Assembly: GCA_964510945.1 (NCBI GenBank) | Contig: CAZEED010000001.1 | Location: 98,774-162,773, forward strand | Source: an uncultured Candidatus Saccharibacteria bacterium | Lineage (GTDB): Bacteria; Patescibacteriota; Saccharimonadia; Saccharimonadales; JAGQNJ01 | Length of the DNA: 64,000 bases | Reading direction: 5' to 3' | Shown: one piece after another, positions 1-64,000 of the stretch | Layout of the letters: the number at the start of each line of letters is the position of its first letter | Position numbering within the stretch: position 1 is the stretch's first letter | Position numbers and translations under genes: made by a program | The notes under the pieces: model-generated | Database searches by the model: none | What the model saw: the letters and a program-made list of their open reading frames with translations, nothing else | What the model was told of the DNA's origin: nothing

Positions 1-27
1 TTGAAGTTACTGGACCGAAGTTTGAAA

Positions 28-2583
28 TTACCGAATTTCTTGAAGATATTTCTTAATCTTTGGTTCGTCACGTTTTCGCCATGCGGTACGGGCGTCGATA
101 TCAGCAAGACCAATTTCAATGTTCTGCTTTAAGGTTTTATTCGATAAGTGCGGGACAAACAAATCTTCGTATTGCTTTTTTTGTTCATTCGTAGTTACTA
201 CGCTAGCAAAGTACGTAGGTAGATAGTCAAAAGATTTGCTATCACCAAGCTGTTTCTCTATCCACTTCCAGTTATCGACAACATAATCCCACATGACATC
301 TCTGATGTAGTAGTTTCGGAGAAATAATACAATCCAACGCGTTAAGTCTTGGGGCCGAACAAAACCTTTTTCGCCAAGAGCTTTTTTGATAATTGAGCTT
401 GCAGATTTTGGATCTCTAGTACTAGATAGGGCTCCGGCGATATCCATTTGCAAATCTGGCGAAGCATCTTCGTATTTTGATACAAGGTCGTCAGTGACTT
501 TCTTGCCTTTTTCTCTGACTGCAGCGCTAAGAATCACAGACCTGAGCTCCGAAGGAATTTCTATTATATTTTTCGTTTCATACATTGTAATTGCCTGTTC
601 TAAAGACTTTTTGTCATCAGATCCGACCATGATGGCAATTAAAGTCCGCCTGAACTGTTTTTGATTCGCATCATCAGACTTTTTATCTTCCCAGCCAAGT
701 TTTTCAAGATGACTACTAGCGAGTTGGACCTTGAGATGTTTTAACTTTTCTTCCGCTTTCTCATCTCCTTCAGTTAACTGATGAGATGCGCCAATGATCC
801 GTAGCATTGTAGTCCAGACAGAGTCTCGTTGCTCTGGCTGGTTAGCGACAACTACCTTTAGCCCATCAACAATAGAGGTATCGCCCCTTCTGGCCAGCAT
901 ATACATATCGTTAAGGGTGTTAATACGACCTTCAGCGGGCATGGAGTCGTCATGTAAGGCTTTGGCTACGGTTTTTTTATGATCAGCTGATTGGTAATCA
1001 ACAAAATAATGACCACTACCGTGAGTGTTAAAAAGCGTATTAACATCACCGTCAACTGTAATTTCGGACTCTTTCATTATTTTGGGATGTATTGAGGTAT
1101 TGGCAAGTAGTGGAATTGGCCAAACCGAACTCGATTTTTCGACAGAATCGAGTAGAAACCGCTGTTGCTTCAGTTTGAGGCCAGTATCAGACTCGCTAAC
1201 GTGTAGTACTGGCATACCTGGTTGTGTTATCCAGGCATCCATTAGTGCCGGAACATCGTGTTTAGTTACTGAGCCTAGACTGTCCCAAAGATCATTCCGA
1301 GTGGCGTTACGATATGCGAACTTTTCAAAGTATTTTTTCAATCCCAACCTAAAATCATCATCGCCAATATATTCTCTTAGCATTTTTATTAAACGTCCAC
1401 CTTTAGCGTAGACAATCCCGGGATCGAATAGAGTTTCGATAAGTTCTGGATCGTTTACTGGGACTACGACTGGTTGAATACCACTATAGACATCGCGACT
1501 AGTTGTAGACAGGACATCTTGAGATGTGTATAGCTCCCATTGATTCCACTCTGGATGAATTTCATCCAAGGCAATATGTTCCATAACGCTAGCAAAACTT
1601 TCGTTTAACCACAGATCATCCCACCATTTCATTGTGACTAGGTTGCCAAACCATTGGTGTGAAATTTCGTGAGCGATTACTAGGCTAACATATTGCTCGG
1701 TAGAAATTGAACGATTCTTAGGATCGGCTAGAAGTACTACCTCGCGGTAGGTGATTAAACCCCAATTTTCCATGGCGCCTGCGTCAAAATCAGGCAAAGC
1801 TACCATGTCGAGTTTTTTTAACGGATAAGGAGTCTGAAAATAGTCGGTAAAGAACTCTAATATTTTAATTCCCTCGTCGACAGAATACCGTAAATGGCTT
1901 TTATCTCTGGCGGTGCATGCCCAACTTCTTATTGTTACGCCGTCCTTGGTTTTGCCTTCAATAAAGTTCATGTCACCACAGACAAAAGCTAAAAGGTATG
2001 TGGACATTATAGGAGTTGTCTTAAACGTTGTTACTTTCCGGTTAGCAACTCTATTGACGCTTAATTCATTGGTATTGGATAAAACTATGTCAGTCTTGTC
2101 AGTTTTTAGCGTAAGGTCAAAGGTTGACTTTGCATCTGGTTCGTCAATGCACGGGAAGGCTTTTCGAGCATGATGACTTTCAAATTGTGTCGCTATCAGA
2201 CTCTTCTTTTTATTCTTTTCAGTGAAAGAGCTTGAATAAATCCCGAGCATTTGTTCGCTTATTTTCGCTACATACTTAATAGTGATTATATATTCACCGG
2301 GATAGATCAACTCGTCAGTGTGGATTCTTACCTCGTGCAATGATTTATGGGTATTTACTCTTTTAATTTTGACGTCAATATTTTGTTTTTTGTTGTGTAA
2401 TGAAGCGCTAATAATCTTAAGATTCTGCTGATGAAATGTTACCCGTTTACTTGGTCTGCCAACTTTTTTGCCTGTAATCGTTACTTGTCCCGATACGGAG
2501 CTGTTAGTTTTATCAATATCAAGTATCAAGTTGTAGTTATTTGGTGCAAATTGCTTTATTAGATGATCGACTTTCTTTGCCAT
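28..2583 (-). CDS. pepN: Aminopeptidase N (M1 family zinc metallopeptidase)
   Basis: 851 aa ORF with the GAMEN exopeptidase motif and HEISHQWFG(x18)E zinc-binding HEXXH+E signature. ATG start at 2583. Confidence 0.9.
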   Translation of the reverse strand: MAKKVDHLIKQFAPNNYNLILDIDKTNSSVSGQVTITGKKVGRPSKRVTFHQQNLKIISASLHNKKQNIDVKIKRVNTHKSLHEVRIHTDELIYPGEYIITIKYVAKISEQMLGIYSSSFTEKNKKKSLIATQFESHHARKAFPCIDEPDAKSTFDLTLKTDKTDIVLSNTNELSVNRVANRKVTTFKTTPIMSTYLLAFVCGDMNFIEGKTKDGVTIRSWACTARDKSHLRYSVDEGIKILEFFTDYFQTPYPLKKLDMVALPDFDAGAMENWGLITYREVVLLADPKNRSISTEQYVSLVIAHEISHQWFGNLVTMKWWDDLWLNESFASVMEHIALDEIHPEWNQWELYTSQDVLSTTSRDVYSGIQPVVVPVNDPELIETLFDPGIVYAKGGRLIKMLREYIGDDDFRLGLKKYFEKFAYRNATRNDLWDSLGSVTKHDVPALMDAWITQPGMPVLHVSESDTGLKLKQQRFLLDSVEKSSSVWPIPLLANTSIHPKIMKESEITVDGDVNTLFNTHGSGHYFVDYQSADHKKTVAKALHDDSMPAEGRINTLNDMYMLARRGDTSIVDGLKVVVANQPEQRDSVWTTMLRIIGASHQLTEGDEKAEEKLKHLKVQLASSHLEKLGWEDKKSDDANQKQFRRTLIAIMVGSDDKKSLEQAITMYETKNIIEIPSELRSVILSAAVREKGKKVTDDLVSKYEDASPDLQMDIAGALSSTRDPKSASSIIKKALGEKGFVRPQDLTRWIVLFLRNYYIRDVMWDYVVDNWKWIEKQLGDSKSFDYLPTYFASVVTTNEQKKQYEDLFVPHLSNKTLKQNIEIGLADIDARTAWRKRDEPKIKKYLQEIR

Positions 2584-2711
2584 ACAGAAATATATACTAA
2601 CATGCTCTGGCGATAGCTAGCTTGACTGGGCATTAAGCGACTGATATGATATCTATAGTTAGGTCGGCCGGAAGGTCGACTTTTTAAATGCTAAACGGAA
2701 GGAAAAATATA

Positions 2712-3929
2712 ATGGATTTAGACATGAAACAGTTAGCGTTAGCCGTACGGACTATCGCAGAAGAGAAAAATTTGCCGGAAGAAACAGTTAAAGAAAGCGT
2801 AGAGCAAGCTTTAGCAGCAGCTTACAGACGAGATTATGGAGATCGTGAACAAGAAGTCCGAGTAACTATGAACCTTAATACAGGCGATATTGACGCTTAT
2901 GTCACTAAAGACGTCGTAGAAAAAGTTGAAGACGACAAAATTCAGATAAGTCTTCGCGATGCCAGTGTGATGAAGAAAGACGCTAAAGTAGGCGATCAGA
3001 TTGAAGTGCATCAAACAGTCGAAAGTTTTGGACGAGTAGCAGCCCAGACAGCAAAACAAGTAATTTTACAAAAACTTCGAGAAAGTGAACGCGAGATCAT
3101 CTTGGCCGAATACGAAGATAAAATCGGAACAGTAATCAATGGAATCGTGTCCCGAGTTGAAGGACGACTAGTGCGCGTTGACATTGGCAAGGCGCAAGGA
3201 ATAATGCCGGTTAGCGAACAGATTCAGGGCGAACACTACTATAGTGGTCAAAGGGTTAAAGTATACCTAAAAGACGTTGAGCGCGGGCTTCGAGGACCAC
3301 AGCTAATAGTGTCTAGAGGAAATACCGAGTTTATAGAATGGTTATTCCAAAACGAAGTGCCCGAGATGGAGAGTGGCGCTGTAGAAATCAAAAAGATTGC
3401 CCGTGAGGCTGGCGTCAGGACAAAACTTGCCGTTAATTCGACTGTACCTGGTGTTGATCCGGTAGGGACATTTGTTGGTGGACACGGCACCAGGGTAAAC
3501 GCGGTGATGAGCGAAGTTGGCGAACAAGAAAAAATCGATATTGTAGTCTGGGATGATGACGTTAAACAGTTCATAATCAATGCTTTGAGCCCAACAAAGG
3601 TTACTAAAGTAGAATTAGATGAAGCTACAAAAAAAGCAAAAGTTTTCGTACCGGAAGATCAACTATCAATTGCTATCGGTAAGAGTGGGCAGAACGTCAG
3701 GCTTGCGAGCAAACTCTCTGGCTATGAGCTAGATATTGAAGGTGATAAATCAAAGGTTGAAGAACCGACTTCTGCTGACGAGAATCCTGAAGTTACAGGA
3801 CCAGTACAAGCTAAGCCTGCGCATAAACCAGCAGAAACTGTTGATACTAAACCAAAAAAGTTAAAGAAGAAAAGTGAGCTAGAAAGTAGCCTGCTCGATG
3901 CTGTCGAAGAACACGGTACTGAAGAGTAA
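2712..3929 (+). CDS. nusA: Transcription termination/antitermination factor NusA
   Basis: N-terminal NusA domain (KQLALAV..EQALAAAYRRDYG), S1 and KH regions, acidic C-terminal tail. ATG at 2712 has a GGAAGG RBS; the track start 2688 is an alternative. Confidence 0.85.
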   Translation: MDLDMKQLALAVRTIAEEKNLPEETVKESVEQALAAAYRRDYGDREQEVRVTMNLNTGDIDAYVTKDVVEKVEDDKIQISLRDASVMKKDAKVGDQIEVHQTVESFGRVAAQTAKQVILQKLRESEREIILAEYEDKIGTVINGIVSRVEGRLVRVDIGKAQGIMPVSEQIQGEHYYSGQRVKVYLKDVERGLRGPQLIVSRGNTEFIEWLFQNEVPEMESGAVEIKKIAREAGVRTKLAVNSTVPGVDPVGTFVGGHGTRVNAVMSEVGEQEKIDIVVWDDDVKQFIINALSPTKVTKVELDEATKKAKVFVPEDQLSIAIGKSGQNVRLASKLSGYELDIEGDKSKVEEPTSADENPEVTGPVQAKPAHKPAETVDTKPKKLKKKSELESSLLDAVEEHGTEE

Positions 3930-3955
3930 AAGAAGAATAGGTAAATTACATAAAC

Positions 3956-3983
3956 GGCACTCTTGACCCATGTCAAGAATGCC
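3956..3983 (+). promoter_or_regulatory. Imperfect palindrome GGCACTCTTGAC-N4-GTCAAGAATGCC sharing the GCACTCTTGAC half-site with the two CIRCE-like elements
   Basis: Read directly from the sequence. Lies 27 nt after the nusA stop. Function unknown; possibly a third operator or a terminator-like hairpin. Confidence 0.3.
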
Positions 3984-4030
3984 AAGTATGTTCATCCGCT
4001 GGCACTATCTCTCCAGCGAACTACTCTAAC

Positions 4031-4095
4031 TATTTAGTAATAACTTCACTTTAGTGTAGCTACGGCTACACTAAACTCTGAGTTATTACTAAATA
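4031..4095. repeat. Long imperfect inverted repeat (~30 nt arms) in the nusA-clpC intergenic region
   Basis: tatttagtaataacttcactttagtgtagc / gctacactaaactctgagttattactaaata seen in the sequence. No following T-tract. Confidence 0.4.
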
Positions 4096-4137
4096 GCGAG
4101 TACTTCATCTTTATAGATACGCTTTCGAACAAACATA

Positions 4138-4175
4138 TTGGCACTCTTGACATGAGAGTGCTAATTTCATAATAT
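4138..4175 (+). promoter_or_regulatory. CIRCE-like operator (TTGGCACTC-N9-GAGTGCTAA) overlapping a sigma70-like promoter (-35 TTGACA 4147-4152, 17 nt spacer, -10 TAATAT 4170-4175) upstream of clpC
   Basis: 8/9 and 9/9 match to the CIRCE half-sites with the canonical 9-nt spacer. The spacer carries the -35 hexamer. Confidence 0.6.
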
Positions 4176-4226
4176 GGGAATACGATTATAGTCGTATACA
4201 AAATTAATTCGAGGGATAATTAATAC

Positions 4227-6701
4227 ATGCACCCAAATTCATCTGACTTTCAAGAGTTCTTAAATCACCTGACGGAAAACGCCCTGCAAAGTTTGCGACA
4301 CGCCGACGCTATTGCTCGTAGTGCAAATAGTCCGTACGTAGGTACAGAGCACCTACTGCTCGGTGTATTGGCGCAGGAAGGGTCGTTAGGCTCAAAAGTG
4401 TTAGTTGACGCAGGCGTAACTCTTGATAAAGCTCGGGTTGCGCTAAATCTAAGCCCAAAGAATATCATAATTAATATGGGCGCTAAGGGGCTGAGTGAGA
4501 CCGCAAAATTGACATTAAAAATGGCCTACGATGTAGCACAGGAATTTAATCAAGAGTTCTGCGGGACAGAGCATATTGTGTATAGTATTTTGACTCAGAA
4601 GAATGCTCGAGCCACAGTTTTGGTTAGAGATATGAGAGTTGATGTTGATCGACTAATAACTGAGCTAGAACAATTTTTAAATAAGCAACAATATGATGAG
4701 AACGGCAGTCCGGGTTCAACAAAGCGAGTTAAAAAAGGCAGAAAAACTGCTTTAGACTTTTTTGGCACAGATTTGACCGCTCAGGCAAAAGAAGGAAAGC
4801 TTGATCCAGTAGTTGGTAGAGACCCACAGATCAGACGACTAATCACTATTTTAAATCGTAGAACCAAAAATAACCCAGTATTGATCGGTGAGCCAGGAGT
4901 AGGAAAAACTGCAATCGCTGAGGGGCTTGCTCAAAGAATAGTAAGCGAGGACGTTCCTGACGGTTTGTTGGACAAAAAGATAATAATGCTCGATCTAGCG
5001 GGTATGATCGCAGGGACTAAATACAGGGGCGAATTTGAAGATCGCCTGAAGAAAGTCATGAATGAACTAGAACGAGATAGGAATATTATAATTTTTATCG
5101 ACGAACTTCATTTGATTGTTGGTGCAGGCGCCGCTGAGGGTGCTATGGATGCCGGGAATATTCTAAAACCGGCACTCGCTCGAGGTAAGATTCAGATGAT
5201 TGGTGCTACGACGACAAATGAATATACTAAGCACATCGAGAAAGACGCCGCGTTAGAGCGTCGACTACAGCCCATTCAAGTGCCAGAAACGAACGTTAAT
5301 GAAACAATAGCAATCCTAAAAGGTCTGCGTAAACATTACGAAGCTTTCCACGGAGTAACTATTAGCGATGAAGTTATAACGGATACTGTTCAGCTAGCTA
5401 AAAGGTATATTAATGACAGATTCATGCCTGATAAAGCAATTGATCTTATAGACGAGACTGCGGCGCATCTTCGCCTAGATAAAGGTAGAACACCACCGGA
5501 AGTGAGAAGGCTTAAACAAGAGCTGAAGTTAGTTAATACCCGTATTGAAGATGCAGTTGATGCGGAAGATTACGAGAGAGCCGCCCAAAATAAACAAAGG
5601 GCCAGTCAGATTCAAGAAGAGCTCAAAAAACTAAATTCAAATGAAAAAGTAAACAAAAAAATTGTTATGAATAGCGAGGATGTCGCCGGAACAGTTGCAC
5701 GTATGACCGGTGTACCAGCTAGAAAAGTTATTAGATCTGAAGCAAAGTATCTGATGAACCTAGAAAAGTCTTTAGGTAAGTATGTTATAGGTCAAGACGA
5801 GGCCGTTGAGGCCGTATCTAAGGCTATTAGACGAAATAGATCAGGAGTTGGTAGCGAAAAACGGCCTGTTGGCTCATTCATTTTCCTAGGACCAACAGGG
5901 GTAGGTAAAACGGAACTTGCTAGAGTGCTGGCTAGAGAATTTTATGGATCAGAAGAAGCGCTAGTAAAAATAGACATGAGTGAATTTAGCGAACGACATA
6001 CTGTTGCGCGTTTAGTAGGTGCTCCTGCAGGATACGTTGGATACGATGATGGCGGACAATTAACTGACAAAATCAGACGTCAACCTTATAGTTTAGTTTT
6101 GTTTGACGAGATTGAAAAAGCTCATCCTGAAGTTTTTAACATGCTACTACAAATATTAGAAGATGGACATTTAACTGACGCCAAAGGACGAAAAATTGAT
6201 TTTACTAACACTATAGTGATTATGACTAGCAATATCGGAGCCGAAAAACTCCAGAAAGAAGCGTCATTTGGCTTTTCGGTAAACACTAGCAAACAATTAG
6301 AAAATCTCGACGAGCTTCACAAAGCCAATAAAGATAAGGTGCTAGATGATTTGAAGAAAATGCTACGTCCAGAACTGCTGAATAGAATCGATAAAACAAT
6401 CGTATTTAGAGCTTTAACGAAAAAAGATATTATTCGAATACTTGATCTTCAGGTTGATGAGTTGAAAGAGCGTTTAGTAAAGCATGGTCTTAGCGTTAAA
6501 CTGACGCCTCAGGCTAAGCAATACATGCTAGACAATGGTTATGATGCCAAAAACGGTGTCCGACCGCTCAGACGGCTCCTGCAAGACACGTTGGAGGACT
6601 ATATTGCATCAGAGCTATTGTCTGACAAATATAAAAAAGGCGACATCATATCTATTGATACAAAAAAACACGATTTGACGTATAAAGTAGCTACTGAATA
6701 A
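4227..6701 (+). CDS. clpC: ATP-dependent Clp protease ATPase subunit ClpC-type (Clp_N, two AAA+ modules)
   Basis: Two Walker A motifs ([16 protein letters not shown]). N-terminal Clp repeat domain. Short middle domain typical of ClpC rather than ClpB. Confidence 0.88.
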
Positions 6702-6725
6702 GCATTTTTAGTTATAATAGATAGA

Positions 6726-7694
6726 ATGAATTCCAGAAAGAAATCATTTGAGATATTCATTGTTTTCTGTTTATTGTTGGTTGGATTAGGATTTGTCTTT
6801 CGACAGGATTTGATGGATTGGTACACGCTCAGGACCTATGACCCTCCGGCATCTATTGAAAAAATAACAAAAACCAATAAATTCACCGAGTCAGGAAAAA
6901 GATATTTTTATGTAGCTCGTCCCGCGATCGTTAGAGGGGCACAATTTAATCAAAAGTGTCGGGATGGTTTGCCGACAGAGTTTTCTATAGTCCTGGGGTG
7001 TTATATCAATACTGACGGTATCTATCTTTTTAGAGTCACGGATAAGCGATTAAATGGAATTGTAGAAGTAACAGCAGCACATGAAATGTTGCATTCGGCA
7101 TACGACCGATTAAACAGTGATCAAAAAAACGAAGTAGATAAAATGTTGCAAGAAGCTTACCAGGGAATAAAAGACGTTAGGATTAAACGAACGATCGAGC
7201 AATACAAGCAACAAGATCCCTCGAGTGTCCCGAACGAACTACATTCTATACTCGGAACAGAAGTCGCAAATTTGCCCGAAGATCTCGAAAATTATTATAA
7301 GCAATATTTTAAAGATAGGACCACTATTACAGATCTGTCGTCTAGCTATGAATCAGAATTTAGCTCAAGACAGAATAAGGCCGACCAAATTGGCTTGCAG
7401 CTTTCGGGCCTTAAGTCTGAAATTGATTCCGCCCAGCAGTCAGCTAATCAAAAGCGCGCCCAACTCTTAGGTGATAAAAGTTCGTTAGATGATTTATTGG
7501 CGAGCGGAAAAACAGACGAGTATAATTCGCGTGTCGATTCATTCAATAACGAAGTCGCTGTTTACAACGCACTCGTTAAGCAAATTCAAACAAAAATAAA
7601 GTCGTATAACTTGCTGGTAGCCGAGTACCAAGACGTTTCTGTAGAGATAAATGATTTATATCAATCTATAGACAGCCGTCCAAAGTCCCTGTAA
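6726..7694 (+). CDS. Hypothetical membrane-anchored protein with HEMLH motif and C-terminal coiled-coil region
   Basis: N-terminal TM helix (IFIVFCLLLVGLGFVF). HEXXH-like HEMLH. Q/S/L-rich heptad-like C-terminus. Confidence 0.6.
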   Translation: MNSRKKSFEIFIVFCLLLVGLGFVFRQDLMDWYTLRTYDPPASIEKITKTNKFTESGKRYFYVARPAIVRGAQFNQKCRDGLPTEFSIVLGCYINTDGIYLFRVTDKRLNGIVEVTAAHEMLHSAYDRLNSDQKNEVDKMLQEAYQGIKDVRIKRTIEQYKQQDPSSVPNELHSILGTEVANLPEDLENYYKQYFKDRTTITDLSSSYESEFSSRQNKADQIGLQLSGLKSEIDSAQQSANQKRAQLLGDKSSLDDLLASGKTDEYNSRVDSFNNEVAVYNALVKQIQTKIKSYNLLVAEYQDVSVEINDLYQSIDSRPKSL

Positions 7695-7714
7695 TCTGAT
7701 ACAATTTTATCTAT

Positions 7715-9049
7715 ATGGCAAAACAGCAAAGAATGTATGTTTGTAGTAATTGTGGTGCTGAGTCTATTGTCTGGGCGGGAAAATGTCAGAGTTGCCAAGA
7801 ATGGAATACTTTAGAAGAAGTAGTAATCGAGAAGAATGTCAGTAAAAGCGCTTCTAAAACGGAAATAAAAATTGTTAACGCAAAAGATGCAATCAACAAT
7901 TTTGAAAAACGAATTGTTGTTGGAATAAGTGAAGTTGATAAAGTTTTGGGCGGAGGATTGGTTAAGGGTGGAGTTGTATTAATTGCTGGAGAACCCGGAA
8001 TTGGAAAAAGCACTCTTTTGTTACAGATGGCCGATGGTTCGGGTGAAAAATCGAAAGTTTTATATGTTAGTGCAGAAGAATCTATTCATCAAGTCGGTCT
8101 GAGAGCGGGTAGGTTAGGAGTAGAAAAAAGTAATATTTCTTTATCGGACGAAACAGATGTGGATTCAATCTCAAACGCGATAAGTTCAAAAAAATTTGAT
8201 GTAGTGATAGTGGATTCTATTCAAACTATATCTACAAATCTACTATCAAGTTCATCTGGTTCTATTAGCCAAATCACTAGTTGTGCTCATATGTTGATCG
8301 AAGCAGCAAAATCATCAAATACAGCAATTATGATCGTTGGACATGTCACTAAAGAGGGAAGTATTGCTGGACCAAAGATCCTCGAGCATCTTGTTGATGT
8401 AGTATTACAGCTGGAAGGTGATAGATACGGTGGCTTTAAATTACTGAGGAGTATAAAAAATCGTTTTGGGAGTACCAATGAGGTGGCTATTTTGGAAATG
8501 GCTGAGAATGGACTAAGAATAGTAGATAACCCTTCAAAAGAACTGCTAAAAGAGCGGCAAATAACTGATGGATCGGTAGTGCTAGCTACAATGGAAGGCA
8601 CACGGCCAGTGCTAGTTGAGGTTCAGGCGCTTGTAAACAAAACTGCCTACGGCTACCCTAAACGCACCGCTAGTGGATTTGATATAAATAGGCTAAATCT
8701 TCTGATTGCAGTTCTAGAGAAAAGGACTAAGCTAAATCTTGCCGATAAAGATATATACATTAATATCGTTGGGGGTATTAGAGTGACCGAGAATGCCGCT
8801 GACCTAGCTGTTTGTATGGCTATAGGATCAGCGGCGAAAGGTCTTAAACTAAAAACTAACTCTGTGGTTTTTGGAGAAATTGGACTAAGCGGTGAAGTTC
8901 GGCATGTTGCAAGTGTTGAAAAAAGAATTCTAGAATCAACAAAAATGGGTTTTAAACAGACGATTGGGCCAAAATCAATGGCCGTAACTAGCCCAAATCA
9001 TTACCGAGCTAAAGATATTCGTACAACTTTAAACGACTTCTTGAAATAG
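7715..9049 (+). CDS. radA: DNA repair protein RadA/Sms
   Basis: N-terminal C4 zinc finger (CSNCGAE..CQSCQEW). RecA-like Walker A GEPGIGKST. Lon-protease-like C-terminal domain. Confidence 0.9.
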   Translation: MAKQQRMYVCSNCGAESIVWAGKCQSCQEWNTLEEVVIEKNVSKSASKTEIKIVNAKDAINNFEKRIVVGISEVDKVLGGGLVKGGVVLIAGEPGIGKSTLLLQMADGSGEKSKVLYVSAEESIHQVGLRAGRLGVEKSNISLSDETDVDSISNAISSKKFDVVIVDSIQTISTNLLSSSSGSISQITSCAHMLIEAAKSSNTAIMIVGHVTKEGSIAGPKILEHLVDVVLQLEGDRYGGFKLLRSIKNRFGSTNEVAILEMAENGLRIVDNPSKELLKERQITDGSVVLATMEGTRPVLVEVQALVNKTAYGYPKRTASGFDINRLNLLIAVLEKRTKLNLADKDIYINIVGGIRVTENAADLAVCMAIGSAAKGLKLKTNSVVFGEIGLSGEVRHVASVEKRILESTKMGFKQTIGPKSMAVTSPNHYRAKDIRTTLNDFLK

Positions 9050-9064
9050 ATACTTTATTTATTT

Positions 9065-12000
9065 CTACAGAGGGTACGTGAAGCTGATACTACTGTATTT
9101 TCCATTTGCCGTTACTGTAGCGGTATAGCTCTTGCCGATTTCTACATCTCTGAGTAGTGATTTACTTGACGTCGAAGAACAACTATTAGGTCCGCTAGTT
9201 TCTTTAAGACAAACTTGGTAGGTTGTGCCAGACGGCAGTGTTGAGCCTGACCACTGAATTTTTACTTTGTCGCTACCTTGGTCGGAAACTGACAGTGAAC
9301 CAACGCTTGATCCGTCAGATGATTCACCGCTAATAGTTGAAGAATCGGTTGCGTCATACAATACGCTATCGATTACTGTTGCTGTCACAGTCCTTGAACC
9401 ATTAAAGTTTGGTTTGTAGTTTTTATATATCACTGTGCCTGGCTTTGTAATAGTGAAAGAACCTCCAGCAATCTGAGAACCGTTAACAGAAAAGGTAACT
9501 TTGCCTTTAAATCTCTCGCTAGACAAAGGATGTGTGCCTTGGCTAATCGTTGCAACTAAATTATAGCTATTAGATCCTTGTTTTTGAACAGACAAGCTAA
9601 TCTTAGGCTTACTGTCGCTACATTTATGTACGTCATCCTGTTGACTCGAACTATTTCCTCCAGCATCGACATAAGTGTCACCCGAGAAACTAGAAGCGTC
9701 GGTTTCGGTAAGAGTTTTCTTAGCTCGCGTTGGTGTACAGCTTGTAGCTATTTTGTTGGATACTATATCAATAGTCTTTTTTGAAGCAGATTTCTTTTTG
9801 TTGTTTTGATACCAACTAGGGAATAGATCTGTTGCTGGGCTTGGCTCTACAGAACCTATACCGACATGTGTTCTAATTACAAAGGCAGGATCTTGTTTTA
9901 CACCCGCTGGTTTTGTCCAATCTTTTGCCTTTTTACCATCGTGAGCTGATTGCATCCATCCTTGCCAAATCGGCTGGGTCATATTCTCCATTGTGCCACT
10001 CATTTCAACTTGTCTAGTGTGATGCCCAACCCACACGCTGGCTGCATATTTAGATGAGTAGCCTGTCATCCACCCGTCTTTTCCGTCGTTAGTCGTTCCG
10101 GTTTTCATGGCAAATTTCCAGCCATTAGGTCCAATCTGAGGTTTTCGTCCAGCTGGGAAGTAACTAGCATTAGGATCAGATAATATGTTGTTAATAATGT
10201 AAGCCGCGTCTGCTTTAACAGCTTGTCTTGATTTACCTTTTTCGTCTCGACTCCAGTCGTATACTGGTTTTGATGTTGAATCTTCAATCTTTAAGATATA
10301 GGTCTGTGGAATCCATTTTCCGTTTCTAGAAAGAGAAGCTTGAGCGTGTACATGTTCGTCGAGTTTAAGAAAAGCTCCATCACCAATCGCTGATGACGCT
10401 CCACATTGGATTTCTTTTGTCAGCGCTTGGTTACCGTAACATTTATAGCCACTCTCTAATCCAAGGTTCTCAGCAGTCTTTATAGTTTTATCAACACCGT
10501 TAATAAGCATTGCTTTTACCGCTGGGACGTTCCTAGAACCACCTAAAGCATAGCGAATTGTTAGTGGTCCCGGATATCGAAAATCGTAATCGTAGAGGCA
10601 GTTACCGCTTCCTCGTGGTGGAGGTAGCCCTTTATTAGTACAATCATAGCCTTCAAGTGGGCCTTGGGTGTCATATAACACTGAGCCAGCCCCAAAATTG
10701 TTCTGGTTATCTATTAGCGATACATAGTCGTATGGTTTAAAGCTTGATCCGGGAGGTAGTTTAGTTTGAGCATAGTTTAGTTGTCCGTATTGCTTATTAG
10801 TAAAATCGTTACCGCCAACTAGTGCTACCATTTGACCTGTTTCTACGTCTTCAGCTGCGATTGCAGCGTTATCTCCACCTTGAGCATAGATTTGACCCAT
10901 ACCTGCGGCAACTTGTTCTTCAGCCTTTTTCTGAAGTCCTAGATCAAGAGAGGTAGTAACTTTCCACCCACCAATGTCGGCAGTTTCTGAAGCAATTTTA
11001 TTCTGGATTTGGTTTTTTGCTGCTAGTACAAACCATGGTGCTTTAATACCAGCAAATTTTGCTTTTCTAGGCTTAACAGTTTTTAGTACATCTACTTTCT
11101 TGGCTTTGTCTCGTTGGGCCGATGTAATCATATTTTGTTCTACCATGAGGTCAAGAATATAGTGTTGTCGATTTAGGAAAGCTTCTTTTTCAAAATCTTG
11201 GCTATACGGTGAATAGTATCTTGGTGACTGTGGAATAGCCGCGAGCATCGCAGATTCTGCAATGGTTAGCTCGTCGGCTGATTTATTAAAGTAATCTCTA
11301 GCTGCGGCTTCAGCCCCATACTCGATTCCACCATAGGGCGCAGTATTTAAATATCCAGCTAATATCTCTTGTTTTGAATAACTTCTCTCTAACTCAACGG
11401 CTAGGATAACTTCTTTTACTTTTCTGCTAACAGTTCTTTCTTGAGTCCAGTTTTGGGTTAACTTAACTAATTGTTGAGTGATAGTTGAACCACCCTGCGT
11501 ACTACCGCCGAAGGCGTTATTCCAAGCGGCTCTAGAAATACCTCTAACATCGAACCCTCCGTGTTTGAAGAAGTCTTTATCTTCTATAGCAACAGTCGCA
11601 TCTTTTAGGTTTTGGGAGATCTTGTCATCTTCTACAGGTATTCTTTTTGCAGCGTCATAATCTTCCCACAGCAGCACTTTACCGCTTCGATCGTAATACT
11701 GAATACTACCGCCTAAATTACTACCAGTAATTGATCGTAAGTCGGGTAGATCTTTACGAAAGTATGCAAACATACCAACCAAAATTAAAAAACCAGCTAT
11801 AAAACCAATACCCATAATTTTTAGGGCCATTATCCCACCTTCACGACTGAACCAGTATTGATAAAGTCTTTTTGGGTGAAGGCGATATACGAATCGCTGT
11901 AGTTTACCTTTAGGCATTCCAGCTAATCGCTCGGCCTTGGACCTTGATTTCTGATCATTTCTAATTTTTAACTTATCAGAGATACTTCGATGAATTTTTA

Positions 12001-12067
12001 CAGTTGCACCACTTCTGGTTGTGAACGTATTTCTTCCGACTCTAGGGCTACGGCGACTTCGTGCCAT
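9065..12067 (-). CDS. Class A penicillin-binding protein (glycosyltransferase GT51 + transpeptidase) with ~300 aa Ser/Thr-rich C-terminal extension
   Basis: GT51 motifs (EDKDFFKHGGFD, GGSTITQQLVK). Transpeptidase region. N-terminal cytoplasmic tail plus TM. C-terminal beta-rich FN3/Ig-like segments. Confidence 0.85.
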   Translation of the reverse strand: MARSRRSPRVGRNTFTTRSGATVKIHRSISDKLKIRNDQKSRSKAERLAGMPKGKLQRFVYRLHPKRLYQYWFSREGGIMALKIMGIGFIAGFLILVGMFAYFRKDLPDLRSITGSNLGGSIQYYDRSGKVLLWEDYDAAKRIPVEDDKISQNLKDATVAIEDKDFFKHGGFDVRGISRAAWNNAFGGSTQGGSTITQQLVKLTQNWTQERTVSRKVKEVILAVELERSYSKQEILAGYLNTAPYGGIEYGAEAAARDYFNKSADELTIAESAMLAAIPQSPRYYSPYSQDFEKEAFLNRQHYILDLMVEQNMITSAQRDKAKKVDVLKTVKPRKAKFAGIKAPWFVLAAKNQIQNKIASETADIGGWKVTTSLDLGLQKKAEEQVAAGMGQIYAQGGDNAAIAAEDVETGQMVALVGGNDFTNKQYGQLNYAQTKLPPGSSFKPYDYVSLIDNQNNFGAGSVLYDTQGPLEGYDCTNKGLPPPRGSGNCLYDYDFRYPGPLTIRYALGGSRNVPAVKAMLINGVDKTIKTAENLGLESGYKCYGNQALTKEIQCGASSAIGDGAFLKLDEHVHAQASLSRNGKWIPQTYILKIEDSTSKPVYDWSRDEKGKSRQAVKADAAYIINNILSDPNASYFPAGRKPQIGPNGWKFAMKTGTTNDGKDGWMTGYSSKYAASVWVGHHTRQVEMSGTMENMTQPIWQGWMQSAHDGKKAKDWTKPAGVKQDPAFVIRTHVGIGSVEPSPATDLFPSWYQNNKKKSASKKTIDIVSNKIATSCTPTRAKKTLTETDASSFSGDTYVDAGGNSSSQQDDVHKCSDSKPKISLSVQKQGSNSYNLVATISQGTHPLSSERFKGKVTFSVNGSQIAGGSFTITKPGTVIYKNYKPNFNGSRTVTATVIDSVLYDATDSSTISGESSDGSSVGSLSVSDQGSDKVKIQWSGSTLPSGTTYQVCLKETSGPNSCSSTSSKSLLRDVEIGKSYTATVTANGKYSSISFTYPL

Positions 12068-12222
12068 TGTATGTATTTCTCCTTGAATTTAACATGATCA
12101 TTATAGCAAATGTTAGTAATATTATCGCTATCTATATGCAAAAGTAGTTGTGTAAAAATATCAGAATAGTAATCAAGTAAGAAAATTTGCATTCGACAAA
12201 AACCTGATATACTTTTGCGTAC

Positions 12223-12993
12223 ATGGCTAAAGAAAACACAAAACATAAGCGTGCTGATCAGTATAATGATCCAAAACATAATTATAAGAAATACTGGGAT
12301 GGCCGCGAATATGAAAATGCCGCTGAAGAGCTTGCAATTAGAAGACTGTTAAAAAACAGATCATTTAAACATGCTGTAGATGTTGGTGGAGGCTATGGTC
12401 GGCTTTGTATATTGCTAGAAGAATTTGCGAAAAAAGTAACCCTTGCAGAACCAAGTAAGCAACAGCTAGATATCGCAAAAGAGTATTTGGCGAATCACAA
12501 ACGGATAGAACGGGAATTAATGCAAGCTGATGACCTAAAGTTTAAAGACGATAGTGTTGATCTAGTAACGATGGTGAGGGTGATGCATCATCTTCCAGAC
12601 CCTTCACTAGAGTTTTCAGAGATTGCCAGAATACTATCTAATGATGGGGTTTTTATATTAGAGATTGCAAACCTAGCACATATACGTAATAGGATTAAAT
12701 ACATGATGAAGGGCAAGAAAATTCCGATTGACCCAGTAGATATACGAAGCCCGAAAAACCGCAATAAGAACGAGATCGAATTTGTTAATCACAATCCAAA
12801 AAAAGTCGCAAAACAACTTGCGCACGCTGGTTTAAAAGTTGATAAAGTTCTGTCTGTTTCTAACCTTCGTAGCCCTGGACTCAAAAAAATTGCACCGATA
12901 AGCGCGATGGTAACTGTTGAAAAGTTTCTTCAGCGTCCGCTTGCAAGAGCGCATTTTGGCCCTAGCGTATTTTTCTTAGTCAAAAAAGCCTAA
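12223..12993 (+). CDS. Class I SAM-dependent methyltransferase
   Basis: Motif I VDVGGGYGRL. Methyltransferase-fold spacing. Confidence 0.7.
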   Translation: MAKENTKHKRADQYNDPKHNYKKYWDGREYENAAEELAIRRLLKNRSFKHAVDVGGGYGRLCILLEEFAKKVTLAEPSKQQLDIAKEYLANHKRIERELMQADDLKFKDDSVDLVTMVRVMHHLPDPSLEFSEIARILSNDGVFILEIANLAHIRNRIKYMMKGKKIPIDPVDIRSPKNRNKNEIEFVNHNPKKVAKQLAHAGLKVDKVLSVSNLRSPGLKKIAPISAMVTVEKFLQRPLARAHFGPSVFFLVKKA

Positions 12994-13033
12994 GTTAAAA
13001 CAAGCCGTTAATTACCGCTATACTATTAGGTAA

Positions 13034-15070
13034 ATGGTGATGATCAAAGAACTATCTGAACTACGTGGAGTTGGGCCTGCTGTCGTAAATAGCCTGAAAT
13101 CTGTGGATATCCGCTCCATAGAAGATTTAATTAATTATTATCCACGGCGGTATGAAGACTATTCTAACTTGTCACTAATAAGCCAGATTAAACCTGGACA
13201 AGTTTCTATCAAAGGTAGGGTGACAAGTATTCATGGTCGGTATGTACGACGAGGCATGCATATTACTGAAGCAGTGATAACAGATAAAACAGGGTCTGTT
13301 CGGATGGTGTGGTTTAACCAGCCTTATCGATCGAACTCGATAAAAACTGATAACGAATATTTTGTTTCTGGTCTGTTTCAGCTAAGCCGGCAAAAAATGA
13401 GCATCATGAATCCTTCGTTAGAATTAGTCACTGATTTTCCCTTAAACACAGCTCGAATAATTCCAATTTATCCTCAATCAAAAACTGTTAAATCTACACA
13501 ACTTAGAAAATATATAAAAGCTGCTTTTGATAGTGATTTTGAAATTTTGGAAGTTTTGCCAAATAAACTAAAAAAGAAATACAAGTTATTGAGTTTAAAA
13601 CAAGCTTTATTCCAACTGCACTTTCCAAGTTCAAAAGAGGATTTAGATACTGCGAAATATACGCTAGGCTTTATAGAGTTATTTGAATTGATTATGGCAA
13701 ATCAGATGACTAAAAACGAGATTGGCAAAATAGCATCTATACCAGTAAATTTTGATGAAAAAGTTGCAAAAAAATTCGTAAAAAATCTTAAATTTACGTT
13801 AACAACTGATCAACGTGTAGTAACCTGGCAGATATTAAAGGATATCGACAGTGAGGTAGCTATGAATCGACTGCTTGAGGGAGACGTGGGTTCTGGTAAA
13901 ACTGTTGTGGCGGCGATGGCAAGTGCAATGGTGATGGCAAGAGATCTACAAGTTTTAGTCCTAGCTCCAACTGAGATTCTAGCCAGACAGCACGCGATAA
14001 CTTTTTCAGAGCTCCTAAGTCCACTTGATTTAGATAAGCAGGTGACATTGCTGGTAGGTAGTATGAACAAAAGCCAAAAACAAAATGCATATGAATCAAT
14101 TAAATCCGGTCAGTCGAAGTTAGTAGTCGGAACGCACGCAATATTACAAGAGAGCCTCGATGTCCACTCGCTTGGCTTGATTGTTGTTGATGAGCAACAT
14201 CGGTTTGGTGTCGAACAAAGAAAAGCCTTACTTAAAAAAGCTGGCCATATGCCGCACATGTTAAGCATGACTGCTACACCAATACCTAGGAGTTTAGCTC
14301 TAACCGTTTACGGTGATCTCGAGATCAGTATCTTAAAAACCAAGCCTATTAATCGCAAACCCATTGATACGCAGATGGTACTTGAAAATGAAAGAACTAA
14401 GATATATGAGAGTTTAAAAACAAACATAGAGAATAATGAACAAATATTTGTTGTTTGTCCTATAATTGACGATTCTGAAGTAATTAAAGCCAGATCTGTT
14501 AATGAAGTCTATAATGATTTAGCCAATAATATTTTTACTAATAATATTGTTGCTTTGTTACATGGTCGTTTGTCGTCAGATGACAAACAAAAAATAATGC
14601 AAGATTTTGTAGCTGGCAAGATCGATGTCCTAGTGTCGACAACTGTTATTGAAGTTGGGGTAGATGTGCCTAATGCTACGATAATGTGTATAGAGTCGCC
14701 AGAGCGCTTTGGGCTAGCTCAGATCCATCAGTTACGCGGAAGGATCGGCAGAGGGGATAAGAGCGGAACATGTTATATGATGCTCAATAGTAACGAGAAC
14801 CCATCTAGAAGGCTCAGAGCGGTGTTATCTAGCAATGATGGATTCAAGCTGGCTGAGCTTGATCTAGAGCTCCGTGGACCAGGGGCAATATATGGTGAGT
14901 CTCAGCATGGAGAATTAGATCTTAGGATGGTTAACTTAACTGATACGAATCTTATAAAAAATGCCCGAAAAGCCGCTTTAGAGTTATTAGACGAAGACCC
15001 CAACCTGCTACAATATAGTGGACTAAAAAAGCGGATAGAAAATCTACAAAAAATAACACATCTAAACTAA
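13034..15070 (+). CDS. recG: ATP-dependent DNA helicase RecG
   Basis: Wedge/OB domain. Helicase motifs (GDVGSGKT, DEQHRFGV). RecG-type C-terminal region. Confidence 0.9.
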   Translation: MVMIKELSELRGVGPAVVNSLKSVDIRSIEDLINYYPRRYEDYSNLSLISQIKPGQVSIKGRVTSIHGRYVRRGMHITEAVITDKTGSVRMVWFNQPYRSNSIKTDNEYFVSGLFQLSRQKMSIMNPSLELVTDFPLNTARIIPIYPQSKTVKSTQLRKYIKAAFDSDFEILEVLPNKLKKKYKLLSLKQALFQLHFPSSKEDLDTAKYTLGFIELFELIMANQMTKNEIGKIASIPVNFDEKVAKKFVKNLKFTLTTDQRVVTWQILKDIDSEVAMNRLLEGDVGSGKTVVAAMASAMVMARDLQVLVLAPTEILARQHAITFSELLSPLDLDKQVTLLVGSMNKSQKQNAYESIKSGQSKLVVGTHAILQESLDVHSLGLIVVDEQHRFGVEQRKALLKKAGHMPHMLSMTATPIPRSLALTVYGDLEISILKTKPINRKPIDTQMVLENERTKIYESLKTNIENNEQIFVVCPIIDDSEVIKARSVNEVYNDLANNIFTNNIVALLHGRLSSDDKQKIMQDFVAGKIDVLVSTTVIEVGVDVPNATIMCIESPERFGLAQIHQLRGRIGRGDKSGTCYMMLNSNENPSRRLRAVLSSNDGFKLAELDLELRGPGAIYGESQHGELDLRMVNLTDTNLIKNARKAALELLDEDPNLLQYSGLKKRIENLQKITHLN

Positions 15071-15082
15071 ACAAGGACAATC

Positions 15083-15898
15083 ATGTATTCAGGCTCGACA
15101 CTTACACCATTTTCAGGACGAATTTTAGGTGCGCACCAAAAACTCGATAGGGTTGCTAGAAATAATTTAGACAAAATAACTCAGAATAAGGATGATTTTC
15201 CGGCATCGAAAAAAATCCTTCATTTTGAAGGTAAGAAAGGGCCTGATGCCATAAAGCGAAAAAGTCCTTCCAAAGATGAACCTTGGCATTATTATAGTCC
15301 GTTTGACGATAAAGACTCTCAACTTTTAGATTTAATCGACGACCATTACAAAAAGCTGGTTAACGAGCTAAAGTCTAATAACCAAGAGCGAATAGCTTTT
15401 GAAGCCGCTTGGCTTGCTCATGCAATAACTGACGGTTTAACGCCAGCTCATCACTATCCATACGAGGAAAAGGTTGAAGAATTATGGGAAGGTAGCAAAG
15501 ATCAACGAACGACTCTTAGTAAGAAATGGTTTCCGCCTGCAGATACAAAGCGTGGACGAATTAAAAAAACATGGAAGTATCTTGGCCCAAAGGGTTTAAT
15601 GAGTACTCATGGGTTATTTGAATTTGGGATTGCCACAATTATCGCACCCTTATCAATGAAAGAATCTGTTCCAACTCAAGAAGATATTGTTAACGCACGA
15701 AAAATTGGCCATATTGAAACATTCAAGCATTCGGCAAGAGAAATTGCCGTTCTTGATATGTACGAAAGATTTATGAAAAAAGGTTGGTCGCCAAAGTTGG
15801 TTGTCAATGTTCGAAATAAGTTAGGCCCGACTATTGCAAAAACTATCACACTTATTTGGTTTTTAGCCGTTAGTGAAGCAAAAAATGATAAAGCATAA
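15083..15898 (+). CDS. Hypothetical protein, possible zinc phospholipase C / S1-P1 nuclease-like fold
   Basis: H-x3-D-x5-HH spacing (LAHAITDGLTPAHH) resembles the PLC/P1 nuclease zinc ligands. No signal peptide. Weak assignment. Confidence 0.45.
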   Translation: MYSGSTLTPFSGRILGAHQKLDRVARNNLDKITQNKDDFPASKKILHFEGKKGPDAIKRKSPSKDEPWHYYSPFDDKDSQLLDLIDDHYKKLVNELKSNNQERIAFEAAWLAHAITDGLTPAHHYPYEEKVEELWEGSKDQRTTLSKKWFPPADTKRGRIKKTWKYLGPKGLMSTHGLFEFGIATIIAPLSMKESVPTQEDIVNARKIGHIETFKHSAREIAVLDMYERFMKKGWSPKLVVNVRNKLGPTIAKTITLIWFLAVSEAKNDKA

Positions 15899-15903
15899 TT
15901 AGC

Positions 15904-16437
15904 ATGAGAGTAATTGCCGGATTTTTAAAAGGACAGCAAATCATAGCACCCTCAGGCCATAGAACACATCCTATGAGCGAAAAGGTTAGGGGTGGCCTGT
16001 TTAACGTTTTAGGAGATTTAAGCGGGCTTGATATTCTGGACGCGTTTGCAGGTAGTGGAGCGTTGAGTATTGAAGCGATTAGTCGAGGCGCTAACGGTGT
16101 TGTTGCCATCGATATAGACAAAAAAGCCAATACTGTTTTAAAACAAAATATCAAAGCTCTGAAAATTCCTGATCGAATAAAGCCTATTAATGCTAACGCC
16201 AGCGGTTGGTCAGACAATAATCCAGATGCTCAGTTTGACATTGTAATAGCTGCGCCACCGTATGATGGGATAAAAATGCAGATGTTAGTTAAACTAGTAC
16301 AACATGTTAAATCTGGGGGATTGTATATTCTTGACTGGCCGGGAAAAATGGAAATTCCTGACTTTGATTCTTTATCTCAACTTAGAGTAAAAAACTATGG
16401 CGACGCACAACTGGTCTTTTATAAAAAAACAGGGTAA
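15904..16437 (+). CDS. rsmD: 16S rRNA (guanine966-N2)-methyltransferase RsmD
   Basis: N-terminal RsmD signature (RVIAG..KG..I..P.G..TRP..EKVRGGLFN..G). DAFAGSGALSIEA and PPY motif. Confidence 0.85.
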   Translation: MRVIAGFLKGQQIIAPSGHRTHPMSEKVRGGLFNVLGDLSGLDILDAFAGSGALSIEAISRGANGVVAIDIDKKANTVLKQNIKALKIPDRIKPINANASGWSDNNPDAQFDIVIAAPPYDGIKMQMLVKLVQHVKSGGLYILDWPGKMEIPDFDSLSQLRVKNYGDAQLVFYKKTG

Positions 16438-16461
16438 AATCTTACAGTATTCATTGCTCAA

Positions 16462-16546
16462 GCCGGAGTGGTGGAATTGGTAGACACGCTAGTCTTAGGA
16501 ACTAGTGCCGCAAGGCGTGAAGGTTCGAGTCCTTTCTCCGGCACCA
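16462..16546 (+). tRNA. tRNA-Leu (anticodon TAG), long variable arm, encoded CCA
   Basis: Acceptor gccggag/ctccggc. Anticodon loop cttaggaa. Long extra arm. T-arm ggttcgagtcc. Confidence 0.9.
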
Positions 16547-16565
16547 AATATCAGGGATTTATATT

Positions 16566-16811
16566 ATGCAGCCAGAATTATCGAAAAATTACGTAGAAGT
16601 GCCTCTTGGGGATGGAACTGTAGAGCGCAACAGTCCGCTATATGTGGGGGCTATGATAGATGGCGGACAAGCTAGTCTGTCGATCAGAGGTGACATAAGT
16701 TTCAGAAATCTGGTCGGAGAACAAGCACATGAAGAGTATATTGGATATCTTAACCCATCTCAGCGAGTAACTCTTCGAGAAAGGTTACTGGGGAAGCTAG
16801 GTATAGTGTAG
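16566..16811 (+). CDS. Hypothetical small protein (81 aa)
   Basis: ORF only. No recognisable motifs. Its 3' end abuts a consensus promoter. Confidence 0.3.
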   Translation: MQPELSKNYVEVPLGDGTVERNSPLYVGAMIDGGQASLSIRGDISFRNLVGEQAHEEYIGYLNPSQRVTLRERLLGKLGIV

Positions 16812-16840
16812 TTGCGTAGCATTGCCTAGTATGTTATAAT
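16812..16840 (+). promoter_or_regulatory. Sigma70-like promoter (-35 TTGCGT, 17 nt spacer, -10 TATAAT)
   Basis: Read directly from the sequence. Drives a ~120 nt transcript that ends at the intrinsic terminator at 16937-16965. Confidence 0.45.
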
Positions 16841-16936
16841 AATATTGTAATGAATATAATTTACATTAACCAAAATCATGTACATCTGTTGCCGGAGCTG
16901 ATCGGTTAGTTTACTATTTTCCTAAAAAACATACAA

Positions 16937-16965
16937 ACGCCGGATCTCCCCGGCGTTTTTTCTTT
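16937..16965 (+). terminator. Rho-independent terminator (7 bp GC stem acgccgg/ccggcgt + T6CT4) immediately upstream of hisS
   Basis: Perfect stem followed by a T-tract. 32 nt before the hisS ATG. Confidence 0.7.
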
Positions 16966-16996
16966 TAAAAGATAACAAATGTATAATAGAGGAAAT

Positions 16997-18235
16997 ATGA
17001 AACTTTCAACACAACCATATAAAGGAACACGAGATTTTTACCCCGATGATATGCGCATTCGCAAATGGATGTTCGATAAGTGGCGCAAGGCCTGTGAATC
17101 GTTTGGTTACGAGGAATACGATGGCCCAATTTTGGAGCCACTTGAGCTTTACGCCGCTAAAACAAGTGACGAAATTGTAAACGAGCAAACTTATGCCTTT
17201 ACCGATAGAGGTGAGCGTAAGGTGGTCATGCGCCCAGAAATGACGCCGACCGTAAGTAGGATGGTCGCGGGACGCCGCCAGGAGCTTACTTATCCGTTGC
17301 GAATGTTTAGTATACCCAACTGCTTTCGATATGAGCGGCCACAAAAAGGTCGTTTACGCGAGTTTTGGCAGCTGAATGCCGATATTTTCGGTGTTGTTGG
17401 CACTGAAGCTGATATTGAAGTAATTATGCTTGCCGATGAAATCATGAAATTATTTGGCGCTAAGCCTGAGCAATATGAGATACAAATAAGTAGTCGAAAA
17501 ATAGTCCAAGATATTTTTGACGAATTAAATCTTTTGGACTATCAAAGAAAAGATATAGTTACACTGATAGATAAAAAAGAAAAAGTCGATAAACAAGAAT
17601 GGGAGAATCTATTCTATGAAGTACTTGAGAAAAATACTGCTGACAAAATATTAGAATTTTTACGTGAAGACGAAACGCCAGAAAATGCAAATAAAGTTAT
17701 ACAAGAGCTAAAGCGACGTAGCATCAAAAATGTTGTTTTTAATAGGTATCTAACCAGAGGATTTGAGTACTACACGGACATTGTGTTTGAGGTGTTCGAT
17801 ACCAACCCAGACAATAATCGCTCAATGTTTGGTGGTGGTCGCTATGATGTATTAGTGGGTGCATTTGGCGTAGAACCGGTACCAACTGTAGGTTTTGGAA
17901 TGGGCGACGCAACCTTTCAGAACTTTTTGGAGAGCAATAACTTAATCCCAGAATTGAACACACAAACTGATATCTATATTGCTACTATTGGCGATGCGGT
18001 TTTTGGTGCACAAGATGTCGCCCAAGAACTTCGAAGCAAGGGCTTAAATGTTGCGATTGATCTTTCGGGTAAAAAACTAGAAAAACAAATCAAAACTGCT
18101 GACAAAAAGGGCATAAAAAACGTACTTTTTGTGGGTGAAGAAGAACTAAAAACGGATAAGTACAAGCTAAAAAACCTAGATACCGGTGATGAACAGAATC
18201 TTTCAGTGAATGAAATAGATGAAAAGCTAAATTAA
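16997..18235 (+). CDS. hisS: Histidine--tRNA ligase
   Basis: Class II aaRS motifs and HisS N-terminus (KGTRDFYP). ATG at 16997 has a GAGG RBS; the track start 16979 lies inside a TGnTATAAT-like sequence. Confidence 0.9.
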   Translation: MKLSTQPYKGTRDFYPDDMRIRKWMFDKWRKACESFGYEEYDGPILEPLELYAAKTSDEIVNEQTYAFTDRGERKVVMRPEMTPTVSRMVAGRRQELTYPLRMFSIPNCFRYERPQKGRLREFWQLNADIFGVVGTEADIEVIMLADEIMKLFGAKPEQYEIQISSRKIVQDIFDELNLLDYQRKDIVTLIDKKEKVDKQEWENLFYEVLEKNTADKILEFLREDETPENANKVIQELKRRSIKNVVFNRYLTRGFEYYTDIVFEVFDTNPDNNRSMFGGGRYDVLVGAFGVEPVPTVGFGMGDATFQNFLESNNLIPELNTQTDIYIATIGDAVFGAQDVAQELRSKGLNVAIDLSGKKLEKQIKTADKKGIKNVLFVGEEELKTDKYKLKNLDTGDEQNLSVNEIDEKLN

Positions 18236-18691
18236 ATGCGAGCGATAAATCATGCGTTAACTGGGTCGATTATTGGATTTATTATTGTGAGTCCAATTGC
18301 TATTCCAATAGCTTTTGCTTCGCATTTTGTTCTCGATAGTTTGCCTCATTATGGAGACAGAAGTAGATCCGAGGTGGAAATTCACAACAGTAAGGAATTT
18401 AAAGTATTGCTCGTAATCGACGCAATTTTGTGCGGGCTACTCGTGATTGTACTTGGTATTAGCGGTGCAGATAACTGGCAATTAGCGGGTCTGTGTGCGT
18501 TTGCAGCTGCATCGCCAGACTTGTTTTCTATTCCACGATTTAAACGGTCAATAACTGAAAAGAAGGAATACGTCGGTAATGCATTTCAGAGATTCCACAA
18601 AAAGATCCAATGGGGCGAAAAACCTTGGGGTAAGTACGTTGAAATTTTTTGGTTTAGTGCCTCAGTTGTAATACTGGCAATAATTATCTGA
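18236..18691 (+). CDS. Hypothetical polytopic membrane protein
   Basis: About 4 predicted TM helices. Start abuts the hisS stop. Confidence 0.55.
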   Translation: MRAINHALTGSIIGFIIVSPIAIPIAFASHFVLDSLPHYGDRSRSEVEIHNSKEFKVLLVIDAILCGLLVIVLGISGADNWQLAGLCAFAAASPDLFSIPRFKRSITEKKEYVGNAFQRFHKKIQWGEKPWGKYVEIFWFSASVVILAIII

Positions 18692-18711
18692 ATCTGTTAA
18701 TATAGCAAACC

Positions 18712-19992
18712 ATGCAAGTAAAAAGACAAAATATCACTGATACAAAATTAACACTGACGGTTTCGGCTGATCCTAAAGATCTTGAGACAATTAAACAGAT
18801 TACACTCGAAAGACTTCGATCATCCGTAAAGCTACCAGGTTTTCGTGAAGGAAAAGTTCCTATCAATCTAGTCGAGAAAAACGTTGATCAGCAGACTTTA
18901 CAGACAGAGTTTATGGATGAAGCGCTAAATCAGTTGTATCCGCAGGCTGCGAAAAACGAAAAAATTCGACCTGTCGATAGACCCAAGATATCTATTAAAA
19001 AGTTCGTACCGTATGCAGACTTAGAATTCGAAGCAGAAGTTGAGATATTAGGACCAATAAAGCTCGCTAATTACAAAACCATAAAAAAACCTCTAAATAA
19101 AGTGTCTGTAACGGATAAAGAAGTTGACGATGTGTTGGATAATTTAGCTATAAGACAATCTAATAAAACTGAAGTTAAACGATTAGCAAAAAATTCTGAT
19201 GAAGTTTGGATTGATTTTAGTGGAGTCGACTCAAAAAACCAGCCCATTCCTGGTGCAGACGGTAAAGACTATCCTTTAGTACTTGGCAGTAAAACGTTTA
19301 TTCCTGGTTTTGAAGAAAAGTTAGTTGGTAAAAAAGCCAAAGATGAAGTCACATTTACACTGACATTTCCTAAAGACTATGGTGCAAAAAAACTTGCCGG
19401 TCAAAAAGTCACATTTACAGTGACCGTTAAAAAAGTCGAAGAAGTTACAAAACCCAAGATTGACGATGATTTTGCAAAAAACGCCGGACCATTCAAAAAC
19501 CTCGCAGGGCTAAAATCTGACATTAAAGCCCAGCTGTTGGCTGAAAAGCAAAAACAGGTGTTGCAGCAACAAGAATCAGATATTATTCGTGAAGTTACTG
19601 AAAAATCGACTGTTTCTATACCAGATTCACTTGTTACTGATCAAGTTGAACGACTGCTTCAAGATTTTAAACAAGATCTTACTTATCGTGGTTTAACCTA
19701 TCCAGAGTTTTTAAAACAAGAAGGTTTTACTAAAGAATCGTATAAAGAAGAAGTATTACTCCCTGAAGCGAAGAGTAGAGTTAAAGCTGGACTAGTATTG
19801 GCAGAAATAGCTGAAAAAGAAAGTATAAGTGTGTCGTCTGATGAGGTTGACGCAAGGATCCAGACTTTAAAAGCTCAATATACTGATCCAAAAATGCACG
19901 AAGAACTAGATAAAGAAGATTCAAAACGAGATATTTCGTCTAGGTTAATGACTGAAAAAACTATCAACCAATTAGTTAGCTATTCAAAATAA
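18712..19992 (+). CDS. tig: Trigger factor
   Basis: Ribosome-binding N-domain (GFREGKVP). FKBP-type PPIase region. C-terminal chaperone arms. Confidence 0.9.
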   Translation: MQVKRQNITDTKLTLTVSADPKDLETIKQITLERLRSSVKLPGFREGKVPINLVEKNVDQQTLQTEFMDEALNQLYPQAAKNEKIRPVDRPKISIKKFVPYADLEFEAEVEILGPIKLANYKTIKKPLNKVSVTDKEVDDVLDNLAIRQSNKTEVKRLAKNSDEVWIDFSGVDSKNQPIPGADGKDYPLVLGSKTFIPGFEEKLVGKKAKDEVTFTLTFPKDYGAKKLAGQKVTFTVTVKKVEEVTKPKIDDDFAKNAGPFKNLAGLKSDIKAQLLAEKQKQVLQQQESDIIREVTEKSTVSIPDSLVTDQVERLLQDFKQDLTYRGLTYPEFLKQEGFTKESYKEEVLLPEAKSRVKAGLVLAEIAEKESISVSSDEVDARIQTLKAQYTDPKMHEELDKEDSKRDISSRLMTEKTINQLVSYSK

Positions 19993-19995
19993 ATA

Positions 19996-20024
19996 TTGAC
20001 AAAACCACCCTTAACTTATACAAT
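19996..20024 (+). promoter_or_regulatory. Consensus-like promoter (-35 TTGACA, 17 nt, -10 TACAAT) ending 6 nt before an ATG (possible leaderless start)
   Basis: Read directly from the sequence. Confidence 0.45.
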
Positions 20025-20030
20025 AGTGTG

Positions 20031-20408
20031 ATGTCAAGGAAACCCGAATTAAACTTTGAAGACGTTCGTTCAAATGAAGATTTAGTGAATCTAGGTGTTG
20101 AGCTAGAAAGAAGATACCCTGAGCTTGAACTTGGAATTCTAACAGTCATGTCAAGATACATTGATACACAAAGAGGACCGAATGATGTTGATAACGCAGT
20201 TAACGGATTAAAAAGTTTGGTTATGAGCGGCATCGATCATAGCGACATGACTGAACAAGTAGTACAACCTCATGGTAGCGCACTTACCTCAACTACGTAC
20301 AGAAGGCTCGAAAGACGAGGAATCCTACCTGCTTTTCGGGTTGACGTATCGAAGTCGTCAGCACCAGATCATGGGGTCATTGGAAAGATCTTAACACGTA
20401 AAAACTAG
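20031..20408 (+). CDS. Hypothetical protein (about 125 aa), possibly translated from a leaderless mRNA
   Basis: ORF between tig and clpP. No recognisable motifs. Stop overlaps the CIRCE-like element. Confidence 0.35.
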
Positions 20409-20431
20409 CACTCTTGACACGAGAGTGCCAA
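20405..20431 (+). promoter_or_regulatory. CIRCE-like operator (CTAGCACTC-N9-GAGTGCCAA) with embedded TTGACA -35 upstream of clpP
   Basis: Matches the CIRCE consensus TTAGCACTC-N9-GAGTGCTAA at 16/18 positions. Lies 40 nt before the clpP ATG. Confidence 0.6.
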
Positions 20432-20470
20432 TTAATGTATTCTATTTGTACAATAAAAGGAGAGAAAATA

Positions 20471-21070
20471 ATGTCCACGAAAGCATCATCAGTATTAATC
20501 CCGACAGTTATTGAATCAGATGGTAGAGTTGAACGGGCTTATGATATATATTCGCGTTTACTCAAAGATCGAATTATATTTTTAGGCACAGACGTTAACG
20601 AGCACACTGCTAATTTAATTGTTGCTCAATTGCTGTTTCTTGAGTCTGAAGACCCAAAGAAAGATATTAAGCTATATATCAATAGTCCAGGTGGTAGTGT
20701 TTATGACGCTCTGGCAATTTATGACACTATGCAGTTTGTAAAAAACGACATAGAGACGGTTGGAATCGGTATCCAAGCTAGTGCAGCGGCATTTTTATTA
20801 AGCTCTGGAACTAAAGGTAAGCGGTTTTTGCTAAAAAACGCCACGGCAATGATCCATCAGCCTTCAGCAGGTACTCGTGGCAAGGTTACTGATATGGAGA
20901 TTGACCTTAAAGAAGGTATAAGAATTAAGCATAAATTAAACGAAATTATGGCCAAAAATACCGGTAAACCTATCAAGCAAGTCGAAAAAGACATGGACCG
21001 AGATTATTGGATGACATCTGATGAAGCAGTAAAATACGGCCTAGCCGACAAAGTCATCACCAACCGCTAA
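20471..21070 (+). CDS. clpP: ATP-dependent Clp protease proteolytic subunit
   Basis: ClpP family (Ser-His-Asp protease fold, GxSxG region with ASAAAF, MIHQP). ATG 20471 with AAAGGAGAG RBS, in frame with the longer track ORF. Confidence 0.9.
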
Positions 21071-21082
21071 AATACCCACTTT

Positions 21083-21682
21083 ATGAGTACATTGCAAAAT
21101 CGATCTGAAAAATATTTAGTATCAGTTGCCGAAGCGACTCAATGGATTGTTGAAATGGGTTTACCGGAAGAACATATACCCCAATACAATTCTTTAAATA
21201 GATTGTATTGGGGTGGACATTTTGGTCAGGCAGTAATAGTTCTCGCTAACCAAGAGCCAGTAAATCGCAGTATGGATCTAGGTCTAATCTATGCCGCAGT
21301 AAGTGCTCGTAACTCTTGCAGCTATTTGGGGACACCAATTAAATCTCGACAAGATCAATTCGCTAAATCGTATAGTAAATTCGGTAAAGCATGGGCAGCT
21401 GCAGATAATAGGTTCCAGAAGGGATTAGAGCCCAGTATGATGGGTGCGTTAGCATTTGTGTTCGCTCCATCAAAGAGCGAATTAAGTTCTCCAATACCTG
21501 GTGGTGTACTTATCGCGGCACATCCCTCAAATTCTGAATATTTGCCGGATTTCTGCGGATTGTATGGGTGGGATACTAATAGATATGCGCCTTTTGAGGA
21601 TGAAGATCATAAAGTCGGCGCAGCAGAAGACCATTACCCTAATAGACTCGGATTCCTATTACCTGAAGTTCAGCCAAACTAG
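21083..21682 (+). CDS. Hypothetical cytoplasmic protein (199 aa)
   Basis: ORF with no recognisable motifs. Occupies the position where clpX normally follows clpP. Confidence 0.55.
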   Translation: MSTLQNRSEKYLVSVAEATQWIVEMGLPEEHIPQYNSLNRLYWGGHFGQAVIVLANQEPVNRSMDLGLIYAAVSARNSCSYLGTPIKSRQDQFAKSYSKFGKAWAAADNRFQKGLEPSMMGALAFVFAPSKSELSSPIPGGVLIAAHPSNSEYLPDFCGLYGWDTNRYAPFEDEDHKVGAAEDHYPNRLGFLLPEVQPN

Positions 21683-21696
21683 TCTTGGATCAATAA

Positions 21697-21786
21697 ATCT
21701 ATGAAGACACGGATAGGGATTACTGGATGACTTCGGACGAAGCAGTAAAATACGGTCTAGCCGACAAAGTCATCACAAACCGTTAG
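21697..21786 (+). pseudogene. Diverged duplicate of the clpP 3' end (encodes [29 protein letters not shown])
   Basis: About 80 nt alignable to clpP 20990-21070. Many synonymous differences, with the encoded peptide identical except for a single Met-to-Thr substitution. Confidence 0.7.
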
Positions 21787-21824
21787 TACTTGCTAATTTT
21801 GAATATCGAGAATACAGTTTTAAT

Positions 21825-22457
21825 ATGGCGAAACTAGAACAGATAACTGCACATCGAGCTACTACACAATTAATGCCAGTGCGTCGGTTCGTCGAAAGAC
21901 ATAGATTTGATTTATCAAGAAATGCACCAGCTACACTTGATCGTTTCGGATCATTTTTCTCAACCGTTGTTAATGTGGGTAGATACGCAATCGATCCGTC
22001 AATCTTACAGTTTTTAGTCAGAGAAGATAAAACAAACCGCATGATGGGATTTGCAACTATAATTCCTAACATTGTTGTTGAGCCGCCGGTAGGAGCAGCT
22101 GTTACAGGAAATTATCTTGATTACGTTCTCTCTGACTCGGTATCAGAGTCAATTCACGAGTCTGTTTCTAAGGCTTTACTTAGACGGAACGAAAAGTATG
22201 AACTAAAATATCATGGCATATCAGAGTCTAGATTTGTCGGAGAAGAAACGTATGCTCAAGTGAATACTATTGCAGTTAATCGGTTCCCTGAAAGAGATAG
22301 GTATGACATACCCAACAGGGGTTTAATCCGAATGATTCCACCCCTAACGGGGGTAGTTTCGCTTGAATCACCACAAGTTACTGGTCTTGAAACGCAAGGA
22401 TTCGTTCCTTCAGATCAGGTTGTGTTTCACTATATGTCAAACCGAGCAGTCAGTTAG
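21825..22457 (+). CDS. Hypothetical protein (210 aa)
   Basis: ORF with no recognisable motifs. Sits 39 nt after the clpP-fragment copy. Confidence 0.55.
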   Translation: MAKLEQITAHRATTQLMPVRRFVERHRFDLSRNAPATLDRFGSFFSTVVNVGRYAIDPSILQFLVREDKTNRMMGFATIIPNIVVEPPVGAAVTGNYLDYVLSDSVSESIHESVSKALLRRNEKYELKYHGISESRFVGEETYAQVNTIAVNRFPERDRYDIPNRGLIRMIPPLTGVVSLESPQVTGLETQGFVPSDQVVFHYMSNRAVS

Positions 22458-22631
22458 TTTAGCATTTCCTACTACAATAAGCGCTTGACATAATTAAATT
22501 GTTATATAAACTATGATTCAAGAAGTAGGGTAAGCGGGCCTTGCTATGATTTATCAAAAAATTGTGTGAGCTACCCCTTAGAGATCTTCGTTCAAAATCA
22601 ATCTAACAGATTCAAGGAGAACTTGCTCTAT

Positions 22632-25600
22632 ATGGCAAAGTCGCTAACGCTCACGTCTGGTAAACGGCAATATTTCACAAAAACAGAAAACATCTTAGAT
22701 CTACCAAATTTAGTTGACCACCAAAACAAATCTTTTCAATGGTTCATCGAAGAAGGCCTCGGCGAATTACTAGCAGAAGTTAGTCCAATCGAAGACTACA
22801 CAGGCACAAAATTATCACTAAGCTTCAAAGACTATCGATTCGAAAAGCCAAAACTAACAGAACAAGAAGCTCGCGAGAATAACGTAAGTTTTGACGCGCC
22901 TCTTAAAGCGACAGTTGTTCTTACTAATAAAGTTACCGGTGAAGTTAAAAAACAAGAGATTTATCTTGGCGATTATCCATGTATGACCTCACGGGGAACT
23001 TTTGTGATTAATGGCGCAGAACGTGTTGTAGTAAGCCAGCTTATTAGATCAGCTGGCGTTTTCTTTACTAGCGAACAAAGCGCAGGGAAGAATTTGTACG
23101 GAGCCAAGGTTATTCCCGGACGAGGTGCGTGGCTAGAATTTGAGACATCCGCCAAAGGCGCAATGTTTGTAAAAATTGATCGAAAACGAAAAATTCCTGT
23201 TACTACACTGCTTAGAGCATTAGGTGTTTCTGATGCCAAGATGAAAGAAGAATTTGCTCATGTTGATCAAGGTAGTGAAAGTTACATTGACATGACTCTT
23301 GATAAAGATCCGGCTCGAGGCACAAATGAAGCCTTAATTGAAGTCTACAGACGTCTTCGACCAGGGGATCTTGCTACAGTTGATAACGCTCGTAGCTTGC
23401 TTGAAAACATGTTCTATAACTTTAAACGTTTTGATTTTAGTCGTGTCGGAAGATACAAAATCAACAAACGCTTAGATATCGATCTACCAAATACTATCGA
23501 AAACCGAGTGATGAGATTAGAAGACCTCATCGCAATTATTGCTGAAATTATTCGACTTAATAATACACAAGAACCGGCTGATGACATTGACTCGCTTGCA
23601 AATAGGCGAGTCAAATTAGTTGGAGAGCTTGTTCAGCGTCAGTTCCGTATCGGATTACTTCGAATGGAGAGAAACACTAAAGACCGAATGTCGATGAGTG
23701 AGATTGAGACAGTTACACCAGGTCAACTGATTAACGCACGTCCAGTTGTTGCTGCGGTTAGAGAATTCTTCGCTAGTTCGCAGTTATCTCAGTTTATGGA
23801 TCAGATTAACCCGTTGTCAGAGCTTGCACACAAAAGACGATTGAGCTCAATGGGCCCGGGTGGATTATCAAGAGAGCGAGCCGGCTTTGAGGTTAGAGAT
23901 GCGCACGCTACACACTATGGCCGTATTTGCGCGGTTGAAACACCTGAAGGTGCCAATATTGGTTTAGTGTTAAACATGGCAACTTATGCTCGAATTAATG
24001 ATTACGGATTTATTGAAACGCCTTATCGAAAAGTAACTAACGCTGTAACAGCCAAAAAAGCTGCCGGACACATTGCCGCAGTAAACCTAGAAAATGAAAA
24101 AGGCGCAGTAATCGTTAAAGCAGGTGAAAAAATCTCAGATGCTCAGGCTAAAAAACTCGAAGCCGTTAAAAAACAAGTTACTTGGCCGATAAAAGCCAAA
24201 GCAACCGATGAAATAATATATTTAGATGCCTTCGAAGAAGGAAAAGCCGTTATTGCCAGTGCTGGAGAAACAATTGATGACGACGGTTATTTCGTTAATG
24301 ATCGTGTTTCTGCTCGAATCCGACTAAAAACTGGTGAGATCGACGCTAACGAAGTTACTCATATGGATGCTTCTAGACGTCAGATCATTGGATCAAGTGC
24401 GGGATTGATTCCATTCATTGAGAAAAACTATGTTTATAGGAGTTTGATGGGAAGCAACCAGCAACGTCAAGCAGTACCGCTAATTAATCCACAATCTCCA
24501 ATTGTTGGAACTGGTCTAGAATCGACTGTAGCTGAAAATACTGGACAACTAATTGTTGCCGAGGAAAATGGAGAAATCATCAAAGCCGAAGCTGATGAAG
24601 TTGTAATTAAATACAATAAATTAGGTAAGAGAAGCTACTATCCACAACATTTTGTACGAAGTAACGAAGGAAGTTGTATTAATCAAAAGGTCGTGGTAAA
24701 TACTGGCGATAAAGTTAAAGCCGGTACACCGCTTATTGAGGGAATGTCTATTCAAGGTGGAGAGTTAGCGTTAGGAAAAGACCTAATCGTGGCATTTATG
24801 CCATGGAAAGGCTATAACTTTGAAGACGCTGTAATTATCTCTAGAAAACTTGTTGAAGATGATACTTTGACATCAATTCATATCGTCGACTTTATGACTG
24901 AAGTTAGAGAGACAAAACTTGGACCAGAAATCGTTACAAGAGATATTCCGAACGTCTCAGAAGAAGCATTAAGGCACCTTGATGATGACGGAATAGTGCG
25001 GATTGGTGCAGAAGTACATCCTGGGGATATTTTAGTAGGAAAGATTACACCAAAGGGTGAGCAAGAGCTGTCAAGCGAAGAACGACTTCTTCGAGCAATC
25101 TTTGGTGAAAAAGCTAAAGATGTTAGAGATACATCACAGCGCATGAGTAACGGTAAACACGGAAAAGTTGTTGGAGTCAAAGTATTCTCTAGAGAAAATG
25201 GTCATGAACTAAAAGCCGGTGTCATCATGCAGATTCAAGTCTTTGTGGCACAAATGCGCAAGATCGCTGTAGGTGATAAATTAGGTGGTCGACACGGTAA
25301 CAAGGGTGTAATCGCCCGAATACTTCCAGTTGAAGATATGCCATTTATGGAAGACGGAACGCCTGTAGACATCATCCTAAACCCTCTAGGTGTGCCGAGT
25401 CGTATGAACATTGGACAATTATTTGAGACTCACTTAGGTATGGCTGCGCACGCTTTAGGCTTTAAAGTTGCTACTCCACCATTTAATGGCGTGCCTCTAG
25501 AAAAGATCCGTAGCCTCCTTAAAGAAGCGGGACTTCCTGAAACAGGCAAACAACAGTTATATGATGGAAGAACTGGCGATAGATTTACAGAATTAACTAC

Positions 25601-26171
25601 TGTTGGTTCAATGTACATGATCAAACTAAATCACATGATTGTAGATAAAATCCATGCTCGTTCAACCGGACCATACACAATGGTTACACAACAACCTTTG
25701 GGTGGTAAAGCTCAGAATGGTGGTCAAAGATTTGGAGAAATGGAAGTATGGGCTTTAGAGGCTTACGGCGCCGCCCACACTCTACAAGAGATGCTAACTA
25801 TTAAGTCTGACGATGTTTACGGACGTTCAAAAGCTTACGAGTCAATTATTAAAGGAACAGAAATTGTTGGACCGAAGGTCCCTGAAAGCTTTAACGTTCT
25901 TGTTAAAGAACTTCAAGGACTAGGACTAAAAGTTGATCTGTTTACTAAAGAAAAAGCCATCGATGCTGAAGATATTCTGTCAGAAAATATCAAAACTGAA
26001 GGAAGTCATCCTTCTGATATAGATGTACCTCAGCCTGAAGCATCAGAAGTTGACGTTACAGAAGACGTAACAATAGATGAATTTGACGTAATGGATATCG
26101 ACAGTACGGCTCCGGAGAATGAAGTTACACTGGATGCACCTATCGACGGAAAGGAGATGGAAAATGCGTAG
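22632..26171 (+). CDS. rpoB: DNA-directed RNA polymerase subunit beta
   Basis: Full RpoB conserved blocks. ATG 22632 (MAKSLTL) with AAGGAGA RBS is preferred over the GTG at 22566. Acidic C-terminal tail. Confidence 0.92.
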   Translation: MAKSLTLTSGKRQYFTKTENILDLPNLVDHQNKSFQWFIEEGLGELLAEVSPIEDYTGTKLSLSFKDYRFEKPKLTEQEARENNVSFDAPLKATVVLTNKVTGEVKKQEIYLGDYPCMTSRGTFVINGAERVVVSQLIRSAGVFFTSEQSAGKNLYGAKVIPGRGAWLEFETSAKGAMFVKIDRKRKIPVTTLLRALGVSDAKMKEEFAHVDQGSESYIDMTLDKDPARGTNEALIEVYRRLRPGDLATVDNARSLLENMFYNFKRFDFSRVGRYKINKRLDIDLPNTIENRVMRLEDLIAIIAEIIRLNNTQEPADDIDSLANRRVKLVGELVQRQFRIGLLRMERNTKDRMSMSEIETVTPGQLINARPVVAAVREFFASSQLSQFMDQINPLSELAHKRRLSSMGPGGLSRERAGFEVRDAHATHYGRICAVETPEGANIGLVLNMATYARINDYGFIETPYRKVTNAVTAKKAAGHIAAVNLENEKGAVIVKAGEKISDAQAKKLEAVKKQVTWPIKAKATDEIIYLDAFEEGKAVIASAGETIDDDGYFVNDRVSARIRLKTGEIDANEVTHMDASRRQIIGSSAGLIPFIEKNYVYRSLMGSNQQRQAVPLINPQSPIVGTGLESTVAENTGQLIVAEENGEIIKAEADEVVIKYNKLGKRSYYPQHFVRSNEGSCINQKVVVNTGDKVKAGTPLIEGMSIQGGELALGKDLIVAFMPWKGYNFEDAVIISRKLVEDDTLTSIHIVDFMTEVRETKLGPEIVTRDIPNVSEEALRHLDDDGIVRIGAEVHPGDILVGKITPKGEQELSSEERLLRAIFGEKAKDVRDTSQRMSNGKHGKVVGVKVFSRENGHELKAGVIMQIQVFVAQMRKIAVGDKLGGRHGNKGVIARILPVEDMPFMEDGTPVDIILNPLGVPSRMNIGQLFETHLGMAAHALGFKVATPPFNGVPLEKIRSLLKEAGLPETGKQQLYDGRTGDRFTELTTVGSMYMIKLNHMIVDKIHARSTGPYTMVTQQPLGGKAQNGGQRFGEMEVWALEAYGAAHTLQEMLTIKSDDVYGRSKAYESIIKGTEIVGPKVPESFNVLVKELQGLGLKVDLFTKEKAIDAEDILSENIKTEGSHPSDIDVPQPEASEVDVTEDVTIDEFDVMDIDSTAPENEVTLDAPIDGKEMENA

Positions 26172-29100
26172 ATATTCACATGGACCTGACATAACAGATT
26201 TTGATGCAGTGAGACTTGCAGTTGCAAGTTCAGCTGATATTTCAGACTGGTCATACGGAGAGGTTACAAAACCAGAGACTATAAACTACCGAACTCAAAA
26301 ACCAGAACGAGATGGACTGTTTTGTGAAAGGATCTTTGGACCAGTTAAAGATATCAATCCACATGACGCTAAATATAAAGGCGTTAGATCAAGAGAAGCT
26401 GCAGTTGATAAAAAAGGTGAGATCGTTACTCGTAGTATTGTGCGACGTGAAAGAATGGGCCATATTCAACTTGCATCACCAGTTGCACATATTTGGTTCT
26501 TACGAGGCACACCATCAGCGATGGGGCTACTACTTGGCTTGACTGTAAAAAATCTTGAGCGTGTTGCCTACTTCGCTAGTTACATCATTAAAAAAGTCGA
26601 CGTTAAGAAGCGCGATCAACTACTAACTGATAGAGAAGCGCAGACTGATGCAGCAAAACAAGCTATTGACGCCAGATATGAGGCTGAAGCTAAAAAAGAC
26701 GATGCCAATATTAAAGCACTTGCCGAAATGCGTACTAAAGAGCTTGAAGAGTTGGTTAACGAGTTTAACGAGTTTAAAGAACAAATTGATATGTTAGTCG
26801 AATACGGCCTTATCAACGAAGGTGACTATCAAAACCTTCCGGATAATTTGAAAGAAATCATCGAAGTTGGTATGGGCGGTAACGCTTTGAAACAAATGCT
26901 AGACGAGATTGAACTTGAAGATCTAATTAAACAACTCAATGAAGAAGCTGAAGGCGCAAAAGGCCAACGTAAGAAAAAACTACTAAAACGTCTAAGATTA
27001 CTCGAGAGCATGAATAGAGCTGGTATAAAGCCTAACTCTATGTGTTTACAAGTTTTGCCAGTTATACCTCCAGACCTTCGTCCAATGGTTCAGTTGACTG
27101 GCGGTAGGTTTGCTACATCAGACCTAAACGATCTTTACAGACGTGTTATCAACCGAAATAATCGATTGAAAAAACTAATTGACCTAAATGCTCCAGAAGT
27201 TATTTGCCGTAACGAGCAGAGAATGCTTCAAGAAGCTGTCGACGCACTAATTGATAACGGCAATGCCCGCTCTGGACGTGCAGTAGCAGCATCCGGTCAA
27301 CGACGACGCCTAAAGTCACTTAGCGATATGCTTAAGGGTAAACAAGGACGTTTCCGTCAAAACTTGCTTGGTAAACGTGTAGATTATTCTGGTCGTTCAG
27401 TCATTGTATCTGGACCAGAGCTTAAGATTGACCAATGTGGACTGCCGAAGATGATGGCTCTAGAATTGTTCAAACCATTTGTAATAGGGTCGTTAATAGA
27501 AAACGATTACGCGCACAACATTAGAAGTGCGACAAGAATGATTGAGCTAGGCGAAACACCAGTTTGGGATGCACTAGATGAGGTTATTAAAGAAAAATAT
27601 GTATTGCTAAACCGTGCTCCAAGTCTTCACAGATTAAGTATCCAGTCGTTTAAGCCGATTCTTATTGAAGGTAAAGCTATTCAGCTTCACCCACTAGTTT
27701 GTAGAGGTTTTAACGCTGACTTCGATGGAGACCAAATGGCTGTACATTTGCCGTTATCTGATGCTTCACAAAAAGAAGCTAAAGAAATAATGGCTGCAAA
27801 TAAAAACCTATTGAAGCCAGCAGATGGTTCACCGATACTACACATAGAACAAGATATTGTGCTTGGATGTTACTACTTGACATATATAAAGCCAGGTAGC
27901 GAGACTAAACCAAGAGCCTTTAAATCCCTAGAAGAAGCGATGATGGCTTATGATTGCGAGTATATCAAGCTTCAATCCGCTGTACGTGTTCCATTTAGAG
28001 GTAAAGTACAAGAAACTACATTAGGTAGACTACTCTTCAACGAGATCTTCCCAGAGGATTTTGAATTTCACAATACTACAATGACCAAAAAACTTTTAGG
28101 ACAGGTTATGTCTGAAGTTTACGAGAAGTATGGTCAAGACGTAACTGCTGAAATTGCAGATGACTTAAAAGATATTGGATTCGAATATGCGACAGTTTCT
28201 GGTCTGTCTCTCGGAATCTCAGATTTTAGCGATATTGTTGGGCTAGATAAGAAACTAAGTGAAGGTGAAACAAAATCTGCAGATATTAGCACACAATACA
28301 ATGAAGGGTTCATTACAGATGATGAGCGCTATAGACTAACTGTGAATAACTGGAAAACAATTGATTCTGACATTCAAGAAATGCTAACCAAACAATTTAC
28401 ACAAGAAGACAGTGCCATGGCTACAGCTGTGACATCTGGAGCTAGAGGTAATATTGGACAGGTTAAAACTGCTGTTGGAATGCTTGGAATTACTCAGGAT
28501 ACTACTGGACGAGCTATTGAGCTTCCAATTAGATCTAGCTACAAAAAAGGTCTAAATCCATTGGAATACTTTACCGCGACACGTGGTGCTCGAAAGCAAA
28601 TGATTGATACAGCCCTAAAAACCGCTGACTCAGGATATTTGACTCGACGTTTAGTAGACGTGAGTCAAGATGTATTTACCGATGATGAAGAGGCGCCAGA
28701 TCCTGGCTTCCCAGTTTATAGGTCTGATTCGATTGAAATTGGCGTAACCCTTGGTTCTCGACTTGAAGGCCGATTTGCGGCTGAGACAGTCAAGCCACAT
28801 ATTAAAAAGGGTGAACTGATAACTAGAGCCATTGCTGAGATGATCGATAAAGACTTGAGTATTGAATCAGTTAAGATTATGAGCGTTCTAAGTTGTAGTA
28901 GCCCTCGCGGTATTAGCCGAAAATCTTATGGTATTGACCCAGCTACTGGTAACCTTGTCAGTGCGTACTATCCTGTTGGGGTAGTAGCAGCGCAAAGTAT
29001 TGGTGAACCGGGTACACAGTTGACTCTAAGAAGTTATCACGCTGGTGGACAATCGGTTGAAGATATAACAACTGGTCTGCCGCGTGTTGAAGAACTTTTC

Positions 29101-29976
29101 GAGACTCGCACACCAAAAGGACAGGCTGTATTGTCTGAGCTTGCCGGTACAGTTAATGTTTGGGAAGAGGGCGAAAAATATATTGTCCAAGTAACTTCAG
29201 ACGACAAATCGCGAGTCGATCTAGACCTTAATGATAGAATTGCCAAGATTGAATCTAATACTGAAGTTGGTGTTGGAGATGTAATCGCAATCGGGCCAAA
29301 TGATTCTGACCCACTTGTCGCGCCAGTTGCCGGAAAAGCATCTGTAACTAAGAAAAAGATTAGTATTAGCCCTGTAAGCGAACAGGTTGTGAAATACGAA
29401 ATACCTGGAAATAAGCCAGTTGTAGTCAAAGATGGCGACACTGTAGTAGCCGGACAACGACTAACTGGTGGATCGATTAGCCTACACGAGTTAATGGCAT
29501 TACAGGGCATAGAGGCAACTCAACGCTACATCATGAATGAAATCCTTCAGATCTTTGTATCGCAAGGGCAGAATATTGCTAACAAACACCTTGAAGTAAT
29601 TGTTAGACAAATGTTCTCCAGAGTACAGATAGATGATGCAGGTGATAGTGAATACGTAACAGGTGATATCGTCAGTAAAGTTGATGTGTTAGAGAAGAAC
29701 GAAGAACTAGCTAAGAACAAAAAACAGCTCGTTCAGTACAGTCAATTACTGCTGGGAATCACTAAAGCCTCACTATCAACAGAATCATTCTTGTCAGCCG
29801 CTAGTTTCCAGGATACTACTAGAGTACTTATAGCAGCAGCGACAAGTGGAAAAGTTGATTACCTAAGAGGGCTAAAAGAAAACGTAATCTTGGGACGCAT
29901 GATTCCAGTAGGAACAGGCTACAATGCCTACGACAAAAAAGATGCTACCCCCGTTGACGAAGAAGATGAAAAGTGA
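26164..29976 (+). CDS. rpoC: DNA-directed RNA polymerase subunit beta'
   Basis: RpoC conserved blocks including NADFDGD. ATG 26164 with AAGGAG RBS, overlapping the rpoB stop by 8 nt. Confidence 0.92.
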
Positions 29977-29993
29977 TAGGGTTATAGACTGAT

Positions 29994-30407
29994 ATGCCAA
30001 CAATTAACCAACTAATTCGAAAACCTAGAAAACCTGTGACTAAGAAATCAAAGTCGCCAGCGCTTCATCGGGTTGTTAATAACCTAAATACGACTAACTA
30101 CGAAAAGCCATCACCTTTCAAGCGTGGTGTCTGCGTTAAAGTAACAACAAAAACACCTAAAAAACCAAACTCTGCGCTCCGTAAAGTTGCCCGTGTTAGA
30201 TTGACTAATGGTCATGAAGTCTGGGCCTACATCGGTGGCGAAGGGCACAACTTACAAGAGCACGCTGTAGTACTAATCCGTGGTGGTCGAGTAAAAGACC
30301 TTCCGGGTGTTCGATATCACATCGTACGTGGTGCATTAGACCTTCAGGGTGTTTCTGACCGAAAACAAGGCCGATCTAAGTATGGTACAAAGAAGGCGAG
30401 TAAGTAG
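29994..30407 (+). CDS. rpsL: 30S ribosomal protein S12
   Basis: [29 protein letters not shown]. High conservation. Confidence 0.95.
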
Positions 30408-30884
30408 ATGCCAAGGAAAAAGACCAAAGAACTAATTCGAAAAATTCCTGGTGATCGCTTATACGACAGCGTCATGGTACAACGCGTAATTAATCGTGTA
30501 ATGCTAGATGGTAAAAAACAAGTTGCTGAACGTTTGGTCTATGGTGGTATGCAGGATGCTGCCGACAAACTTAAAGTTAAAAATCCTCTAGAAGTCTTTG
30601 ATAAAGCGCTTGGTAATATCCGTCCAAGTGTAGAGACTAGGTCTAGACGAGTTGGTGGAGCTAACTATCAGATACCATTTGAAGTTAAAGGCCAGAGACA
30701 ATCTCACCTTACAATTATGTGGTTTGTTGAAGCAGCACGTGCACGATCAGGCATGAGCATGAAAGATCGAATCGCCCAAGAGCTTATGGATGCGTATAAC
30801 GAATCCGGTTCAGCAGTTAAAAAACGCGAAGATATGCACAAAATGGCAGAAGCCAACCGTGCCTTCGCTCACTTCGCGAGATAG
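30408..30884 (+). CDS. rpsG: 30S ribosomal protein S7
   Basis: S7 family sequence. Confidence 0.95.
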   Translation: MPRKKTKELIRKIPGDRLYDSVMVQRVINRVMLDGKKQVAERLVYGGMQDAADKLKVKNPLEVFDKALGNIRPSVETRSRRVGGANYQIPFEVKGQRQSHLTIMWFVEAARARSGMSMKDRIAQELMDAYNESGSAVKKREDMHKMAEANRAFAHFAR

Positions 30885-30888
30885 CAGA

Positions 30889-31092
30889 ATGATTTCTGAA
30901 ACTGTCGGACGGTTTAAAAGAAACGTGGCTGATCAATTAGTCCAGCACGAAGATAGGCTAAGAACTTCGTTTGAAGATCAGGAAAATAATATCCGCCTAA
31001 ACTTTGAAGTTGCAGGTTTAAGCGTTGTCCATGCTTTAGCAAGTTTAGCAGTAACAACAGTTGAAATATTAACACCTAGGAGTACAGAATAA
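30889..31092 (+). CDS. Hypothetical small ORF (67 aa) filling the rpsG-fusA gap
   Basis: Starts 5 nt after the rpsG stop. Its stop is immediately adjacent to the fusA ATG. No strong SD. Could be noncoding. Confidence 0.25.
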   Translation: MISETVGRFKRNVADQLVQHEDRLRTSFEDQENNIRLNFEVAGLSVVHALASLAVTTVEILTPRSTE

Positions 31093-33180
31093 ATGGCGGA
31101 CAAAAAATCAGATCTAAAAAATTATAGAAATATCGGTATTATAGCGCATATTGATGCTGGTAAAACTACAACAACAGAGGGTATTCTTTACCGTACTGGC
31201 TTAAAGCACAAAATTGGTGCAGTTCACGAAGGTGAAACGACCACCGACTGGATGGAACAAGAACGCGAACGCGGTATCACCATCACATCTGCCGCGGTTA
31301 CCTGTTTCTGGAAAGATCACAAGATCAACATCATAGACACACCTGGGCACATTGACTTCACCGCCGAAGTTGAACGTAGCCTAAGAGTACTAGATGGTGC
31401 TGTAACAGTATTTGACGGCAAAATGGGTGTCGAGAGTCAATCAGAGACAGTATGGCGTCAAGCGAACAAATATAATGTCCCTCGGATCTGTTTTATTAAC
31501 AAAATTAACCAAACAGGTGGCGATTTCTACAAATCACTTGATACTATTCACGCAAGGTTAACAAAACGTGCTTTTCCGATACATCTACCATTAGGTTTCG
31601 AACAGTCGATTAATGGAATCATTGATCTGATTAGTATGAAAGCATACACCTATAAAGAGTTTACTGATCACGAATTAGTCGAATCAGACATCCCAGAGAA
31701 TATGGCAGATCAGGTAAAGAAGTACCGAAGTCTATTGGTCGAAAACGCAGTAGCCGAAGATGAAAAAATCCTAGAAAAATTCTTCGAAGTTGGAGAAGAT
31801 GGATTATCAGAGGATGAAATAAGGCAAGCCGTCCGAACAGCAACACTTACCAGTGATTTCTTCCCTGTAACGGGTGGTGATGGTCGCGGGGTGATTGTAG
31901 AGAAAGTCCTTGATGCAGTTAATGACTTTTTACCAAGCCCACTAGATCGTGGCTCTGTCTGGGGCACACATCCTAAGAGTGGCGATGAGATTGAAAGAAA
32001 ACCTTCAGAGTCTGAGCCAATGTCAGCTTTAGCGTTTAAAATTGCAACTGATCCTTTTGTAGGTAAATTATGCTTTGTAAGAGTATATTCAGGTAAGTTG
32101 CAGGCAGGATCATATGTCTATAACAGCTCTACAGGCGAAAAAGAACGTGTTGGACGCGTTGTACGTATGCAAGCCGATAAACGAGAAGACATTACAGAGA
32201 TTAGCGCTGGTGACATAGCTGCGATAGTAGGCCTAAAAGGTACTACGACTGGTAATACCCTATGTGACGTAAATAACACAGTTGTACTCGAGAATATTAC
32301 TTTCCCTGATCCACCGGTATCGATTGCCATTGAGCCAAAAACTAAAGCCGATCAAGAAAAGATGGGTATTGCTTTGCAAAGACTAGCCGAAGAAGATCCA
32401 ACCTTCCAAGTAAAGGTTGATCACGAGACAGGGCAAACAATTATTAAAGGGATGGGTGAATTGCACCTCGAAATCATTGTCGATCGAATGAAAAGAGAAT
32501 TTGCTGTTGAGGCTAACATTGGTCAACCGCAAGTTGCTTATCGCGAGACAATCCGAAAAGATGGTGTTGAAGTACAAGGCAAATTTATCCGACAATCAGG
32601 TGGACGAGGTCAATATGGTGACGTTTGGCTGCGACTTTCGCAAAATGAACAAGGTAAGGGCTTTGAATTCATCAACAAAATTAAGGGTGGTGTGATTCCT
32701 GCAGAATATATTAAGCCAGTTGAAGAGGGAATCAAAGAAGCCATGAGCAATGGAGTACTCGCTGGATATCCAGTCGTAGACATCGTTGCCGAACTTTATG
32801 ATGGTAGCTATCATGACGTGGACTCTAGTGAAATGGCCTTTAAAGTTGCAGGATCTATGGCATTACAAGCGGGTGTTAAACAAGCTGCGCCAGTATTACT
32901 AGAGCCAGTGATGAAAGTAGTAGTTGTTACACCTGAAGAGTTTATGGGTGAAGTTATTGGTGACCTTAATAGTAAACGTGGTCGTATCGAGTCTATGGAA
33001 GATCTAACAGCCGGTATTAAAGAAATTACAGCCTTTGTACCACTCGGAGAAATGTTTGGCTACACTACTAATCTACGTAGCAATACACAAGGTCGCGCTA
33101 GCTCAAGCATGGAGCTGGATCACTACGCTGATGTTCCAAGCCACGTAGCCGAAGCAATCATCGCCAAAAACAGTAAATAA
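31093..33180 (+). CDS. fusA: Elongation factor G
   Basis: GTPase motifs ([18 protein letters not shown]). EF-G domains II-V. Confidence 0.95.
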
Positions 33181-33241
33181 CATATTCATATAAATATATA
33201 GAAAAATCTCAAAGAATTAAATTTCAACACCTAGACAAATG

Positions 33242-34048
33242 CTATTTATTTATATTCGTTCCGTCTCCGAATAATTTACCAGAATTAAAATCAGCGCGCA
33301 TCCCCGTATAATCGCCAGTAGGTAACTGTATACTCCTAACCCTTATTGCAGCAATATCTATAGGATCTCCCATGACCGCTACATACATTCTCGCTTTTAC
33401 TTGTCTATTGACTGGGGTGCCATAGTCATCAGTGTCATATATGTACTCGTTAAAGCCGTAGCAACCTATTCTACGTGCAGTCTTATTACTTTCTTGTCGA
33501 TGGTCATAACTACTATTACTAGTTGTATACCATGATCTTGTTCCTTCTCTGTATAAACGAATGCTAACATGCGTATTCCAACTTTTTGCTTTCCAGCAAA
33601 GCTGTACTGCCATCGGACGATTACGAGTGTTTTCGGGCTTTGGAATGATAAAAGACTTTGATATATAGGTCATTCTTGGCGTATATAGACTAGTTCTAGA
33701 TCTCCAACCATTTATTTTACGCCCTTTAGAATTAGTGGATACTTTGATCTTGTGGCCAACAGACCTCCAATTTACTTGCGGAATACTAGTATCATACTGA
33801 TCTTCATTATTATTTTCTGCTGCTGCGTCGTCGTAGTTGAGTACTTTAATAGGTTTTTTCTCTACTATATCCCCAGCCGGATATGTTTTGCTGTAACCCT
33901 TCGATTGCGCGTCTGAATTTCTGATGTTGAATAAATCATTTTTGTATGCGAATACCCCTAAAGCTAACACTAAACCAATCAATAGCGACATAACTAATAT
34001 TGGTTGAAATCTACGATTTGTAGTTTTAGTTTTATTATTTGACTTCAT
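33242..34048 (-). CDS. Paralog A of an unknown secreted/membrane-anchored protein family (268 aa)
   Basis: Basic N-terminus plus single TM anchor. Conserved GWR, (M/L)A(V/L)xxCW(K/R), (H/Y)R(Y/Q)E, I(G/A)CYGF blocks shared with the two upstream paralogs. Confidence 0.7.
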   Translation of the reverse strand: MKSNNKTKTTNRRFQPILVMSLLIGLVLALGVFAYKNDLFNIRNSDAQSKGYSKTYPAGDIVEKKPIKVLNYDDAAAENNNEDQYDTSIPQVNWRSVGHKIKVSTNSKGRKINGWRSRTSLYTPRMTYISKSFIIPKPENTRNRPMAVQLCWKAKSWNTHVSIRLYREGTRSWYTTSNSSYDHRQESNKTARRIGCYGFNEYIYDTDDYGTPVNRQVKARMYVAVMGDPIDIAAIRVRSIQLPTGDYTGMRADFNSGKLFGDGTNINK

Positions 34049-34080
34049 ATGTTTAGTCTCATTTCAATTATTTAATATAA

Positions 34081-34881
34081 TTATCTTGTGATGTCCGTTT
34101 CGAATTGTCTCAGGTAATATCCATTACTGTCGTGTTCTTGTGGTTTTGTTGGTTCAAAGATTTTAATAGATGCCAGTTCAATGCCACCTTCAGGTACTTT
34201 AATGAAGAGTTTTGCTTTTATGGATTTTTTTATTCTTACCGCGTATTGTCCTCGATGTATTGGCTCACTCTGCGGATGTGATCTAGGTACGACAGATTTA
34301 TAGCCAACATCATAAAAACCCCAGCAAGCAATTTCGCGATACCGATTAGGATCGCTTTCATATCGATGGGTGAAATTTATATGATATGCTCCATCCTTGG
34401 TCCCCCACACTTTATTGATATCTCTACTCAAACGTAGTTTTATGGTTGTATTCTTTTCTAGAGCTCGCCAGCAAACATACACAGCCATTGGACGTTTTGA
34501 TGTAGGAATGGTAAACCATTTACTGAAGTAGACCCATCCTTCGTTATCTAGAGTGTGTTTTTCATCGGCGTGATTCATCCTCCAACCATCAATCATAGGG
34601 CCACCTGGTTTAGCGGGCATACGAATATTCCCGCCTTGAGATTTAACCGATACTAACTTACCTCTGTAATACTTGAATGGTGTGGGTTTGTAATTAACTA
34701 TTTTTCCCGCAGCATAGGTTTTATTATATCGTTTAGAATCCGCCGACGAATCTTTTAGATTCAGCAAATCCATACTAAAAATAACAAGTCCAATTACGAA
34801 TATTAATATAATTGAAAAAGTTATAATTTTTGATTTATTTGATAATTTAAGATCCTTATTTTTCTTTTTTTTGTTTGCCAT
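34081..34881 (-). CDS. Paralog B of the same family (266 aa)
   Basis: MANKKKKNK..signal-anchor..IRMPAKPGGPMIDGWR..MAVYVCWR..IACWGFYD. AAGGA RBS. A8 tract in codons 3-6. Confidence 0.7.
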   Translation of the reverse strand: MANKKKKNKDLKLSNKSKIITFSIILIFVIGLVIFSMDLLNLKDSSADSKRYNKTYAAGKIVNYKPTPFKYYRGKLVSVKSQGGNIRMPAKPGGPMIDGWRMNHADEKHTLDNEGWVYFSKWFTIPTSKRPMAVYVCWRALEKNTTIKLRLSRDINKVWGTKDGAYHINFTHRYESDPNRYREIACWGFYDVGYKSVVPRSHPQSEPIHRGQYAVRIKKSIKAKLFIKVPEGGIELASIKIFEPTKPQEHDSNGYYLRQFETDITR

Positions 34882-34912
34882 ATTTGTCCTTAGCTACATT
34901 TATTAGTTATCT

Positions 34913-35842
34913 TTAATTGGTGATGTCAGATTCAAACTGTCTATCGTAATAATTTGCACCGAGTTTAGATCTTTCAGGCGGTTGTGTTGGGTGAAAAACT
35001 TTTATTGAAGCAATTTCTACTTGGCCACGAACCTTTATATTAATTCTAGCCTTAATGGATTTGGATTTATTCATTTTTTTCATGTATTGCCCTGGATATA
35101 TTGGCTCGTTTTGCGGATGTGATCTAGGCACGACACGTTCATAGGCGATATCGTAAAAACCCCAACATTTTATTTTTTGCCACTCATCGTCACCATGTTC
35201 ATAACGATGTATATAGTTCATTATAGGCGCGCCATTTTTGTCTGACCATAATTCTCGTCTATTCTTGTTACTGAGCGTAGGACCTGCGAATAGAAGTTTT
35301 AATGATGTTTCTTTGCCGGACAATGATCTCCAGCAGACATATAAAGCTAGCGGTTTATCACTCTTGTCTTTTGGGATATTTATTTCTTTTGAAAAATAAG
35401 ACCAGTCAGGTAAATATGTAGTAAGTCTAGGGTTTACAGCTTTTTTATTGGGTTTTAACTTTTTAAAAAGTTTATCGTAGGTTGATGAGTTAACTAATGG
35501 CGATCGCCATCCCTTAATCATAGGACCTCCTGGTTTGGCAGGCATTCTTATGTTCTTTCCTAAAGATTTCATCATTACAAAATCATCGTCGCCGTATATT
35601 CCGCTATCTTTACGAACTTTTGTTTTGCCGTAGTTAACGATTTCGCCGGCTGGGTAAGTTCTATTGTAATTCTTAGAATCTGCAGATGAGTCTCTTAGAT
35701 TCAGCAAATCCATACTATAAATTAATAATGCAAGTACAATTACTAATAAAATTGAAAAAGTTATAATTTTTGTTTTATTTGATAATTTAAGATTCTTATT
35801 TTTCTTTTTTTGTTTGGCATTTTCTCTCCTATACTTAAGCAT
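34913..35842 (-). CDS. Paralog C of the same family (~309 aa from ATG 35842; track TTG at 35869)
   Basis: About 45% identity to paralog B overall, but near-identical DNA over the first ~60 codons and upstream region. Has an A7 tract where paralog B has A8. Confidence 0.65.
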   Translation of the reverse strand: MLKYRRENAKQKKKNKNLKLSNKTKIITFSILLVIVLALLIYSMDLLNLRDSSADSKNYNRTYPAGEIVNYGKTKVRKDSGIYGDDDFVMMKSLGKNIRMPAKPGGPMIKGWRSPLVNSSTYDKLFKKLKPNKKAVNPRLTTYLPDWSYFSKEINIPKDKSDKPLALYVCWRSLSGKETSLKLLFAGPTLSNKNRRELWSDKNGAPIMNYIHRYEHGDDEWQKIKCWGFYDIAYERVVPRSHPQNEPIYPGQYMKKMNKSKSIKARINIKVRGQVEIASIKVFHPTQPPERSKLGANYYDRQFESDITN

Positions 35843-36034
35843 TATACATAACACACTAATTGATTCCAATTTCTTATTTTATGTACTCTATTAACTATAA
35901 TTAAGAGTTAAAAGAATAATCCAAAAATGATTCTTTACTTGTATGCGTATTTTCGCTATTATATTCAGGTATCTCGCGTGAGTATTATATACTTATGCTA
36001 AATAATTAAGTAATTAACAGGAGTAACAACTAAA

Positions 36035-37216
36035 ATGGCAGATTTTGATCGAAGTAAACCACACGTAAACGTTGGAACAATGGGGCACGTTGACCATGGT
36101 AAAACAACACTAACAGCAGCAATTACAGCTGTACTAGCTAAAAAGCTTCCTAGCGACGTTAACAAACCAGTTAAATACGACGAAATTGACAAAGCACCAG
36201 AAGAAAAAGCACGTGGTATAACAATTGCGACATCTCACCAAGAATACGAGAGTAAAAAACGACACTACGCACACGTTGATATGCCAGGTCACGCTGACTA
36301 CGTCAAGAACATGATTACAGGTGCCGCACAGATTGACGGAGCGATTCTAGTAGTATCAGCTGCAGATGGCCCTATGCCTCAAACACGAGAACACGTACTA
36401 CTCGCAAAACAGGTCGGCGTTCCATCGATACTTGTATTCATGAACAAGATGGACCTTGCAGATCCAGAACTAGTTGAACTAGTAGAAATGGACATTCGTG
36501 AACTACTCGGCAAATACGAATTCGACGAGAACGCTCCAATTATTAAAGGTTCTGCAACTAAAGCTCTTGAAGGTAGTGCCGCAGATGAAGATGCCGTTAT
36601 GGAACTTGTCGACAAGATGGACGAATATGTTCCAGAACCAAAACGAGACCTTGATAAAGACTTCTTGATGGCTATTGAAGACGTTTTCTCAATTAAAGGA
36701 CGCGGAACTGTAGCAACCGGTCGTATTGAACAAGGAGTTGTTAAGGTAAACGAAGAAGTTGAAATTGTCGGTATCCATGATACAAAAAAGACTGTTGTTA
36801 CAGGTGTAGAGATGTTTAAAAAGAATCTAGATCAAGGTCAGGCTGGAGATAACGTCGGAATCTTACTTCGAGGTATCGAACGTGATGATATCGAACGTGG
36901 TCAAGTTTTGGCTAAACCCGGTTCAATTACGCCTCACACAGAATTTGACGCAGAAGTATACGTGCTAACAAAAGAAGAGGGTGGACGACACACCCCATTC
37001 TTTAAAGGTTACAAACCTCAATTCTACTTCCGAACAACGGACGTTACAGGTGAGGTAGAACTACCGGCTGATAAAGAAATGGTCATGCCTGGTGATACAG
37101 TAACTTTCAAGGTTAAATTGATCCAACCGATTGCTATGGATCAAGGTCAACGATTCGCCATCCGTGAAGGTGGACGAACAGTTGGCGCCGGTGTTGTAAC
37201 AAAAATTACAAAATAA
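36035..37216 (+). CDS. tuf: Elongation factor Tu
   Basis: [21 protein letters not shown] motifs. Full-length EF-Tu. Confidence 0.97.
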
Positions 37217-37251
37217 TAGTCCTTCCGCCACAAGGCAGACGAGAAGCCAAA

Positions 37252-37280
37252 AAGAGCCTCCAAAACAGAGGCTCTTTTCA
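37252..37280 (+). terminator. Rho-independent terminator after tuf (aagagcctc / gaggctctt + TTTC)
   Basis: 9-bp stem, 7-nt loop, T-rich tail. Confidence 0.7.
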
Positions 37281-37402
37281 TATTTATCATTTTGTTATAC
37301 AATACAGTAACAAACTAATCGTAATGACTAAAAGTCGTTGTATATGATCTATTTATCATTGCAAAGATGTTACATTACACCCATAAAGAAAGGTATTTTT
37401 AT

Positions 37403-37789
37403 ATGGCTGAAGCCGATAAGACACAACCAACAAAAAAGCCAGCAGCAAAGTCTGCTGATCTAAAAGAAAAGGCCGTAGCTTCTACGAGTCAAAGGATTCG
37501 GATCCGATTAAAGGCTTATGATCATAAAGTAATTGATCAGGCTACAAAACAAATTGTCGATACTGCAATTCGTACAGGTGCTAATATTGCAGGACCAATC
37601 CCACTGCCAACAAGAAGAACCGTCTATACAGTCGTAAAAAGTCCGCATGTCTTTAAAAAAGGCCGAGAGCAGTTCGAGATGCGTACGCACAAACGACTCA
37701 TTGACGTATTAGAACCAACCCCTAAGACAATTGACTCGTTAATGAACCTAAGTCTGCCCGCTGGTTGCGATGCAGAAATTAAAATGTAG
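37403..37789 (+). CDS. rpsJ: 30S ribosomal protein S10 with ~30 aa Lys/Ala-rich N-terminal extension
   Basis: Core [20 protein letters not shown] 37403 with AAAGAAAGG RBS. Confidence 0.9.
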
Positions 37790-37798
37790 ATTTCTTGT

Positions 37799-37990
37799 AT
37801 ACTTTTGTGCCGGCAAAAGTATGGCAAAACCTCGGGCTATCCGTTTGTCTTTACATATCTTCTTGTCAATAATCACAACAGCCTGCGGAACTCATCCGCC
37901 TGCTGGCGGACTCAAACAGTCCTCGGCATTCTAGTTGTGATTTTGACGAAGTTAATCAGGACAAGCCGGAGGCCCAAACAACATCATCGA
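37799..37990 (+). ncRNA. Structured RNA-like element, copy 1 (5' module only), homologous to 53015-53220
   Basis: Shared hairpin ATACTTTTG-loop-CAAAAGTAT. Conserved blocks CTCGGGCT, ACAACAGYCTGCGGAACTC, ACAGTCCTCG. One hairpin kept by compensatory change (tccgcc/ggcgga here, ccccgcacc/ggtgcgggg in copy 2). Confidence 0.35.
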
Positions 37991-38013
37991 AAATATAATG
38001 ATACAATACGTTT

Positions 38014-38277
38014 ATGGCAAAAAAACAAAAACGTATAAGAGAAACAGACGATGCATATTTCTTAAAACTAGTATTATTCATGATCTTGGGATCAATGTGG
38101 TTAAAAGTCAGTGATGGTCAATCTTGGCAAATTCCGTTACCCATAGGACTAGTTTTCGGAATACTACTGGCGAGACATGACCATTTTAGGATAGATCGTA
38201 AAATAGAATATGCTGTGCTACTAATTGCAGCGTTTGTGGGTTTTTGGGCGCCAATAGGGATTTATATTAATCTGTAA
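38014..38277 (+). CDS. Hypothetical small membrane protein (87 aa, 2 TM) inserted between rpsJ and rplC
   Basis: Two hydrophobic helices. Weak RBS. Confidence 0.4.
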   Translation: MAKKQKRIRETDDAYFLKLVLFMILGSMWLKVSDGQSWQIPLPIGLVFGILLARHDHFRIDRKIEYAVLLIAAFVGFWAPIGIYINL

Positions 38278-38433
38278 TATACACAACATATTGACAGAGG
38301 TAAGTTATTCGTGTTAATCTGTTATGGTATCAAGAAAAACCTTGGTGATTCTAGTGAAGGTTTGCTCGTTTTAACAGGGGCAAAAACCACATAAGAGCCA
38401 ATTTTTTTATGCAAATAAACGAAAGGTTAGATA

Positions 38434-39057
38434 GTGGACTTTAAGAGTCTTATTACAACTAAAATTGGAACAACAAGCACCATCGCTGAAGATGGTAGTG
38501 TTGAAGCAATTACTCTATTGTCGGCCACACCTAATACAATTACTCAGATAAAGACTGATGAAACTGATGGATACACTGCTATCCAACTAGGTTTTGAAGA
38601 TAAGAATAAATCAAAACTAGGCAAAGCACTTCTAGGACACGTCAAAAAATCTAAAGTAATGCCAAGAATTATCAAAGAAGTGCGTATTAATGAATTAAAT
38701 GAAGAACATAGCGTCGGCCAACAATTTACAGCCGACGTTTTTAGTGTTGGCGACATTGTTGATGCATCCGGTGTAAGTAAAGGAAAAGGCTGGGCTGGAA
38801 CAATTAAACGACACAACTTCCATCGTGGACGTAAAACACATGGTGGACGTAGTTATCGACGACCGGGTTCAATTGGATCAATGTATCCCCAAAAGATTTT
38901 TAAAGGTAAGAAAATGGCCGGACAAATGGGCAACGAAAACGTAACTGTTAAGAATTTAAAAGTTACTATTGTTGACGTTGAAAAGAATATTATTGGGGTA
39001 AAAGGGGCTGTCCCTGGTCCAAAACGCGGTACTGTAGTGCTGAGGGGAGTGAAATAG
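38434..39057 (+). CDS. rplC: 50S ribosomal protein L3 (GTG start)
   Basis: L3 family (KIGTT..EDG..). Conserved glycine-rich loop. Confidence 0.9.
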
Positions 39058-39058
39058 A

Positions 39059-39694
39059 ATGCAAGCCTCAACTTTTACCAAGACTGGTTCAAAAGCTACC
39101 TCAGCTACATCTTTGAATAAAGATATTTTTGGTCTAGAAGTGAAATCTACAGATTTATTGAAAAAAGCATATCTAGCAAACCAAGCAAAAGGGCGACACA
39201 CACCTGCTGTAACTAAACTTCGCGGAGAGGTCCGTGGTGGTGGTCGTAAGCCGTGGAGACAAAAAGGCACTGGTAATGCACGTGTTGGCTCGATTCGTAG
39301 CCCAATCTGGCGTGGCGGAGGGATAACCTTTGGCCCAACAGGAAATGAGAATCACGAAATTAGAATGTCTAAAACTGAGAAACGCACTGCTACAAAACAG
39401 GCATTGAGTCTAAAAACTAAAGATATATGTGTAATTGACAGTTTTGATATTAAAGATAAACCAATGACTAACAAAGTCTCCAAAGTTTTAGACAAAATTG
39501 CACCGAATAAGAAATTTCTAGTTGTGATTGATAAATCAGATGATACAACAAGCCAAACTTTCCGAAATATAGAGAAGGTTAGACTAATCACCGCTAATTC
39601 ACTTTGTGTCGCAAATGTACTCGATGCAGACAAAATACTCGTTACTAAAGACGCGCTAGCATTAATCTCAGAGAACTTAGGAGCTAAAAAATGA
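39059..39694 (+). CDS. rplD: 50S ribosomal protein L4
   Basis: L4 family sequence ([17 protein letters not shown]). Confidence 0.92.
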
Positions 39695-40191
39695 GCGCCA
39701 CAGCCGTAAAACCAACTACTCCTACCAAAAAATCAACTAAGCCAAGTACGGTTACTGGTATGTTGATGGCTTTAAAACCCAGAATTAGCGAAAAATCATA
39801 TACTTCAGCCGACATAGATAATGTTTACATATTTGAAGTACCAAAATCTGCTAACAAACATACAATTACCCGAGCTGTAGAATCTCAGTTTTCAGTAAAA
39901 GTATCTGATGTCAGAACAGTTAATGTTGTAGGCAAGCCAAAACGAGCGGTCAGAAAGCGACAAAGACCAGCCAGCGGTAAACGCAAAGACATCAAGAAAG
40001 CTTACGTTGGCCTTATTGTAGGTGATAGTATTAATATTTTCGGTAATGATGAGAAAAAGACAAAAACCGCAAAATCCGAAAAACCAGCTCAAGAAGCTAA
40101 AGCTACTGAGAAAGTTCAGAAAAAGTCTGGCTTAAGAGGCGCGTTCAATCGTGGTCCACGTCATACTCAAGATAAAGGCGGAGGTAAGTAA
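39691..40191 (+). CDS. rplW: 50S ribosomal protein L23 with ~70 aa Lys-rich C-terminal extension
   Basis: L23 core in the first ~95 aa. ATGA overlap with rplD. Extension is K/A/E-rich. Confidence 0.85.
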
Positions 40192-41045
40192 TGGCTATTA
40201 AGTATTACAAACCAACTACTCCAGCGAGACGAGGTATGACTAACCGTGACTTTACGCAAGTTACCGCAAAAAAACCTCTTAAATCTTTAACGACAATCAA
40301 AACTAGGACAAATGGACGTAACAACAGCGGTCGAATTACCGTTAGACATCGTGGTGGTGGCGCAAAACGATTCTACAGAAATGTAAATTTCAAACTATCA
40401 CCAGGTACTTCCGCTACTGTAGAAGCTATAGAATATGATCCTAATAGAACAGCTCATATCGCCAGAATCAAAGATAATGAAGGCAAGTATCACTACATTA
40501 TCGCACCAACAGGCGTTAAAGTAGGAGCAAAGATTGAGTGCGGGGAAGAAGTCCCTATCGAAAAAGGAAATCGACTAATATTAAAGAACATTCCAATCGG
40601 TAGTAGTATTCACAGTATTGAACTCGTCCCAGGACAAGGTGCAAAGCTGGTTAGATCTGCTGGTGCATCAGCACAGTTGGCAGCTAGAGAAGGAGAATAC
40701 GCCCAGATCAAGTTACCTAGCGGCGAAGTACGGTTGGTAAACATTAAATGTAGCGCGAGTCTAGGTGGAGTAGGTAATATTTCACACCAGAACGTGAAAT
40801 ATGGGTCTGCCGGTAGAAAACGACACATGGGCTTTAGACCATCCGTAAGAGGTGTTGTAATGAATGCTGTAGATCACCCACATGGTGGTGGTGACGGCGG
40901 AAGACACGGTATTGGTGGCGGTAAAAACCACGGTTCTGCACCACGAACGCCTTGGGGCCAAAAAACACTTGGTTACAAGACTAGGCGACGAAAAATTAGT
41001 AATAAATTTATTGTCCGTTCACGACATGAAAGTAAGAGGAGATAG
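40191..41045 (+). CDS. rplB: 50S ribosomal protein L2
   Basis: L2 family (HPHGGGDGG motif analogue, RNVNFKL). Confidence 0.95.
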
Positions 41046-41047
41046 AT

Positions 41048-41323
41048 ATGAGTCGATCACTTAAAAAAGGACCATATATTGACTTTAAGCTTGCTAAGAA
41101 AGTGGAAGCTTTAGCTAAAGAAGACCGTACAATTATCAAAACTTGGGCAAGATCTTGTACTATTCCTCCAGAATTCGTTGGACGAACGATCGCTGTTCAT
41201 AACGGTAAGGTTCACGTTCCGGTTTTTGTATCAGAGAATATGGTTGGTCATAAACTCGGCGAATTTTCTCCTACACGAAAATTCCGATCACACGGCGGTA
41301 AACTAGCGAAAGGTCAGAAATGA
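41048..41323 (+). CDS. rpsS: 30S ribosomal protein S19
   Basis: S19 family ([10 protein letters not shown]). Confidence 0.95.
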
Positions 41324-41712
41324 GTGTAAAAGCTATTGCTAAAGGTGTACAGATAAGCCCACGAAAAGTTGAAGTGGTTGCTGATTTAGTACGCAATCAA
41401 TCTGTTAAGAACGCTCTTACTATTTTGGAGCATACACCTCGCCGTAGCGCAGTAGCAGTTCAAAGCGTTATTAAATCTGCAAAAGCCAACGCCGAGAATA
41501 ATCATAACTACAAGCCTGATACTTTAACAATCACCGAGATATTTGTTACATGCGGCCCAAGAATGAAACGTTTTAGACCAGCAGCACGTGGCCGAGCATT
41601 ACCTTTCCAGAAAAAGTCATCACATATTCGAGTAGTTGTTGATGGCGAAAAACGAGTAGTAAAGAAAAAAACTGAATCAGTATCAGCAAATGCTAAAAAG
41701 GAGTCAAAATAA
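41320..41712 (+). CDS. rplV: 50S ribosomal protein L22
   Basis: L22 family sequence. Confidence 0.92.
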
Positions 41713-41818
41713 TGTTTTTCGTAAGGAAAAAGAGCAGCCAGATCCAGCGAATTTATTTCGCTGACCTGCGCGATGAGAAAAAACGTAGTTTTGTCTCATG
41801 GACCGGAGGGACGATATA

Positions 41819-42448
41819 ATGGGTCAAAAAGTAAATCCAATTAGCATGCGACTTCAAGCCAACAAAGATTGGCGTAGTAAATGGTTTGCTAACAAACGTG
41901 AATACCCAAAATATCTAAAACAAGATCTTGATGTCCGGCAATTGATCATAACTAAGCTTGGTACAAGGGCCTCAATCAACAAGGTTGATATTGAACGCTC
42001 GCCAAATCTTGTTACTGTGACTATTGTTACCGCAAAAGCCGGTGTAGTAATCGGACGAGGTGGTACAGGCGCAACAGAGCTAAAAACCGCAATTGAAAAA
42101 ATCTATGGCGTCCCAACCAGAGTAAATATCGAAGAAATTAAAAAACCAGAATTATACGCAAAATTAGTCGCCGAAAACATTGCCTTTCAATTACAACGAC
42201 GAATATCGTTTAGACGAGCAATTAAAATGGCAGCTCAAAATACAATGCGCTCTGGAGCTAAAGGTATCAGAATCCAGGTGTCAGGACGACTTAATGGTGC
42301 AGAGATGGCTAGACGAGAGAAAGAAATTCAAGGTAGCGTGCCTCTTCACACAATTAGAGCCGATATTGACTACGCCTACGTTCCTGCCCAAACACCAGCT
42401 GGAGTTATAGGGATTAAAGTATGGATTTATAAAGGAGAGGTAGCTTAG
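41819..42448 (+). CDS. rpsC: 30S ribosomal protein S3
   Basis: Starts MGQKVNPI (canonical S3 N-terminus). KH domain. Confidence 0.93.
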
Positions 42449-42450
42449 TC

Positions 42451-42870
42451 ATGTTAATGCCTAAACGGTCAAAGTTTAGAAAAGCCCGAAAAGGCCGTAT
42501 TACTGGTGTGGCAACCAGAGGTAACTCTATTGCTTTTGGTACATATGCACTGCAAGCCCAAGGCATTGATCGAATTACTTCTAGACAAATCGAAGCTGCC
42601 CGACAAGCTATGACAAGATATGTTAAGCGTGGTGGAAAGATTTGGATCAGAATTTTTCCTCACACTCCAGTTACACGAAAACCTCAAGACGTAAAAATGG
42701 GAAGTGGAAAAGGAAACCCAGAATTTTTCGTTGCAAAAGTTCGACCAGGGACAATTTTGTTTGAGATGCAAGGCGTAGAAGAAGAAATCGCGCGAGAAGC
42801 GATGAGACTTGCTAGTCATAAACTACCGGTCAAGACCAAGTTTTTGGTTAGAGAGGATGGATCACAATGA
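42451..42870 (+). CDS. rplP: 50S ribosomal protein L16
   Basis: [12 protein letters not shown]16 signature. Confidence 0.95.
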
Positions 42871-43067
42871 AATTAGCAGAAATCCGAAAACTACCTACAA
42901 AGAGTCTGACAGAGCAATCCACGAAAATTAGAGAAGAGATTGCTGATATGAGACGTCAATATGCACTAGGAGAAATCCAGAACACTAGAGGAATACGAAA
43001 TAAACGAAAAGAATTAGCTAGAATACTGACCGTGTTAGGCGAAGAGCTAGTGAAGGAGACGAAATAA
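42867..43067 (+). CDS. rpmC: 50S ribosomal protein L29
   Basis: Size, position and L29-like helix-rich sequence. Confidence 0.88.
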
Positions 43068-43345
43068 TGGCAAAACAATTTACCGGTATCGTAACAAGTG
43101 ATAAAGCCGACAAAACTATAGTCGTGACTATTTCTGTTAAGAAAACTCATCCAATTTATCGAAAGCAATTTACAGAGACTAATAAAATAATGGCGCATGA
43201 TGAAAAAAACGAAGCAAAAATTGGAGACAAAGTAATTATTTCAGAAACTAGGCCAATTAGTTCACGCAAGTCATTTAAGCTAGATAAAATCGTTGAGCGT
43301 CCGGTTCTTCAATTGACTAGCGATGACAAAGGGGACGAAAAGTGA
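43067..43345 (+). CDS. rpsQ: 30S ribosomal protein S17
   Basis: S17 family ([14 protein letters not shown]). Confidence 0.92.
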
Positions 43346-43710
43346 TACAACAAGAATCTAGACTAGTTGTGTGTGACAACAGCGGTGCAAAAGAGATTCT
43401 CTGCATACGTGTTCTTGGTGGTAGCCGTAAAAGATACGCACGGGTAGGTGACGTTATCGTTGCGACAGTAAAAGACGCTAGTCCATCTGGAAACGTGAAG
43501 AAAAAGTCCGTTGTTAGGGCTGTTGTGGTACGCACGAAATACGTAATCAACCGTAGAGACGGATCGTCAATCAAATTTGACGATAATGCCGCGATCATAA
43601 TTGGAGACGACAAACTACCTAAAGCCACTAGAATATTTGGTCCCGTACCAAGAGAACTTCGTGAAATGGGCTACAGTAAAATTGTTTCTCTCGCACCGGA
43701 GGTACTGTAA
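43342..43710 (+). CDS. rplN: 50S ribosomal protein L14
   Basis: MIQQESRL..DNSGAK L14 signature. Confidence 0.95.
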
Positions 43711-43982
43711 TGAATGAACAAGTATACAAGATCAAATTGAAGCTTAACGATACTGTGGAAGTTATTTCTGGCAAATACAAAGGCAAAAAAGGCAAAGTTG
43801 TCAAAACTCATCCAAAACTTAACAAAGTTACAGTTGAAGGTATCAATATTGTTAAAAAACATCAAAAAAAGCCAAACAAAAAATACCCACAAGGTGGAAT
43901 TATCGAATTAACTCAACCGATATGGGTATCCAAAGTCAAATTGTCTACCAAAGCTACAGGAAGCAAAGGAGTTAAGAAATGA
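43710..43982 (+). CDS. rplX: 50S ribosomal protein L24
   Basis: KOW motif ([10 protein letters not shown]). Confidence 0.9.
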
Positions 43983-44578
43983 CCGACGTAAGGACAAACT
44001 CCAAAATGCCTGTACGACTTAAAGCTCAGTATCAAACTGAGATTAGAAAACAGTTAATGGACGAACTAAAGCTGAGCAATATAAACGAAGTTCCTAAGCT
44101 AGAAAAAATTGTGTTAAATATTGGCCTTGGTAAAGCTAAGGATGATAAAAAAGCTATGGAAGTTGCGACTACTACACTAAAGAAAATTACTGGTCAAACA
44201 CCAGTTCAGACTTTAGCTAAAATCTCTGTTGCCGGCTTTAAGCTCCGAGAAGGTAACAAAATTGGCCTCAAAGTAACGCTTAGAGGTGACAAGATGTACG
44301 AATTTTTAGATCGATTAATCAACATAGTACTACCACGACTTCGAGATTTTCATGGTTTAAGCCTGAAATCTTTTGATAAACAGGGAAATTACAGTATCGG
44401 AATAGTTGATCAAACTGTTTTTCCTGAAATTACCTTCGAAGATAGTCCAATGACTCATGGTCTTCAAGCAGTTATAGTTACTAATTCTTTAGAAAAAGAA
44501 CATTGCAAGGCGCTACTAGAGAAATTTGGTCTGCCGTTTGAAAAAGAGTCAGATAATGATAAAGGAAAGGAGAACTAG
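43979..44578 (+). CDS. rplE: 50S ribosomal protein L5
   Basis: L5 family sequence. Confidence 0.93.
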
Positions 44579-44580
44579 CA

Positions 44581-44850
44581 ATGGCAAAAAAATCAATGAT
44601 TGCAAGAGATTTAAAGCGTCAAAAGATGATAATGAAATATGCTGCAAAACGAGCTGAGTTGAAATCTGTTGGAGATCAAGAAGGACTTGCTAGATTACCG
44701 AAAAATTCATCTCCTTCGCGATGGAATAACCGTTGTCTTGAGACTGGTCGATCTCGAGGTTATATGAGAACTTTTGGACTTTCAAGAATATCGTTCAGAG
44801 AACATGCAAACAAAGGGGAGATACCTGGTGTCACAAAATCAAGTTGGTAA
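44581..44850 (+). CDS. rpsN: 30S ribosomal protein S14 (long, zinc-independent form, 89 aa)
   Basis: [10 protein letters not shown]..; no CxxC pairs. Confidence 0.9.
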
Positions 44851-44854
44851 TAAT

Positions 44855-45265
44855 ATGAAAATCGTAGGCAGTACTTCAACTGATCCAATCGCTGATATGC
44901 TCAGTCGTATCAGGAACGCTATTTTAGTCCATAAAACAGAGATTATGGTTCCTCATTCAAAGTTGAAAAAGGCTGTCCTTCAAGTTCTTGTAGATAATAA
45001 TTTTATCTCAAAGTACGAAGAAATCTCGCTTGGAGTAGGTAAAGTTTTGAAAGTTACTATCAATACCCCAAGTGAAAATGCAAGAATTACGCACATCTCG
45101 AGGATTAGTAAGCCTGGACGCCGAATGTATGTAAAATCAAAGGACATTCCTAAAGTAAAACATGGTAGAGGAATTGTGATAGTCTCAACATCGAAAGGGC
45201 TGGTCACGGATAAGCAAGCTAGAGCTCAGGCTTTAGGCGGAGAGTTGATCTGTAAGGTATATTAA
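44855..45265 (+). CDS. rpsH: 30S ribosomal protein S8
   Basis: TDPIADMLSRIRNA signature. ATG 44855, 4 nt after the rpsN stop. The track start 44774 overlapping rpsN is rejected. Confidence 0.92.
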   Translation: MKIVGSTSTDPIADMLSRIRNAILVHKTEIMVPHSKLKKAVLQVLVDNNFISKYEEISLGVGKVLKVTINTPSENARITHISRISKPGRRMYVKSKDIPKVKHGRGIVIVSTSKGLVTDKQARAQALGGELICKVY

Positions 45266-45267
45266 TT

Positions 45268-45804
45268 ATGAGTAGAATAGGCAAATTACCAATAAATGTA
45301 CCTAGTAATGTGACAGTGTCTGTTGATAATGGCATTATTAAGGTTAATGGTCCAAAAGGTGAATTAACAGAAAACGTTCTTGTTGGAGTTAAAATCGAAC
45401 AAAAAGATAACCTTATAACAATTACAAGAAATTCTGACAGTAAAATTGACAAATCCAACCACGGCCTAATGCGAAGCTTAATCAATAATATGGTCATTGG
45501 TGTAACTGAAGGATTCAAAAAAGAACTAGAAGTTACGGGAGTAGGTTTTAGAGTAGCCGTATCTGGCAATGTACTAAAACTAAAAGTCGGATTTTCTCAT
45601 GAAATTGAATATAAATTCCCTGAAGGCATCAATGTATCAGTTGAGCAGAACAAAATAACAGTTGAAGGCATTAGCAAGCAACAAGTTGGTCAAACGGCCG
45701 CAGAAATCCGATCTTTTAAGAAACCTGAGCCATATAAAGGTAAAGGTATCAGCTACGTAGGCGAAAGAATTCTACGAAAAAGCGGTAAGTCAGGTAAAGA
45801 ATAG
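45268..45804 (+). CDS. rplF: 50S ribosomal protein L6
   Basis: L6 family (SRIGKLPI). Confidence 0.93.
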
Positions 45805-45812
45805 GTAAGATT

Positions 45813-46163
45813 ATGAATAGATTATTTAAAAAACAAACTAATTTGTTTAGACGAAAAGCTCGAATTCGAAAGAAGATTTCTGGAACGACAGAAAGACCTC
45901 GAATGAGCGTTCATATTAGTAACAAGAATATTACGATTCAATTGATTGACGATAGCAAACATACTACTTTAGTGGAATTGAACACATACAAAGAAAAGAA
46001 CAAGAGCCTAACAGACAAAGCAGTGTTAGCCGGCACTGAAATTGCTAAAAAAGCTAAAGCAAAAAAGATTAAGACTGTAGTGTTTGACCGTAACGGTAAG
46101 TTATATCATGGACGTATTAAAGCTCTTGCGGATGCAGCAAGAAAAGAAGGATTGGAGTTCTAG
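45813..46163 (+). CDS. rplR: 50S ribosomal protein L18
   Basis: L18 family sequence. Confidence 0.9.
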
Positions 46164-46727
46164 ATGTACCAGAAACAGACAGATAGAAAAAATGTTTTTG
46201 AAGAAAAACAATTTGACGAACGAATGGTGCACATAGATAGAGTTGCTAGAGTTGTAAAAGGTGGACGTCGATTCAGATTTCGTGCTCTAGTCATTGTAGG
46301 CGATCACAAAGGGAAAATCGGTGTAGGGACTTCTAAAGGCGCAGACGTTACAACAGCAGTAACCAAAGCAACTGACGTTGCTAAAAAGAATATGGTTCAG
46401 ATAAGCCTATATAACGATACAATCCCTCATGAATCACAAGCAAAAGTTAGTGGTGCAAAAATCCTAGTAAAGCCGGCAAGCCCAGGTACAGGTCTAATAG
46501 CTGGTGGAGTTGTGCGAGTCGTTCTAGAAGTAGCTGGTATTAAAAATGCTCTATCTAAGTCACTAGGTTCAAGTAATAAGATTAATATTGCTTATGCGAC
46601 AGTTGAAGCACTTAAAGCAATCGAGCCTATGAAAAATTGGGTAACGACATCCGATAAGCCTAAATCCGTAAAAAAGACCACAAAATTATCAGAAAAAGCT
46701 AAAGCATTAGATGAGGCCAAAGTATGA
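46164..46727 (+). CDS. rpsE: 30S ribosomal protein S5
   Basis: S5 family (VVKGGRRFRF, dsRBD). Confidence 0.93.
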   Translation: MYQKQTDRKNVFEEKQFDERMVHIDRVARVVKGGRRFRFRALVIVGDHKGKIGVGTSKGADVTTAVTKATDVAKKNMVQISLYNDTIPHESQAKVSGAKILVKPASPGTGLIAGGVVRVVLEVAGIKNALSKSLGSSNKINIAYATVEALKAIEPMKNWVTTSDKPKSVKKTTKLSEKAKALDEAKV

Positions 46728-47185
46728 AATATAACGAGTTAGAGCTAAAAAGCTATAAAAAAACCCGCCGAAAGGGTCGGGGTATTGGTTCTGGCGCCGG
46801 TAAAACGGCTGGTCGTGGAACAAAAGGTCAAAACTCTAGAACTGGTGGTGGCGTAAGGATAGGATTCGAAGGTGGCCAAACTACGTTAATGCAAAAAATG
46901 CCGAAAAAACGTGGTTTTACATCTCATCGTACAAAACCAATCGCTATTACACTGGACAAATTGAGCCTAATAAAAGGAAAAATAACTAACCAAGCAGTTT
47001 TTGAGACAAGATTAGTAGACGATGTTTACCTTCCTATAAAAGTTTTATCCGCTAAAAAAGATATTCCAAAGATGTCAATTGAACTTCAAGCTATATCAAG
47101 CGGGGCCTTAAAACAATTAGAAAAAGCCGGTGGCAGTTTTAAGAAAATCGATAATCCAAAACGTAGTAAAAAAGAAAAAGTTTAA
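46724..47185 (+). CDS. rplO: 50S ribosomal protein L15 (follows rpsE directly; no rpmD/L30 present)
   Basis: L15 family (GKTAGRGTKGQ). Confidence 0.9.
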   Translation: MKYNELELKSYKKTRRKGRGIGSGAGKTAGRGTKGQNSRTGGGVRIGFEGGQTTLMQKMPKKRGFTSHRTKPIAITLDKLSLIKGKITNQAVFETRLVDDVYLPIKVLSAKKDIPKMSIELQAISSGALKQLEKAGGSFKKIDNPKRSKKEKV

Positions 47186-47233
47186 AGCTACGAAATACAG
47201 TATTATATATAGTAATAACTAATTGAGGGTTTT

Positions 47234-48727
47234 ATGAGCTGGAAAACAATATGGCTGTCTTTTAAGAACAAGGATATGCGAAAACGGATTTTTGCCGTTC
47301 TCGGAATGCTATTTATTTTTAGAATACTCGCACATATTCCCATACCATTAGCCGACGGGGCCACTTTAAAGCAAATATTAGAGACTCTATTTGCTTCCAA
47401 AGATACTCCTCAACTACTTAGCTTTATAGATGTTTTATCTGGTGGAGCTTTAGCAAAATTCTCCATTATGCTAGTTGGTCTTGGGCCTTACATTAACGCA
47501 TCAATCATTATGCAGTTATTAACTAAGGCAATACCAAAGCTTGAAACTTTAAATAAAGAAGGCGAGTACGGGCGAAAAAAGATTAATCAATATACTAGAA
47601 TGTTAGCTCTGCCGCTTGCAGTCATTCAATCAATTGGAACAATATTCTTGGTAAGACAGACCGCTAGTCAGATCGGTGGTCTTGGCGACATCACTGCCAA
47701 CACTTCGATTGCTCAGTGGGCCTTGATGGTTACTGCGTTAACTGGTGGCTCTATGCTACTAATGTGGTTAGGCGAATTAATTACAGAAGAAGGTATCGGA
47801 AATGGTATCTCACTAGTGATTACCGTTGGTATTGTTAGCCGATTACCTAGCACTATATCATCCATTGCAAATGCAATATTTAAAGAAGGCGCCAAGACAA
47901 ATGTACTTGGTTTTACCTTACCGATTGATACCGATGCGTTACTATACGCCTTACTTATTGCTGGAACCGTAATTTTAGTTACAGTACTAGTAGTCAAGCT
48001 CAACGAAGCTTCCAGGAACCTTACTATTCATTATGCTAAACGAGTACAGGGAAATAGGGCCTATGGAGGCGTCCAGACCACTTTGCCAATAAAACTCATT
48101 ACAGCTGGAGTCATACCTATTATATTCGCTGTAGCGTTCTTAAGTGTCCCTAGCTTCGCAGGACAATTGATGAGTTCATCGAGCAATCCAAATATCCAAT
48201 CTTTAGGGCTTAATTTGACTCAATGGTTCCAACAACCAACCCCTCAGTCCTTCGCCGCAGGTGGCCTGCAACCATACATATATCCAATTGTATATTTTAC
48301 CTTAGTGTTTGCATTTACGTTTTTCTATACAAATATCACCTTCAACTCTCAAGAAATAGCCGAGAACCTTCAAAAACAAGGTGGATTCTTCTCAGGAGTT
48401 AGATCAGGTAAGCAAACTGAAAAATACCTATCAAAAATGGTCAACAAATTAACCTTATTCGGCGCCTTAAGCCTTGGAGCGTTGGCCGTTTTCCCGATAA
48501 TACTACAAGCCTTTATAAATACGAGTATCGCATTGCAAGGGACAAGTATTCTGATTTTAGTGGCTGTGGCACTTGAGACACTTCGACAGATTGAATCTCG
48601 AGCATTAATGGTAACTTACGACCAATATGATCAACCTGATTTCTTTTACGATACTTCTGATCCTGCAAGTGCCGCAACAGGGGGGAGAAGATTGCGATTT
48701 CGTGGACGAAAAAAATCAAAAAAATAA
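47234..48727 (+). CDS. secY: Protein translocase subunit SecY
   Basis: 10 TM SecY topology and conserved plug/TM2 region. Confidence 0.92.
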   Translation: MSWKTIWLSFKNKDMRKRIFAVLGMLFIFRILAHIPIPLADGATLKQILETLFASKDTPQLLSFIDVLSGGALAKFSIMLVGLGPYINASIIMQLLTKAIPKLETLNKEGEYGRKKINQYTRMLALPLAVIQSIGTIFLVRQTASQIGGLGDITANTSIAQWALMVTALTGGSMLLMWLGELITEEGIGNGISLVITVGIVSRLPSTISSIANAIFKEGAKTNVLGFTLPIDTDALLYALLIAGTVILVTVLVVKLNEASRNLTIHYAKRVQGNRAYGGVQTTLPIKLITAGVIPIIFAVAFLSVPSFAGQLMSSSSNPNIQSLGLNLTQWFQQPTPQSFAAGGLQPYIYPIVYFTLVFAFTFFYTNITFNSQEIAENLQKQGGFFSGVRSGKQTEKYLSKMVNKLTLFGALSLGALAVFPIILQAFINTSIALQGTSILILVAVALETLRQIESRALMVTYDQYDQPDFFYDTSDPASAATGGRRLRFRGRKKSKK

Positions 48728-48730
48728 CCC

Positions 48731-48760
48731 TTTACAAACAGATAAGAAGTAGGCTATAAT
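48731..48760 (+). promoter_or_regulatory. Sigma70-like promoter (TTTACAA, 17-18 nt spacer, TATAAT) for infA
   Basis: Read in the 50 nt secY-infA gap. Confidence 0.5.
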
Positions 48761-48777
48761 TACCTCTTGTTATATTT

Positions 48778-48999
48778 ATGACTAAACAAAAGGAAGTTAT
48801 TGAACTAGAAGGTAAAATAGTAGAGACGCTTCCTGGCGCTCAGTTCAAGGTAGAACTAGAGAATGGTCATCAAATTATAGCTCACGTCGCCGGTAAAATG
48901 AGGAAATATTTTATCCGCATTGTGCCAGGTGACAGCGTGACGGTCGAGTTGACCCCTTACGACCTAACTAAGGGAAGAATCACCTATCGCAAAACGTAA
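48778..48999 (+). CDS. infA: Translation initiation factor IF-1
   Basis: S1-like OB fold. IF-1 family sequence. Confidence 0.93.
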
Positions 49000-49099
49000 T
49001 ATTAAAGCAGTGTGTCCTTCGTAGCTTTAGCGAAGTAGGATCCGCATCGATCGTTTATAGCTAAACGATAACCCAATTAAGAGAGGAAAATCTAACGGG

Positions 49100-49216
49100 A
49101 TGAAAGTGCGTGCAAGTGTTAAAAAGATAAGTCCAGACGATAAGATAGTTCGTCGTAAAGGCCGTGTCTATATTATAAATAAACTAAAGCCTAAACATAA
49201 ACAGAGGCAAGGTTAA
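49100..49216 (+). CDS. rpmJ: 50S ribosomal protein L36, Cys-less (zinc-independent) variant
   Basis: [38 protein letters not shown]. The canonical C-x2-C-x12-C-x4-H ligands are replaced by S, D, N, H. Not in the ORF track (38 aa). Confidence 0.8.
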
Positions 49217-49218
49217 AT

Positions 49219-49605
49219 ATGGCTCGAATATCTGGAGTTACGATTCCTACTGATAAGCAAATAGAAATTGCGTTAACTTACGTATACGGAATCGGCAGAA
49301 AGTCTAGCCACGATATTTTAGTTAAAGCAAAGATTGATCCAACGATCAGAGTCAAAGATTTAACAGATAGTGAAATATCTAAAATTCAAGACATTATTAA
49401 TGAGCAATACTCAGTTGAAGGTGATTTACAACGAGTTGTTACAACAAATATTAAACGGCTTAAAGATATTGGATCCTACAGAGGTCTAAGGCATCAACGA
49501 AGCCTGCCTAGTAGAGGTCAACGAACAAGAACAAACGCCAGGACTCGTAGAGGTAAAAAAGTAACTGTAGGCGGTACTAAAGTTAAGGCAGCGACAAAAA
49601 CATAG
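49219..49605 (+). CDS. rpsM: 30S ribosomal protein S13
   Basis: [10 protein letters not shown] signature. Confidence 0.95.
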
Positions 49606-49612
49606 GTAATTT

Positions 49613-50071
49613 ATGAAAGAAGATAACCCAATTATTGAATCAAAAGCTCCAGAAGTAGCTGAAACGCTTGATACTGATAAAGTCGTTACTAAATCAGTAA
49701 AGCGAAAAAAAGTTAAACGAACTGTACCTTACGGTCAAATGCATATTCTCGCAACTTTTAATAATACAATTATTACTTTTACTGACTCTAAAGGTAACGC
49801 TTTGACATATAGCAGTGCAGGAGCATGTGGGTTTAGAGGATCGAAAAAAGGCACAGCCTACGCTGCCCAAATCGCTGCTGAGAAGGCTGCCAACAGTGCA
49901 AAACAGAATTTTGGACTGTCTAAAGTTGATATTTTTGTAAAAGGAGTAGGTCTTGGGCGAGAAGCCGCAATTAGGACTTTGATAAACGCGAACATAAAAG
50001 CTGAAAGTATAGCAGACGTTACTGGTGTACCACATGGTGGCGTTAGACCAAAGAAAGCACGGAGAGTATAG
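49613..50071 (+). CDS. rpsK: 30S ribosomal protein S11 with short N-terminal extension
   Basis: S11 family sequence. Confidence 0.92.
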   Translation: MKEDNPIIESKAPEVAETLDTDKVVTKSVKRKKVKRTVPYGQMHILATFNNTIITFTDSKGNALTYSSAGACGFRGSKKGTAYAAQIAAEKAANSAKQNFGLSKVDIFVKGVGLGREAAIRTLINANIKAESIADVTGVPHGGVRPKKARRV

Positions 50072-50692
50072 ATGGCCCGAGATAGAAGCAGTATTGTAAA
50101 ACAGAGTAGGAGAGAAGGCTATGCTTTGCATCCAAAAGCACATAAAGCCCTAGTAAAGAAAACTTCACTACCTGGTAAAGCACCAAATTATCGTGCTCGA
50201 AATAAAGATAGCCAGTATTCTCTGCAACTAAGAGAAAAGCAAAAAGTTAAAAGACTATATGGGCTATTAGAAAAACAATTCAGAAAATTAATGAAAGAAG
50301 CTAGCGCAACTAAAGGCCAATCCGGCGAAACGCTTCTAAAATATCTAGAACAGCGTGCTGATAATGTTGTTTACCGATCAAGTTTTGCAACAAGCCGTAG
50401 AGCCGCTAGACAACTCGTCACCCATGGTCATTTTGAGTTAAACGGTAAAAGATTTGATATTCCTTCAATAAGAATCAACCCAGGCGACGTTTTGAGCGTT
50501 CGCGATAAGAGCAAAAAATCCGAGTACTTTAAACTAATTGATGATCTTAGTCCTGCAGGAGCAGAAGGATCGATCAGTTGGTTAAAAGTTAATAGAAAGA
50601 AACTTGAAGTATCTGTTACGGCCCTCCCGCCGCGCGAAGAAGCCGAACCAGATATTAACGAGCAATTAATAGTAGAGTATTACTCACGATAA
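50072..50692 (+). CDS. rpsD: 30S ribosomal protein S4
   Basis: S4 family with S4 RNA-binding domain. Confidence 0.93.
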   Translation: MARDRSSIVKQSRREGYALHPKAHKALVKKTSLPGKAPNYRARNKDSQYSLQLREKQKVKRLYGLLEKQFRKLMKEASATKGQSGETLLKYLEQRADNVVYRSSFATSRRAARQLVTHGHFELNGKRFDIPSIRINPGDVLSVRDKSKKSEYFKLIDDLSPAGAEGSISWLKVNRKKLEVSVTALPPREEAEPDINEQLIVEYYSR

Positions 50693-50697
50693 GGGAG

Positions 50698-51645
50698 GTG
50701 AGCAGTCAAATGTCAAAATCAATTTATACACCAGGAGTAGTCACCGTAGACGACCATAGCAAAACAAGTGCAACGTTCGTCATTGAACCACTTCATACTG
50801 GATATGGTATGACTCTAGGGAATAGCCTTCGTCGAGTACTGTTATCTAGTATTTCAGGAGCATCTATCACAGCATTTAAAATTGAAGGTGTAACTCATGA
50901 ATTCACCGGAGTTCCAGGTATCAAAGAAGATGCTGTTGATATCATGCAGAACCTCAAAGGCGTCAATTTCAAAGTATTTAGTGAAGAGCCTCAGACGTTA
51001 AGGATCGTGAAAAAAGGTAGCGGGACAGTTACCGCAAAAGATATTGAAGTTAACGCAGATGTCGAAATTGTCAATCCTAAGCACGTTATATGCACGATTG
51101 ACGATTCTAAAGGTTCTTTTGTTGCCGACATAGTTGTCGAAACAGGTAGAGGCTACCGTCCAATCGAAGAAGGGGCACTACGAAAACCAAGTGATATGAT
51201 CGCAATTGATGCAATCTTTGGACCAGTACAGAGGGTTCGATATAAAGTTGAGCATACTCGTGTTGGCCAAATGACTGACCTAGACAAGCTAATAATTGAT
51301 GTAGACACTGACGGTTCTATATCTCCAAGCGATGCGTTTGAAGAAGCGGCTGCTATTTTAGTTAATCAATATACTGCTCTAGCTGGCCAGACTCGTGTTA
51401 AAGCGGCAGCACCAATTACTGCTGAGCCAGAAGTTGAAAACGCAGTTGAAGAACAAACAGAACTAATGACCCCAATCGAAGACCTCAACCTATCAGCCCG
51501 AACAACCAACGCACTTGTAAATAATGATATCCATACCTTAAAAGACCTATTTAGTCTTAGCGACATTGAATTACGAGAGCTAAAAGGCTTTGGATCAAAA
51601 GCACTAGATGAAGTGAAAGATAAAATGGCGGAACTGGAGCTGTAA
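50698..51645 (+). CDS. rpoA: DNA-directed RNA polymerase subunit alpha
   Basis: Alpha NTD dimerisation region and CTD (NLSARTTNAL). Confidence 0.93.
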   Translation: MSSQMSKSIYTPGVVTVDDHSKTSATFVIEPLHTGYGMTLGNSLRRVLLSSISGASITAFKIEGVTHEFTGVPGIKEDAVDIMQNLKGVNFKVFSEEPQTLRIVKKGSGTVTAKDIEVNADVEIVNPKHVICTIDDSKGSFVADIVVETGRGYRPIEEGALRKPSDMIAIDAIFGPVQRVRYKVEHTRVGQMTDLDKLIIDVDTDGSISPSDAFEEAAAILVNQYTALAGQTRVKAAAPITAEPEVENAVEEQTELMTPIEDLNLSARTTNALVNNDIHTLKDLFSLSDIELRELKGFGSKALDEVKDKMAELEL

Positions 51646-51646
51646 T

Positions 51647-52132
51647 ATGCATCGACACGGATATCAGGGAAGAAAGTTTGGCAGAGAGCGCGATCAGCGT
51701 AAATCTCTTATTAAGTCATTGGCTGATTCTTTGATTATCCATGAATCGATTGAAACAACCCTAGAGAAAGCTAAAGAAGTTAATCCGTACGTAGAAAAGC
51801 TAATAACCAAGGCAAAAAAAGGCGGGTTAGCTAATCGACGATACATTATTGCGCACCTTCAGACCAAAGAAGCATCACACAAGCTTGTTGATGGTATTGC
51901 ACCCCAACTAACCGGCCGAACCAGCGGACACCTTAGGATTGTAAAAACTACTTCTAGGCGTGGCGATAATGCCCAACTTGCTAGAATTAGTTTTGTTGAC
52001 GAACTTAAGCAGATTACTGCCGAAGAGTCTGCAAAAAAATCTTTAAGTAAACCAAGTGAGACATCACAAACGAAAAAAGTCGCTACAAAAATGACAGTAG
52101 CAAAAAAACCAGTTAAGGCGGAGAAAAAATAG
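51647..52132 (+). CDS. rplQ: 50S ribosomal protein L17 with Lys-rich C-terminal extension
   Basis: L17 core plus K/A-rich tail. Confidence 0.9.
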   Translation: MHRHGYQGRKFGRERDQRKSLIKSLADSLIIHESIETTLEKAKEVNPYVEKLITKAKKGGLANRRYIIAHLQTKEASHKLVDGIAPQLTGRTSGHLRIVKTTSRRGDNAQLARISFVDELKQITAEESAKKSLSKPSETSQTKKVATKMTVAKKPVKAEKK

Positions 52133-52573
52133 ATGAAAACTTATAGTGCCAAAAATACCGATGTAGAACGCAAATGGTGGCTGGTTGATGCTTCTGATTT
52201 AACTTTAGGTAGATTATCAACTGTTATTGCGACAAAACTCACAGGCAAAGATAAACCTATATTTAGCCCTCACGTTGATTGTGGCGACTATGTAGTAGTA
52301 ATAAACTCAGATAAATTAGTAGTTACTGGCGATAAACTTAACAAAAAGACTTATTATCGACATAGTGGCTTCCCTGGAAATCTTAAAGAGTCTAGCCTTC
52401 AAGAGCAAATCGATAAGGATTCGAGAAACGTAATTATATACTCGGTACGCGGAATGCTACCTAAAAACAAGTTACAAGACCCTAGAATAAAACGATTAAA
52501 AGTGTACGCTGGACCTGAGCACGATAACACCGCACAACAGCCAACAACGCTAAATCTTAAGGAAGGTAAATAA
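52133..52573 (+). CDS. rplM: 50S ribosomal protein L13
   Basis: L13 family sequence. Confidence 0.93.
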   Translation: MKTYSAKNTDVERKWWLVDASDLTLGRLSTVIATKLTGKDKPIFSPHVDCGDYVVVINSDKLVVTGDKLNKKTYYRHSGFPGNLKESSLQEQIDKDSRNVIIYSVRGMLPKNKLQDPRIKRLKVYAGPEHDNTAQQPTTLNLKEGK

Positions 52574-52974
52574 TGGCTATAAAAAACGCATATTTCTATG
52601 GTTTAGGACGAAGAAAAAGTGCCTCAGCACGAGTCAGGATTTCGGGCGGTAGCGGAAAATTCATTATCAATGATCACACAGCTGAAGATTATTTCGCTAA
52701 TAGTAAAAATTTGCTAAATGAACTAACAAAACCATTTACTGCGGTTGATCTAGTTAATAAGTTTGATGTTAGCGTTAAAGTTATTGGTGGAGGACACAGT
52801 GGACAAGCTGATGCCATTATCCTAGGTATTTCAAAAGCACTTGCAGTTATGAACGAAGATCTTAGAAGCACATTGCGTCGTGCAGACCTACTCGGTCGCG
52901 ATCCAAGAGAGAAAGAACGTAAGAAGTTCGGACTCAAGGGCGCTCGTAAACAAAGACAGTTCACAAAACGATAA
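52573..52974 (+). CDS. rpsI: 30S ribosomal protein S9
   Basis: S9 family with the GGGxxGQ motif. ATGA overlap with rplM. Confidence 0.93.
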   Translation: MAIKNAYFYGLGRRKSASARVRISGGSGKFIINDHTAEDYFANSKNLLNELTKPFTAVDLVNKFDVSVKVIGGGHSGQADAIILGISKALAVMNEDLRSTLRRADLLGRDPREKERKKFGLKGARKQRQFTKR

Positions 52975-53014
52975 TTTTCAAATTTTTGAGTAAAATAACA
53001 TTTTCGCAGTTTCA

Positions 53015-53392
53015 ATACTTTTGACCGCCAAAAGTATGACAAAAGCTCGGGCTTAACGTTTTTTCTTGACTAACTCACTAGTCAAGACAAACAACAGTCT
53101 GCGGAACTCCCCCGCACCTATTGCTTAGACAAAAGGTGCGGGGTCAGACAGTCCTCGCCTGATAGTTGTTTGTTTGACCTGAGTCATCAGGAAAAAGCCG
53201 ATGCCCAACACAAAAAACAACCCCGCAACGTTAGTCTGGTCGTTGGCCAGATAAACGATGAGTATTACATATTGTTGGCATCCGGCTTGTCCTGAATAAC
53301 TTCGTTAAAGTAACAACAAAAAAGGCGAGGACTGTTTGAAGTTAGTAGTATGCCTGAGTGGCATATTACTAACAAGTTTCGCAGTCTGTTGT
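53015..53392 (+). ncRNA. Structured RNA-like element, copy 2 (full length ~380 nt) with nested long-range helices
   Basis: 5' module homologous to 37799-37990. 16-bp helix 53145-53160/53323-53338. 13-bp helix 53091-53103/53380-53392. Local hairpins 53015-53037, 53067-53088, 53110-53143, 53344-53368. No ORF. Confidence 0.35.
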
Positions 53393-53657
53393 TATCTTTA
53401 ACTAGAAGTTATATAAAGACAAACGAAAAGCCAAGAGTTTTGTATTACTTTGGCGATACAAAGTAATAGTTTTTGAATTATATTTACAAAATTTCTGACA
53501 TGATTGATAATACTTGACAAATTATATATGAAGCTGTATTGTCTTATGGTTATGTTTCAAAACATTATAAACAACACAACTTATTGGTTTACCTCCAAAT
53601 ATTCATGGCGGCAAACTTCGTATTGTCTATAAAATAACAAACTATCAAGAAATATTA

Positions 53658-53680
53658 ACCGCCACCAAGGCGGTTTTTTA
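53658..53680 (+). terminator. Rho-independent terminator (accgcc/ggcggt + T6) upstream of the GC-richer cassette
   Basis: 6-bp GC stem, 5-nt loop, T-tract. Lies 20 nt before the ATG at 53700. Confidence 0.6.
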
Positions 53681-53699
53681 ATAGTAAAGGAGAATAATC

Positions 53700-53960
53700 A
53701 TGATAAGACCAGAGCATAATCCAGAGAGAGTAACGGCAGGTCTACCGGACCAGATAGAATCAATCCCGAGTAGATTGCTAATTGCTCTAGATCAAGGAGT
53801 AATTAAAGAATCAGATTTAGTACCAAATATTGCAGCGACTATAAGCAGTAATCATAGGCCCGAAGTTGACCCACCATTAAATATTCATGAACAAGTAGAA
53901 CGAACCAGACACATAAATCAATTAGCAGCTAGCTGCGTAGAACAATTTTCAAAACAATAA
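53700..53960 (+). CDS. Hypothetical protein (86 aa), first gene of the cassette
   Basis: Strong RBS AAAGGAGAA. No recognisable motifs. Confidence 0.45.
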   Translation: MIRPEHNPERVTAGLPDQIESIPSRLLIALDQGVIKESDLVPNIAATISSNHRPEVDPPLNIHEQVERTRHINQLAASCVEQFSKQ

Positions 53961-54025
53961 GATTTAAGGAGAAAATATCATGCAAACTATAACAACAGAA
54001 CAATTACATACAGCAACTGAAGCAC

Positions 54026-56200
54026 TTGAACGACGGGGGTTGGTTTGGCTCGCCTGAAATTGCAGCCATACGCTTAAGAGGATATCCGTACGAGCAAGTT
54101 ATCGACGGAGAACCTCACGACAGTACAGATACTTTAAATGGCTTTGCACGTAACGAGAGCTATGAAAACAATCTTGCCCTAAAGCTAGCTGAGCACGAAC
54201 CAGACCTAGAACCACTGCGAGAACTCGGATTTCATGGACTAGATGCCAAGGTGAAAAGCCCTGGTGCCCTAACCTATGAAGAGGCTTTTAGCCTAGCGAC
54301 CTTCGTATGCCTAACAAGCAACAGAGAGCTACACAAGGCTTTTGAGCCTGAGCTAGCAGGTATTGGTGAGCCGGAAACTTTGCGTCTTCAGGCGGTTTCA
54401 TTGCTTCAAGGCATGTCAACTCGTGAGAGCCTGATCGGTTTTGAACCACAGGAAATTGCTGGAATGGTAGCCGCTACTTTAGAGCTAGATACCGTGGCTC
54501 GAGTAGCATCCCCTAGCGAAACCCCGACATTCATTGTTGGCGGTATGGGCGGTGATAGGGGTATACCCTCTCACGGGGAGCAGTCAAAACTATTTAGTAC
54601 CTCTACGCTTGCTTCAATAGCATTGGCTGGACTCGTGGCTGTTCATAAGCATCACTCTTACCCCAATACATCCAAAGCAGCTGGCCAATCAGCTATAGAA
54701 GCTTTGGGCGCAAGATCCGATATGGAGGATGCCGCAACTATGGAACTGGCACTAGGCATATCTGGAATGCTTATGACGAGTTGTCATAGCGTAAGAACCC
54801 TGCACACCATATCCCATATTCTTAAGGGAGAAACAGTCAATCACGCTATCGGGCCTTTGGCGGTTCCGCATGCCAGCAGCGATAAAGTTAACGCTCTAGT
54901 TGGCGTGAACCATAATGTTCACCCGACAACAATCATTGAAACCTTGCGTGTACTACAGACTAAAGGTATCCAAGACTACGGTAATAGCGTAGCGTTTTGT
55001 GGAGTTACTGCTCCGGTTGAAGAGCTCCCTGCTGAGATCTTAGACCCTAAAGCTTACTATGCTGCTCCTGATCTAAAGGAGTTAATCATGCTGGATGAAG
55101 TAGCGCCACCACCATTTGTAACGATGGCATCATTCTTAGTTGATGGCCAATCAAGTGGACCGTATTTAATCGAACCAATTGACTTCATGGAAGCCGAAGA
55201 GGCAGAAGCTATGTCATCAGATGGATTGCTGATTCCAAATACCCTGGAAGACATCATGACAGCCAATAATGCGGTCATCCAGGCCCAGGATCATATGAAG
55301 ACAAAGTACGTGGCGATGACCGTTGCTTTGGCCAACTTCGCGAGAGATTATGCGCATCTGCCTGACGCACTTGATGTGGATGCTCGTACTGTGAACAGAG
55401 CCTATCTTCGAGCATGTTTTAGAGCTGCTGTAGAAAATATGAGCGATGGGTCTATGGAGAACACAACAAGACTCTACGGCGAAGCAACGCAGAAAGACAT
55501 GCTTCCAAACATAGATGTGGTGGTCTTGGATATCGATAACACCTTGATTCGCCCTAAAAACCAAGACTTCTACGAACAATACTCAGAAGCTGTAAACTTG
55601 GCCATTGCTAACTATCTTGGCGTTAACCTAGAAGAAGCTACAAAAGTTGCGGACTTTTTCAGGGAAAACTTTGGTGGTGGCGAACAAGCCTTGTTTTCAG
55701 GAGCTGTTGGGGATTACTTTCCACAATACGGGAATCCTAGCCCTGACTTCGAGCTGCTTTACGATGCTATGTCCCAGATCAAGATTGATGGTCAATTTGG
55801 TGATGATGGCTTGAGTGCCAAGCTAGTTAAATTACTACGAGCCAAAGGCAAGAAAGTTGTAGCTATGACCGATTCGCCTGAAAGTCTATCGAGGCAGACA
55901 CTAAAAGCATGCGGCTTCGACCCAGATTCTGATTTTGACCTGTACGTTCCCTACACCAAAGAATCCGGTCCCCCGAAAATCGTGCAGGCCGATGAGGCTT
56001 TCAAGAGCATCGCTGACTATTTCGAGGTAGATCCTAATAGAGTGCTGAGTGTGGGTGATAGTCTAACAAGAGATATTGTACCAGCAGAAAGGTCTGGTAT
56101 GAAAACGTGCCTTGTCTCTCAGTACGATGTGCCTGGATACGAAGGCCTACAAGTAACTAATCTTGCGGATACATTCCGCACATATAGGAGAAGTTTATGA
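54026..56200 (+). CDS. Fusion protein: glycosyltransferase family 3 (TrpD-like phosphoribosyltransferase/nucleoside phosphorylase fold) N-terminal and middle part + HAD-superfamily hydrolase C-terminal part
   Basis: TrpD-like blocks (GGMGGD, VHKHHSYPNTSKAAGQSAIEALG, NHAIGPL, MLDEVAPP). HAD motifs I (LDIDNTL) and IV (VGDSLTRD). Likely true start is ATG 53980 (AAGGAG RBS) joined by a +1 shift at the G5 run 54035-54039. Confidence 0.7.
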   Translation: MNDGGWFGSPEIAAIRLRGYPYEQVIDGEPHDSTDTLNGFARNESYENNLALKLAEHEPDLEPLRELGFHGLDAKVKSPGALTYEEAFSLATFVCLTSNRELHKAFEPELAGIGEPETLRLQAVSLLQGMSTRESLIGFEPQEIAGMVAATLELDTVARVASPSETPTFIVGGMGGDRGIPSHGEQSKLFSTSTLASIALAGLVAVHKHHSYPNTSKAAGQSAIEALGARSDMEDAATMELALGISGMLMTSCHSVRTLHTISHILKGETVNHAIGPLAVPHASSDKVNALVGVNHNVHPTTIIETLRVLQTKGIQDYGNSVAFCGVTAPVEELPAEILDPKAYYAAPDLKELIMLDEVAPPPFVTMASFLVDGQSSGPYLIEPIDFMEAEEAEAMSSDGLLIPNTLEDIMTANNAVIQAQDHMKTKYVAMTVALANFARDYAHLPDALDVDARTVNRAYLRACFRAAVENMSDGSMENTTRLYGEATQKDMLPNIDVVVLDIDNTLIRPKNQDFYEQYSEAVNLAIANYLGVNLEEATKVADFFRENFGGGEQALFSGAVGDYFPQYGNPSPDFELLYDAMSQIKIDGQFGDDGLSAKLVKLLRAKGKKVVAMTDSPESLSRQTLKACGFDPDSDFDLYVPYTKESGPPKIVQADEAFKSIADYFEVDPNRVLSVGDSLTRDIVPAERSGMKTCLVSQYDVPGYEGLQVTNLADTFRTYRRSL

Positions 56201-57060
56201 GTAACCCAGAAATTATCTATGAAGTTGGCGAAGGTAACCCTATCGTCGTCATCAACACAGGAACACATGGCAACGAATATCAACCAGTAGAAGCAGCTAA
56301 TCAGTTTGCGGAAAATTTTGACGGATCCGAGTTAGTAACGGGGACAGTAAGACTTATTGTCTCAAACCCCCCTGCCTTGGAGCAGAATAAAAGATTCTTA
56401 GACGAAGACTTAAATAGAGCTTTTCCTGGTGATCCATCTTCCCCAAGTCGAGAGGCAAGATTAGCCTCTCAAGTACTTGGGTTAGTTGATGATGCGGATT
56501 TTGTAGTTGATCTGCACACTGCTCCAGACGGACCACCTTTTACAATTTTGGGCTCAAGGGATAGATCAAGACTTGATCTTGCTGAGCTTGCGCCGGTTCA
56601 GGATATTGTTCTATTTGAAGCTACTGAACCATGCGCAATGGTTGATTTTACTAAGTGTGGTATAGGCATTGAGATAGGAGCTCACACGGACGAACAGTCA
56701 ACGCAAGAAGGGGTTTCAATTATCGAAGCATACCTCGAGCGATTAGGCCTAACTCCTTCGACCCTAACAGGTGGCCGTAAATACGCTTACTCAAGACGAG
56801 GCTTAGGCGATCTGTTCCCACATCAATACCATGAAGTATTTTCGCGCTTAACCAGAGCAGACATACCCGAAGATGCTATAGCACAACTCAAGAATCTTGA
56901 GCCAATAGATAGTGCAACACTGGGTTTGAACCTAGAGGAGCCCGTTGTTCATCCTGTGCTATGTGGCGACAAAGATTACTCTCCCGTCTTCTGCTACTTA
57001 GCTAAACCGGTGGATAGAGAAAGTCTGGGAGGAAGGAAACGATACAATGCTTATTTTTGA
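56197..57060 (+). CDS. Succinylglutamate desuccinylase/aspartoacylase (AstE/AspA) family zinc amidohydrolase
   Basis: Family hallmark GTHGNE near the N-terminus. Downstream DLH..P motif. ATGA overlap with the upstream gene. Confidence 0.72.
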   Translation: MSNPEIIYEVGEGNPIVVINTGTHGNEYQPVEAANQFAENFDGSELVTGTVRLIVSNPPALEQNKRFLDEDLNRAFPGDPSSPSREARLASQVLGLVDDADFVVDLHTAPDGPPFTILGSRDRSRLDLAELAPVQDIVLFEATEPCAMVDFTKCGIGIEIGAHTDEQSTQEGVSIIEAYLERLGLTPSTLTGGRKYAYSRRGLGDLFPHQYHEVFSRLTRADIPEDAIAQLKNLEPIDSATLGLNLEEPVVHPVLCGDKDYSPVFCYLAKPVDRESLGGRKRYNAYF

Positions 57061-57958
57061 TACTGACGCTGGGCATGACGATGTCTTAGCGATGCTGATG
57101 TTACTCAAGTCCAAACAGTTCGATGTGTTGGGCATAACTACGGTTGCCGGTAATTCAACGCTTGAAAATGCTACCCGTAATACCGCGTTTGCGCTTGATC
57201 TGTTAGGAAGACGCGATATTCCTATTTTTTCAGGCGCAGCTAAACCTCTCAAGAGACAGCTCGTCCAAGCGGTTGTTCACGGACATAGTGGTCTTGATGG
57301 TGCCGATACATCTAGAACTAGCTATACACTCACCAATAATGCTGTCAATAAGCTTATCGAGCTAGTTCGAGCTCACCCTTACGAAGTAACAATCCTGACA
57401 CTGGGGCCACTAACCAATATTGCAAAAGCATTCGAGGCTGACCCAGATCTTCCGACGCTTGTTAAGGGACTGGTCATTATGGGCGGTGTTGTTGATGGCG
57501 TTGGTAACAAAAACCGTGTCGCCGAGTTCAATATATTCGTTGACCCAGAAGCTGCCCATATCGTGTTTAGTGCAAATGTGAAAAAAACGCTCATTCCGTT
57601 TGATATATGTAGAGACATTGTTTTCCCGCTGAAAGACTTCGACAAGCTCAAAGGAACAAGCCTGCATAAGCCTGTTAAGAAAATGATGAAACCATTCATA
57701 TCTGGACTTAAGGCCGAAGAGGGAATCAACGGGGCGCTATTGCCTGATCCTATAGCAGCCTACTACCTATTAAACCCAAGAGTCTACACTATAAAACCAA
57801 TGGATATAGTCGTCGAAACATCTGGTAAGCATACTTCAGGAATGACAGTCATTGAAAAAAGAAAGAACAAACCACAAAAATATAATATAGAAGTAGCAAC
57901 AAGAATTATCGAAAATAAATTTAAACAACATTTCTTTAAGCTACTGAGGAAAGCCTAG
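57047..57958 (+). CDS. Inosine-uridine preferring nucleoside hydrolase family protein
   Basis: N-terminal DTDAGHDD aspartate cluster typical of IU-NH. Overlaps the previous gene by 14 nt. Confidence 0.8.
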   Translation: MLIFDTDAGHDDVLAMLMLLKSKQFDVLGITTVAGNSTLENATRNTAFALDLLGRRDIPIFSGAAKPLKRQLVQAVVHGHSGLDGADTSRTSYTLTNNAVNKLIELVRAHPYEVTILTLGPLTNIAKAFEADPDLPTLVKGLVIMGGVVDGVGNKNRVAEFNIFVDPEAAHIVFSANVKKTLIPFDICRDIVFPLKDFDKLKGTSLHKPVKKMMKPFISGLKAEEGINGALLPDPIAAYYLLNPRVYTIKPMDIVVETSGKHTSGMTVIEKRKNKPQKYNIEVATRIIENKFKQHFFKLLRKA

Positions 57959-58002
57959 AAGTTAATAACTAGGACGTAAATAATATATAATAGGAGAAAG
58001 TT

Positions 58003-59055
58003 ATGAGCAAACCACTTCAACAAGTTCAGGACAAGCCAGTAATTTTGACAGGCCTTCGGGCAAATAACGACTTGCACCTCGGTAGCTACCTAGGGGCGAT
58101 GTTACCTATGGCGCAGATGCAAAAGAAATATGGAGAAACCTATCAGTTGAATATGTTTATCCCTGACTTGCACAGTTTTACTACGCCTATCGACCACAGT
58201 AAGCTATACGAGCAATCAATACATAATCTAAAGTTATTTACAGCATCAGGACTAGATATAACTCATCCTGATACATATATATACCGTCAGAGTCGAGTAT
58301 CCGCCCATAGCGAATTAACCGTAATTTTGAACTGTTTTACCTATATGGGCGAGCTTCAGAGGATGACTCAGTTTAAAGAAAAGAGTGCGAAATCAGATTC
58401 CGTTTCTGTTGGACTTTTTGACTATCCGGTTCTTATGGCAGCGGATATTTTGCTTTACGGTGCAAAATACGTTCCGGTAGGGGCCGACCAGACGCAGCAC
58501 GTAGAACTAGCTCGAGATATTGCAATTCGCATGAACAACAAGTTCAACCGAGAATTATTTGTACTGCCAGAGGCCGAGAAAGATCAAATTGCCTTTGCGA
58601 CTCAAGACGAAAGATTACGCGTCAGGGATTTGCTTGATCCTTCTAAAAAAATGAGCAAATCTGACGAAACAGGTAAAGGAGTGATTTTCTTAGGTGATAG
58701 CCCTGAGACAGGTGCAAAAAAGATTATGAGCGCCACGACTGATAGTCTAGGTGAGATTAACTATGATTTTAATAAGCAACCAGGAATTAGTAATCTACTA
58801 GATATCTTAAGTGCACTTACCGATACACCAATAAAAGACACTGTCGCAAAATACAAAGGCCAAACACAATACGGCCCGCTAAAACAAGATGTTGCAGAAG
58901 CTGTAAAAAACTTCTTAACAAATTTCCAAACAAAATTAACGCAAGTTGATGAAAAAGCACTAATGGATAAGCTAGAAGAGTCAGAAAAAGCCATGAACAT
59001 AGTCGCAAACCAAACCCTACACAAAGTCCAAGAAGCCGTCGGTCTCCGTATTTAG
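58003..59055 (+). CDS. trpS: Tryptophan--tRNA ligase
   Basis: Class I HIGH-like motif (NDLHLGSYLG) and KMSKS. TrpS size. Confidence 0.88.
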   Translation: MSKPLQQVQDKPVILTGLRANNDLHLGSYLGAMLPMAQMQKKYGETYQLNMFIPDLHSFTTPIDHSKLYEQSIHNLKLFTASGLDITHPDTYIYRQSRVSAHSELTVILNCFTYMGELQRMTQFKEKSAKSDSVSVGLFDYPVLMAADILLYGAKYVPVGADQTQHVELARDIAIRMNNKFNRELFVLPEAEKDQIAFATQDERLRVRDLLDPSKKMSKSDETGKGVIFLGDSPETGAKKIMSATTDSLGEINYDFNKQPGISNLLDILSALTDTPIKDTVAKYKGQTQYGPLKQDVAEAVKNFLTNFQTKLTQVDEKALMDKLEESEKAMNIVANQTLHKVQEAVGLRI

Positions 59056-59056
59056 T

Positions 59057-59917
59057 ATGCAGAAAATCATAGTTGATCAGAATGAGAATACACGGCTTGA
59101 TTTGTTTTTAGTCTCAAAAATCCCCGAATTAAGTAGAAGTTCTATCGCAAAACTAATTAACGACGAAAAAGTATTAGTTAATAAAAAACCTTGTTCTAGT
59201 AAATATAAAACAAAGCTAGATGATGAAATAACTGTATATTTTGATCCTAGAGATTTGGATGAAATTCCAACAATCGATCTACCGATTTTGTATGAGGACG
59301 AAAACTGCGTTGTTATTGATAAGCCCTCGGGCATTTTAACGCATAGTAAAGGTGCATTTAATCCTGAGGCAACTGTAGCGACTTTTATCAGAGAAAAGAT
59401 AACGGATATAGACAGCGAACGGGCAGGTATTGTGCATCGACTAGATAGAGGCACTTCAGGTGTAATTATTTGCGCAAAAAACCAAAAGTCACTGGATTAC
59501 CTGCAAAAGCAATTTGCCGAGAGAAAAACAGTCAAAAAATATATCGCAATTATCGAAGGAGAGATTACCCCGAGCGAAGCCGTAATTGATATGCCGATTG
59601 CCAGAGATGTTAAAAATCCCAAAGCATTCTGTGTGAAAACAAGTGGTAAAAATGCAGTCACCAGCTATAAGGTACTAAAACAACACAATAACTATTCAAT
59701 GCTAAAACTAACCCCAAAAACCGGCAGAACTCATCAATTAAGAGTCCATTTATCACACCAAAAGCACCCAATTGTTGGCGACGACCTCTACGGCGGCAAG
59801 CCATTTAATAGAATTCTGCTTCATGCAAAAGACTTAACAATAAACTTGCCGGAAGGAAAAACAACGACTTTTGAGTCCAAACTGCCGTCCGAATTTACAG
59901 ATATAATGGATATATGA
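59057..59917 (+). CDS. RluA-family 23S rRNA pseudouridine synthase (RluD-like) with N-terminal S4 domain
   Basis: Catalytic HRLDRGTSG motif. S4-like N-terminus. Confidence 0.85.
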   Translation: MQKIIVDQNENTRLDLFLVSKIPELSRSSIAKLINDEKVLVNKKPCSSKYKTKLDDEITVYFDPRDLDEIPTIDLPILYEDENCVVIDKPSGILTHSKGAFNPEATVATFIREKITDIDSERAGIVHRLDRGTSGVIICAKNQKSLDYLQKQFAERKTVKKYIAIIEGEITPSEAVIDMPIARDVKNPKAFCVKTSGKNAVTSYKVLKQHNNYSMLKLTPKTGRTHQLRVHLSHQKHPIVGDDLYGGKPFNRILLHAKDLTINLPEGKTTTFESKLPSEFTDIMDI

Positions 59918-60765
59918 CGCAACCTCTAGTAAATCCTCGCACCAAAAATCAAGTTGATGATTTTATTAAAAATCCGTCACACGCTCTAATTATTTCTGGT
60001 CCTGACGGCTCAGGAAAAAATCAATTAACTGAATATATTTCACTGTCTATCCTCGAAACGTCTGATATAAATACTTATCCGTACTTACACAAAATCATGC
60101 CAATTGATAACAAACTTGGTATAGAACAAGTTAGAGAACTGCAAGAACTAACTAAACTTAAAATCCCTAGCAATAAAAGAATCTCTAGAATTGTAATAAT
60201 TGAAAAAGCAGATATTTTGGGTGACGAAGCCCAAAATGCACTGCTAAAAACATTAGAAGAGCCTCCAAAAGACACAATACTAATCTTAATTGTTAATGAT
60301 CAAAATAATCTACTGGGTACTGTAAGCTCAAGAGCAGTAACAATAGAGCTTTTACCTCCCACCAAAGATCAACTTTTAAAGCACTTTACTAATAAAGGTT
60401 TCGACAATACACAGGTTGAACGAGCGATCTTACTGGGATCTAACAGGCCGGAAATCATTAGCGACATACTAGAAAAGAATGAATCTAAATTCGAGAAATC
60501 AATATCTAAAGCAAAAGATATTCTGTCAAACAGTGAGTTTGATAGATTAGTTAAAATTAACGAACTGTCAAAAGACAAACAAGTTTCATCCGAGATTATA
60601 GATTCGCTAATACTAATTGCCCGATCAGCGATGAAGTCAGCAGCAAAACCGGAGCAAGTTAAACGCTGGCATAAGATACTTAAAAATGCTGATAAGGCAA
60701 AACAAATGATGGCCAAAAATGGCAATACCAAAATTATACTAACTGACTTGTTCTTGAACCTATAG
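59914..60765 (+). CDS. holB: DNA polymerase III delta' subunit
   Basis: AAA+-like P-loop GPDGSGK. LKTLEEPP and SRA(V)T sensor motifs typical of delta'. Confidence 0.7.
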   Translation: MTQPLVNPRTKNQVDDFIKNPSHALIISGPDGSGKNQLTEYISLSILETSDINTYPYLHKIMPIDNKLGIEQVRELQELTKLKIPSNKRISRIVIIEKADILGDEAQNALLKTLEEPPKDTILILIVNDQNNLLGTVSSRAVTIELLPPTKDQLLKHFTNKGFDNTQVERAILLGSNRPEIISDILEKNESKFEKSISKAKDILSNSEFDRLVKINELSKDKQVSSEIIDSLILIARSAMKSAAKPEQVKRWHKILKNADKAKQMMAKNGNTKIILTDLFLNL

Positions 60766-60780
60766 TATAATCATGTACAG

Positions 60781-61437
60781 ATGTTAGAACTATTATTTGT
60801 TATAGGATTTGGAGTTATCGCTTATCGGAGCGCTACAATTCGAGACGAGGATTTATCACCACTTCCGCGAAAACTTAGCGACAAACTAGGTCAATTATGG
60901 GGCATAGCCCACCAAGGGATGAAAGATAATAGCCTAATTCGGGCAGAAAAAGCCTTATTGACTATCCTTAAAATTGATAAAAAGAACGCTGCTGCCTATA
61001 ACCGTCTAGGAATCTTGTATGCAAAACAAAAAGAATACAAAGACGCCATAGATTGTTTTGAAATTGCTTCGAGCATCGAAGTTAGCCCGTCTAGTTTGCA
61101 CAACCTAGGTTTGATTTATTACGAAACAGAAAATTATGAAAAAGCCGCGACTGCGTTTGAGCAAGCTTTAAAACTTGAAGATAATCTTGCGGCAAGACAC
61201 GTAGCATACGCAAAAGTCCAAGAAAAATTAGGCAATAATAAACTCATGTTTGCAGAGCTAGAAAAGGCCGTAGAATTAGAGCCTACAAAAGAATCATTAA
61301 AATATCTTCATCAGGCTTATGAAAATAACGATATGCACGAACAAGCAAAAAGTATTCGTCGAAGACTAGACCGCGCGACCGTATCAAAAACAAAACCAAA
61401 AAAGCTTATTCGTCCAAAACGCAGAGTTGTTATTTAA
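60781..61437 (+). CDS. TPR-repeat protein with N-terminal TM anchor
   Basis: N-terminal hydrophobic helix followed by 3-4 TPR-like repeats. Confidence 0.6.
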   Translation: MLELLFVIGFGVIAYRSATIRDEDLSPLPRKLSDKLGQLWGIAHQGMKDNSLIRAEKALLTILKIDKKNAAAYNRLGILYAKQKEYKDAIDCFEIASSIEVSPSSLHNLGLIYYETENYEKAATAFEQALKLEDNLAARHVAYAKVQEKLGNNKLMFAELEKAVELEPTKESLKYLHQAYENNDMHEQAKSIRRRLDRATVSKTKPKKLIRPKRRVVI

Positions 61438-61611
61438 CCCCTGTTCTGATAAAATTTACAGGTACTTTTCGCTGTTTTAACCTAGCTTTTCAACCTAACG
61501 ATTCGATTTATTCGGCTCGAGCGATTGAAAGGCTAAGAAAAAGAAGCGACTAGAGATTGAAGGCAAATATTCGTAGAATGTTAGCGGAAAGTCGACCGTC
61601 GGTTCTGACGA

Positions 61612-61688
61612 GCCGCCTTAGCTCAGTTGGTTAGAGCGACGGTTTTGTAAACCGTAGGTCGTCGGTTCGAATCCGACAGGCGGCTCCA
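61612..61688 (+). tRNA. tRNA-Thr (anticodon TGT), encoded CCA
   Basis: Acceptor gccgcct/aggcggc. Anticodon loop tttgtaa. T-arm ggttcgaatcc. Confidence 0.9.
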
Positions 61689-61803
61689 AAAGAGACGTAT
61701 GCAACTTTATGTTACAGGCGGCTCCACAGAAAACTTCTACTAGTTTACTGGAGAGAAGTTTTCGAGGAAGCAACTGCAGCCCGAAGGGCTACAGGCGGCT
61801 CCA
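61676..61803 (+). repeat. Three direct copies of the 13-nt tRNA-Thr 3' end (ACAGGCGGCTCCA) at 61676, 61714 and 61791
   Basis: Exact 13-mer ×3. Spacers of 25 and 64 nt contain small hairpins. Confidence 0.6.
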
Positions 61804-61918
61804 TCCTTCGTCGCTGAAGCTATGAAGGATAAACATATAGAATGCCATGCGAGAGCATTCTAGAACATTTGAGGTGAGTTCAGAGAAGTGTTGACGACCC
61901 GAAACTCGGGTCGTTTAC

Positions 61919-62004
61919 GCAGGGTTAGTGAAGCGGTCAAACACGGCAGACTGTAAATCTGCTGGCTTATGCCTTCGTAGGTTCGAATCCTACACCCTGC
62001 ACCA
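61919..62004 (+). tRNA. tRNA-Tyr (anticodon GTA), long variable arm, encoded CCA
   Basis: Acceptor gcagggt/accctgc. Anticodon loop ctgtaaa. Long extra arm. Confidence 0.9.
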
Positions 62005-62011
62005 ACTATAG

Positions 62012-62037
62012 AATCCCGCATTTGTGGGATTTTTTAG
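62012..62037 (+). terminator. Terminator-like hairpin (atcccgca/tgtgggat) + T6 after tRNA-Tyr
   Basis: 8-bp stem with one G-T pair, then TTTTTT. Confidence 0.5.
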
Positions 62038-62143
62038 TTGGTCCTGATTAATAAATTCGAACCGACAGGCGAGAACAGTCGGGGACTGTTTGAGTTATAA
62101 ATATTTATAGCGAGATGCTTTAGCTCTCGAGCGGATAAATCAA

Positions 62144-62166
62144 TTCGAGTCCTACACCCTGCACCA
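62144..62166 (+). repeat. Duplicate of the tRNA-Tyr 3' end (22/23 nt) 140 nt downstream of the gene
   Basis: ttcgagtcctacaccctgcacca versus ttcgaatcctacaccctgcacca. A partial tRNA-Thr-like 3' fragment also lies at 62045-62060. Confidence 0.6.
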
Positions 62167-62220
62167 ATTCTGTAAAGTATTAAGGACGTCAGAACCGCGT
62201 CCTTTTGTTATAGTAGAGTC

Positions 62221-62379
62221 ATGAATTGTCCTAAATGCAACAAACCGATGCTCAAAGTTCGCTCAGAAATTACCAACAACCTCAAATCAGGTAAAGACTT
62301 TAAGGAGTACAATAAGTTCACATATGAATGTAAAACTGATGACATCTGGGTAACTACTGAGACTCCTGTATCAAAATAG
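62221..62379 (+). CDS. Hypothetical 52-aa protein with CPKC motif
   Basis: MNCPKCNKPM..YECKTDD. Only 3 Cys. Below the track cutoff. Confidence 0.3.
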   Translation: MNCPKCNKPMLKVRSEITNNLKSGKDFKEYNKFTYECKTDDIWVTTETPVSK

Positions 62380-62429
62380 ATCGTTATAATTGCTCAAAAG
62401 TTGCTAGAACCATAGCAAAACATAGTAAG

Positions 62430-62795
62430 ATGAAGTATGTAATGGTTGTTTCAGAAGTTGTTATTCATCACAAAGCACGATTTAATGTTGCTGTGCCAAT
62501 TACAACTGACGTAACAGGTGAATGTCTAGATATTGTTCAGGCATATTCAGATTCAATTCCCTCATTGGGAATACCTACATTAGAACATGTGATTCCTGGA
62601 CTAGTAGAAGTAGCATTAGTATCGTGGGAAGAAGCTAGATATAGCAAGAAAGTAATAGATTCATGGGTAAAAATTGGCGCGGGTAGGATATCGTTATCTG
62701 AACTATTCTATTGCCAACCCATACCTCATGATCCAAAAATTACGTATAATAGGGATGAACACTTCAAGCAATTAGAACTAGGTTTGCCAACATAG
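62430..62795 (+). CDS. Hypothetical protein (121 aa)
   Basis: ORF in the tRNA island. No recognisable motifs. Confidence 0.4.
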   Translation: MKYVMVVSEVVIHHKARFNVAVPITTDVTGECLDIVQAYSDSIPSLGIPTLEHVIPGLVEVALVSWEEARYSKKVIDSWVKIGAGRISLSELFYCQPIPHDPKITYNRDEHFKQLELGLPT

Positions 62796-62859
62796 CCCCG
62801 CCTGTCTGGTCAGAGGTAAAACATCCATACATATCGATTTTAAGTGGTACAATCAATAC

Positions 62860-63060
62860 ATGGAAAGAATTTCGATCCAAAAAACACCAATTGAAACAAA
62901 GTCCGATGGAGATCACGATACTTTATGGCTCGTAGAACCTAGCGAACAAGCTATAGTGGCTTTCGAAAGAAGAGAAGCCGAGATAATCATGGCAGAAACA
63001 CCTGACCCAGTCTTTGATGCAGATCACTGCATTGGAAGCCTGGTGCTAATGCCGACATAG
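62860..63060 (+). CDS. Hypothetical acidic 66-aa ORF whose stop overlaps tRNA-Thr(GGT)
   Basis: ORF only. Overlaps the tRNA 5' end by 10 nt. Confidence 0.25.
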   Translation: MERISIQKTPIETKSDGDHDTLWLVEPSEQAIVAFERREAEIIMAETPDPVFDADHCIGSLVLMPT

Positions 63061-63125
63061 CTCAGGGGTAGAGCGCATCCATGGTAAGGATGAGGTCCTG
63101 GGTTCAAATCCCAGTGTCGGCTCCA
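63051..63125 (+). tRNA. tRNA-Thr (anticodon GGT), encoded CCA
   Basis: Acceptor gccgaca/tgtcggc. Anticodon loop atggtaa. T-arm ggttcaaatcc. Confidence 0.9.
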
Positions 63126-63171
63126 AAATTTATACTTGAATATATCAATCTAATCTGTTAATCTATACTTC

Positions 63172-63378
63172 ATGGCTAAAAAAACAGGTAAACGAAAAAC
63201 TATTGGACTTGTGAGCGAACTCTCAGGTCATCGTCATTATTACACCAACAAGAATCAACAAAATACTCCGGACAAATTAAGCATCAAAAAATACGATCCA
63301 GTAGCCCGAAAACACGCACTTTATACAGAGACAAAGAAGAGTTTGGGCCGCAACGAAGTCAAACCTCGTAAAAAATAG
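63172..63378 (+). CDS. rpmG: 50S ribosomal protein L33, Cys-less form, with short basic C-terminal extension
   Basis: YYTNKNQQNTPDKLSIKKYDPVARKH matches the L33 core. No CxxC pairs. Confidence 0.82.
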   Translation: MAKKTGKRKTIGLVSELSGHRHYYTNKNQQNTPDKLSIKKYDPVARKHALYTETKKSLGRNEVKPRKK

Positions 63379-63558
63379 TTATCCACACCCCCTCTATTGA
63401 CATTCAGTTTACGTCATGTAAGCTGGTCTTTGTGTCTTTTGTCAGTGAGAGTGGAACGCTGTATTAAAAAGCCCTGGACACACAAACATTAATTAGAAAC
63501 ATATTTCTAAAACAAAAATAACCTAAAAACAAAAGGGCAACAATTAAGAGGAGGTGTT

Positions 63559-64000
63559 ATGCGAAAACTCGCACTACTAGCGATGCTAGTATTGGGTGTA
63601 CTTTTTATTAGTACTACCACAGGATCAGCACATGCTGAAACAATTAAAAAAGTAAGCAAAAGTAAACAGAAAATCGTAACAGTACAAAGTGGTGACTCAT
63701 TAGTAAAAATTGCTAATAAGCACAAAACTACCTATAAACGCATTTTTGATGCGAACAAAAAAATAGAGAGTCCAGACTTGATCTTTCCAGGTCAAAAACT
63801 AAGGATTCCCAAGAAAAGTGAGAAGCTAAGGTCTAGAACAGTAGCACAAGTAGTCTCTGCGCCAGTGACGAGAACTCAACCAGTTGCTGTGGCAGCACCG
63901 CAACCCGCTCCTGCACCAGCCAACTACGCTACAGGCGACAGTGTTTGGGATCAGATTGCTGCATGCGAATCAGGCGGTAATTGGGCCATCAATACCGGCA
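63559..64000 (+). CDS. Secreted LysM-domain protein with C-terminal Rpf/transglycosylase-like domain (partial, runs off the window)
   Basis: Signal peptide. LysM (VTVQSGDSLVKIANKH..IFPGQKLRIP). Pro/Ala linker. Rpf-like CESGGNWAINTG. RBS AAGAGGAGG. Confidence 0.7.
   Translation, partial: MRKLALLAMLVLGVLFISTTTGSAHAETIKKVSKSKQKIVTVQSGDSLVKIANKHKTTYKRIFDANKKIESPDLIFPGQKLRIPKKSEKLRSRTVAQVVSAPVTRTQPVAVAAPQPAPAPANYATGDSVWDQIAACESGGNWAINTG

Follow-up and report, generated by a model that had tools for sequence, protein, structure and literature searches.

In Bacillus subtilis, the model for control of the class I heat-shock genes (dnaK, groESL) by the repressor HrcA and its operator CIRCE, the CIRCE element is located downstream of the -10 box and the transcription start. 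To our knowledge, HrcA is the only known binder of CIRCE. In Mollicutes, HrcA controls clpB and lon beside the dnaK operon, and some promoters carry tandem CIRCE copies (PMC5138195). For clpP of Streptococcus salivarius, Chastanet & Msadek (2003, J Bacteriol 185:683; cited in PMC3842655) name dual regulation by CtsR and HrcA in their title. Saccharibacteria and other Patescibacteria are largely uncultured, with very small genomes and a transcription regulation that is little known, and full-text literature searches brought up nothing on HrcA or CIRCE for either group.

Upstream of clpC, the window (the whole 64-kb stretch of DNA that was analysed) contains an inverted repeat with a 9-nt spacer, which reads TTGGCACTC at 4138-4146, TTGACATGA at 4147-4155 and GAGTGCTAA at 4156-4164, and which departs from the CIRCE consensus TTAGCACTC-N9-GAGTGCTAA by a single mismatch. 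The letters of the window thus bear out the 17/18 match at 4138-4164 on which the original prediction was built. That prediction further placed a -35 box within the 9-nt spacer, 17 nt ahead of TAATAT, and the consensus promoter scan recovered precisely this TTGACA-17-TAATAT promoter with 10/12 matches. From the spacing, we predict that transcription of clpC starts near 4182. The site lies 62 nt upstream of clpC (ATG at 4227), whose product is a Clp ATPase; it contains two Walker A motifs, and its FGF loop occupies the place of the corresponding loop in ClpP-binding unfoldases. Its relatives are named ClpC in their source entries, and the organisms are Saccharibacteria or Saccharimonadales. In line with this lineage, the clusters formed at 90% identity around the window's ClpP and trigger factor include NCBI entries under the name Candidatus Saccharibacteria bacterium.

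Upon searching the 64-kb window for further CIRCE copies, as had originally been recommended for the genome, we found one more at 20405-20431, upstream of clpP, which the original prediction had missed. This second site, CTAGCACTC-TTGACACGA-GAGTGCCAA, is built like the clpC site with a 9-nt spacer, lies 39 nt upstream of clpP, and contains in its left arm the TAG stop of an upstream 126-aa ORF. Hence, both CIRCE sites of the window precede clp genes, each with a -35 box inside the spacer and a -10 box at 17 or 18 nt (Table 1). Sites with at most three mismatches to CIRCE occurred twice in 64 kb versus 0.03 expected from dinucleotide-preserving shuffles, and the stricter pattern RGCACTCTTGACNNNNGAGTGCY likewise occurred twice in the window versus 0.00 expected, while the scan of the 64 kb returned no further CIRCE-like string below five mismatches.

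Table 1. Coordinates of the clpC and clpP features within the window.
Feature	Position	Strand	Details
CIRCE, candidate operator of clpC	4138..4164	.	TTGGCACTC-N9-GAGTGCTAA, 17/18; kept in 6/6 protein-selected clpC orthologues
-35 box TTGACA	4147..4152	+	First six bases of the CIRCE spacer; TTGAC invariant in protein-selected orthologues
-10 box TAATAT	4170..4175	+	17 nt after the -35 box; consensus promoter scan
Short hairpin, predicted 5' end of clpC mRNA	4180..4197	+	ATACGATTA / TAGTCGTAT; putative role only
clpC	4227..6701	+	824 aa, Clp_N plus two AAA modules, FGF loop residues 681-683
Second CIRCE, candidate operator upstream of clpP	20405..20431	.	CTAGCACTC-N9-GAGTGCCAA, 16/18
clpP promoter	20414..20443	+	TTGACA (20414-20419), 18 nt, TATTCT (20438-20443); 10/12, promoter scan
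clpP	20471..21070	+	199 aa; NF001368 294.8 bits, cutoff 249; ATG 20471

The genes around clpC are arranged in the order pepN (minus strand), nusA, clpC, a 322-aa ORF, radA, PBP (minus strand) and recG, and those around clpP in the order hisS, tig, the 126-aa ORF, clpP, two unknown ORFs, rpoB, rpoC and ribosomal protein operons. None of hrcA, dnaK and groES was found within the 64-kb window, and Rfam models matched only four tRNAs in it. The 322-aa ORF (6726-7694) gave no Pfam or NCBIfam match, and an ORF between clpC and radA is kept in 6/6 orthologous loci at 267-335 aa; in its linkage to radA, clpC is reminiscent of the clpC operon of Firmicutes, minus ctsR-mcsA-mcsB. Ahead of clpP, the 126-aa ORF (20028-20408) is conserved and has no family match, with a 125-aa gene called at the same place in the clpP-bearing locus of a close relative (L172). 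This ORF is itself preceded by a promoter at 19996-20024, after the tig stop, that reads TTGACA-17-TACAAT with 11/12 matches.

Several further structures were seen around the clpC promoter. The short hairpin with which the clpC mRNA is predicted to begin has a predicted counterpart of the same placement and differing sequence in most clpC orthologues (L166-L170, L060, L076, L086, L095), and it could act as a 5'-end stabiliser. Between nusA and the clpC operator, a nested inverted repeat at 4030-4096 has perfect arms of 16 bp (outer) and 11 bp (inner), and is found in identical-strain contigs, but relatives lack it in the corresponding intergenic region. Several same-strain Logan contigs stop at or within the CIRCE palindrome. 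Just past the nusA stop, a hairpin at 3955-3984 (GGCACTCTTGAC-CCAT-GTCAAGAATGCC, stem of 12-13 bp) shares its 12-mer GGCACTCTTGAC with the stretch made up of the left CIRCE arm and the -35 box, and GCACTCTTGAC occurs in the window only three times, namely in this hairpin and in the two CIRCE sites. Close relatives carry the hairpin as well (two copies in L166, at least one in L167), but it is missing from orthologous loci at greater distance. It might represent a terminator of nusA, an operator copy in decay, or a small repeat element of palindromic type.

The clpC site is conserved among orthologues that were chosen without regard to the motif. Protein identity (95, 88, 85, 83, 79 and 78%) was our sole criterion in choosing six ClpC homologues, whose loci we then compared. 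All six carried a CIRCE whose spacer opens with TTGAC and which ends 57-65 nt before the ATG, with 0-2 mismatches to the consensus arms (TTGGCACTCTTGACAGGAGAGTGCTAA; TTGGCACTCTTGACATGAGAGTGCTAA; TTAGCACTCTTGACATGAGAGTGCTAA; CTAGCACTCTTGACGTTAGAGTGCTAG; TTAGCACTCTTGACCCGCGAGTGCTAA; TTAGCACTCTTGACGCCCGAGTGCCAA). Across these sites, the core arms and TTGAC are invariant and the last four spacer bases vary, while the remaining intergenic DNA has diverged in sequence and in length, from about 100 to about 400 nt. Such invariance amid variable surroundings fits a protein-binding DNA site plus a -35 box, and not an RNA hairpin. The position of the site follows clpC: nusA directly precedes clpC in the window and in 5/6 orthologous loci, and in the sixth (L171), where two extra, unannotated ORFs intervene, the site still lies directly before clpC. 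For clpP, the site was present in the one orthologue picked by protein (L172, from the close relative GCA_035329585.1), and five motif-selected clpP orthologues carry it also. Footprinting with contigs that encode an identical ClpC (L001-L006) was discarded as uninformative, because their upstream DNA is identical and they represent the same strain. Within Saccharibacteria, this arrangement looks like the rule, judging from these comparisons, and not like an oddity of one genome.

We found the same architecture at the classical HrcA targets of related genomes. Metagenome contigs were scanned for RGCACTCTTGACNNNNGAGTGCY, which yielded at least 120 stretches, and the first substantial ORF downstream of each was called and clustered, after which the cluster representatives were compared with Pfam and with the window proteins. 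Among the matches listed, the downstream gene was hrcA in at least 34 cases, dnaK in at least 25, hsp20 in at least 9, groES in at least 4, clpB in at least 2, and groEL and dnaJ in at least 1 each, where, as the sample was selected by the motif itself, the proportions of these gene classes are not regulon frequencies. A clpC-type gene lay downstream of at least 13 listed sites (full-length products sharing 70-78% identity with the ClpC of the window) and clpP downstream of at least 5 (full-length products sharing 66-75% identity with the ClpP of the window). The few other downstream genes among the matches listed included one for a zinc-ribbon protein, which lay on high-GC contigs; only part of the matching contigs have an assigned taxonomy, and some high-GC matches belong to other phyla, those with the zinc-ribbon gene among them. 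At 104 of the 121 listed sites, a hexamer with at least 4/6 matches to TATAAT follows at 16-18 nt from TTGAC. In one group of contigs (L042, L162-L165; GC 38%), the identical 27-mer TTGGCACTCTTGACATGAGAGTGCTAA stands before an hrcA-grpE-ORF-dnaK-ORF-dnaJ operon. Furthermore, when an hrcA locus was chosen by protein similarity alone (L174), the site was again present, together with a second CIRCE. Given this shared architecture at hrcA, dnaK, hsp20, groES, groEL, clpB and dnaJ, the site is most likely an HrcA operator. The notion of an HrcA-type operator overlapping the clpC promoter, as originally put forward, thus gained support both from orthologue conservation and from the same design at hrcA, dnaK, groES, groEL, hsp20 and clpB on related metagenome contigs.

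The number of CIRCE copies differs between promoters. Most dnaK promoters (L044, L071, L072, L075, L100, L119, L145, L154 and others) and some hrcA promoters (L174) carry two copies, the first sitting on the -35 box and the second, at a distance of about 19 nt, following the -10 box, while clpC and clpP promoters, including both sites of the window, carry a single copy. Two copies versus one may correspond to graded repression strength. A separate scan of genome contigs with the 8-nt-spacer pattern GCACTCTTGACNNNGAGTGC, which is blind to N9 sites, gave 35 matches, most of them chance-like. Such 8-nt-spacer variants (TTGAC plus 3 nt) were seen directly upstream of hrcA in a Patescibacteria MAG (L018) and directly upstream of groES in a Moraniibacteriota MAG (L041).

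The HrcA of the lineage is unusually short. A homologue search seeded on the hrcA-grpE operon family (L042) scored 8000 candidates, all with E <= 1e-10, and those homologues that are named are either NCBI entries from Candidatus Saccharibacteria or Patescibacteria or carry the name 'heat-inducible transcriptional repressor'; by homology, HrcA is widespread in the lineage. The lineage protein comprises ~236 aa (L042:920-1636; homologues P0030-P0149 about 232-257 aa) and thus falls some 100 residues short of the HrcA proteins characterised so far, such as the solved Thermotoga maritima HrcA of 338 aa. Its winged-helix domain aligns to residues 14-94 of 1STZ (E = 2e-18; 9.5e-23 with a profile), and in the profile search against PDB sequences this DNA-binding domain alone was aligned. 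The Pfam model of the HrcA C-terminal part covers the short protein at model positions 82-215 of 215 only, and an AlphaFold model of it was unusable (mean pLDDT 42, pTM 0.30). As the protein is shorter and only its DNA-binding domain was aligned, its regulation may differ.

We consider it highly probable, on the basis of these comparisons, that the CIRCE sites at clpC and clpP are HrcA operators, which would repress by occlusion of the -35 box and would be derepressed under stress jointly with the chaperone genes. An HrcA dimer would bind the 27-bp palindromes at 4138-4164 and 20405-20431. With TTGACA inside the 9-nt spacer, bound HrcA would cover the -35 box and deny RNA polymerase access to the promoters of clpC and clpP; since the hexamer lies within the spacer, sigma region 4 should find no room beside the dimer, and repression would proceed by promoter occlusion. 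We infer that heat or protein-folding stress would inactivate HrcA, whereupon both clp promoters would open together, along with those of hrcA-grpE-dnaK-dnaJ, groES/EL, hsp20 and clpB. By analogy with known HrcA proteins, derepression might occur when unfolded proteins titrate away GroEL as the helper of HrcA, or through a heat lability of HrcA itself.

We also considered regulators from other described systems. The CtsR heptad repeat (RGTCAAA-NAN-RGTCAAA, with at most three mismatches) was found neither in 3930-4226 nor in 19993-20470, and its 17 matches in the window, versus 11 expected, are near chance; CtsR or McsB families were reported neither in the window nor in the six clpC orthologue neighbourhoods. 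Control of clpC and clpP by CtsR was rejected, as neither promoter has a box. An HspR/HAIR-type site was considered too, but the sequence instead matches CIRCE at 17/18 positions. As there is no CtsR box at either promoter and no ctsR-mcsA-mcsB near clpC, the chaperone branch and the Clp branch both appear to fall under HrcA. In this Saccharibacteria lineage, the chaperone and Clp regulons appear to be merged, with HrcA seemingly doing for the clp genes what CtsR does in Firmicutes; chaperones and Clp proteases probably share HrcA as their one repressor.

The palindrome could in principle serve a regulator other than HrcA, either a lineage-specific repressor or a Clp-specific analogue of CtsR or ClgR. 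In favour of such a regulator, hrcA was seen in relatives and not within the 64-kb window, and the protein of the lineage is atypically short, its C-terminal half aligning only in part to the Pfam HrcA model (82-215/215). The same arms, however, stand ahead of hrcA itself, as in classical autoregulation, and the lineage also has them ahead of dnaK, groES and hsp20; in its DNA-binding domain, HrcA shows good conservation relative to 1STZ; neither clp gene has a CtsR box nearby; and a Clp-specific regulator would leave unexplained why the motif is common to chaperone genes. We hence regard a non-HrcA regulator as unlikely.

A still smaller probability falls to the idea that the clpC site is just a strong sigma-70-type promoter, whose flanking symmetry is unregulated sequence inherited with it. 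TTGACA-17-TAATAT is indeed near-consensus by itself, yet the arms GCACTC/GAGTGC, which a promoter does not need, are invariant in 6/6 protein-selected orthologues, in which free variation is seen at the last four bases of the spacer and in the intergenic DNA nearby. Moreover, other promoter-like sites of the window do without the arms, for example that at 19996-20024, and the arms occur at only two sites in 64 kb, each preceding a clp gene. Least credible to us is a function of the palindrome as an RNA hairpin, whether as a terminator of nusA read-through or as an mRNA structure, instead of a DNA operator. The predicted clpC transcript begins downstream of the palindrome, and although the site does lie downstream of nusA and a scan listed a weak terminator-like hairpin at 4161-4141 on the minus strand, the plus strand has no T-tract. 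It is the arm sequence itself that is conserved, not merely its pairing, with no compensatory changes seen, and the same sequence fronts heat-shock genes in unrelated genomic contexts. An HrcA operator built around the -35 box thus remains the preferred reading of both sites.

If HrcA indeed acts at these promoters, control of the chaperones (dnaK, groESL, hsp20, clpB) and of the ClpCP protease would be joined in a single repressor and a single operator design, which would exemplify regulatory consolidation in reduced genomes, parallel to the Mollicutes. The CIRCE sites here and in relatives supply this little-understood phylum with a concrete regulon that can be tested, and the operator together with the -35 and -10 boxes constitutes a recognisable promoter signature for annotating transcription units in Saccharibacteria/Patescibacteria genomes. 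More speculatively, and with considerable doubt, one might propose that the minimal ~236-aa HrcA is a single master regulator of proteostasis that fuses the class I and class III regulons across Saccharibacteria and probably the wider Patescibacteria. If true, one operator built into the -35 box would serve both the class I chaperone and the class III Clp regulon, and the HrcA, truncated by roughly 100 residues of its canonical C-terminal region, might sense stress in a manner unlike GroEL titration, e.g., intrinsically or via turnover by ClpCP.

In comparison with known systems, the B. subtilis CIRCE/HrcA pair is closest in the operator itself: the same inverted repeat, TTAGCACTC-N9-GAGTGCTAA, recurs here at 17/18 and 16/18 positions, it would likewise be a repressor operator within a vegetative promoter, and in relatives from the lineage the motif also precedes an hrcA-grpE-dnaK-dnaJ operon with hrcA as its first gene. 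The differences concern the targets, which here are clpC and clpP, the placement of the operator, which is centred on the -35 box, and the size of HrcA, which is about 340 aa in the B. subtilis model versus about 236 aa in the lineage. The Mollicutes regulons share the setting of reduced genomes and the placement of AAA+ protease or disaggregase genes under HrcA/CIRCE, and their tandem CIRCE copies resemble the Saccharibacterial dnaK promoters; by contrast, their targets are clpB and lon instead of clpC and clpP, they belong to another phylum, and the design with the -35 box in the spacer is undescribed there. The clpP of S. salivarius, as the title of that paper describes it, is similarly under HrcA/CIRCE control, but CtsR shares the control there, whereas here HrcA would act alone, without a CtsR box or context. 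The Firmicute CtsR class III regulon (clpC operon, clpP, clpE) resembles the present one in its radA-linked clpC, its clpP and a repressor site overlapping the promoter, and differs from it in the heptad direct repeat of its operator and in having ctsR-mcsA-mcsB upstream of clpC, neither of which is found here. The original description of HrcA-type control of clpC as an unusual wiring therefore holds against the Bacillus model only, and gives way before the precedents of clpB and lon in Mollicutes and of clpP in S. salivarius. Overall, what these promoters most likely carry is the known CIRCE/HrcA control system, with an extended gene list rather than a new mechanism.

Follow-up and report, generated by a model that had tools for sequence, protein, structure and literature searches.

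In the Bacillus subtilis-type HrcA-CIRCE system, a winged-helix repressor of about 340 amino acids acts on dnaK and groESL through an inverted repeat with 9-nt spacing, the hrcA-grpE-dnaK genes are autoregulated, and the CIRCE elements of B. subtilis are located at or downstream of the transcription start. The clpP gene of Streptococcus salivarius is reportedly subject to dual regulation, a precedent of the HrcA class, and is said to be additionally under the control of CtsR. The CtsR regulon of the Firmicutes includes clpP, clpC and clpE, and its operator is a direct heptad repeat. To our knowledge, gene regulation in Saccharibacteria and the wider candidate phyla radiation is almost unexplored, and a literature search returned no paper linking HrcA to either. 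The CIRCE consensus is quoted as TTAGCACTC-N9-GAGTGCTAA (PMC545781, PMC8762339), and in the established model HrcA is inactivated by heat or unfolded protein (PMC8762339). [quoted passage not shown] HrcA is the most conserved transcription factor in Mollicutes, where its regulon comprises clpB, lon, dnaK and dnaJ and functional CIRCE sites have up to 2 mismatches (PMC4245973, PMC5138195). In addition, clpL is under HrcA control in Lactobacillus gasseri, according to a citation in PMC3192767. The reach of HrcA beyond groE and dnaK therefore already has precedents in Mollicutes, L. gasseri and S. salivarius.

A CIRCE-type repeat is found upstream of clpP in the stretch of DNA analysed here (64 kb, referred to as the window), which, judged by the relatives of its ClpP, comes from Saccharibacteria (TM7). 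The repeat is composed of the left arm CTAGCACTC (20405-20413), the spacer TTGACACGA (20414-20422) and the right arm GAGTGCCAA (20423-20431), and departs from the consensus at 2 positions, 1 and 25. The spacer has 9 nt and the GCACTC-N9-GAGTGC core is free of mismatches; by sequence, the predicted operator is a canonical HrcA-CIRCE site. With up to 3 mismatches allowed, the window contains 2 CIRCE matches (4138 and 20405) compared with 0.03 expected from shuffles, and both precede Clp genes, clpC and clpP, respectively. A half-site scan permitting any spacing of 4-20 nt returned 3 sites only, namely these two and one at 3957 with a 14-nt spacer. The CIRCE ends 39 nt before the clpP ATG and overlaps the predicted clpP promoter, TTGACA-18-TATTCT, which has 10/12 hexamer matches in a promoter scan and satisfies sigma-70-type criteria (16-18 nt spacer). 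As had been claimed in the original prediction, TTGACA is present inside the CIRCE spacer, of which it forms the first six positions. The prediction of a TGnTATTCT-type -10 box was borne out for TATTCT and its 18-nt distance but not for the TGn, the sequence being aaTGTATTCT: the TG abuts TATTCT directly and the promoter scan also reports no TG, so that clpP lacks a TGn extended -10. An alternative promoter, GTGCCA-18-TACAAT, was rejected, as transcription would start within the Shine-Dalgarno sequence and the -10 box of relatives is found 5-6 nt after the CIRCE. The coordinates of all features are given in Table 1.

Table 1. Features of the clpP and clpC upstream regions in the 64-kb window
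Feature	Position	Strand	Basis
Palindrome GGCACTCTTGAC-ccat-GTCAAGAATGCC, TTGAC part of each arm	3954..3985	.	Directly after nusA
Sister CIRCE TTGGCACTC-N9-GAGTGCTAA ahead of clpC (4227-6701)	4138..4164	.	Consensus scan, Pfam
CIRCE-type inverted repeat, predicted HrcA operator of clpP, CTAGCACTC-N9-GAGTGCCAA	20405..20431	.	Consensus match and 59 orthologous sites
-35 hexamer TTGACA, within CIRCE spacer, register a	20414..20419	+	Promoter scan; -10 tracks register over 58 sites
-10 hexamer TATTCT, 18 nt past -35, 6 nt past CIRCE	20438..20443	+	Promoter scan; same 5-6 nt offset in 32/34 register-a sites
Predicted transcription start	20450..20451	+	Inferred from usual ~7 nt spacing after -10
Shine-Dalgarno AAGGAGAG	20457..20464	+	GGAG end 8 nt before ATG
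clpP, 199 aa, PF00574 (E 1e-77)	20471..21070	+	Pfam; 199-aa gene calls on identical contigs; tblastn from residue 1

The layout of promoter and operator also fixes the clpP start codon. A longer ORF (20414-21070) opens at the TTG at 20414, which is the TTG of the -35 hexamer. The ATG at 20471, already favoured in the original prediction, is preceded at a distance of 8 nt by AAGGAG (20457-20462), homologues in relatives align from residue 1 (tblastn) and independent gene calls on identical contigs give a ClpP of 199 aa, all of which supports 20471 as the predicted start. The window clpP has a 5' leader of ~20 nt with the AAGGAG, and the gap between -10 and start codon is 27 nt. Start codons located only 6-8 nt past the -10, with no Shine-Dalgarno sequence, are found at 30 of 58 clpP promoters (57 relatives and the window; loci L007-L068), and leaderless genes look common from these sequences.

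To place the site among its orthologues, clpP loci of ~6.5 kb each from 80 species-level Saccharibacteria relatives (loci L007-L086) were compared, allowing up to 3 mismatches to CIRCE; the closest species in the genome collection scanned has a ClpP 82% identical. A CIRCE is located immediately upstream of clpP in 59/80 species and is the sole strong site of each locus. Across these 59 sites the GCACTC/GAGTGC core is nearly invariant, positions 2, 4-6, 8-9, 19-20, 23-24 and 26 are invariant, and variation falls mainly at positions 1, 3, 25 and 27, which include both mismatches of the window. Strains sharing an identical ClpP show differences in the element at positions 25 and 27 and at a single base of the spacer, and nowhere else. 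With 2 mismatches, 2 sites per 64 kb and orthologous sites in this many relatives, the CIRCE-like element claimed ahead of clpP is real; it is also a fairly ordinary regulatory switch, of a design common to dozens of related species. About 20 of the 80 species, mostly from one clade, have no CIRCE at clpP. Among them are L069-L086 except L070 and L072, loci labelled Nanosynbacter or animal-associated, of which the 13 whose Tig sequence could be used group together as a single clade on a Tig tree. The predicted link between HrcA and clpP is hence not universal in the phylum. Southlakia epibionticum, a human oral G1 member, has hrcA, which suggests a change in regulon membership and not the loss of the regulator: clpP seems to have left the regulon in the clade without the CIRCE, or to have joined it in the other.

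The CIRCE spacer at clpP contains TTGAC in 57/59 relatives and TTGCA in the other 2, and TTGAC is found in one of two registers. In register a it abuts the left arm (33 relatives and the window, 34 sites), and in register b, shifted onwards by 4 nt, it is adjacent to the right arm (24 sites). In 32/34 register-a sites the best TAnnnT box begins 5-6 nt past the CIRCE, and in 23/24 register-b sites 8-10 nt past it, which keeps the hexamer spacing at 16-18 nt in both registers (58 sites, that is 57 relatives and the window). Since the -10 box shifts by ~4 nt with the register, TTGAC is the -35 hexamer and not part of the operator. Nor does the operator require TTGAC, because the second CIRCE copies found past the -10 at dnaK and hrcA on metagenomic contigs have it in 0/33 cases among the matches listed. 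The GCACTCTTGAC shared between elements is then best read as an operator arm plus a -35 hexamer, not as a longer operator. This comparison supports, and explains, the earlier proposal that operator and -35 were co-opted together. On a rough neighbour-joining tree of Tig proteins, which is to be read qualitatively only, registers a and b are interspersed, two sister pairs (L007/L013 and L050/L044) differ in register, and with register a, register b, other and none as the four states, Fitch parsimony arrives at a total of 15 changes. The two -35 registers with their tracking -10 boxes thus amount to a clean natural experiment on the co-evolution of promoter and operator.

The composite module is not confined to clpP. 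A scan of metagenome contigs for YTRGCACTCTTGACNNNNGAGTGCYAR (TTGAC variant only) returned at least 123 sites on at least 120 contigs. The first ORF downstream is hrcA-like at at least 35 sites, dnaK at at least 23, clpC/clpB at at least 17, hsp20 at at least 10, an FmdB-type zinc ribbon gene and clpP at at least 5 each, groES at at least 4, and groEL and dnaJ at at least 1 each, with various genes at the remaining sites listed. Among the matches listed, 96/111 downstream ORFs are hrcA, chaperone or Clp genes, and a TAnnnT box is found 5-6 nt after the module in 93/118; a motif scattered over unrelated genes as a generic repeat, the outcome that would have spoken against the original prediction, was not seen. 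The core regulon of the lineage, the hrcA/dnaK operon and groES/EL, also bears the CIRCE among the matches listed. The distribution of the module in related DNA is regulon-like. The dnaK and hrcA promoters often have two CIRCE copies, one with the -35 in its spacer (L088, L113, L117, L120, L131, L207 and others), the second mostly starting 18-22 nt after the first, just past the -10 box, and clpP and clpC have a single copy each.

No hrcA gene was found among the window ORFs in Pfam scans of the 64 kb, and its presence in this genome is probable from the relatives. Among the matches listed, hrcA-like proteins from metagenomic contigs are 217-245 aa long, typically ~235 aa (for example L087, L141, L158, L169, L207 and P0001-P0120), compared with 338 aa for T. 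maritima HrcA. They match the Pfam families HrcA (PF01628, model positions ~72-215 only) and HrcA winged-helix (PF03444). Over the first 80 residues they match T. maritima HrcA (1STZ) with an E value of 2e-18, or 1e-22 with a profile, and in a profile search of PDB sequences the short HrcA aligns to 1STZ just at the N-terminal winged helix. An AlphaFold model of the short HrcA, built from a shallow alignment, had a mean pLDDT of 49.6 and was too poor for use. Close relatives of these proteins are labelled Candidatus Saccharibacteria by NCBI and heat-inducible repressor by JGI. One of them, P0036, is encoded by the first gene of an hrcA-grpE-dnaK-dnaJ cluster, ahead of which lies a perfect CIRCE whose spacer contains TTGACA in register a; the sequence following this CIRCE, tttatgTATTAT, is almost the same as that at the same place of the window clpP, ttaatgTATTCT. 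SEML1_0720 of the cultivated S. epibionticum is the same type of protein. In the supplement of PMC10633639, it is assigned to KO K03705 and adjoins grpE-dnaK, its structure-based annotation consists of the 1STZ domains A1 and A3 only, without the inserted dimerising domain, and the transposon-sequencing table lists this hrcA homologue, from a strain that can be genetically manipulated, as 'ES'.

Taken together, we consider it highly probable that the 27-bp repeat is an HrcA site placed over a sigma-70-type clpP promoter, at which HrcA represses by occluding the -35 box and from which it is released upon stress. The -35 hexamer in the 9-nt spacer has one arm on either side (at about -44 to -36 and at -26 to -18), so a bound HrcA dimer would cover the region from about -44 to -18 and exclude sigma region 4. 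In the unstressed cell, the dimer would deny RNA polymerase access to the -35 box and clpP expression would stay low, and the form of repression proposed is promoter occlusion. By analogy with the established HrcA model, unfolded proteins would titrate the chaperones that keep HrcA active and HrcA would leave the site, upon which clpP would be transcribed from ~20450 along with clpC, dnaK, groES, hsp20 and hrcA, which have the same module. HrcA binding, repression, stress induction and the transcription start at clpP are thus what we infer from the better characterised systems. Several points count against the HrcA reading. The -10 TATTCT is weak and its spacer is 18 nt long, the short HrcA is ~100 aa below the length of characterised HrcA proteins, which bears on dimer geometry, and a promoter upstream (19996-20024) with no terminator before clpP could allow read-through that escapes occlusion of the -35.

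The repeat could alternatively act at the RNA level, as a hairpin serving as a terminator or as a stability or processing element on read-through from tig or the upstream orphan gene. Its 9-bp stem folds at -12.6 kcal/mol (z = -3.8), the upstream ORF has its TAG stop (20406-20408) within the left arm, and clpP is preceded by no other terminator. Still, we regard this as very unlikely: there is no U-tract, a terminator scan returned no terminator-like site, and many unrelated heat-shock genes have this sequence too. In relatives it is the bases of the arms themselves that are conserved, and no covariation is seen, as would be expected of a site read by a protein; nor would the clpP mRNA contain the repeat, since its start is predicted further downstream. 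Nothing but the AT-rich context speaks for a palindrome that arose by chance or for a generic repeat dispersed without a part in regulation, and a chance origin of the clpP site is effectively refuted by the excess over the 0.03 sites expected, by its recurrence, once per locus and in the same place, in 59 species and by the predominance of hrcA, chaperone and Clp genes (96/111 among the matches listed) downstream of the module.

If the repeat is a protein-binding site, the protein concerned need not be HrcA: a CtsR-, HspR- or ClgR-like regulator or a so far undescribed Clp-gene factor could occupy it, given that clpP and clpC are classic CtsR targets in Firmicutes and that hrcA is not among the window ORFs. 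However, the CtsR box RGTCADN-NAN-RGTCADN has 4 matches in the window against 2.4 expected, and the HAIR pattern CTTGAGT-N7-ACTCAAG has chance-level matches with 3 mismatches only, none of them at promoters; neither pattern exceeds chance or is found near clpP or clpC. The site is furthermore a near-perfect CIRCE, the motif is also located ahead of hrcA, dnaK and groES in relatives, and the HrcA DNA-binding domain is well conserved, which makes another regulator as improbable as the RNA hairpin. It is a shade less probable again that HrcA acts here as an activator, in the manner of class II activators, whose position overlaps the -35. With its centre near -31, the site does overlap the -35, and the weak -10 might need help, but all characterised HrcA proteins are repressors (PMC545781, PMC8762339) and a perfect -35 TTGACA needs no activator. 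Moreover, the operator centre shifts by 4 nt between registers and would turn another helix face towards RNA polymerase, a poor fit with activation.

Repression of clpP by HrcA, as proposed here, has the inverted repeat, the 9-nt spacing, a homologous winged-helix repressor and an autoregulated hrcA-grpE-dnaK in common with the B. subtilis-type system. It differs in that clpP is a target, in that the -35 is inside the spacer and in that the Saccharibacteria repressor has ~235 instead of ~340 aa. In contrast to S. salivarius clpP, there is no CtsR box at the window clpP. The Mollicutes HrcA regulon is likewise that of a genome-reduced lineage and reaches a Clp ATPase and a protease. However, Mollicutes are unrelated to Patescibacteria, clpP and hsp20 are included here, and no spacer-embedded -35 has been described for Mollicutes (PMC4245973, PMC5138195), whose promoters are largely without a -35. 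Stress-inducible repression of clpP and clpC would be an output shared with the Firmicutes CtsR regulon, which uses another repressor and a direct heptad repeat operator not found at the window promoters. A literature search, which was not exhaustive, returned no description of a CIRCE with the -35 in its spacer or of the short repressor. Judged from sequence comparison, a known system is varied here by a spacer-embedded -35 with its two registers, a short HrcA and a regulon of wider reach.

We lean slightly towards a more general proposal, that in Saccharibacteria, and apparently in other Patescibacteria, one CIRCE/-35 module serves hrcA, dnaK, groES/EL, clpC, clpP and hsp20, that the ~235-aa HrcA without the inserted dimerising domain is a single master regulator replacing sigma-32 or CtsR, and that the -35 has moved repeatedly between two registers with the -10 following. 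If this is true, a single composite operator/promoter module and a truncated repressor run the whole proteostasis set. The clpP site itself would provide a concrete regulatory circuit in which the HrcA regulon is extended to the Clp protease, as in other genome-reduced bacteria, and the promoter/operator pair could become a stress-inducible expression tool in genetically manipulable Saccharibacteria strains.

The promoter of clpC, which encodes a ClpC-type ATPase, consists of TTGACA (-35, 4147-4152) and TAATAT (-10, 4170-4175) separated by 17 nt, and the same module is found ahead of clpC on at least 13 metagenomic contigs. A third element, at 3956, had been grouped with the clpC and clpP sites as sharing GCACTCTTGAC. 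The shared sequence is indeed present in all three, exactly at 3957, 4141 and 20408, but the 3956 element is not a canonical CIRCE, as its half-sites GCACTC and GAATGC are 14 and not 9 nt apart. At up to 1 mismatch, GCACTCTTGAC has 4 matches in the window compared with 0.75 expected, and the 1-mismatch copy on the minus strand (3972-3982) is the other arm of the 3956 palindrome. Similar palindromes are located ~180 nt upstream of the clpC CIRCE on 4/13 clpC contigs listed (L103, L137, L139 and L176). A TATGTT box lies 18 nt after the TTGACC of the 3956 palindrome, and a TATGTT-like box is also found in the recurring elements. The palindrome might serve clpC, or a small RNA, as a second promoter or operator. 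Between it and the clpC CIRCE, the window has a long hairpin (4030-4095) with a stem of ~30 bp. Relatives have both its inner stem (GTAGC-TAYG-GCTAC) and its outer stem, and compensatory changes are seen at 18/30 predicted pairs, in 4 sequences only. Rfam searches gave no match in the tig-clpP spacer and just hairpin-like matches below each family threshold in the nusA-clpC spacer, so no known RNA family explains either spacer.

Downstream of clpC, a 322-aa ORF with no Pfam match (6726-7694) precedes a radA/sms-like gene (7715-9049), a neighbourhood that recalls the clpC-radA arrangement of Firmicutes but is without ctsR or mcsAB. Around clpP, the gene order hisS-tig-clpP-rpoB-rpoC is conserved and matches that of the cultivated S. 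epibionticum given in the supplement of PMC10633639. Three orphan ORFs with no Pfam match, 20031-20408 (125 aa), 21083-21682 (199 aa) and 21825-22457 (210 aa), interrupt this otherwise conserved tig-clpP-rpoB block in the closest strains only, and some strains have a different 143-aa ORF in the orphan-ORF spot. The 125-aa orphan ORF has its own predicted promoter, TTGACA-17-TACAAT (19996-20024), and its ATG follows 6 nt after the -10.

Follow-up and report, generated by a model that had tools for sequence, protein, structure and literature searches.

The insert downstream of clpP in this Saccharibacteria (TM7) genome is, from comparisons with related strains, a polymorphic single-gene insertion in the clpP-ORF3 operon. 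We consider it an ordinary case of related lineages gaining a gene through recombination, though one recorded with unusual clarity. Our favored account of its origin, held with moderate confidence, is a homologous crossover in clpP combined with an illegitimate joint (an HFIR-like event), with later spread and loss through ordinary recombination. The features concerned are given in Table 1, in coordinates of the window, i.e. the whole 64-kb stretch of DNA that was analysed.

Table 1. Features of the region from the clpP promoter-like site to ORF3
Feature	Position	Strand	Basis
clpP promoter-like site (TTGACA, 18 nt, TATTCT)	20414..20443	+	consensus scan
clpP, 199 codons, intact working copy	20471..21070	+	Pfam CLP_protease E = 1e-77; NCBIfam PRK00277 above cutoff
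Repeat copy 1 (t1), 3' tail of working clpP	20979..21070	+	repeat search and allele comparison
Left end of cassette: final 4 codons of clpP (ACC AAC CGC TAA) and 12-nt spacer AATACCCACTTT	21059..21082	+	comparison with L011 and L094
ORF2, inserted orphan gene, 199 codons	21083..21682	+	absent from L003-L009 and L093
21-nt linker TCTTGGATCAATAAATCTATG from ORF2 stop to clpP relic; right cassette junction	21683..21703	+	same junction in L011 and L094
Relic (t2), 5' part: clpP-like non-resident allele, a decaying pseudogene fragment	21704..21738	+	8 differences in 35 nt from L005
Relic (t2), 3' part: displaced resident clpP end with TAG stop	21739..21786	+	equals L005 clpP end; contiguous with ancestral spacer and ORF3
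Ancestral 38-nt spacer, clpP to ORF3	21787..21824	+	100% identical in L001-L009 and L011 over the aligned 94-100% of its length
ORF3, resident gene of the clpP-rpoB slot, 210 codons, outside the insertion	21825..22457	+	directly after clpP in all genus-level relatives

A second clpP tail downstream of ORF2

A repeat search found a direct repeat of 91 nt (20979-21069 versus 21695-21785) that is 84% identical, with a spacing of 716. When both strands of the entire window were scanned without gaps, these two copies, t1 and t2, agreed at 76/91 positions, whereas the next best pair reached 42/91 and the background had a mean of 23.3 and a standard deviation of 4.3. A likeness this far above the background and the next best pair excludes chance. 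The working ClpP ends in K-D-M-D-R-D-Y-W-...-N-R-stop, and 21703-21786 likewise reads as a ClpP-like C-terminus of 27 residues followed by a stop.

The initial annotation had described the two tails as identical save for one Met-to-Thr substitution, with about 12 synonymous differences between them. Met to Thr (ATG to ACG) is indeed the sole non-synonymous change in the last 81 nt, but the first aligned residue differs as well (K to E, at the margin of the homologous stretch). The figure of 12 holds for nucleotide differences in these 81 nt, but only 10 of them are synonymous, the others being the Met/Thr change and the stop codon (TAA/TAG); GAT/GAC was missing from the list of codon pairs. 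By the Nei-Gojobori method, there are 10 changes in 16.2 synonymous sites (62% divergence) and 1 in 61.8 non-synonymous sites (1.6%), for a dN/dS of ~0.013, which resembles that between clpP orthologues. This signature of purifying selection bears out the earlier view that the downstream copy is not a recent local duplication. It also agrees with descent from a different, selected clpP allele. The paralog proposed as the other possible source is not involved: a tblastn search with ClpP revealed no second clpP in the 64-kb window, the tail fragment aside. The 83-nt relic is to be annotated as a clpP pseudogene fragment, neither a small gene nor evidence of a clpP paralog. The ClpP protein itself is identical in 12 contigs from related strains.

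Relatives with and without the insert

ORF2 is absent from a set of empty-site relatives, L003-L009 and L093. Seven contigs combine an identical ClpP with the lack of ORF2, the clpP stop being followed by the same 38-nt spacer and then by ORF3. The initial proposal that recombination with DNA of another lineage added ORF 21083-21682 and left the extra clpP tail as a scar is supported. The further suggestion that ORF 21825-22457 (ORF3) was brought in is contradicted, as the same spacer and ORF3 follow clpP in every empty-site relative. Alignment of related genomes showed the two-copy arrangement to be polymorphic and not universal, and the fragment does not belong to a longer functional ORF; its 5' part is decaying in relatives, with an in-frame stop in L094 and a change of DRD to YLE in L011.

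Removal of exactly 716 nt from the window yields the empty-site strain L005, with the 5' part of t1 joined to the 3' part of t2, and any 716-nt deletion register from 21023-21738 through 21040-21755 gives its exact sequence. The two are 100% identical from tig through ORF3 into the rpoB leader, a stretch of 3.9 kb, as against 90.9% in hisS and 93.1% in distal rpoB; we read this block of identity as a recent recombination tract. Among close relatives in general, the RpoB N-terminus is 98.5-99.2% identical. Within the repeats, t1 matches the resident allele of L005 and L007 over 20979-21039 and differs from L005 at 21040, 21061, 21067 and 21070 only. From 21739 on, t2 and the spacer and ORF3 that follow it show no difference from the resident allele of L005; a non-resident allele is confined to ~35 nt at the start of the relic (21704-21738). 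The polarity implied by the initial annotation is therefore reversed: the downstream copy is mostly the displaced resident end of clpP, and the imported unit comprises the last ~12 nt of the working clpP, including its stop, the 12-nt spacer, ORF2 and the 21-nt linker, which arrived together. L005 may be either a never-occupied ancestor or a revertant produced by recombination between t1 and t2. In L007 a window-type clpP switches to an L003-type allele within the tail, which marks another breakpoint.

Besides the window, the cassette is carried by two more diverged lineages, L011 and L094. The right junction is the same in all three, ATCAATAAATCTATG and then AA(G/A)A, and this indicates that the cassette arose only once. 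They also have in common a clpP left end of CGC TAA with closely similar spacers, an end that is missing in the empty-site relatives with a conserved spacer (L003-L009). On this left side the window equals L011 from ACCAACCGCTAA on, L094 having ACAAACCGCTAA and the spacer AATACTCATCAT, and identity between the window and L011 rises at about 21051 from about 88-92% to 97-100%. The dS values from the window to L011 and L094 are 0.065 and 0.29 for ORF2, 0.59 and 1.05 for clpP, and 0.105 and 0.54 for ORF3. Because ORF2 is much less diverged than clpP (dS 0.07-0.29 versus 0.59-1.05), the cassette has moved between lineages. Both tails, as judged from the allele comparisons, are mosaics of clpP alleles. 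The scar is limited to one genus-level group: a second copy of the own clpP tail was found in 0 of 80 Saccharibacteria species representatives, and a scan of metagenome contigs with the tail core GAYGAAGCAGTAAAATAYGG gave 28 loci, all from outside this genus (ClpP identity 58% or less) and none with two copies.

The inserted gene itself is an orphan. It had no match in Pfam, NCBIfam, PADLOC or PHROGs, its PDB profile search reached an E of about 1 only, and its AlphaFold2 model was unusable (pLDDT 34). It forms a single cluster among 5.8 billion, to which an exhaustive HMMER search added one distant homologue, P0003; another candidate, P0002, is a repetitive protein (GGGHFGQI repeats) whose match was rejected as spurious. 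Across the three lineages, ORF2 has a dN/dS of 0.19-0.40. Its sole homologue in a native context, 29% identical, lies between clpP and rpoB in L012, with neither ORF3 nor a relic. The 21-nt linker has no significant similarity to the rpoB promoter region (p = 0.23), nor do ORF2, ORF3 and ORF4, the gene of a second cassette, have significant pairwise similarity.

This second cassette is found in L011 and L128, in which ORF4 (GNAT-like) is followed by a third clpP relic of 24 nt. Relative to the stop, the relics thus start at -83 nt in the ORF2 cassette and at -24 nt in the ORF4 cassette. In L129, a 33-nt spacer separates clpP' from an ORF4 homologue, after which comes TTGACAAAC (the rpoB promoter); no relic is present, and the clpP tail end and spacer ahead of the cassette-borne ORF4 are homologous to these native ones. 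The ORF4 joint in L011 reads TAA-AC-GACAAAGTT, in which GACAAA is common to the donor-type downstream sequence and the clpP tail, a match that was noticed post hoc with L129 as a 71% identical proxy donor. ORF4 in L011 also has a promoter-like element of its own, TGGTATAAT. The distant homologues of both cassette genes that lie between clpP and rpoB in other Saccharibacteria, with no duplication, are in native arrangements of the donor type and point to the likely donors.

Origin of the insertion

We propose that the donor would have been another Saccharibacteria lineage with an ORF2-family gene directly 3' of clpP, and the recipient a genome with ORF3 after clpP. On the left side, a homologous crossover inside the highly conserved clpP would have given the working gene its imported codons and stop. 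On the right side, the foreign DNA, 21 nt past ORF2, would have been linked back into the clpP tail of the recipient through a non-homologous joint of the microhomology type, and the last ~83 nt of the resident clpP would thereby have been pushed downstream as a non-functional relic, still abutting the old spacer and ORF3. The route would be homology-facilitated illegitimate recombination (HFIR), most plausibly following natural transformation; we infer both the HFIR step and this route of DNA entry. HFIR combines one homologous and one illegitimate end, the latter usually with 3-10 bp of microhomology (PMC3240628), and cultivated Saccharibacteria have been shown to be naturally competent and to integrate DNA by homologous recombination (PMC10633639). 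The left junction lies within homologous clpP sequence, where identity to L011 jumps at ~21051 and the tail switches allele. The cassette, i.e. the imported clpP end, ORF2 and the relic, would later have spread among related lineages, and been lost from some, via homologous recombination in which clpP provided the left arm and the relic, together with ORF3 further on, the right. Transfer with clpP and the relic as arms would make both tails mosaics of clpP alleles shaped by purifying selection in functional genes.

Several observations sit less easily with HFIR. The sole ORF2 homologue in a native context, a distant stand-in for the donor, is 29% identical. The recipient typically loses about as much DNA by HFIR as it gains (PMC3240628), and no loss is seen here. 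Both right joints fall in the last 90 nt of clpP, which proximity to the anchor can explain, but which would also fit a mechanism aimed at the tail, for example the integration of a circle by a single crossover. A more far-reaching idea, which we regard as quite unlikely, is that the cassette is a recombinase-free self-targeting unit, its two clpP tails serving as arms for one universally conserved target. Such a unit would enter any competent Saccharibacterium with a similar clpP end, regardless of the genes downstream, and restore clpP, and successive arrivals would accrete as an integron-like array under the clpP promoter, with the 3' parts of the relics refreshed from functional alleles.

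Among other explanations, a Campbell-type single-crossover integration of a small circle is unlikely, though not negligibly so. The circle (~716 bp or a multimer, made of a ~90-nt clpP tail and ORF2) would have been integrated by host homologous recombination or by a site-specific recombinase acting in trans, and could excise and re-integrate through its direct repeats, in the manner of a miniature integrative element that supplies a replacement gene end. Integration of circles by a single crossover that duplicates the homologous segment is documented (PMC3240628), and the geometry fits it well. Exactly one 716-nt unit sets the window apart from L005, with a 17-nt stretch common to both copies, GAAGCAGTAAAATACGG at 21023-21039 and 21739-21755, as its bounds; the left copy is host at its 5' and foreign at its 3' end and the right copy the reverse, the exact product of a single crossover; and the clpP tail was targeted by two different cassettes. 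The same mosaic is expected, however, if a linear donor that already has the duplication recombines into an empty site. Integrases and transposases are absent from the cassette and from the 25 large ORFs scanned, the junctions of the two cassettes differ (-83 and -24 from the stop) and have no common core or inverted repeats at their ends, the homology in the ORF4 relic amounts to only 24 nt, and circles are unlikely because transformation imports single strands. We give far less credence to a local tandem duplication of the clpP tail in this lineage, followed by divergence, with ORF2 arising or captured between the copies. That the repeat is direct, the DNA between its copies being on the same strand, would suit it, but divergence of 62% at synonymous against 1.6% at non-synonymous sites is impossible for a non-functional local copy. 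Moreover, each half of each copy matches alleles in other strains, the unit is missing from a strain with 3.9 kb of full identity, and an ORF2 homologue occupies the same slot in a distant lineage. That the duplication is an assembly artefact, created by chimeric metagenome assembly of co-existing strains, is barely credible. The assembly is of the metagenome type and strain mixtures are evident in the population, but the same arrangement was recovered from independent runs and assemblers (SRR13355620, SRR13355621 and SRR13355622 for L001, L002 and L010; DRR404984 for L011; SRR14932549 for L128; JGI 3300046786 for L094), with lineage-specific sequence differences among the recoveries and with ORF2 intact under purifying selection.

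A separate question, compatible with either mechanism of origin, is whether the relic has been kept as useful. Its 3' 60 nt contain an ATG mini-ORF (21727-21786, 19 residues) that stops 38 nt before ORF3, at the ancestral stop position, and might preserve termination-reinitiation or another cis context needed for ORF3 expression at the time when clpP ended there; for ORF3, neither a promoter nor a strong Shine-Dalgarno sequence could be recognised. In both the window and L094, the exact ClpP C-terminus is encoded by the 3' 63 nt of t2, with differences at 3/63 nt, and the 5' 21 nt differ at 8/21 and include a stop in L094. This comparison covers three lineages only, and 3/63 is indistinguishable from the ORF2 divergence of 9.3%. 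The gradient is explained, with no selection, by repeated replacement or gene conversion from functional clpP tails, and the same position in L011 precedes ORF4, which has its own promoter-like element. On balance, we find retention for such a role improbable.

Known systems and the clpP-rpoB slot

One close parallel to the clpP insert is e14/phage 21 in E. coli icd, with its displaced icdC. In both cases the insert brings a replacement 3' end, so that the target gene stays intact and its original end is displaced as a pseudogene fragment, and in both the two gene ends differ mainly by synonymous changes. The clpP insert has direct repeats of the target 3' end (t1 and t2) at its two borders and restores the clpP ORF, whose protein is that of the empty-site strains. 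Loss of e14 re-fuses icd into a chimeric functional form (PMC13626634), of which L005 would be the equivalent here. However, e14, a prophage of 15 kb, encodes a site-specific integrase and has SOS-induced excision, whereas the clpP insert consists of 716 bp with one orphan gene and no recombinase, and has two junction positions. An integrase-mediated element of this type was rejected on finding no recombinase in the insert or in the 25 large ORFs, and neither a fixed core nor inverted-repeat arms.

A different likeness is to the minimal mobile elements (MMEs) of naturally transformable Neisseria, where a pair of conserved genes encloses whole-gene cassettes that vary from strain to strain, lack mobility genes and move by homologous recombination in the flanks (PMC3082526). 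The clpP-rpoB slot is alike in that clpP and rpoB flank varied cassettes. As for movement, a scan of 25 large ORFs of the window gave no mobility genes or recombinases, recombination tracts and breakpoints are seen and dS is lower for ORF2 than for its flanks; the cassette does, however, carry repeats in the form of the clpP tails. MME exchange normally swaps the content of the slot and leaves no scar, whereas the clpP cassettes were added serially beside the resident gene, each followed by a duplicated end of the upstream gene. HFIR products in S. pneumoniae, Acinetobacter baylyi and Pseudomonas stutzeri resemble the clpP insert in having one homologous junction, here in clpP; the other junction here would be the one without homology, and the 6-nt GACAAA is a putative microhomology for the ORF4 cassette. 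Laboratory HFIR usually deletes about as much as it inserts (PMC3240628), whereas here the joint would lie so near the anchor that nothing was lost and the anchor region was duplicated. Island accretion at tRNA/tmRNA 3' ends and integron arrays likewise involve serial insertion at one site by a conserved gene, with units bounded by a repeat of the target end; ORF2, a cassette next to clpP with no recognisable promoter, is also probably read from the clpP promoter upstream. The clpP slot differs from them in having no integrase, attC-like inverted repeats or tRNA target, and its repeats are protein-coding ends of 83 and 24 nt. We rejected an integron gene cassette, as there is no inverted repeat at 21683-21790 and no integrase, and also a diversity-generating retroelement, as the scanned ORFs include no reverse transcriptase and mismatches fall on adenines in 3/15 cases with t2 as template and 4/15 with t1.

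The locus offers a base-resolved natural example of how gene content can grow in the reduced genomes of Saccharibacteria/CPR without mobile-element machinery. Recombination would be anchored in a conserved essential gene, genes that occupy the equivalent slot in other lineages are added, not swapped, and each event leaves a datable scar, which fits the recently shown natural competence of Saccharibacteria. It also flags the clpP-rpoB slot as a site of accessory genes, encoding orphan and GNAT-like proteins, that would be expressed under the clpP promoter. The TTGACA/TATTCT site ahead of clpP is likely the promoter of a clpP-ORF2-ORF3 transcript. The promoter and terminator scan was overall at chance level. 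The interval from clpP to ORF3 holds no promoter- or terminator-like site save one chance-level match at 21045-21073, no Rfam family was found in 19900-23000, and ORF2, which lacks a promoter of its own, is probably expressed from that of clpP.

Among 67 species representatives, the slot ranges from 161 to 5262 nt and holds 65 ORFs in 40 clusters. The states we observed are ORF3 only, ORF2 with ORF3, ORF2 and ORF4 with ORF3, an ORF2 homologue only (L012) and an ORF4 homologue only (L129). ORF3 possibly has a GNAT-like fold: for its AlphaFold2 model (pLDDT 51.8, pTM 0.56), nearly all of the top 50 Foldseek matches in the PDB were GNAT-fold acyltransferases, all of them weak (E 0.04-0.2). Homologues of ORF3 down to 35% identity lie directly between clpP and rpoB, with a gap of just 3 nt in L097.

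The two copies of the clpP 3' end

The last ~90 nt of clpP were found again 716 nt downstream (20979-21069 against 21695-21785), with 76 of 91 nt identical. In an ungapped comparison over the whole window and both strands, the runner-up for this tail segment matched at 42 of 91 positions (background mean 23.3, sd 4.3). The downstream copy is in frame, encoding 27 ClpP-like residues and then a stop. Twelve differences separate the two copies over the last 81 nt: 10 are synonymous, one is non-synonymous (Met to Thr) and one falls in the stop codon. The resulting dN/dS is ~0.013 (Nei-Gojobori; 10 synonymous changes over 16.2 sites, 1 non-synonymous over 61.8 sites). The extent of the match and the mostly synonymous differences confirm the diverged second clpP 3' end reported in the initial annotation. 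No second clpP was found in the window by tblastn.

An exact-protein look-up recovered the identical ClpP protein in 12 contigs. Three of these (L001, L002 and L010) have the same arrangement as the window, and seven (L003-L009) are without ORF2, clpP being followed by 38 nt and then ORF3. In an alignment of the tails, the window is identical to one of the seven, L005, from 21739 on, which takes in the 3' part of copy 2 (the downstream copy, or relic) with its TAG stop, and after it the 38-nt spacer and ORF3. Copy 1, the tail of the working clpP, equals L005 up to 21039 and beyond this differs at 21040, 21061, 21067 and 21070, the end codons reading ACC AAC CGC TAA in copy 1 and ACA AAC CGT TAG in L005. 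Deleting any 716-nt register from 21023-21738 to 21040-21755 reproduces L005 exactly, and the stretch common to both copies at the register bounds is GAAGCAGTAAAATACGG.

Because copy 2 is identical to L005 from 21739 and removal of 716 nt gives L005, the downstream copy is mostly the resident clpP end, displaced. The imported DNA consists of the final codons and the stop codon of the working clpP, the 12-nt spacer behind them, ORF2, the 21-nt linker and the initial ~35 nt of the relic, where 8 positions depart from L005. ORF3 is a resident gene: homologues with as little as 35% identity are found immediately downstream of clpP and ahead of rpoB (with a 3-nt gap in the related locus L097). The essence of the initial interpretation, that recombination brought in a gene and left a clpP tail as a scar, therefore holds, while its suggestions that ORF3 may have been imported and that the downstream copy is the foreign one do not. 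L005 itself would either never have been occupied or have lost the cassette.

Coordinates of features, with nucleotide identity between the window and L005 where given
Feature	Position	Description
clpP	20471-21070	Pfam CLP_protease, E = 1e-77
tig through ORF3 into rpoB leader (at least 3.9 kb), ORF2 cassette aside	18712-22632	100% identity
hisS		90.9% identity
151-aa ORF		93.2% identity
distal rpoB		93.1% identity
ORF2	21083-21682	inserted gene
ORF3	21825-22457	
tRNA-Leu	16462-16546	
125-aa orphan ORF	20031-20408	tig-clpP slot
ORF3-rpoB intergenic	22477-22640	rpoB start 22632
Second cassette	L011 8613-9505 (also L128)	directly after ORF2 cassette; ORF4 and third clpP tail relic

The tract identical to L005 holds tig, the 125-aa ORF, clpP, ORF3 and the rpoB leader, and the DNA on either side is 7-9% diverged; the tract records a very recent recombination between backgrounds that differ at about the level of species. 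In another contig without ORF2, L007, clpP is of the window type up to GGC (21040) and thereafter has an L003-type tail. Together with the L005 tract, this allele switch and the identical ClpP protein of L003-type strains despite a clpP dS of 0.51 show that the clpP end, where a conserved gene meets a variable slot (the clpP-rpoB interval), is a recurrent recombination breakpoint. Just upstream of hisS, L003 (1-2035) and L004 (1-2018) encode a large serine recombinase and an FtsK/SpoIIIE protein together with a small ORF; the window, whose equivalent position is near tRNA-Leu, lacks all of these, and they probably mark a mobile element integrated beside this tRNA gene.

ORF2 and the slot in other lineages

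ORF2 is nearly an orphan. It matched a single cluster among 5.8 billion (P0001, 94% identical), and an exhaustive search gave as real matches only P0001 and the distant P0003 (29% identical, E = 2e-4). ORF2 had no family match, and its AlphaFold2 model reached a pLDDT of 34. Its dN/dS of 0.19-0.40 indicates a real gene. ORF2 also occurs in the related loci L011 (DRR404984) and L094 (a JGI metagenome). Both have the right junction of the window, ATCAATAAATCTATG followed by the tail; the left end is identical to that of the window in L011 (CGC TAA and the 12-nt spacer) and similar in L094 (ACAAACCGCTAA, spacer AATACTCATCAT), which indicates one origin of the cassette. The linker has no significant similarity to the rpoB promoter. 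Between the window and L011 or L094, respectively, dS is 0.065 and 0.29 for ORF2, 0.59 and 1.05 for clpP, and 0.105 and 0.54 for ORF3. As ORF2 is several-fold less diverged than the adjoining clpP, it must have moved between these lineages after their split.

In its 5', cassette-linked part the relic is decaying in L094, with an in-frame stop (GAAAATATGTAGATAGATAAC), and in L011, with DRD changed to YLE (GAAGACATGTATTTAGAATAC); in the window (GAAGACACGGATAGGGATTAC) this part keeps the ClpP reading with Met to Thr. The window and L094 both retain the exact ClpP end in the 3' 63 nt. Such a gradient is what repeated refreshing of the 3' part, by crossover or gene conversion with functional tails, would produce, and this would also explain a signature of purifying selection on a non-functional fragment.

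L011 and, independently, L128 carry a second cassette, giving the order clpP, first tail, ORF2, second tail, ORF4, third tail, spacer, ORF3. ORF4 (234 aa) has weak GNAT motifs, and the third tail is a 24-nt clpP relic, GACAAAGTTATCACAAACCGTTAG. In L011, the spacer upstream of ORF4 contains TGGTATAAT 7 nt before the ATG, possibly an extended -10 element that serves a leaderless mRNA. In L129, clpP is followed by a 33-nt spacer, an ORF4 homologue (71% identical) and TAG-TTGACAAAC, the rpoB promoter, with neither ORF3 nor a relic; this is the native arrangement, and in L011 the sequence ahead of ORF4, both tail end and spacer, is homologous to its counterpart there. The right joint in L011, TAA-AC-GACAAAGTT, places GACAAA in both the donor-type downstream sequence (as in L129, with its 71%-identical homologue) and the clpP tail GCAGACAAAGTT. 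The distant ORF2 homologue likewise sits natively between clpP and rpoB in L012, without ORF3 or relic, and more distant ORF4 homologues lie downstream of clpP in L040, L046 and L059. Among 67 species representatives, the slot measures 161-5262 nt (median 720) and holds 65 same-strand ORFs of at least 100 aa in 40 clusters. A duplicated clpP tail was found in 0 of 80 species, and a metagenome scan for the core of the tail found no relatives.

Origin of the arrangement

The simplest single-step origin would be a homologous crossover inside clpP, with the foreign end joined illegitimately into the resident tail just downstream of the crossover. The topology would be that of an ordinary replacement: the donor gives its own tail end and the recipient retains its tail beyond the joint, so that the tail is seen twice without any recipient DNA having been duplicated. 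This would match homology-facilitated illegitimate recombination, which by definition combines a homologous end with an illegitimate one, most often with 3-10 bp of microhomology (PMC3240628). Natural competence, with integration of DNA by homologous recombination, is a trait of Saccharibacteria (PMC10633639). Later spread could proceed from a linear donor to an empty site, its arms pairing with the 5' and 3' parts of the recipient tail, which would yield the exact mosaic of alleles in copies 1 and 2; recombination between these copies would be a route of loss.

The main rival is integration of a circle by a single crossover, possibly via a recombinase acting in trans. Its predicted product is the same, and it accounts for both cassettes hitting the clpP tail, but a scan of 25 large window ORFs gave no recombinase or transposase domain, the junction positions differ (-83, -24) with no common core, and homology in the second relic is limited to 24 nt. 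The allele mosaic and the dN/dS result rule out local duplication, and independent recovery in six data sets rules out an assembly artefact.

The arrangement at clpP resembles that of e14 and phage 21 in E. coli icd (PMC13626634), which likewise show a replacement 3' end, a displaced icdC fragment, synonymous differences and a chimeric gene upon loss of the insert; unlike these, it involves neither integrase nor prophage. The Neisseria minimal mobile element (PMC3082526) similarly has a slot with different cassettes between conserved genes, whereas insertion at clpP adds a cassette and leaves a scar behind. The integron and DGR readings were rejected, their defining features being absent. We file the case with recombination-driven gene gain at a variable slot that leaves a duplicated gene end. 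Mechanistically unsurprising, it shows in a clean and datable natural case gene accretion without a recombinase in a CPR genome.

Neighbourhood and expression

The window is housekeeping DNA, with the order M1 aminopeptidase, NusA, ClpC/ClpB-type ATPase, RadA, PBP, RecG, RsmD, tRNA-Leu, HisS, 151-aa ORF, trigger factor, 125-aa ORF, ClpP, ORF2, ORF3, RpoB, RpoC and translation genes. The closest ClpP proteins among species-representative genomes are all from Saccharibacteria/Saccharimonadales, at no more than 82% identity. A promoter and terminator scan gave clear TTGACA-type promoter-like sites upstream of the 125-aa ORF, clpP and rpoB, no clear one upstream of ORF2 or ORF3, and no terminator-like site between clpP and these ORFs, so both are likely co-transcribed from the clpP promoter. 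The imported stop codon makes a promoter-like match at 21045-21073 (CCGACA, 17 nt, TAAAAT), which stops 9 nt short of the ORF2 ATG; it is possibly meaningless, as the scan overall was at chance level.

ORF3 had no sequence-family match. When its low-confidence AlphaFold2 model (pLDDT 51.8, pTM 0.56) was compared with the PDB, nearly all hits were GNAT-fold acyltransferases, GNAT toxins among them, and every hit was weak (E 0.04-0.2). The tig-clpP slot is variable too: in place of the 125-aa orphan, L008 and L009 have a 143-aa ORF and L095 has one of 194 aa. Identity in the ORF3-rpoB intergenic region is 97-100% with L011 and L094 and 98% with L097, against only 75-95% in the flanking coding DNA, which suggests a strongly constrained rpoB promoter or leader; no Rfam family matched this region or the rest of 19900-23000, and the predicted fold of the region was no better than shuffles (z = -0.18). 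Elsewhere, three adjoining minus-strand ORFs without Pfam match (33242-35869; 268, 266 and 318 aa) have stretches of 201 nt and 106 nt in common at ~80% identity, and thus form a tandem paralogous family.

Follow-up and report, generated by a model that had tools for sequence, protein, structure and literature searches.

The window analysed here is the whole stretch of 64,000 nucleotides. It carries three paralogous genes, A, B and C, antisense between fusA (31093-33180) and tuf (36035-37216) and inside the rpsL-rpsG-fusA-tuf-rpsJ-rplC cluster. The spacers between C, B and A measure 31-32 nt and contain no predicted terminator. The features of the locus are:

33242-34048, minus strand: paralog A, 268 aa, third gene of a putative C-B-A operon; its 5' end is without a long tract.
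34081-34881, minus strand: paralog B, 266 aa, in frame behind AAGGA (34891-34887), with an A8 tract at 34865-34872.
34913-35842, minus strand: paralog C ORF as publicly annotated, 309 aa (protein P0011).
35761-35820, minus strand: out-of-frame ORF of 19 codons, MPNKKRKIRILNYQIKQKL, and a stop; the product of the SD-led start with A7.
35805-35811, minus strand: A7 tract of paralog C (T7 on the plus strand), at codons 4-6 after the SD-led ATG.
35818-35820, minus strand: SD-proximal ATG of paralog C; the long ORF is now in another frame.
35826-35830, minus strand: Shine-Dalgarno (SD) sequence AGGAG of paralog C, 5 nt upstream of that ATG.
35831-35846, minus strand: TATAATGCTTAAGTAT, consisting of a -10 hexamer (35846-35841) and the block downstream of it, invariant in seven diverged loci.
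35864-35869, minus strand: TTGGAA, a -35-like hexamer with 17 nt between it and the downstream -10; the longest ORF takes its 'TTG start' from the TTG of this hexamer.

Two to four paralogs of this family are found at the same place in every relative long enough to show the context. The antisense fusA-tuf cassette splits an otherwise conserved str operon; we located it at 33242-35869 of the window, at 4749-8273 of locus L010, at 3501-5138 of L015 and in L002 and L012-L014, and its copy number is two in L015, three in the window and four in L010.

We started from the 5' ends of the genes. Paralog B begins AAGGACAAAT-ATG GCA AAC-A8-G and paralog C begins AGGAGAGAAA-ATG(35820-35818) CCA AAC-A7-G, a start context of ATGCCAAAC-A7-G preceded by AGGAG, so that the C tract is one A shorter than that of paralog B or of the orthologue in locus L007. 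A sequence-only reading of this DNA had described B as ATGGCAAAC-A8-G behind AAGGA and C as its A7 counterpart, with the homologous ATG of C running into a stop after 19 codons. Inspection of the sequence and translation confirmed both statements and all of their coordinates; the A7 versus A8 difference is real, although the tract covers codons 4-6 and not codons 3-6 as had been proposed. The ORF listing agreed with the same reading that the long ORF is open only from ATG 35842 (309 aa) or TTG 35869 (318 aa), the latter giving the longest ORF of C (34913-35869, minus strand). The predicted effect of an extra A was also reproduced, since in-silico translation with one A added to the C tract restored the RBS-driven start and gave a 302-aa protein MPNKKKKNKNLKLS... 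from the SD-ATG, which begins MPNKKKKNKNLKLSNKTKIITFS... and is colinear with B and with the orthologue P0013. C thus has a simple repeat in its 5' coding region in which the gain or loss of one unit decides whether the ORF is in frame with the start. Downstream of the tract it is intact: the reading frame continues uninterrupted for 302 codons, through a Lys-rich N-terminus, a TM helix and a beta-sandwich ectodomain. Because the L007 orthologue and paralog B use it in frame, the SD-led ATG is the ancestral start of C.

Next, we inspected the 5' ends of 27 distinct family genes, from the window and from loci L007-L019. The C orthologue of L007 (89% nucleotide identity) reads ATGCCAAAC-A8-G-A8-G with its SD-ATG in frame, and its protein, P0013, begins MPNKKKKKKNLKLS. 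The B copy of L008, represented by a single contig, reads ATGCCAAAC-A7-G and is out of frame. No ATG, GTG or TTG precedes its TM segment in the ORF frame, and for this reason the gene-caller product P0004 (213 aa) lacks the anchor. The tract is A8 and in frame in window B, L007 C, L017 B and L015, and A7 and out of frame in window C and L008 B. The clean A7 OFF state is thus seen twice, at one site but in different paralogs and lineages.

Two C-type copies are damaged differently. The 5' end of the C-type gene in L009 is degenerate and out of frame, and the upstream ATG is lost too. We rejected this gene as a third clean A-tract frameshift, as its A8 equals the homologous AAAAAGAA length in L012; the extra base therefore lies at some point further into the diverged stretch. 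The C-type copy of L010 and L011 carries an in-frame TAA, which is a non-reversible inactivation of this paralog. The codon splits the orthologue (KIVTY*PIKMLKDSG) at L010 4749-5678 and L011 500-1429, on contigs from at least two runs. All of the remaining family copies that we inspected are in frame. The nonsense and degenerate 5' lesions also fit ordinary gene decay.

The 5' cassette AAC-A7/8-GAAAAA.AAG.A.CT.AAATTATCAAATAAA.CAAAAATT is nearly identical in nucleotides in B- and C-type genes of five lineages, and window B and C are ~95% identical over their first ~72 nt versus ~60% further on. The near-identity of this segment implies that the A7/A8 difference is recent. The alignments indicate gene conversion of family 5' ends. 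The 5' end of the L008 gene looks C-like, so its A7 may have been copied by gene conversion and may not represent an independent slip.

Other parts of the family genes also vary. P0013 (L007) and P0018 (L019) have an identical C-terminal half and different N-terminal modules. The segment VVPRSHPQxEPIxxGQY is deleted in frame in P0013, P0018 and P0004 (L008) and is absent from paralog A; the DNA that encodes it (window 35090-35140 and 34250-34300) is one of two stretches in which B and C are at least ~78% identical. Taken together, the shared and exchanged modules and this segment indicate mosaic recombination among family members. Tracts are also present in the SD-ATG spacer of an L008 family gene (A8 at 749-756, AAGG-A8-TG) and of an L007 family gene (A7 at about 353-359, AGGAG-A7-TG), where length changes could tune translation initiation.

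We then compared substitution rates between the window and L007, L008 and L017. The dN/dS was 0.35-0.37 for C, 0.15-0.20 for B and 0.16-0.23 for A, the value for C being about twice that of the other two. These ratios point to purifying selection on C-type genes that is weaker than for B and A, and the value for C would fit intermittent OFF periods, pressure to diversify or the onset of decay. C lacks the marks of a decaying pseudogene: no further disabling lesion follows the tract, and its dN/dS is not near 1.

The reading that we prefer, and to which we give a modest balance of belief, is that a slippage-type deletion has left C off or weakly expressed, as one state of a recurring ON/OFF polymorphism. 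A one-base deletion of the replication-slippage type in the nucleotide-conserved Lys-codon cassette at the 5' end of C would have produced A7 and put the SD-led start out of frame, so that ribosomes would make a 19-residue peptide. The in-frame upstream TTG and ATG are probably not in the mRNA, because they lie within the -35 and the -10 of a conserved promoter. C would then most likely be off, or at best weakly translated, in this strain, with B (A8, in frame) and A on. We speculate that lost translation of C could affect B and A too, via polarity. Within the family, the ON/OFF polymorphism recurs at one and the same tract, over the times in which strains and species diverge.

The best of the alternatives, which we nonetheless consider unlikely, is that C is translated from ATG 35842 as a 309-aa protein and that A7 is without effect on an on/off state. 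The ORF is open from this codon, and the NCBI, JGI and Logan gene callers all chose it (P0011). The resulting N-terminus is 7 residues longer, still positively charged and a predicted functional signal anchor. An intact ORF, a tract that is stable in seven assemblies and a dN/dS below 1 are likewise in keeping with a translated gene. However, this ATG (35842-35840) overlaps the last two bases of the perfectly conserved -10 hexamer of a sigma-70-like site, TTGGAA-17-TATAAT, at 35869-35841 on the minus strand. When the upstream regions of the first cassette gene from seven diverged loci were aligned, the block T(A/T)TAATGCTT(A/T)AGTAT was essentially invariant; by contrast, the flanking sequence and the spacing to the start codon differ among the loci, whose coding regions have also diverged. 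In all other loci the ATG within the block is out of frame or followed by a stop within 2-20 codons, so its conservation reflects a promoter or operator role and not use as a start codon. That it stands in frame in the window is then a by-product of the deletion. Furthermore, both an SD and a leaderless-type -10 are missing at ATG 35842, and the A7 copy of L008 has no such rescue codon. The proposal that the upstream ATG and TTG are weaker starts was therefore upheld, both being inside the conserved predicted promoter, and we regard the 'rescue' starts ATG 35842 and TTG 35869 as doubtful.

Several points soften this argument. A strict SD core precedes 26 of the 59 window genes (background 7%) and a -10-like hexamer stands 5-10 nt before the start in 10 of 59 (background 3%). 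As about half of the genome's genes have no recognisable SD, an SD-less internal start in C is conceivable. In addition, a longer transcript that includes ATG 35842 is possible, because a second, weak -10-like element, TAAAAT, stands 6 nt upstream of TTG 35869. The transcription start is moreover a prediction, and shuffled sequence yields promoter-like matches as often as this AT-rich region does. Since the annotated ATG is probably part of the promoter, the deposited 309-aa C protein is likely wrong at its N-terminus, or C is perhaps not made at all.

The upstream region has other properties of its own. The 16-nt block TATAATGCTTAAGTAT contains a near-palindrome, ATGCTTAAGTAT, that overlaps the -10 and the likely transcription start, and beyond acting as a promoter alone the block could be an operator for a regulator. 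Elsewhere in the window, 9 of the 10 genes with a TATAAT-like hexamer before the start are without an SD (examples of such hexamer genes are those at 6726, 7715, 12223, 13034, 21083, 59914 and 60781); this pattern suggests that leaderless mRNAs may be frequent in the genome. An Rfam search of the window returned tRNAs only. Between rpsI and an ORF of 724 aa with a HAD domain, about 1 kb (52975-54025) contains no ORF longer than 86 aa and no Rfam match.

A further alternative is that A7 and A8 interconvert at high frequency by slipped-strand mispairing, switching C, and potentially B, reversibly ON and OFF. We think this improbable, and we hold out equally little expectation that such switching is adaptive bet-hedging for a host-interaction protein. 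Several observations nevertheless recommend it: the same 5' tract is found ON in some paralogs and lineages and OFF in others, the ORF behind the frameshift is still intact, the family is multi-copy and in tandem with mosaic recombination, its product is predicted to be surface-exposed, and the longest homopolymers of these genomes are concentrated in family 5' ends. The A8 of paralog B is the sole homopolymer of 8 in the 64 kb, which contain 37 tracts of 7 and 128 of 6. The non-redundant related loci, 126 kb in total, contain 18 tracts of 8 nt; 17 of them fall in family genes, and 14 fall in the first ~100 nt of these genes, which make up 2.2% of the sequence (binomial P about 2e-20). Neither the window nor the related loci (126 kb, non-redundant) contain a homopolymer longer than 8 nt. 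Lys codons are AAA 74% of the time in 57 non-family genes, and all eight runs of at least three Lys in such genes are broken by AAG, none of them exceeding A7, in agreement with the known avoidance of AAA_AAA_AAA in coding sequence (PMC5009743). The family seems to tolerate or favour slightly longer, more slippery tracts than the rest of the genome. Its excess is, however, a single nucleotide and coincides with a Lys-rich positive-inside N-terminus, which together with the 74% use of AAA at Lys codons also explains the A runs.

Comparison of independent assemblies argues against rapid switching. At least four sequencing projects contributed the seven assemblies of the strain, and C has A7 in every one. 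Besides the window, six contigs encode P0011; their sources are a JGI metagenome, three runs belonging to a single SRA series and two further SRA runs. Five of these contigs (L001-L005) show 100% identity to the window across 1.4-5.9 kb, and the sixth, L006, departs from it by 2 SNPs. All six have A7 in C, and wherever a contig extends to the 5' end of B, the tract there is A8. We found no difference in C tract length among the seven assemblies and no A8 variant of the C protein in a collection of 15 billion proteins; a second protein search with C as the query gained only P0018 and again no A8 variant. Non-reversible lesions in other family members also speak against switching. The sequence-only reading had also pointed to 5' poly-A/T tracts of surface-protein genes as a classic phase-variation mechanism; the 7-8 A found here fall below the cut-off of at least 10 that PhasomeIt applies to poly-A/T tracts of the Campylobacter phasome, although the same paper notes a continuum of mutability (PMC6321876). 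What survives of the suggested slipped-strand phase switch is the occurrence of A7 OFF and A8 ON at the same tract across lineages and paralogs. For its rapid, reversible part we found no evidence: seven of seven assemblies are A7 and the A8 protein variant is missing from the collection. C appears to act like a contingency locus on an evolutionary time scale, and is at most a candidate for the rapidly switching class.

Production of full-length C from the SD-led ATG by recoding, through -1 ribosomal frameshifting or RNA-polymerase slippage, is very unlikely. The shift needed is indeed -1 on an A-rich slippery stretch, the A7 configuration occurs twice, and ribosomes as well as RNA polymerase are known to slip on A runs (PMC5009743). 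However, the zero frame AAC AAA AAA AGA gives the in-phase heptamer C AAA AAA and not X XXY YYZ, and the downstream region folds worse than shuffles (MFE -3.4 kcal/mol, z = +1.86). Bacterial transcriptional slippage has been described for runs of 9 A or T (PMC5009743), and the C run is 7. Most orthologues are simply in frame, so the frameshift arrangement is not conserved. Lacking an in-phase heptamer and a downstream structure, and with a run of only 7, C was judged an unlikely case of either programmed frameshifting or transcriptional slippage.

That sequencing or assembly under-called the C homopolymer by one base can practically be dismissed: length errors in homopolymers are common in some technologies and the window has a sharp homopolymer ceiling at 7, but the same A7 is present in the six other assemblies, short-read Logan and JGI contigs among them, those same contigs call the A8 of B correctly, and all of the window's long housekeeping ORFs (including rpoB, rpoC, fusA, ClpB, RecG, a PBP and an M1 peptidase) read through uninterrupted, although the window has 37 A/T tracts of seven nt.

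To ask what the genes encode, we searched for relatives of the proteins. Pfam and NCBIfam have no family for A, B or C, and a profile search of PDB sequences gave a chance-level match only. The family is small, with 16 clusters at 90% identity among 5.8 billion and, in an exhaustive profile search, 10 representatives at 50% identity among 1.84 billion clusters. It is found in two GTDB species and one JGI contig, and scanning GTDB genomes and JGI metagenomes brought no more than 3 additional loci. In the AlphaFold model of B (pLDDT 78, pTM 0.71), a Lys-rich tail leads into an N-terminal helix, the TM anchor at residues 15-43, and the ectodomain beyond it is modelled as a beta-sandwich; the family ectodomain has two invariant Cys. 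The best Foldseek matches of this model in the PDB are CBM6, CBM36, the GH115 C-terminal domain, Cry toxin domain III and the ephrin-receptor ligand-binding domain. Their E values are 6e-5 to 1e-3, yet their TM-scores on the query are 0.3-0.4 and their identities 7-12%. Unlike the CBM or galactose-binding-like jelly-roll domains, the family has no sequence match in Pfam, NCBIfam or the PDB, and the TM-scores to those domains are low. From the model, a reasonable prediction is that these are membrane-anchored, extracellular, possibly glycan-binding proteins. The earlier description of C as a surface-protein gene is in line with this predicted membrane-anchored extracellular product (Lys-rich tail, TM helix, beta-sandwich model), and in our preferred reading the polymorphism would affect Saccharibacteria surface proteins predicted to be membrane-anchored, with a jelly-roll ectodomain that probably binds a ligand.

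Members of the Saccharibacteria live as obligate epibionts, and the proteins on their surface determine the hosts to which they can attach. To our knowledge, very little has been learned about the ways in which such proteins are varied. The on/off lesions that recur at a single homopolymer, together with mosaic recombination, make the family a concrete, testable candidate for surface-protein variation. As a tentative extension, one we consider improbable, the fusA-tuf cassette (2-4 genes, in one Saccharibacteria clade) might be a contingency island of a lineage-restricted family of lectin-like, membrane-anchored surface proteins. It is just as tentatively that we suggest variation of the repertoire by A7/A8 slipped-strand switching and by exchange of 5' and internal cassettes between paralogs. 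If true, the island would adapt the attachment of the epibiont to its bacterial host, and no SSR phase-variation system would have been described before it in the Candidate Phyla Radiation; we found no literature on homopolymer or SSR phase variation in Saccharibacteria or Patescibacteria.

SSR contingency loci are represented by the poly-G/C genes of Campylobacter, Neisseria and Haemophilus and by poly-A/T tracts of Mycoplasma and Helicobacter surface genes. The family described here resembles them in having a homopolymer in the first codons of a (predicted) surface-protein gene where +/-1 toggles the frame, in having ON and OFF alleles among relatives of a multi-copy family, and in the concentration of the genome's longest tracts in C/B family genes. 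It differs from them in that the tract is only 7-8 A in any locus and shows no intra-strain length variation, and in that the host is a Saccharibacteria epibiont. A second point of comparison is offered by Buchnera and Blochmannia, which carry poly(A)-tract frameshift pseudogenes that are partly rescued by transcriptional slippage. Unlike these, C has a tract of 7, compared with the runs of 9 for which transcriptional slippage in bacteria is described (PMC5009743), and is an accessory surface paralog, not a housekeeping gene. Like them, C combines an AT-rich small genome with a poly(A) frameshift in an ORF that is otherwise intact.

Follow-up and report, generated by a model that had tools for sequence, protein, structure and literature searches.

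A cross-phylum family of hairpin-forming repeats with a nearly fixed apical core, first met between rpsJ and rplC of a Saccharibacteria genome

In the 64-kb stretch of Saccharibacteria DNA analysed here (the window), a block of nearly 200 nt follows rpsJ and a similar one follows rpsI. In the initial annotation, both were taken for copies of a cis-acting RNA of ribosomal-protein operons on the sense strand, the copy after rpsJ being truncated and splitting an otherwise universal rpsJ-rplC junction. The locus raises the question of what the repeated block is and whether it belongs to these genes at all. It was found to be a dispensable, multi-copy, non-coding and structure-constrained repeat, which has no gene association, prefers the 3' ends of genes and tends to occur as inverted pairs.

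Copies in the window and unit architecture

With the covariance model R1, exactly three full copies (U1, U2 and U3) and one decayed fragment were detected in the 64 kb (Table 1). U1 was found by nhmmer and blastn and scores 55.1 bits (E=1e-12) with R1; the score of U2 is 55.0 bits. U3 is backed by the alignment, the inverted repeats I1 and I2, nhmmer, an R1 score of 39.7 bits and a blastn match to U1. Only 62086-62114 of the decayed fragment is covered by R1, and it is the profile search with nhmmer that stretches it to 62039; the fragment sits between tRNA-Tyr and a 96% duplicate of the tRNA 3' end (62144-62167).

Table 1. Positions of the repeat units, their parts and the neighbouring genes in the window
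Feature	Position	Strand	Description
U1	37799..37995	+ (strand first read; complement folds better)	complete single copy, between rpsJ stop (37789) and orf87 start (38014)
U1 P1 hairpin	37799..37822	+	AU-rich, ATACTTTTG-TGCCGG-CAAAAGTAT, then linker GGCAAAAC; from sequence and fold
U1 core	37883..37925	+	CTGCGGAACTC at 37883-37893; variable apical hairpin at 37894-37911; TCAAACAGTCCTCG at 37912-37925
U2	53015..53220	+	left member of inverted pair after rpsI; P1 at 53015-53037; core at 53099-53157; variable hairpin at 53110-53143
U2/U3 spacer	53221..53264	.	non-repeated; apex of giant U2/U3 hairpin
U3	53265..53472	-	inverted copy; core at 53326-53384; P1 at 53443-53468
Decayed partial unit	62039..62114	-	ACTCAAACAGTCCCCG ... 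TTAATCAGGACCAA; weak evidence (nhmmer E=0.0024; R1 12.2 bits, E=0.22)
tuf	36035-37216		ribosomal-protein region
rpsJ	37403..37789	+	ORF and Pfam Ribosomal_S10; context only
orf87	38014-38277		small ORF, ribosomal-protein region
rplC	from 38434		ribosomal-protein region
rpsI	52573..52974	+	ORF and Pfam Ribosomal_S9; context only

The homology first noticed between U1 and U2 is borne out, and every block then named is present. The two were aligned by blastn at 77.7% over 103 nt (E=4e-14) and 71% over 77 nt (E=8e-4), and a global alignment gave 81% identity over 185 aligned nt. It was also rightly observed that the intervening hairpin keeps its position and differs in sequence, its arms being tccgcc/ggcgga in U1 and ccccgcacc/ggtgcgggg in U2. 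The blastn match of U1 to U3 (E=1e-20, 188 nt) is better than that of U1 to U2. What had been described as 3' partner strands present in the second copy and lacking in the first is U3, a third copy in inverted orientation. Hence, U1 is a complete single unit and not a truncated one; it matches U3 over 188 nt and on its own forms the full long hairpin, with a predicted energy of -70.8 kcal/mol. U1 starts 10 nt past the rpsJ stop codon and U2 starts 41 nt past that of rpsI.

Each unit is composed of a small AU-rich hairpin (P1, ATACTTTTG ... CAAAAGTAT), the linker GGCAAAAC and a long imperfect hairpin, which measures about 140 nt and has CTGCGGAACTC, a variable hairpin and TCARACAGTCCTCG at its apex. 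Family-wide, the unit is about 190-250 nt long. The P1 hairpin also occurs in U2, in U3, in three further Saccharibacteria loci (L042, L125 and L204), in a Chloroflexi locus and in Rhodocyclales loci, and P1 together with the linker is recognisable in Rhodocyclales, one Chloroflexi MAG and one Melainabacteria MAG. Distinct short terminal repeats are missing from single units, one end of which is the P1 hairpin. Every unit is in itself a long, imperfect palindrome, and the two units of a pair make up inverted repeats of about 200 nt whose outer ends are conserved; the region 52990-53490, which holds U2 and U3, is predicted to fold into one giant hairpin (-210 kcal/mol, z=-15). The stem sequence drifts freely and the two-part core of about 25 nt around the variable apical hairpin is almost fixed. 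A coding role was considered and rejected, as the lengths of the variable hairpin across copies preserve no reading frame.

Distribution, covariation and the folding strand

A genome-wide search for further copies had been suggested at the outset. Genomes, one per species, were scanned with the exact pattern CTGCGRAACT-N14-44-TCARACAGTCC, and the core pattern was found in more than 120 genome stretches among the matches listed, with about 34 matches expected by chance under uniform base composition in 596 Gb. The hosts among the matches listed are Gamma- and Betaproteobacteria, many classes of Patescibacteria, Actinomycetota (mostly Coriobacteriia), Bacillota, Bacteroidota, Spirochaetota, Myxococcota, Chloroflexota, Nitrospirota, Omnitrophota, Planctomycetota, Campylobacterota and Melainabacteria, and they include isolates and complete chromosomes. 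Nearly all matches carry bases that the pattern leaves unspecified, namely C after AACT and TCG after GTCC (89% conservation or more for each), and complementary arms flank the core on both sides (median 30 aligned positions, 83% Watson-Crick pairs); a few, e.g. L020, L129 and L133, look like chance. A covariance model gave 127 matches with E<0.01 in 100 loci. In several MAGs copies lie on several contigs and many matches are at contig ends, as is expected of repeats. The base composition of the stems follows that of the host, being AT-rich in Patescibacteria and Arcobacteraceae and GC-rich in Betaproteobacteria and Actinomycetota, which argues against contamination or very recent transfer. 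Viral contigs gave only 6 pattern matches, of which at least 2 are chance-like.

A match to a known RNA family was to have counted against the initial reading of the locus; none was found over the element, either in the window or in the loci of other phyla that were searched. When the whole window was searched against Rfam 15 at gathering thresholds, only 4 tRNAs were reported, and the two window loci, searched at E<=10, had nothing above chance level. No Rfam family lies over the element in 18 loci of other phyla, nor over the Dechloromonas pair at E<=5. The element is, hence, a cross-phylum family without an Rfam entry. The Dechloromonas unit had no BLAST match in plasmids and E. coli genomes, which is a weak test since the conserved blocks are too short for blastn. 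In the literature, the core strings of both strands returned only primers and unrelated sequences, and keywords returned nothing relevant; subscription journals and ISfinder-type repeat databases were outside the scope of this search. Spurious ORFs across the GC-rich copies have 236 homologues, all annotated as "hypothetical protein" and mostly from Gallionella-like metagenomes, and no Pfam family was found in these ORFs.

Covariation was analysed in 99 distinct aligned copies. As the exact core pattern had been used to collect these, it accounts in part for the invariance of their core; in the Saccharibacteria variants L139 and L204, the core deviates. In the 99 copies, the stem flanking the core and five apical pairs vary on both sides with pairing kept. 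Standard pairs fill 84.7% of the pair cells, as against 70.2% in shuffles, and the covariation score of 0.346 compares with 0.117 for shuffles (0 of 500 reach the observed value) and with 0.09-0.11 when the partners are slid by 1-3 columns. At the position immediately outside the core, all four Watson-Crick combinations occur. A comparison of U1, U2 and U3 with two relatives from Saccharibacteria shows compensation in 10 of 43 predicted pairs. Selection acts on the folded structure of the element, and on this point the initial annotation, which had argued from a single substituted hairpin against a decaying duplicate, is supported.

Its placement of the element on the sense strand is probably wrong. 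With RNA parameters, the complement folds lower in 92 of the 99 copies (mean -37.5 vs -31.5 kcal/mol); with DNA parameters, the complement is lower in 86 copies and the other strand in 11. A helix with 99.4% standard pairs and one invariant G.U can be drawn for the core on the complement, where the two polymorphic core sites are changes of C-G to U.G (9 and 7 copies), to which kind all natural core variants belong; on the other strand, one of the two core variants breaks a pair. Of the apical loops, 18 are C(GNA)G triloops on the complement, whereas the other strand has no such triloop, and transition mismatches of the outer arms are wobble-compatible in 132 cases on the complement vs 99 (p ~0.03 by a binomial estimate). 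From these four independent asymmetries, it was concluded that the folding strand is probably the complement of the strand first read. The core on this strand reads CGAGGACUGUYUGA, then the hairpin, then GAGUUCCGCAG, and tandem G.A pairs adjoining an asymmetric bulge can be drawn in it. The folding strand of U1 and U2 would then be antisense to rpsJ and rpsI, and only that of U3 would be sense. As G.T wobbles and GNA triloops stabilise single-stranded DNA as well as RNA, the asymmetries are no proof of RNA.

Genomic setting and variation between strains

The proposed link to ribosomal-protein genes did not hold up. ORFs within 2.5 kb of the copies form no blastp cluster over more than 4 loci, and the 150 nearest genes fall into 206 unrelated Pfam families, mostly housekeeping, examples being trigger factor, SecY, RuvB, citrate synthase and formate-tetrahydrofolate ligase. 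No transposase, integrase or Y1 transposase is among the 25 commonest of the 206 neighbour families, and no autonomous partner (transposase or recombinase) was found in the 8-kb neighbourhoods or in the window. Five tRNAs were found in 60 loci, none of them adjoining a copy. The copies are intergenic, mostly at gene 3' ends, and single units occur in 23 convergent, 39 co-directional and 6 divergent gene settings; in the co-directional ones, the motif as first read is sense in 24 and antisense in 15, a difference that is not significant. Adjacent copies form 19 inverted pairs with the P1 ends outside, as in U2/U3, vs 2 in the opposite arrangement. The flanks of the pair are unrelated among five Rhodocyclales genomes, in which its outer ends are conserved and its centres variable or unrelated in sequence. 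Widely spaced pairs flank ordinary or unknown genes with no transposase among them, and the idea of a cargo was dropped.

An intrinsic terminator, which needs a G+C-rich hairpin and a U-tract, was also considered and rejected, as a scan of the sense strand calls none at U1, U2 or U3. On the complement of the window copies, the linker reads UUUUG after the long hairpin; across the family, the T content after the hairpin is 2.55 vs 2.54 on the two strands, with no U-tract enrichment. No canonical terminator was found between rpsJ or rpsI and the element. From a minus-strand promoter-like site at 38020-37992 (10/12 matches), transcription would begin at the boundary of U1; such minus-strand matches occur at chance level in this AT-rich DNA (6 found vs 4.0 expected), and no conserved promoter was found for the element.

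Contigs that encode an identical RpsI show three arrangements after this gene. The window type carries the U2/U3 pair. In the second (L217, L222 and L223), the promoter-like TTGACA-17-TATTGT comes 8 nt behind the rpsI stop codon and there is no pair; the same site lies about 540 nt further on in the window. In the third (L214), another gene starts 55 nt after rpsI. The 60-kb contig L214/L224 has U1 and lacks the U2/U3 pair. Conversely, three contigs (L225, L229 and L230) have identical RpsJ and flanking DNA, with U1 replaced by a spacer that holds a 50-aa proline-rich ORF. Copies are thus gained or lost between near-identical strains, and as strains with identical RpsJ or RpsI do without U1 or U2/U3, the copies are dispensable.

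The S10 loci of 80 relatives were also compared. One of them (L204) has a copy in the tuf-rpsJ spacer and another (L139) has a diverged copy after rpsJ; the remaining 78 have none. The initial annotation had suggested checking whether rpsJ and rplC are contiguous in related genomes, and in the Saccharibacteria loci in which both could be located (37 of 80), they are apart throughout, with a gap of 165-2836 nt that is present with or without the element. The gap often holds an orf87 homologue, and ahead of rplC lie a conserved promoter-like sequence and a leader that belong to this gene. Hence, the split junction is a feature of the lineage and not due to U1, contrary to the view that U1 interrupts an otherwise universal gene order. 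When filled and empty sites were compared at both window positions, no convincing target-site duplication was found (only a shared TTTTTGA in AT-rich DNA); the whole spacer differs and there is no sharp insertion boundary, so the difference is not a clean insertion. No target-site duplication was found at the five Rhodocyclales pairs either.

Known systems and competing explanations

The element has several traits of MITEs: it is small, non-coding and multi-copy, both in the window and in single MAGs, and it is polymorphic for presence among strains of identical RpsI or RpsJ and among the 80 relatives. The initial annotation had held that many more copies with terminal inverted repeats and target-site duplications would indicate a MITE. 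Many more copies do exist; target-site duplications were not found at the two window sites and the five Rhodocyclales pairs, and a classical MITE is therefore not established. Correia/NEMIS of Neisseria, ERIC, RUP and BOX are likewise non-coding, palindromic, strain-polymorphic intergenic repeats of 100-250 nt, which are co-transcribed with their neighbours and form long RNA hairpins. These have conserved terminal inverted repeats and target-site duplications (e.g. TA), whereas the termini of the present element are less conserved than its apical core and no duplication was found. Moreover, palindromic repeats such as REP, ERIC, Correia, BOX and RUP are each restricted to one genus or family, whereas the element occurs in many phyla.

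In being multi-copy, extragenic, enriched at 3' ends, hairpin-forming, non-coding, strain-variable and present as inverted doublets, the element is similar to REP/BIME and REPIN sequences. REPINs are inverted REP doublets mobilised by RAYT, a Y1 HUH transposase, and REPs are thought to act as single-stranded hairpins, as is proposed here for the element. However, REPs are palindromes of 20-40 nt with a GTAG-type tetranucleotide at the 5' end, and a given REP is confined to one species or genus, whereas the element measures 190-250 nt, has its conserved part in the apical internal loop and shares its core across phyla. No RAYT-like gene and no Y1 transposase is among the 25 commonest of 206 neighbour families, and membership in the REP/REPIN-RAYT system was rejected on these grounds. 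With attC sites and the ends of IS200/IS605, the element shares free stem sequence, conserved structure, bulges and a few bases, a single active strand and a variable apex. The attC boxes R''/L''...L'/R' (RYYYAAC ... GTTRRRY) occur in arrays beside an intI gene; in contrast, they are absent from the core, the copies are scattered and no integrase is among the 25 commonest of 206 neighbour families, so attC was rejected. In the case of IS200/IS605, the cleavage motifs are absent and there is no adjacent TnpA, and copies of the element are scattered beside housekeeping genes and not arranged in arrays.

Small self-cleaving ribozymes and orphan RNA motifs also have a compact core between covarying helices, many host phyla, many copies and varied neighbours, and they often lie in repeats. 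None of the Rfam 15 ribozyme models (hammerhead, hairpin, twister, twister-sister, pistol, hatchet and HDV-like) matched, and the element has two helices, not three or four. Some partial resemblances, which we take as leads only, are those of GACAGUCCU in the core to the hairpin-ribozyme substrate, of CUGUYUGA-stem-GAG to the hammerhead CUGANGA-stem-GAA, and of the tandem G.A pairs beside the bulge to k-turns, though with a 5-nt loop. In our judgement, neither these three nor attC fits the core in topology or consensus, and the same presumably applies to the element as compared with the ends of Tn3 and Tn7, parvoviral ITRs, Correia and single-strand origins. A leader or autoregulatory RNA of ribosomal-protein operons was rejected in view of the relatives' S10 loci, the strains with identical RpsJ or RpsI and the unrelated neighbours.

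We lean slightly towards the joint claim that the element is a non-autonomous mobile element which spreads via a folded single-stranded form, its invariant internal loop being the recognition or cleavage site. Such an element would be selfish and MITE- or REPIN-like; it would be moved or copied in trans through the single-stranded folded form of the complement of the strand first read, and the internal loop would be recognised or cut by a putative mobilising factor. Co-transcription would put very stable stem-loops in the 3' regions of rpsJ and rpsI, presumably as a side effect and not as a purpose. The density of three full copies and one remnant in 64 kb, the presence or absence between strains and the 19 to 2 ratio of inverted pairs are in favour of mobility. 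Against it are the lack of a target-site duplication or sharp boundary at the window sites, and the stem composition, which by its likeness to that of the host points to long residence in each lineage and not to recent spread. Furthermore, conservation in ordinary MITEs resides in the termini, whereas here it is strongest in the apical internal loop, as would be expected of a functional RNA or a single-stranded DNA motif. Since no autonomous partner was found in the 8-kb neighbourhoods or in the window, the way of moving is purely what we infer.

The mobile reading overlaps with a second one, which is possible but unlikely in our estimate, namely that the core is a functional structured RNA and that the repeat spreads because of, or with, the function of this RNA. 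The core might be a self-cleaving ribozyme, act as a processing or stability signal for a universal RNase (e.g. RNase III), bind a protein as a module, or form the body of a small RNA gene. An invariant two-part internal loop of about 25 nt between two covarying helices is the signature of catalytic or binding RNA cores, and conservation across phyla without a linked protein fits chemistry or a universal host factor. The strand asymmetries point in the same direction: on the complement, all core variants are C-G to U.G and one G.U is invariant, folding is about 6 kcal/mol better in 92/99 copies, all 18 triloops are found there and tandem G.A pairs can be drawn beside the asymmetric bulge. However, G.T wobbles and GNA triloops would serve single-stranded DNA equally, and the outer arms have few wobble pairs (~2-3% of positions) and many non-transition mismatches. 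The promoter-like site at the U1 boundary could supply a transcript, but matches of its kind are at chance level and no conserved promoter was found among the copies; nor is the U-tract after the long hairpin family-wide or the orientation bias of 24 vs 15 significant, and the copies are dispensable between near-identical strains. This last point also tells against a REP/BIME-type DNA structural element used by the host, which we hold to be improbable. Here, a universal DNA protein (gyrase, a nucleoid protein or a recombinase) would bind a cruciform or hairpin site, which would persist because it helps to organise the chromosome or serves as a recombination hot spot; homologous recombination of the flanks would pass it between strains. 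The intergenic, 3'-enriched and orientation-independent placement, the inverted doublets, the arms that are inverted repeats at the DNA level (some perfect over 44-57 bp) and the replacement of whole spacers between strains with identical flanks agree with it. The strand asymmetry of the core is, however, unexpected for a double-stranded binding site, and we know of no universal DNA-binding consensus that resembles the core.

Two further readings fall well behind. The cis-acting RNA of ribosomal-protein operons described at the outset would account for the start of both plus-strand copies 10-41 nt after ribosomal-protein stop codons and for the lack of a canonical terminator in between. It is nevertheless very improbable, as family members stand beside unrelated genes, strains with identical RpsJ or RpsI and 78 of 80 relatives' S10 loci lack a copy, the junction is split throughout the lineage and rplC has a promoter-like sequence and leader of its own, the strand of U1 and U2 that folds better is antisense, and U1 is complete. 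Chance similarity or a functionless, decaying local duplication might be suspected because the three window copies are only about 75-81% identical; the compensated stems, E-values of 1e-14 to 1e-20 within 64 kb and more than 120 homologous loci in other phyla among the matches listed make it practically negligible.

It is a doubtful but conceivable proposal that the core CGAGGACUGUYUGA-hairpin-GAGUUCCGCAG is a new pan-bacterial functional nucleic-acid motif, which drives the spread of a mobile hairpin family from Patescibacteria to Proteobacteria, a family that would so far have no place in catalogues of RNAs or of repeats. Such a motif may be an RNA of a new kind that cleaves or processes itself, or a site where a universal host enzyme binds. 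A core of 25 nt that is near-constant from ultra-small Patescibacteria to Proteobacteria, Actinomycetota and Bacteroidota, with covarying stems and no linked protein, would be unusual and would imply that the repeat depends on some universal host factor or on the intrinsic chemistry of nucleic acids. The family offers a concrete object of 90 nt and a covariance model, with which cleavage, binding and strand can be tested. For annotation, it is relevant that the units break assemblies, yield spurious ORFs in GC-rich genomes and can be mistaken for gene-specific regulatory RNAs, as occurred at this locus.

Spacers downstream of rpsJ and rpsI

About 25 of the 80 relatives have a homologue of orf87 3' of rpsJ (43-56% identity); the product of orf87 is probably a membrane protein, and a Pfam search gave no convincing family for it. 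In some strains with identical flanks, the copy of the hairpin repeat that follows rpsJ in the window (U1) is replaced by an extra proline-rich ORF. Comparison of the spacers showed that the promoter-like sequence and the possible leader of rplC are common to many Saccharibacteria relatives, and this conservation suggests that, in this lineage, rplC is the start of its own operon; the region had no match in Rfam.

The candidate small RNA gene after rpsI likewise had no match in Rfam, and CCUCC is present within its body of about 130 nt. In three strains with identical RpsI that lack the two repeat copies found after rpsI in the window (L217, L222 and L223), the rpsI stop is directly adjoined by this candidate unit.

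Features of the window and of the related locus L225
Feature	Position	Description
Candidate small RNA gene	53483-53682	promoter-like site, ~130 nt and intrinsic terminator
Promoter-like site	53514-53542	TTGACA-17-TATTGT; part of candidate small RNA gene
Intrinsic terminator	53657-53682	end of candidate small RNA gene
orf87	38014-38277	small ORF, probably membrane
Proline-rich ORF	L225 2202-2354	50 aa; occupies U1 place
rplC upstream region	38292-38433	conserved promoter-like TTGACAGAGGT ... TAATCTGTTATGGTA and possible structured leader
Inverted repeat	4137-4167	TTGGCACTCTTGACATGAGAGTGCTAA; resembles CIRCE
Inverted repeat	20402-20432	CTAGCACTCTTGACACGAGAGTGCCAA; resembles CIRCE

Variant and translated repeat units

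Two Saccharibacteria relatives carry variant cores: GGAACTC-hairpin-TCAAACATCC without CTGCG in the rpsJ-rplC spacer of L139, and a core at L204 1882-1988 that retains CTGCGGAACTC and AGTCCTCGCC without the TCAAAC bulge. These sequences show the repeat family to be broader than the exact pattern of the genome scan. In GC-rich genomes (loci L055, L087, L108 and L116), the repeat is read through as spurious ORFs (e.g., ...RLRNS...LRQSSP...), and 236 proteins from such repeat-spanning ORFs were found deposited as 'hypothetical protein'. A 237-aa ORF of no known family (L055 3330-4043) is flanked by two inverted repeat units.

Duplications and CIRCE-like repeats

Within 61612-62167, the tRNA-Thr 3' end (CAGGCGGCTCCA) recurs at ~61715 and ~61792, and a second copy of the tRNA-Tyr 3' end (96%) lies at 62144-62167; tRNA-Tyr is separated from this second copy by 140 nt that contain a terminator hairpin and the decayed repeat unit. 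The repeated 3' ends resemble scars left by integrative elements. The CIRCE heat-shock operator has the consensus TTAGCACTC-N9-GAGTGCTAA, which the two tabulated inverted repeats resemble. Two diverged tandem duplications were also found, one in adjacent minus-strand ORFs (34221-34890 vs 35062-35830, ~80% identity) and the other at the 3' ends of two neighbouring ORFs (20979-21069 vs 21695-21785, 84% identity), the latter in a part of the window where a Clp protease domain was found.
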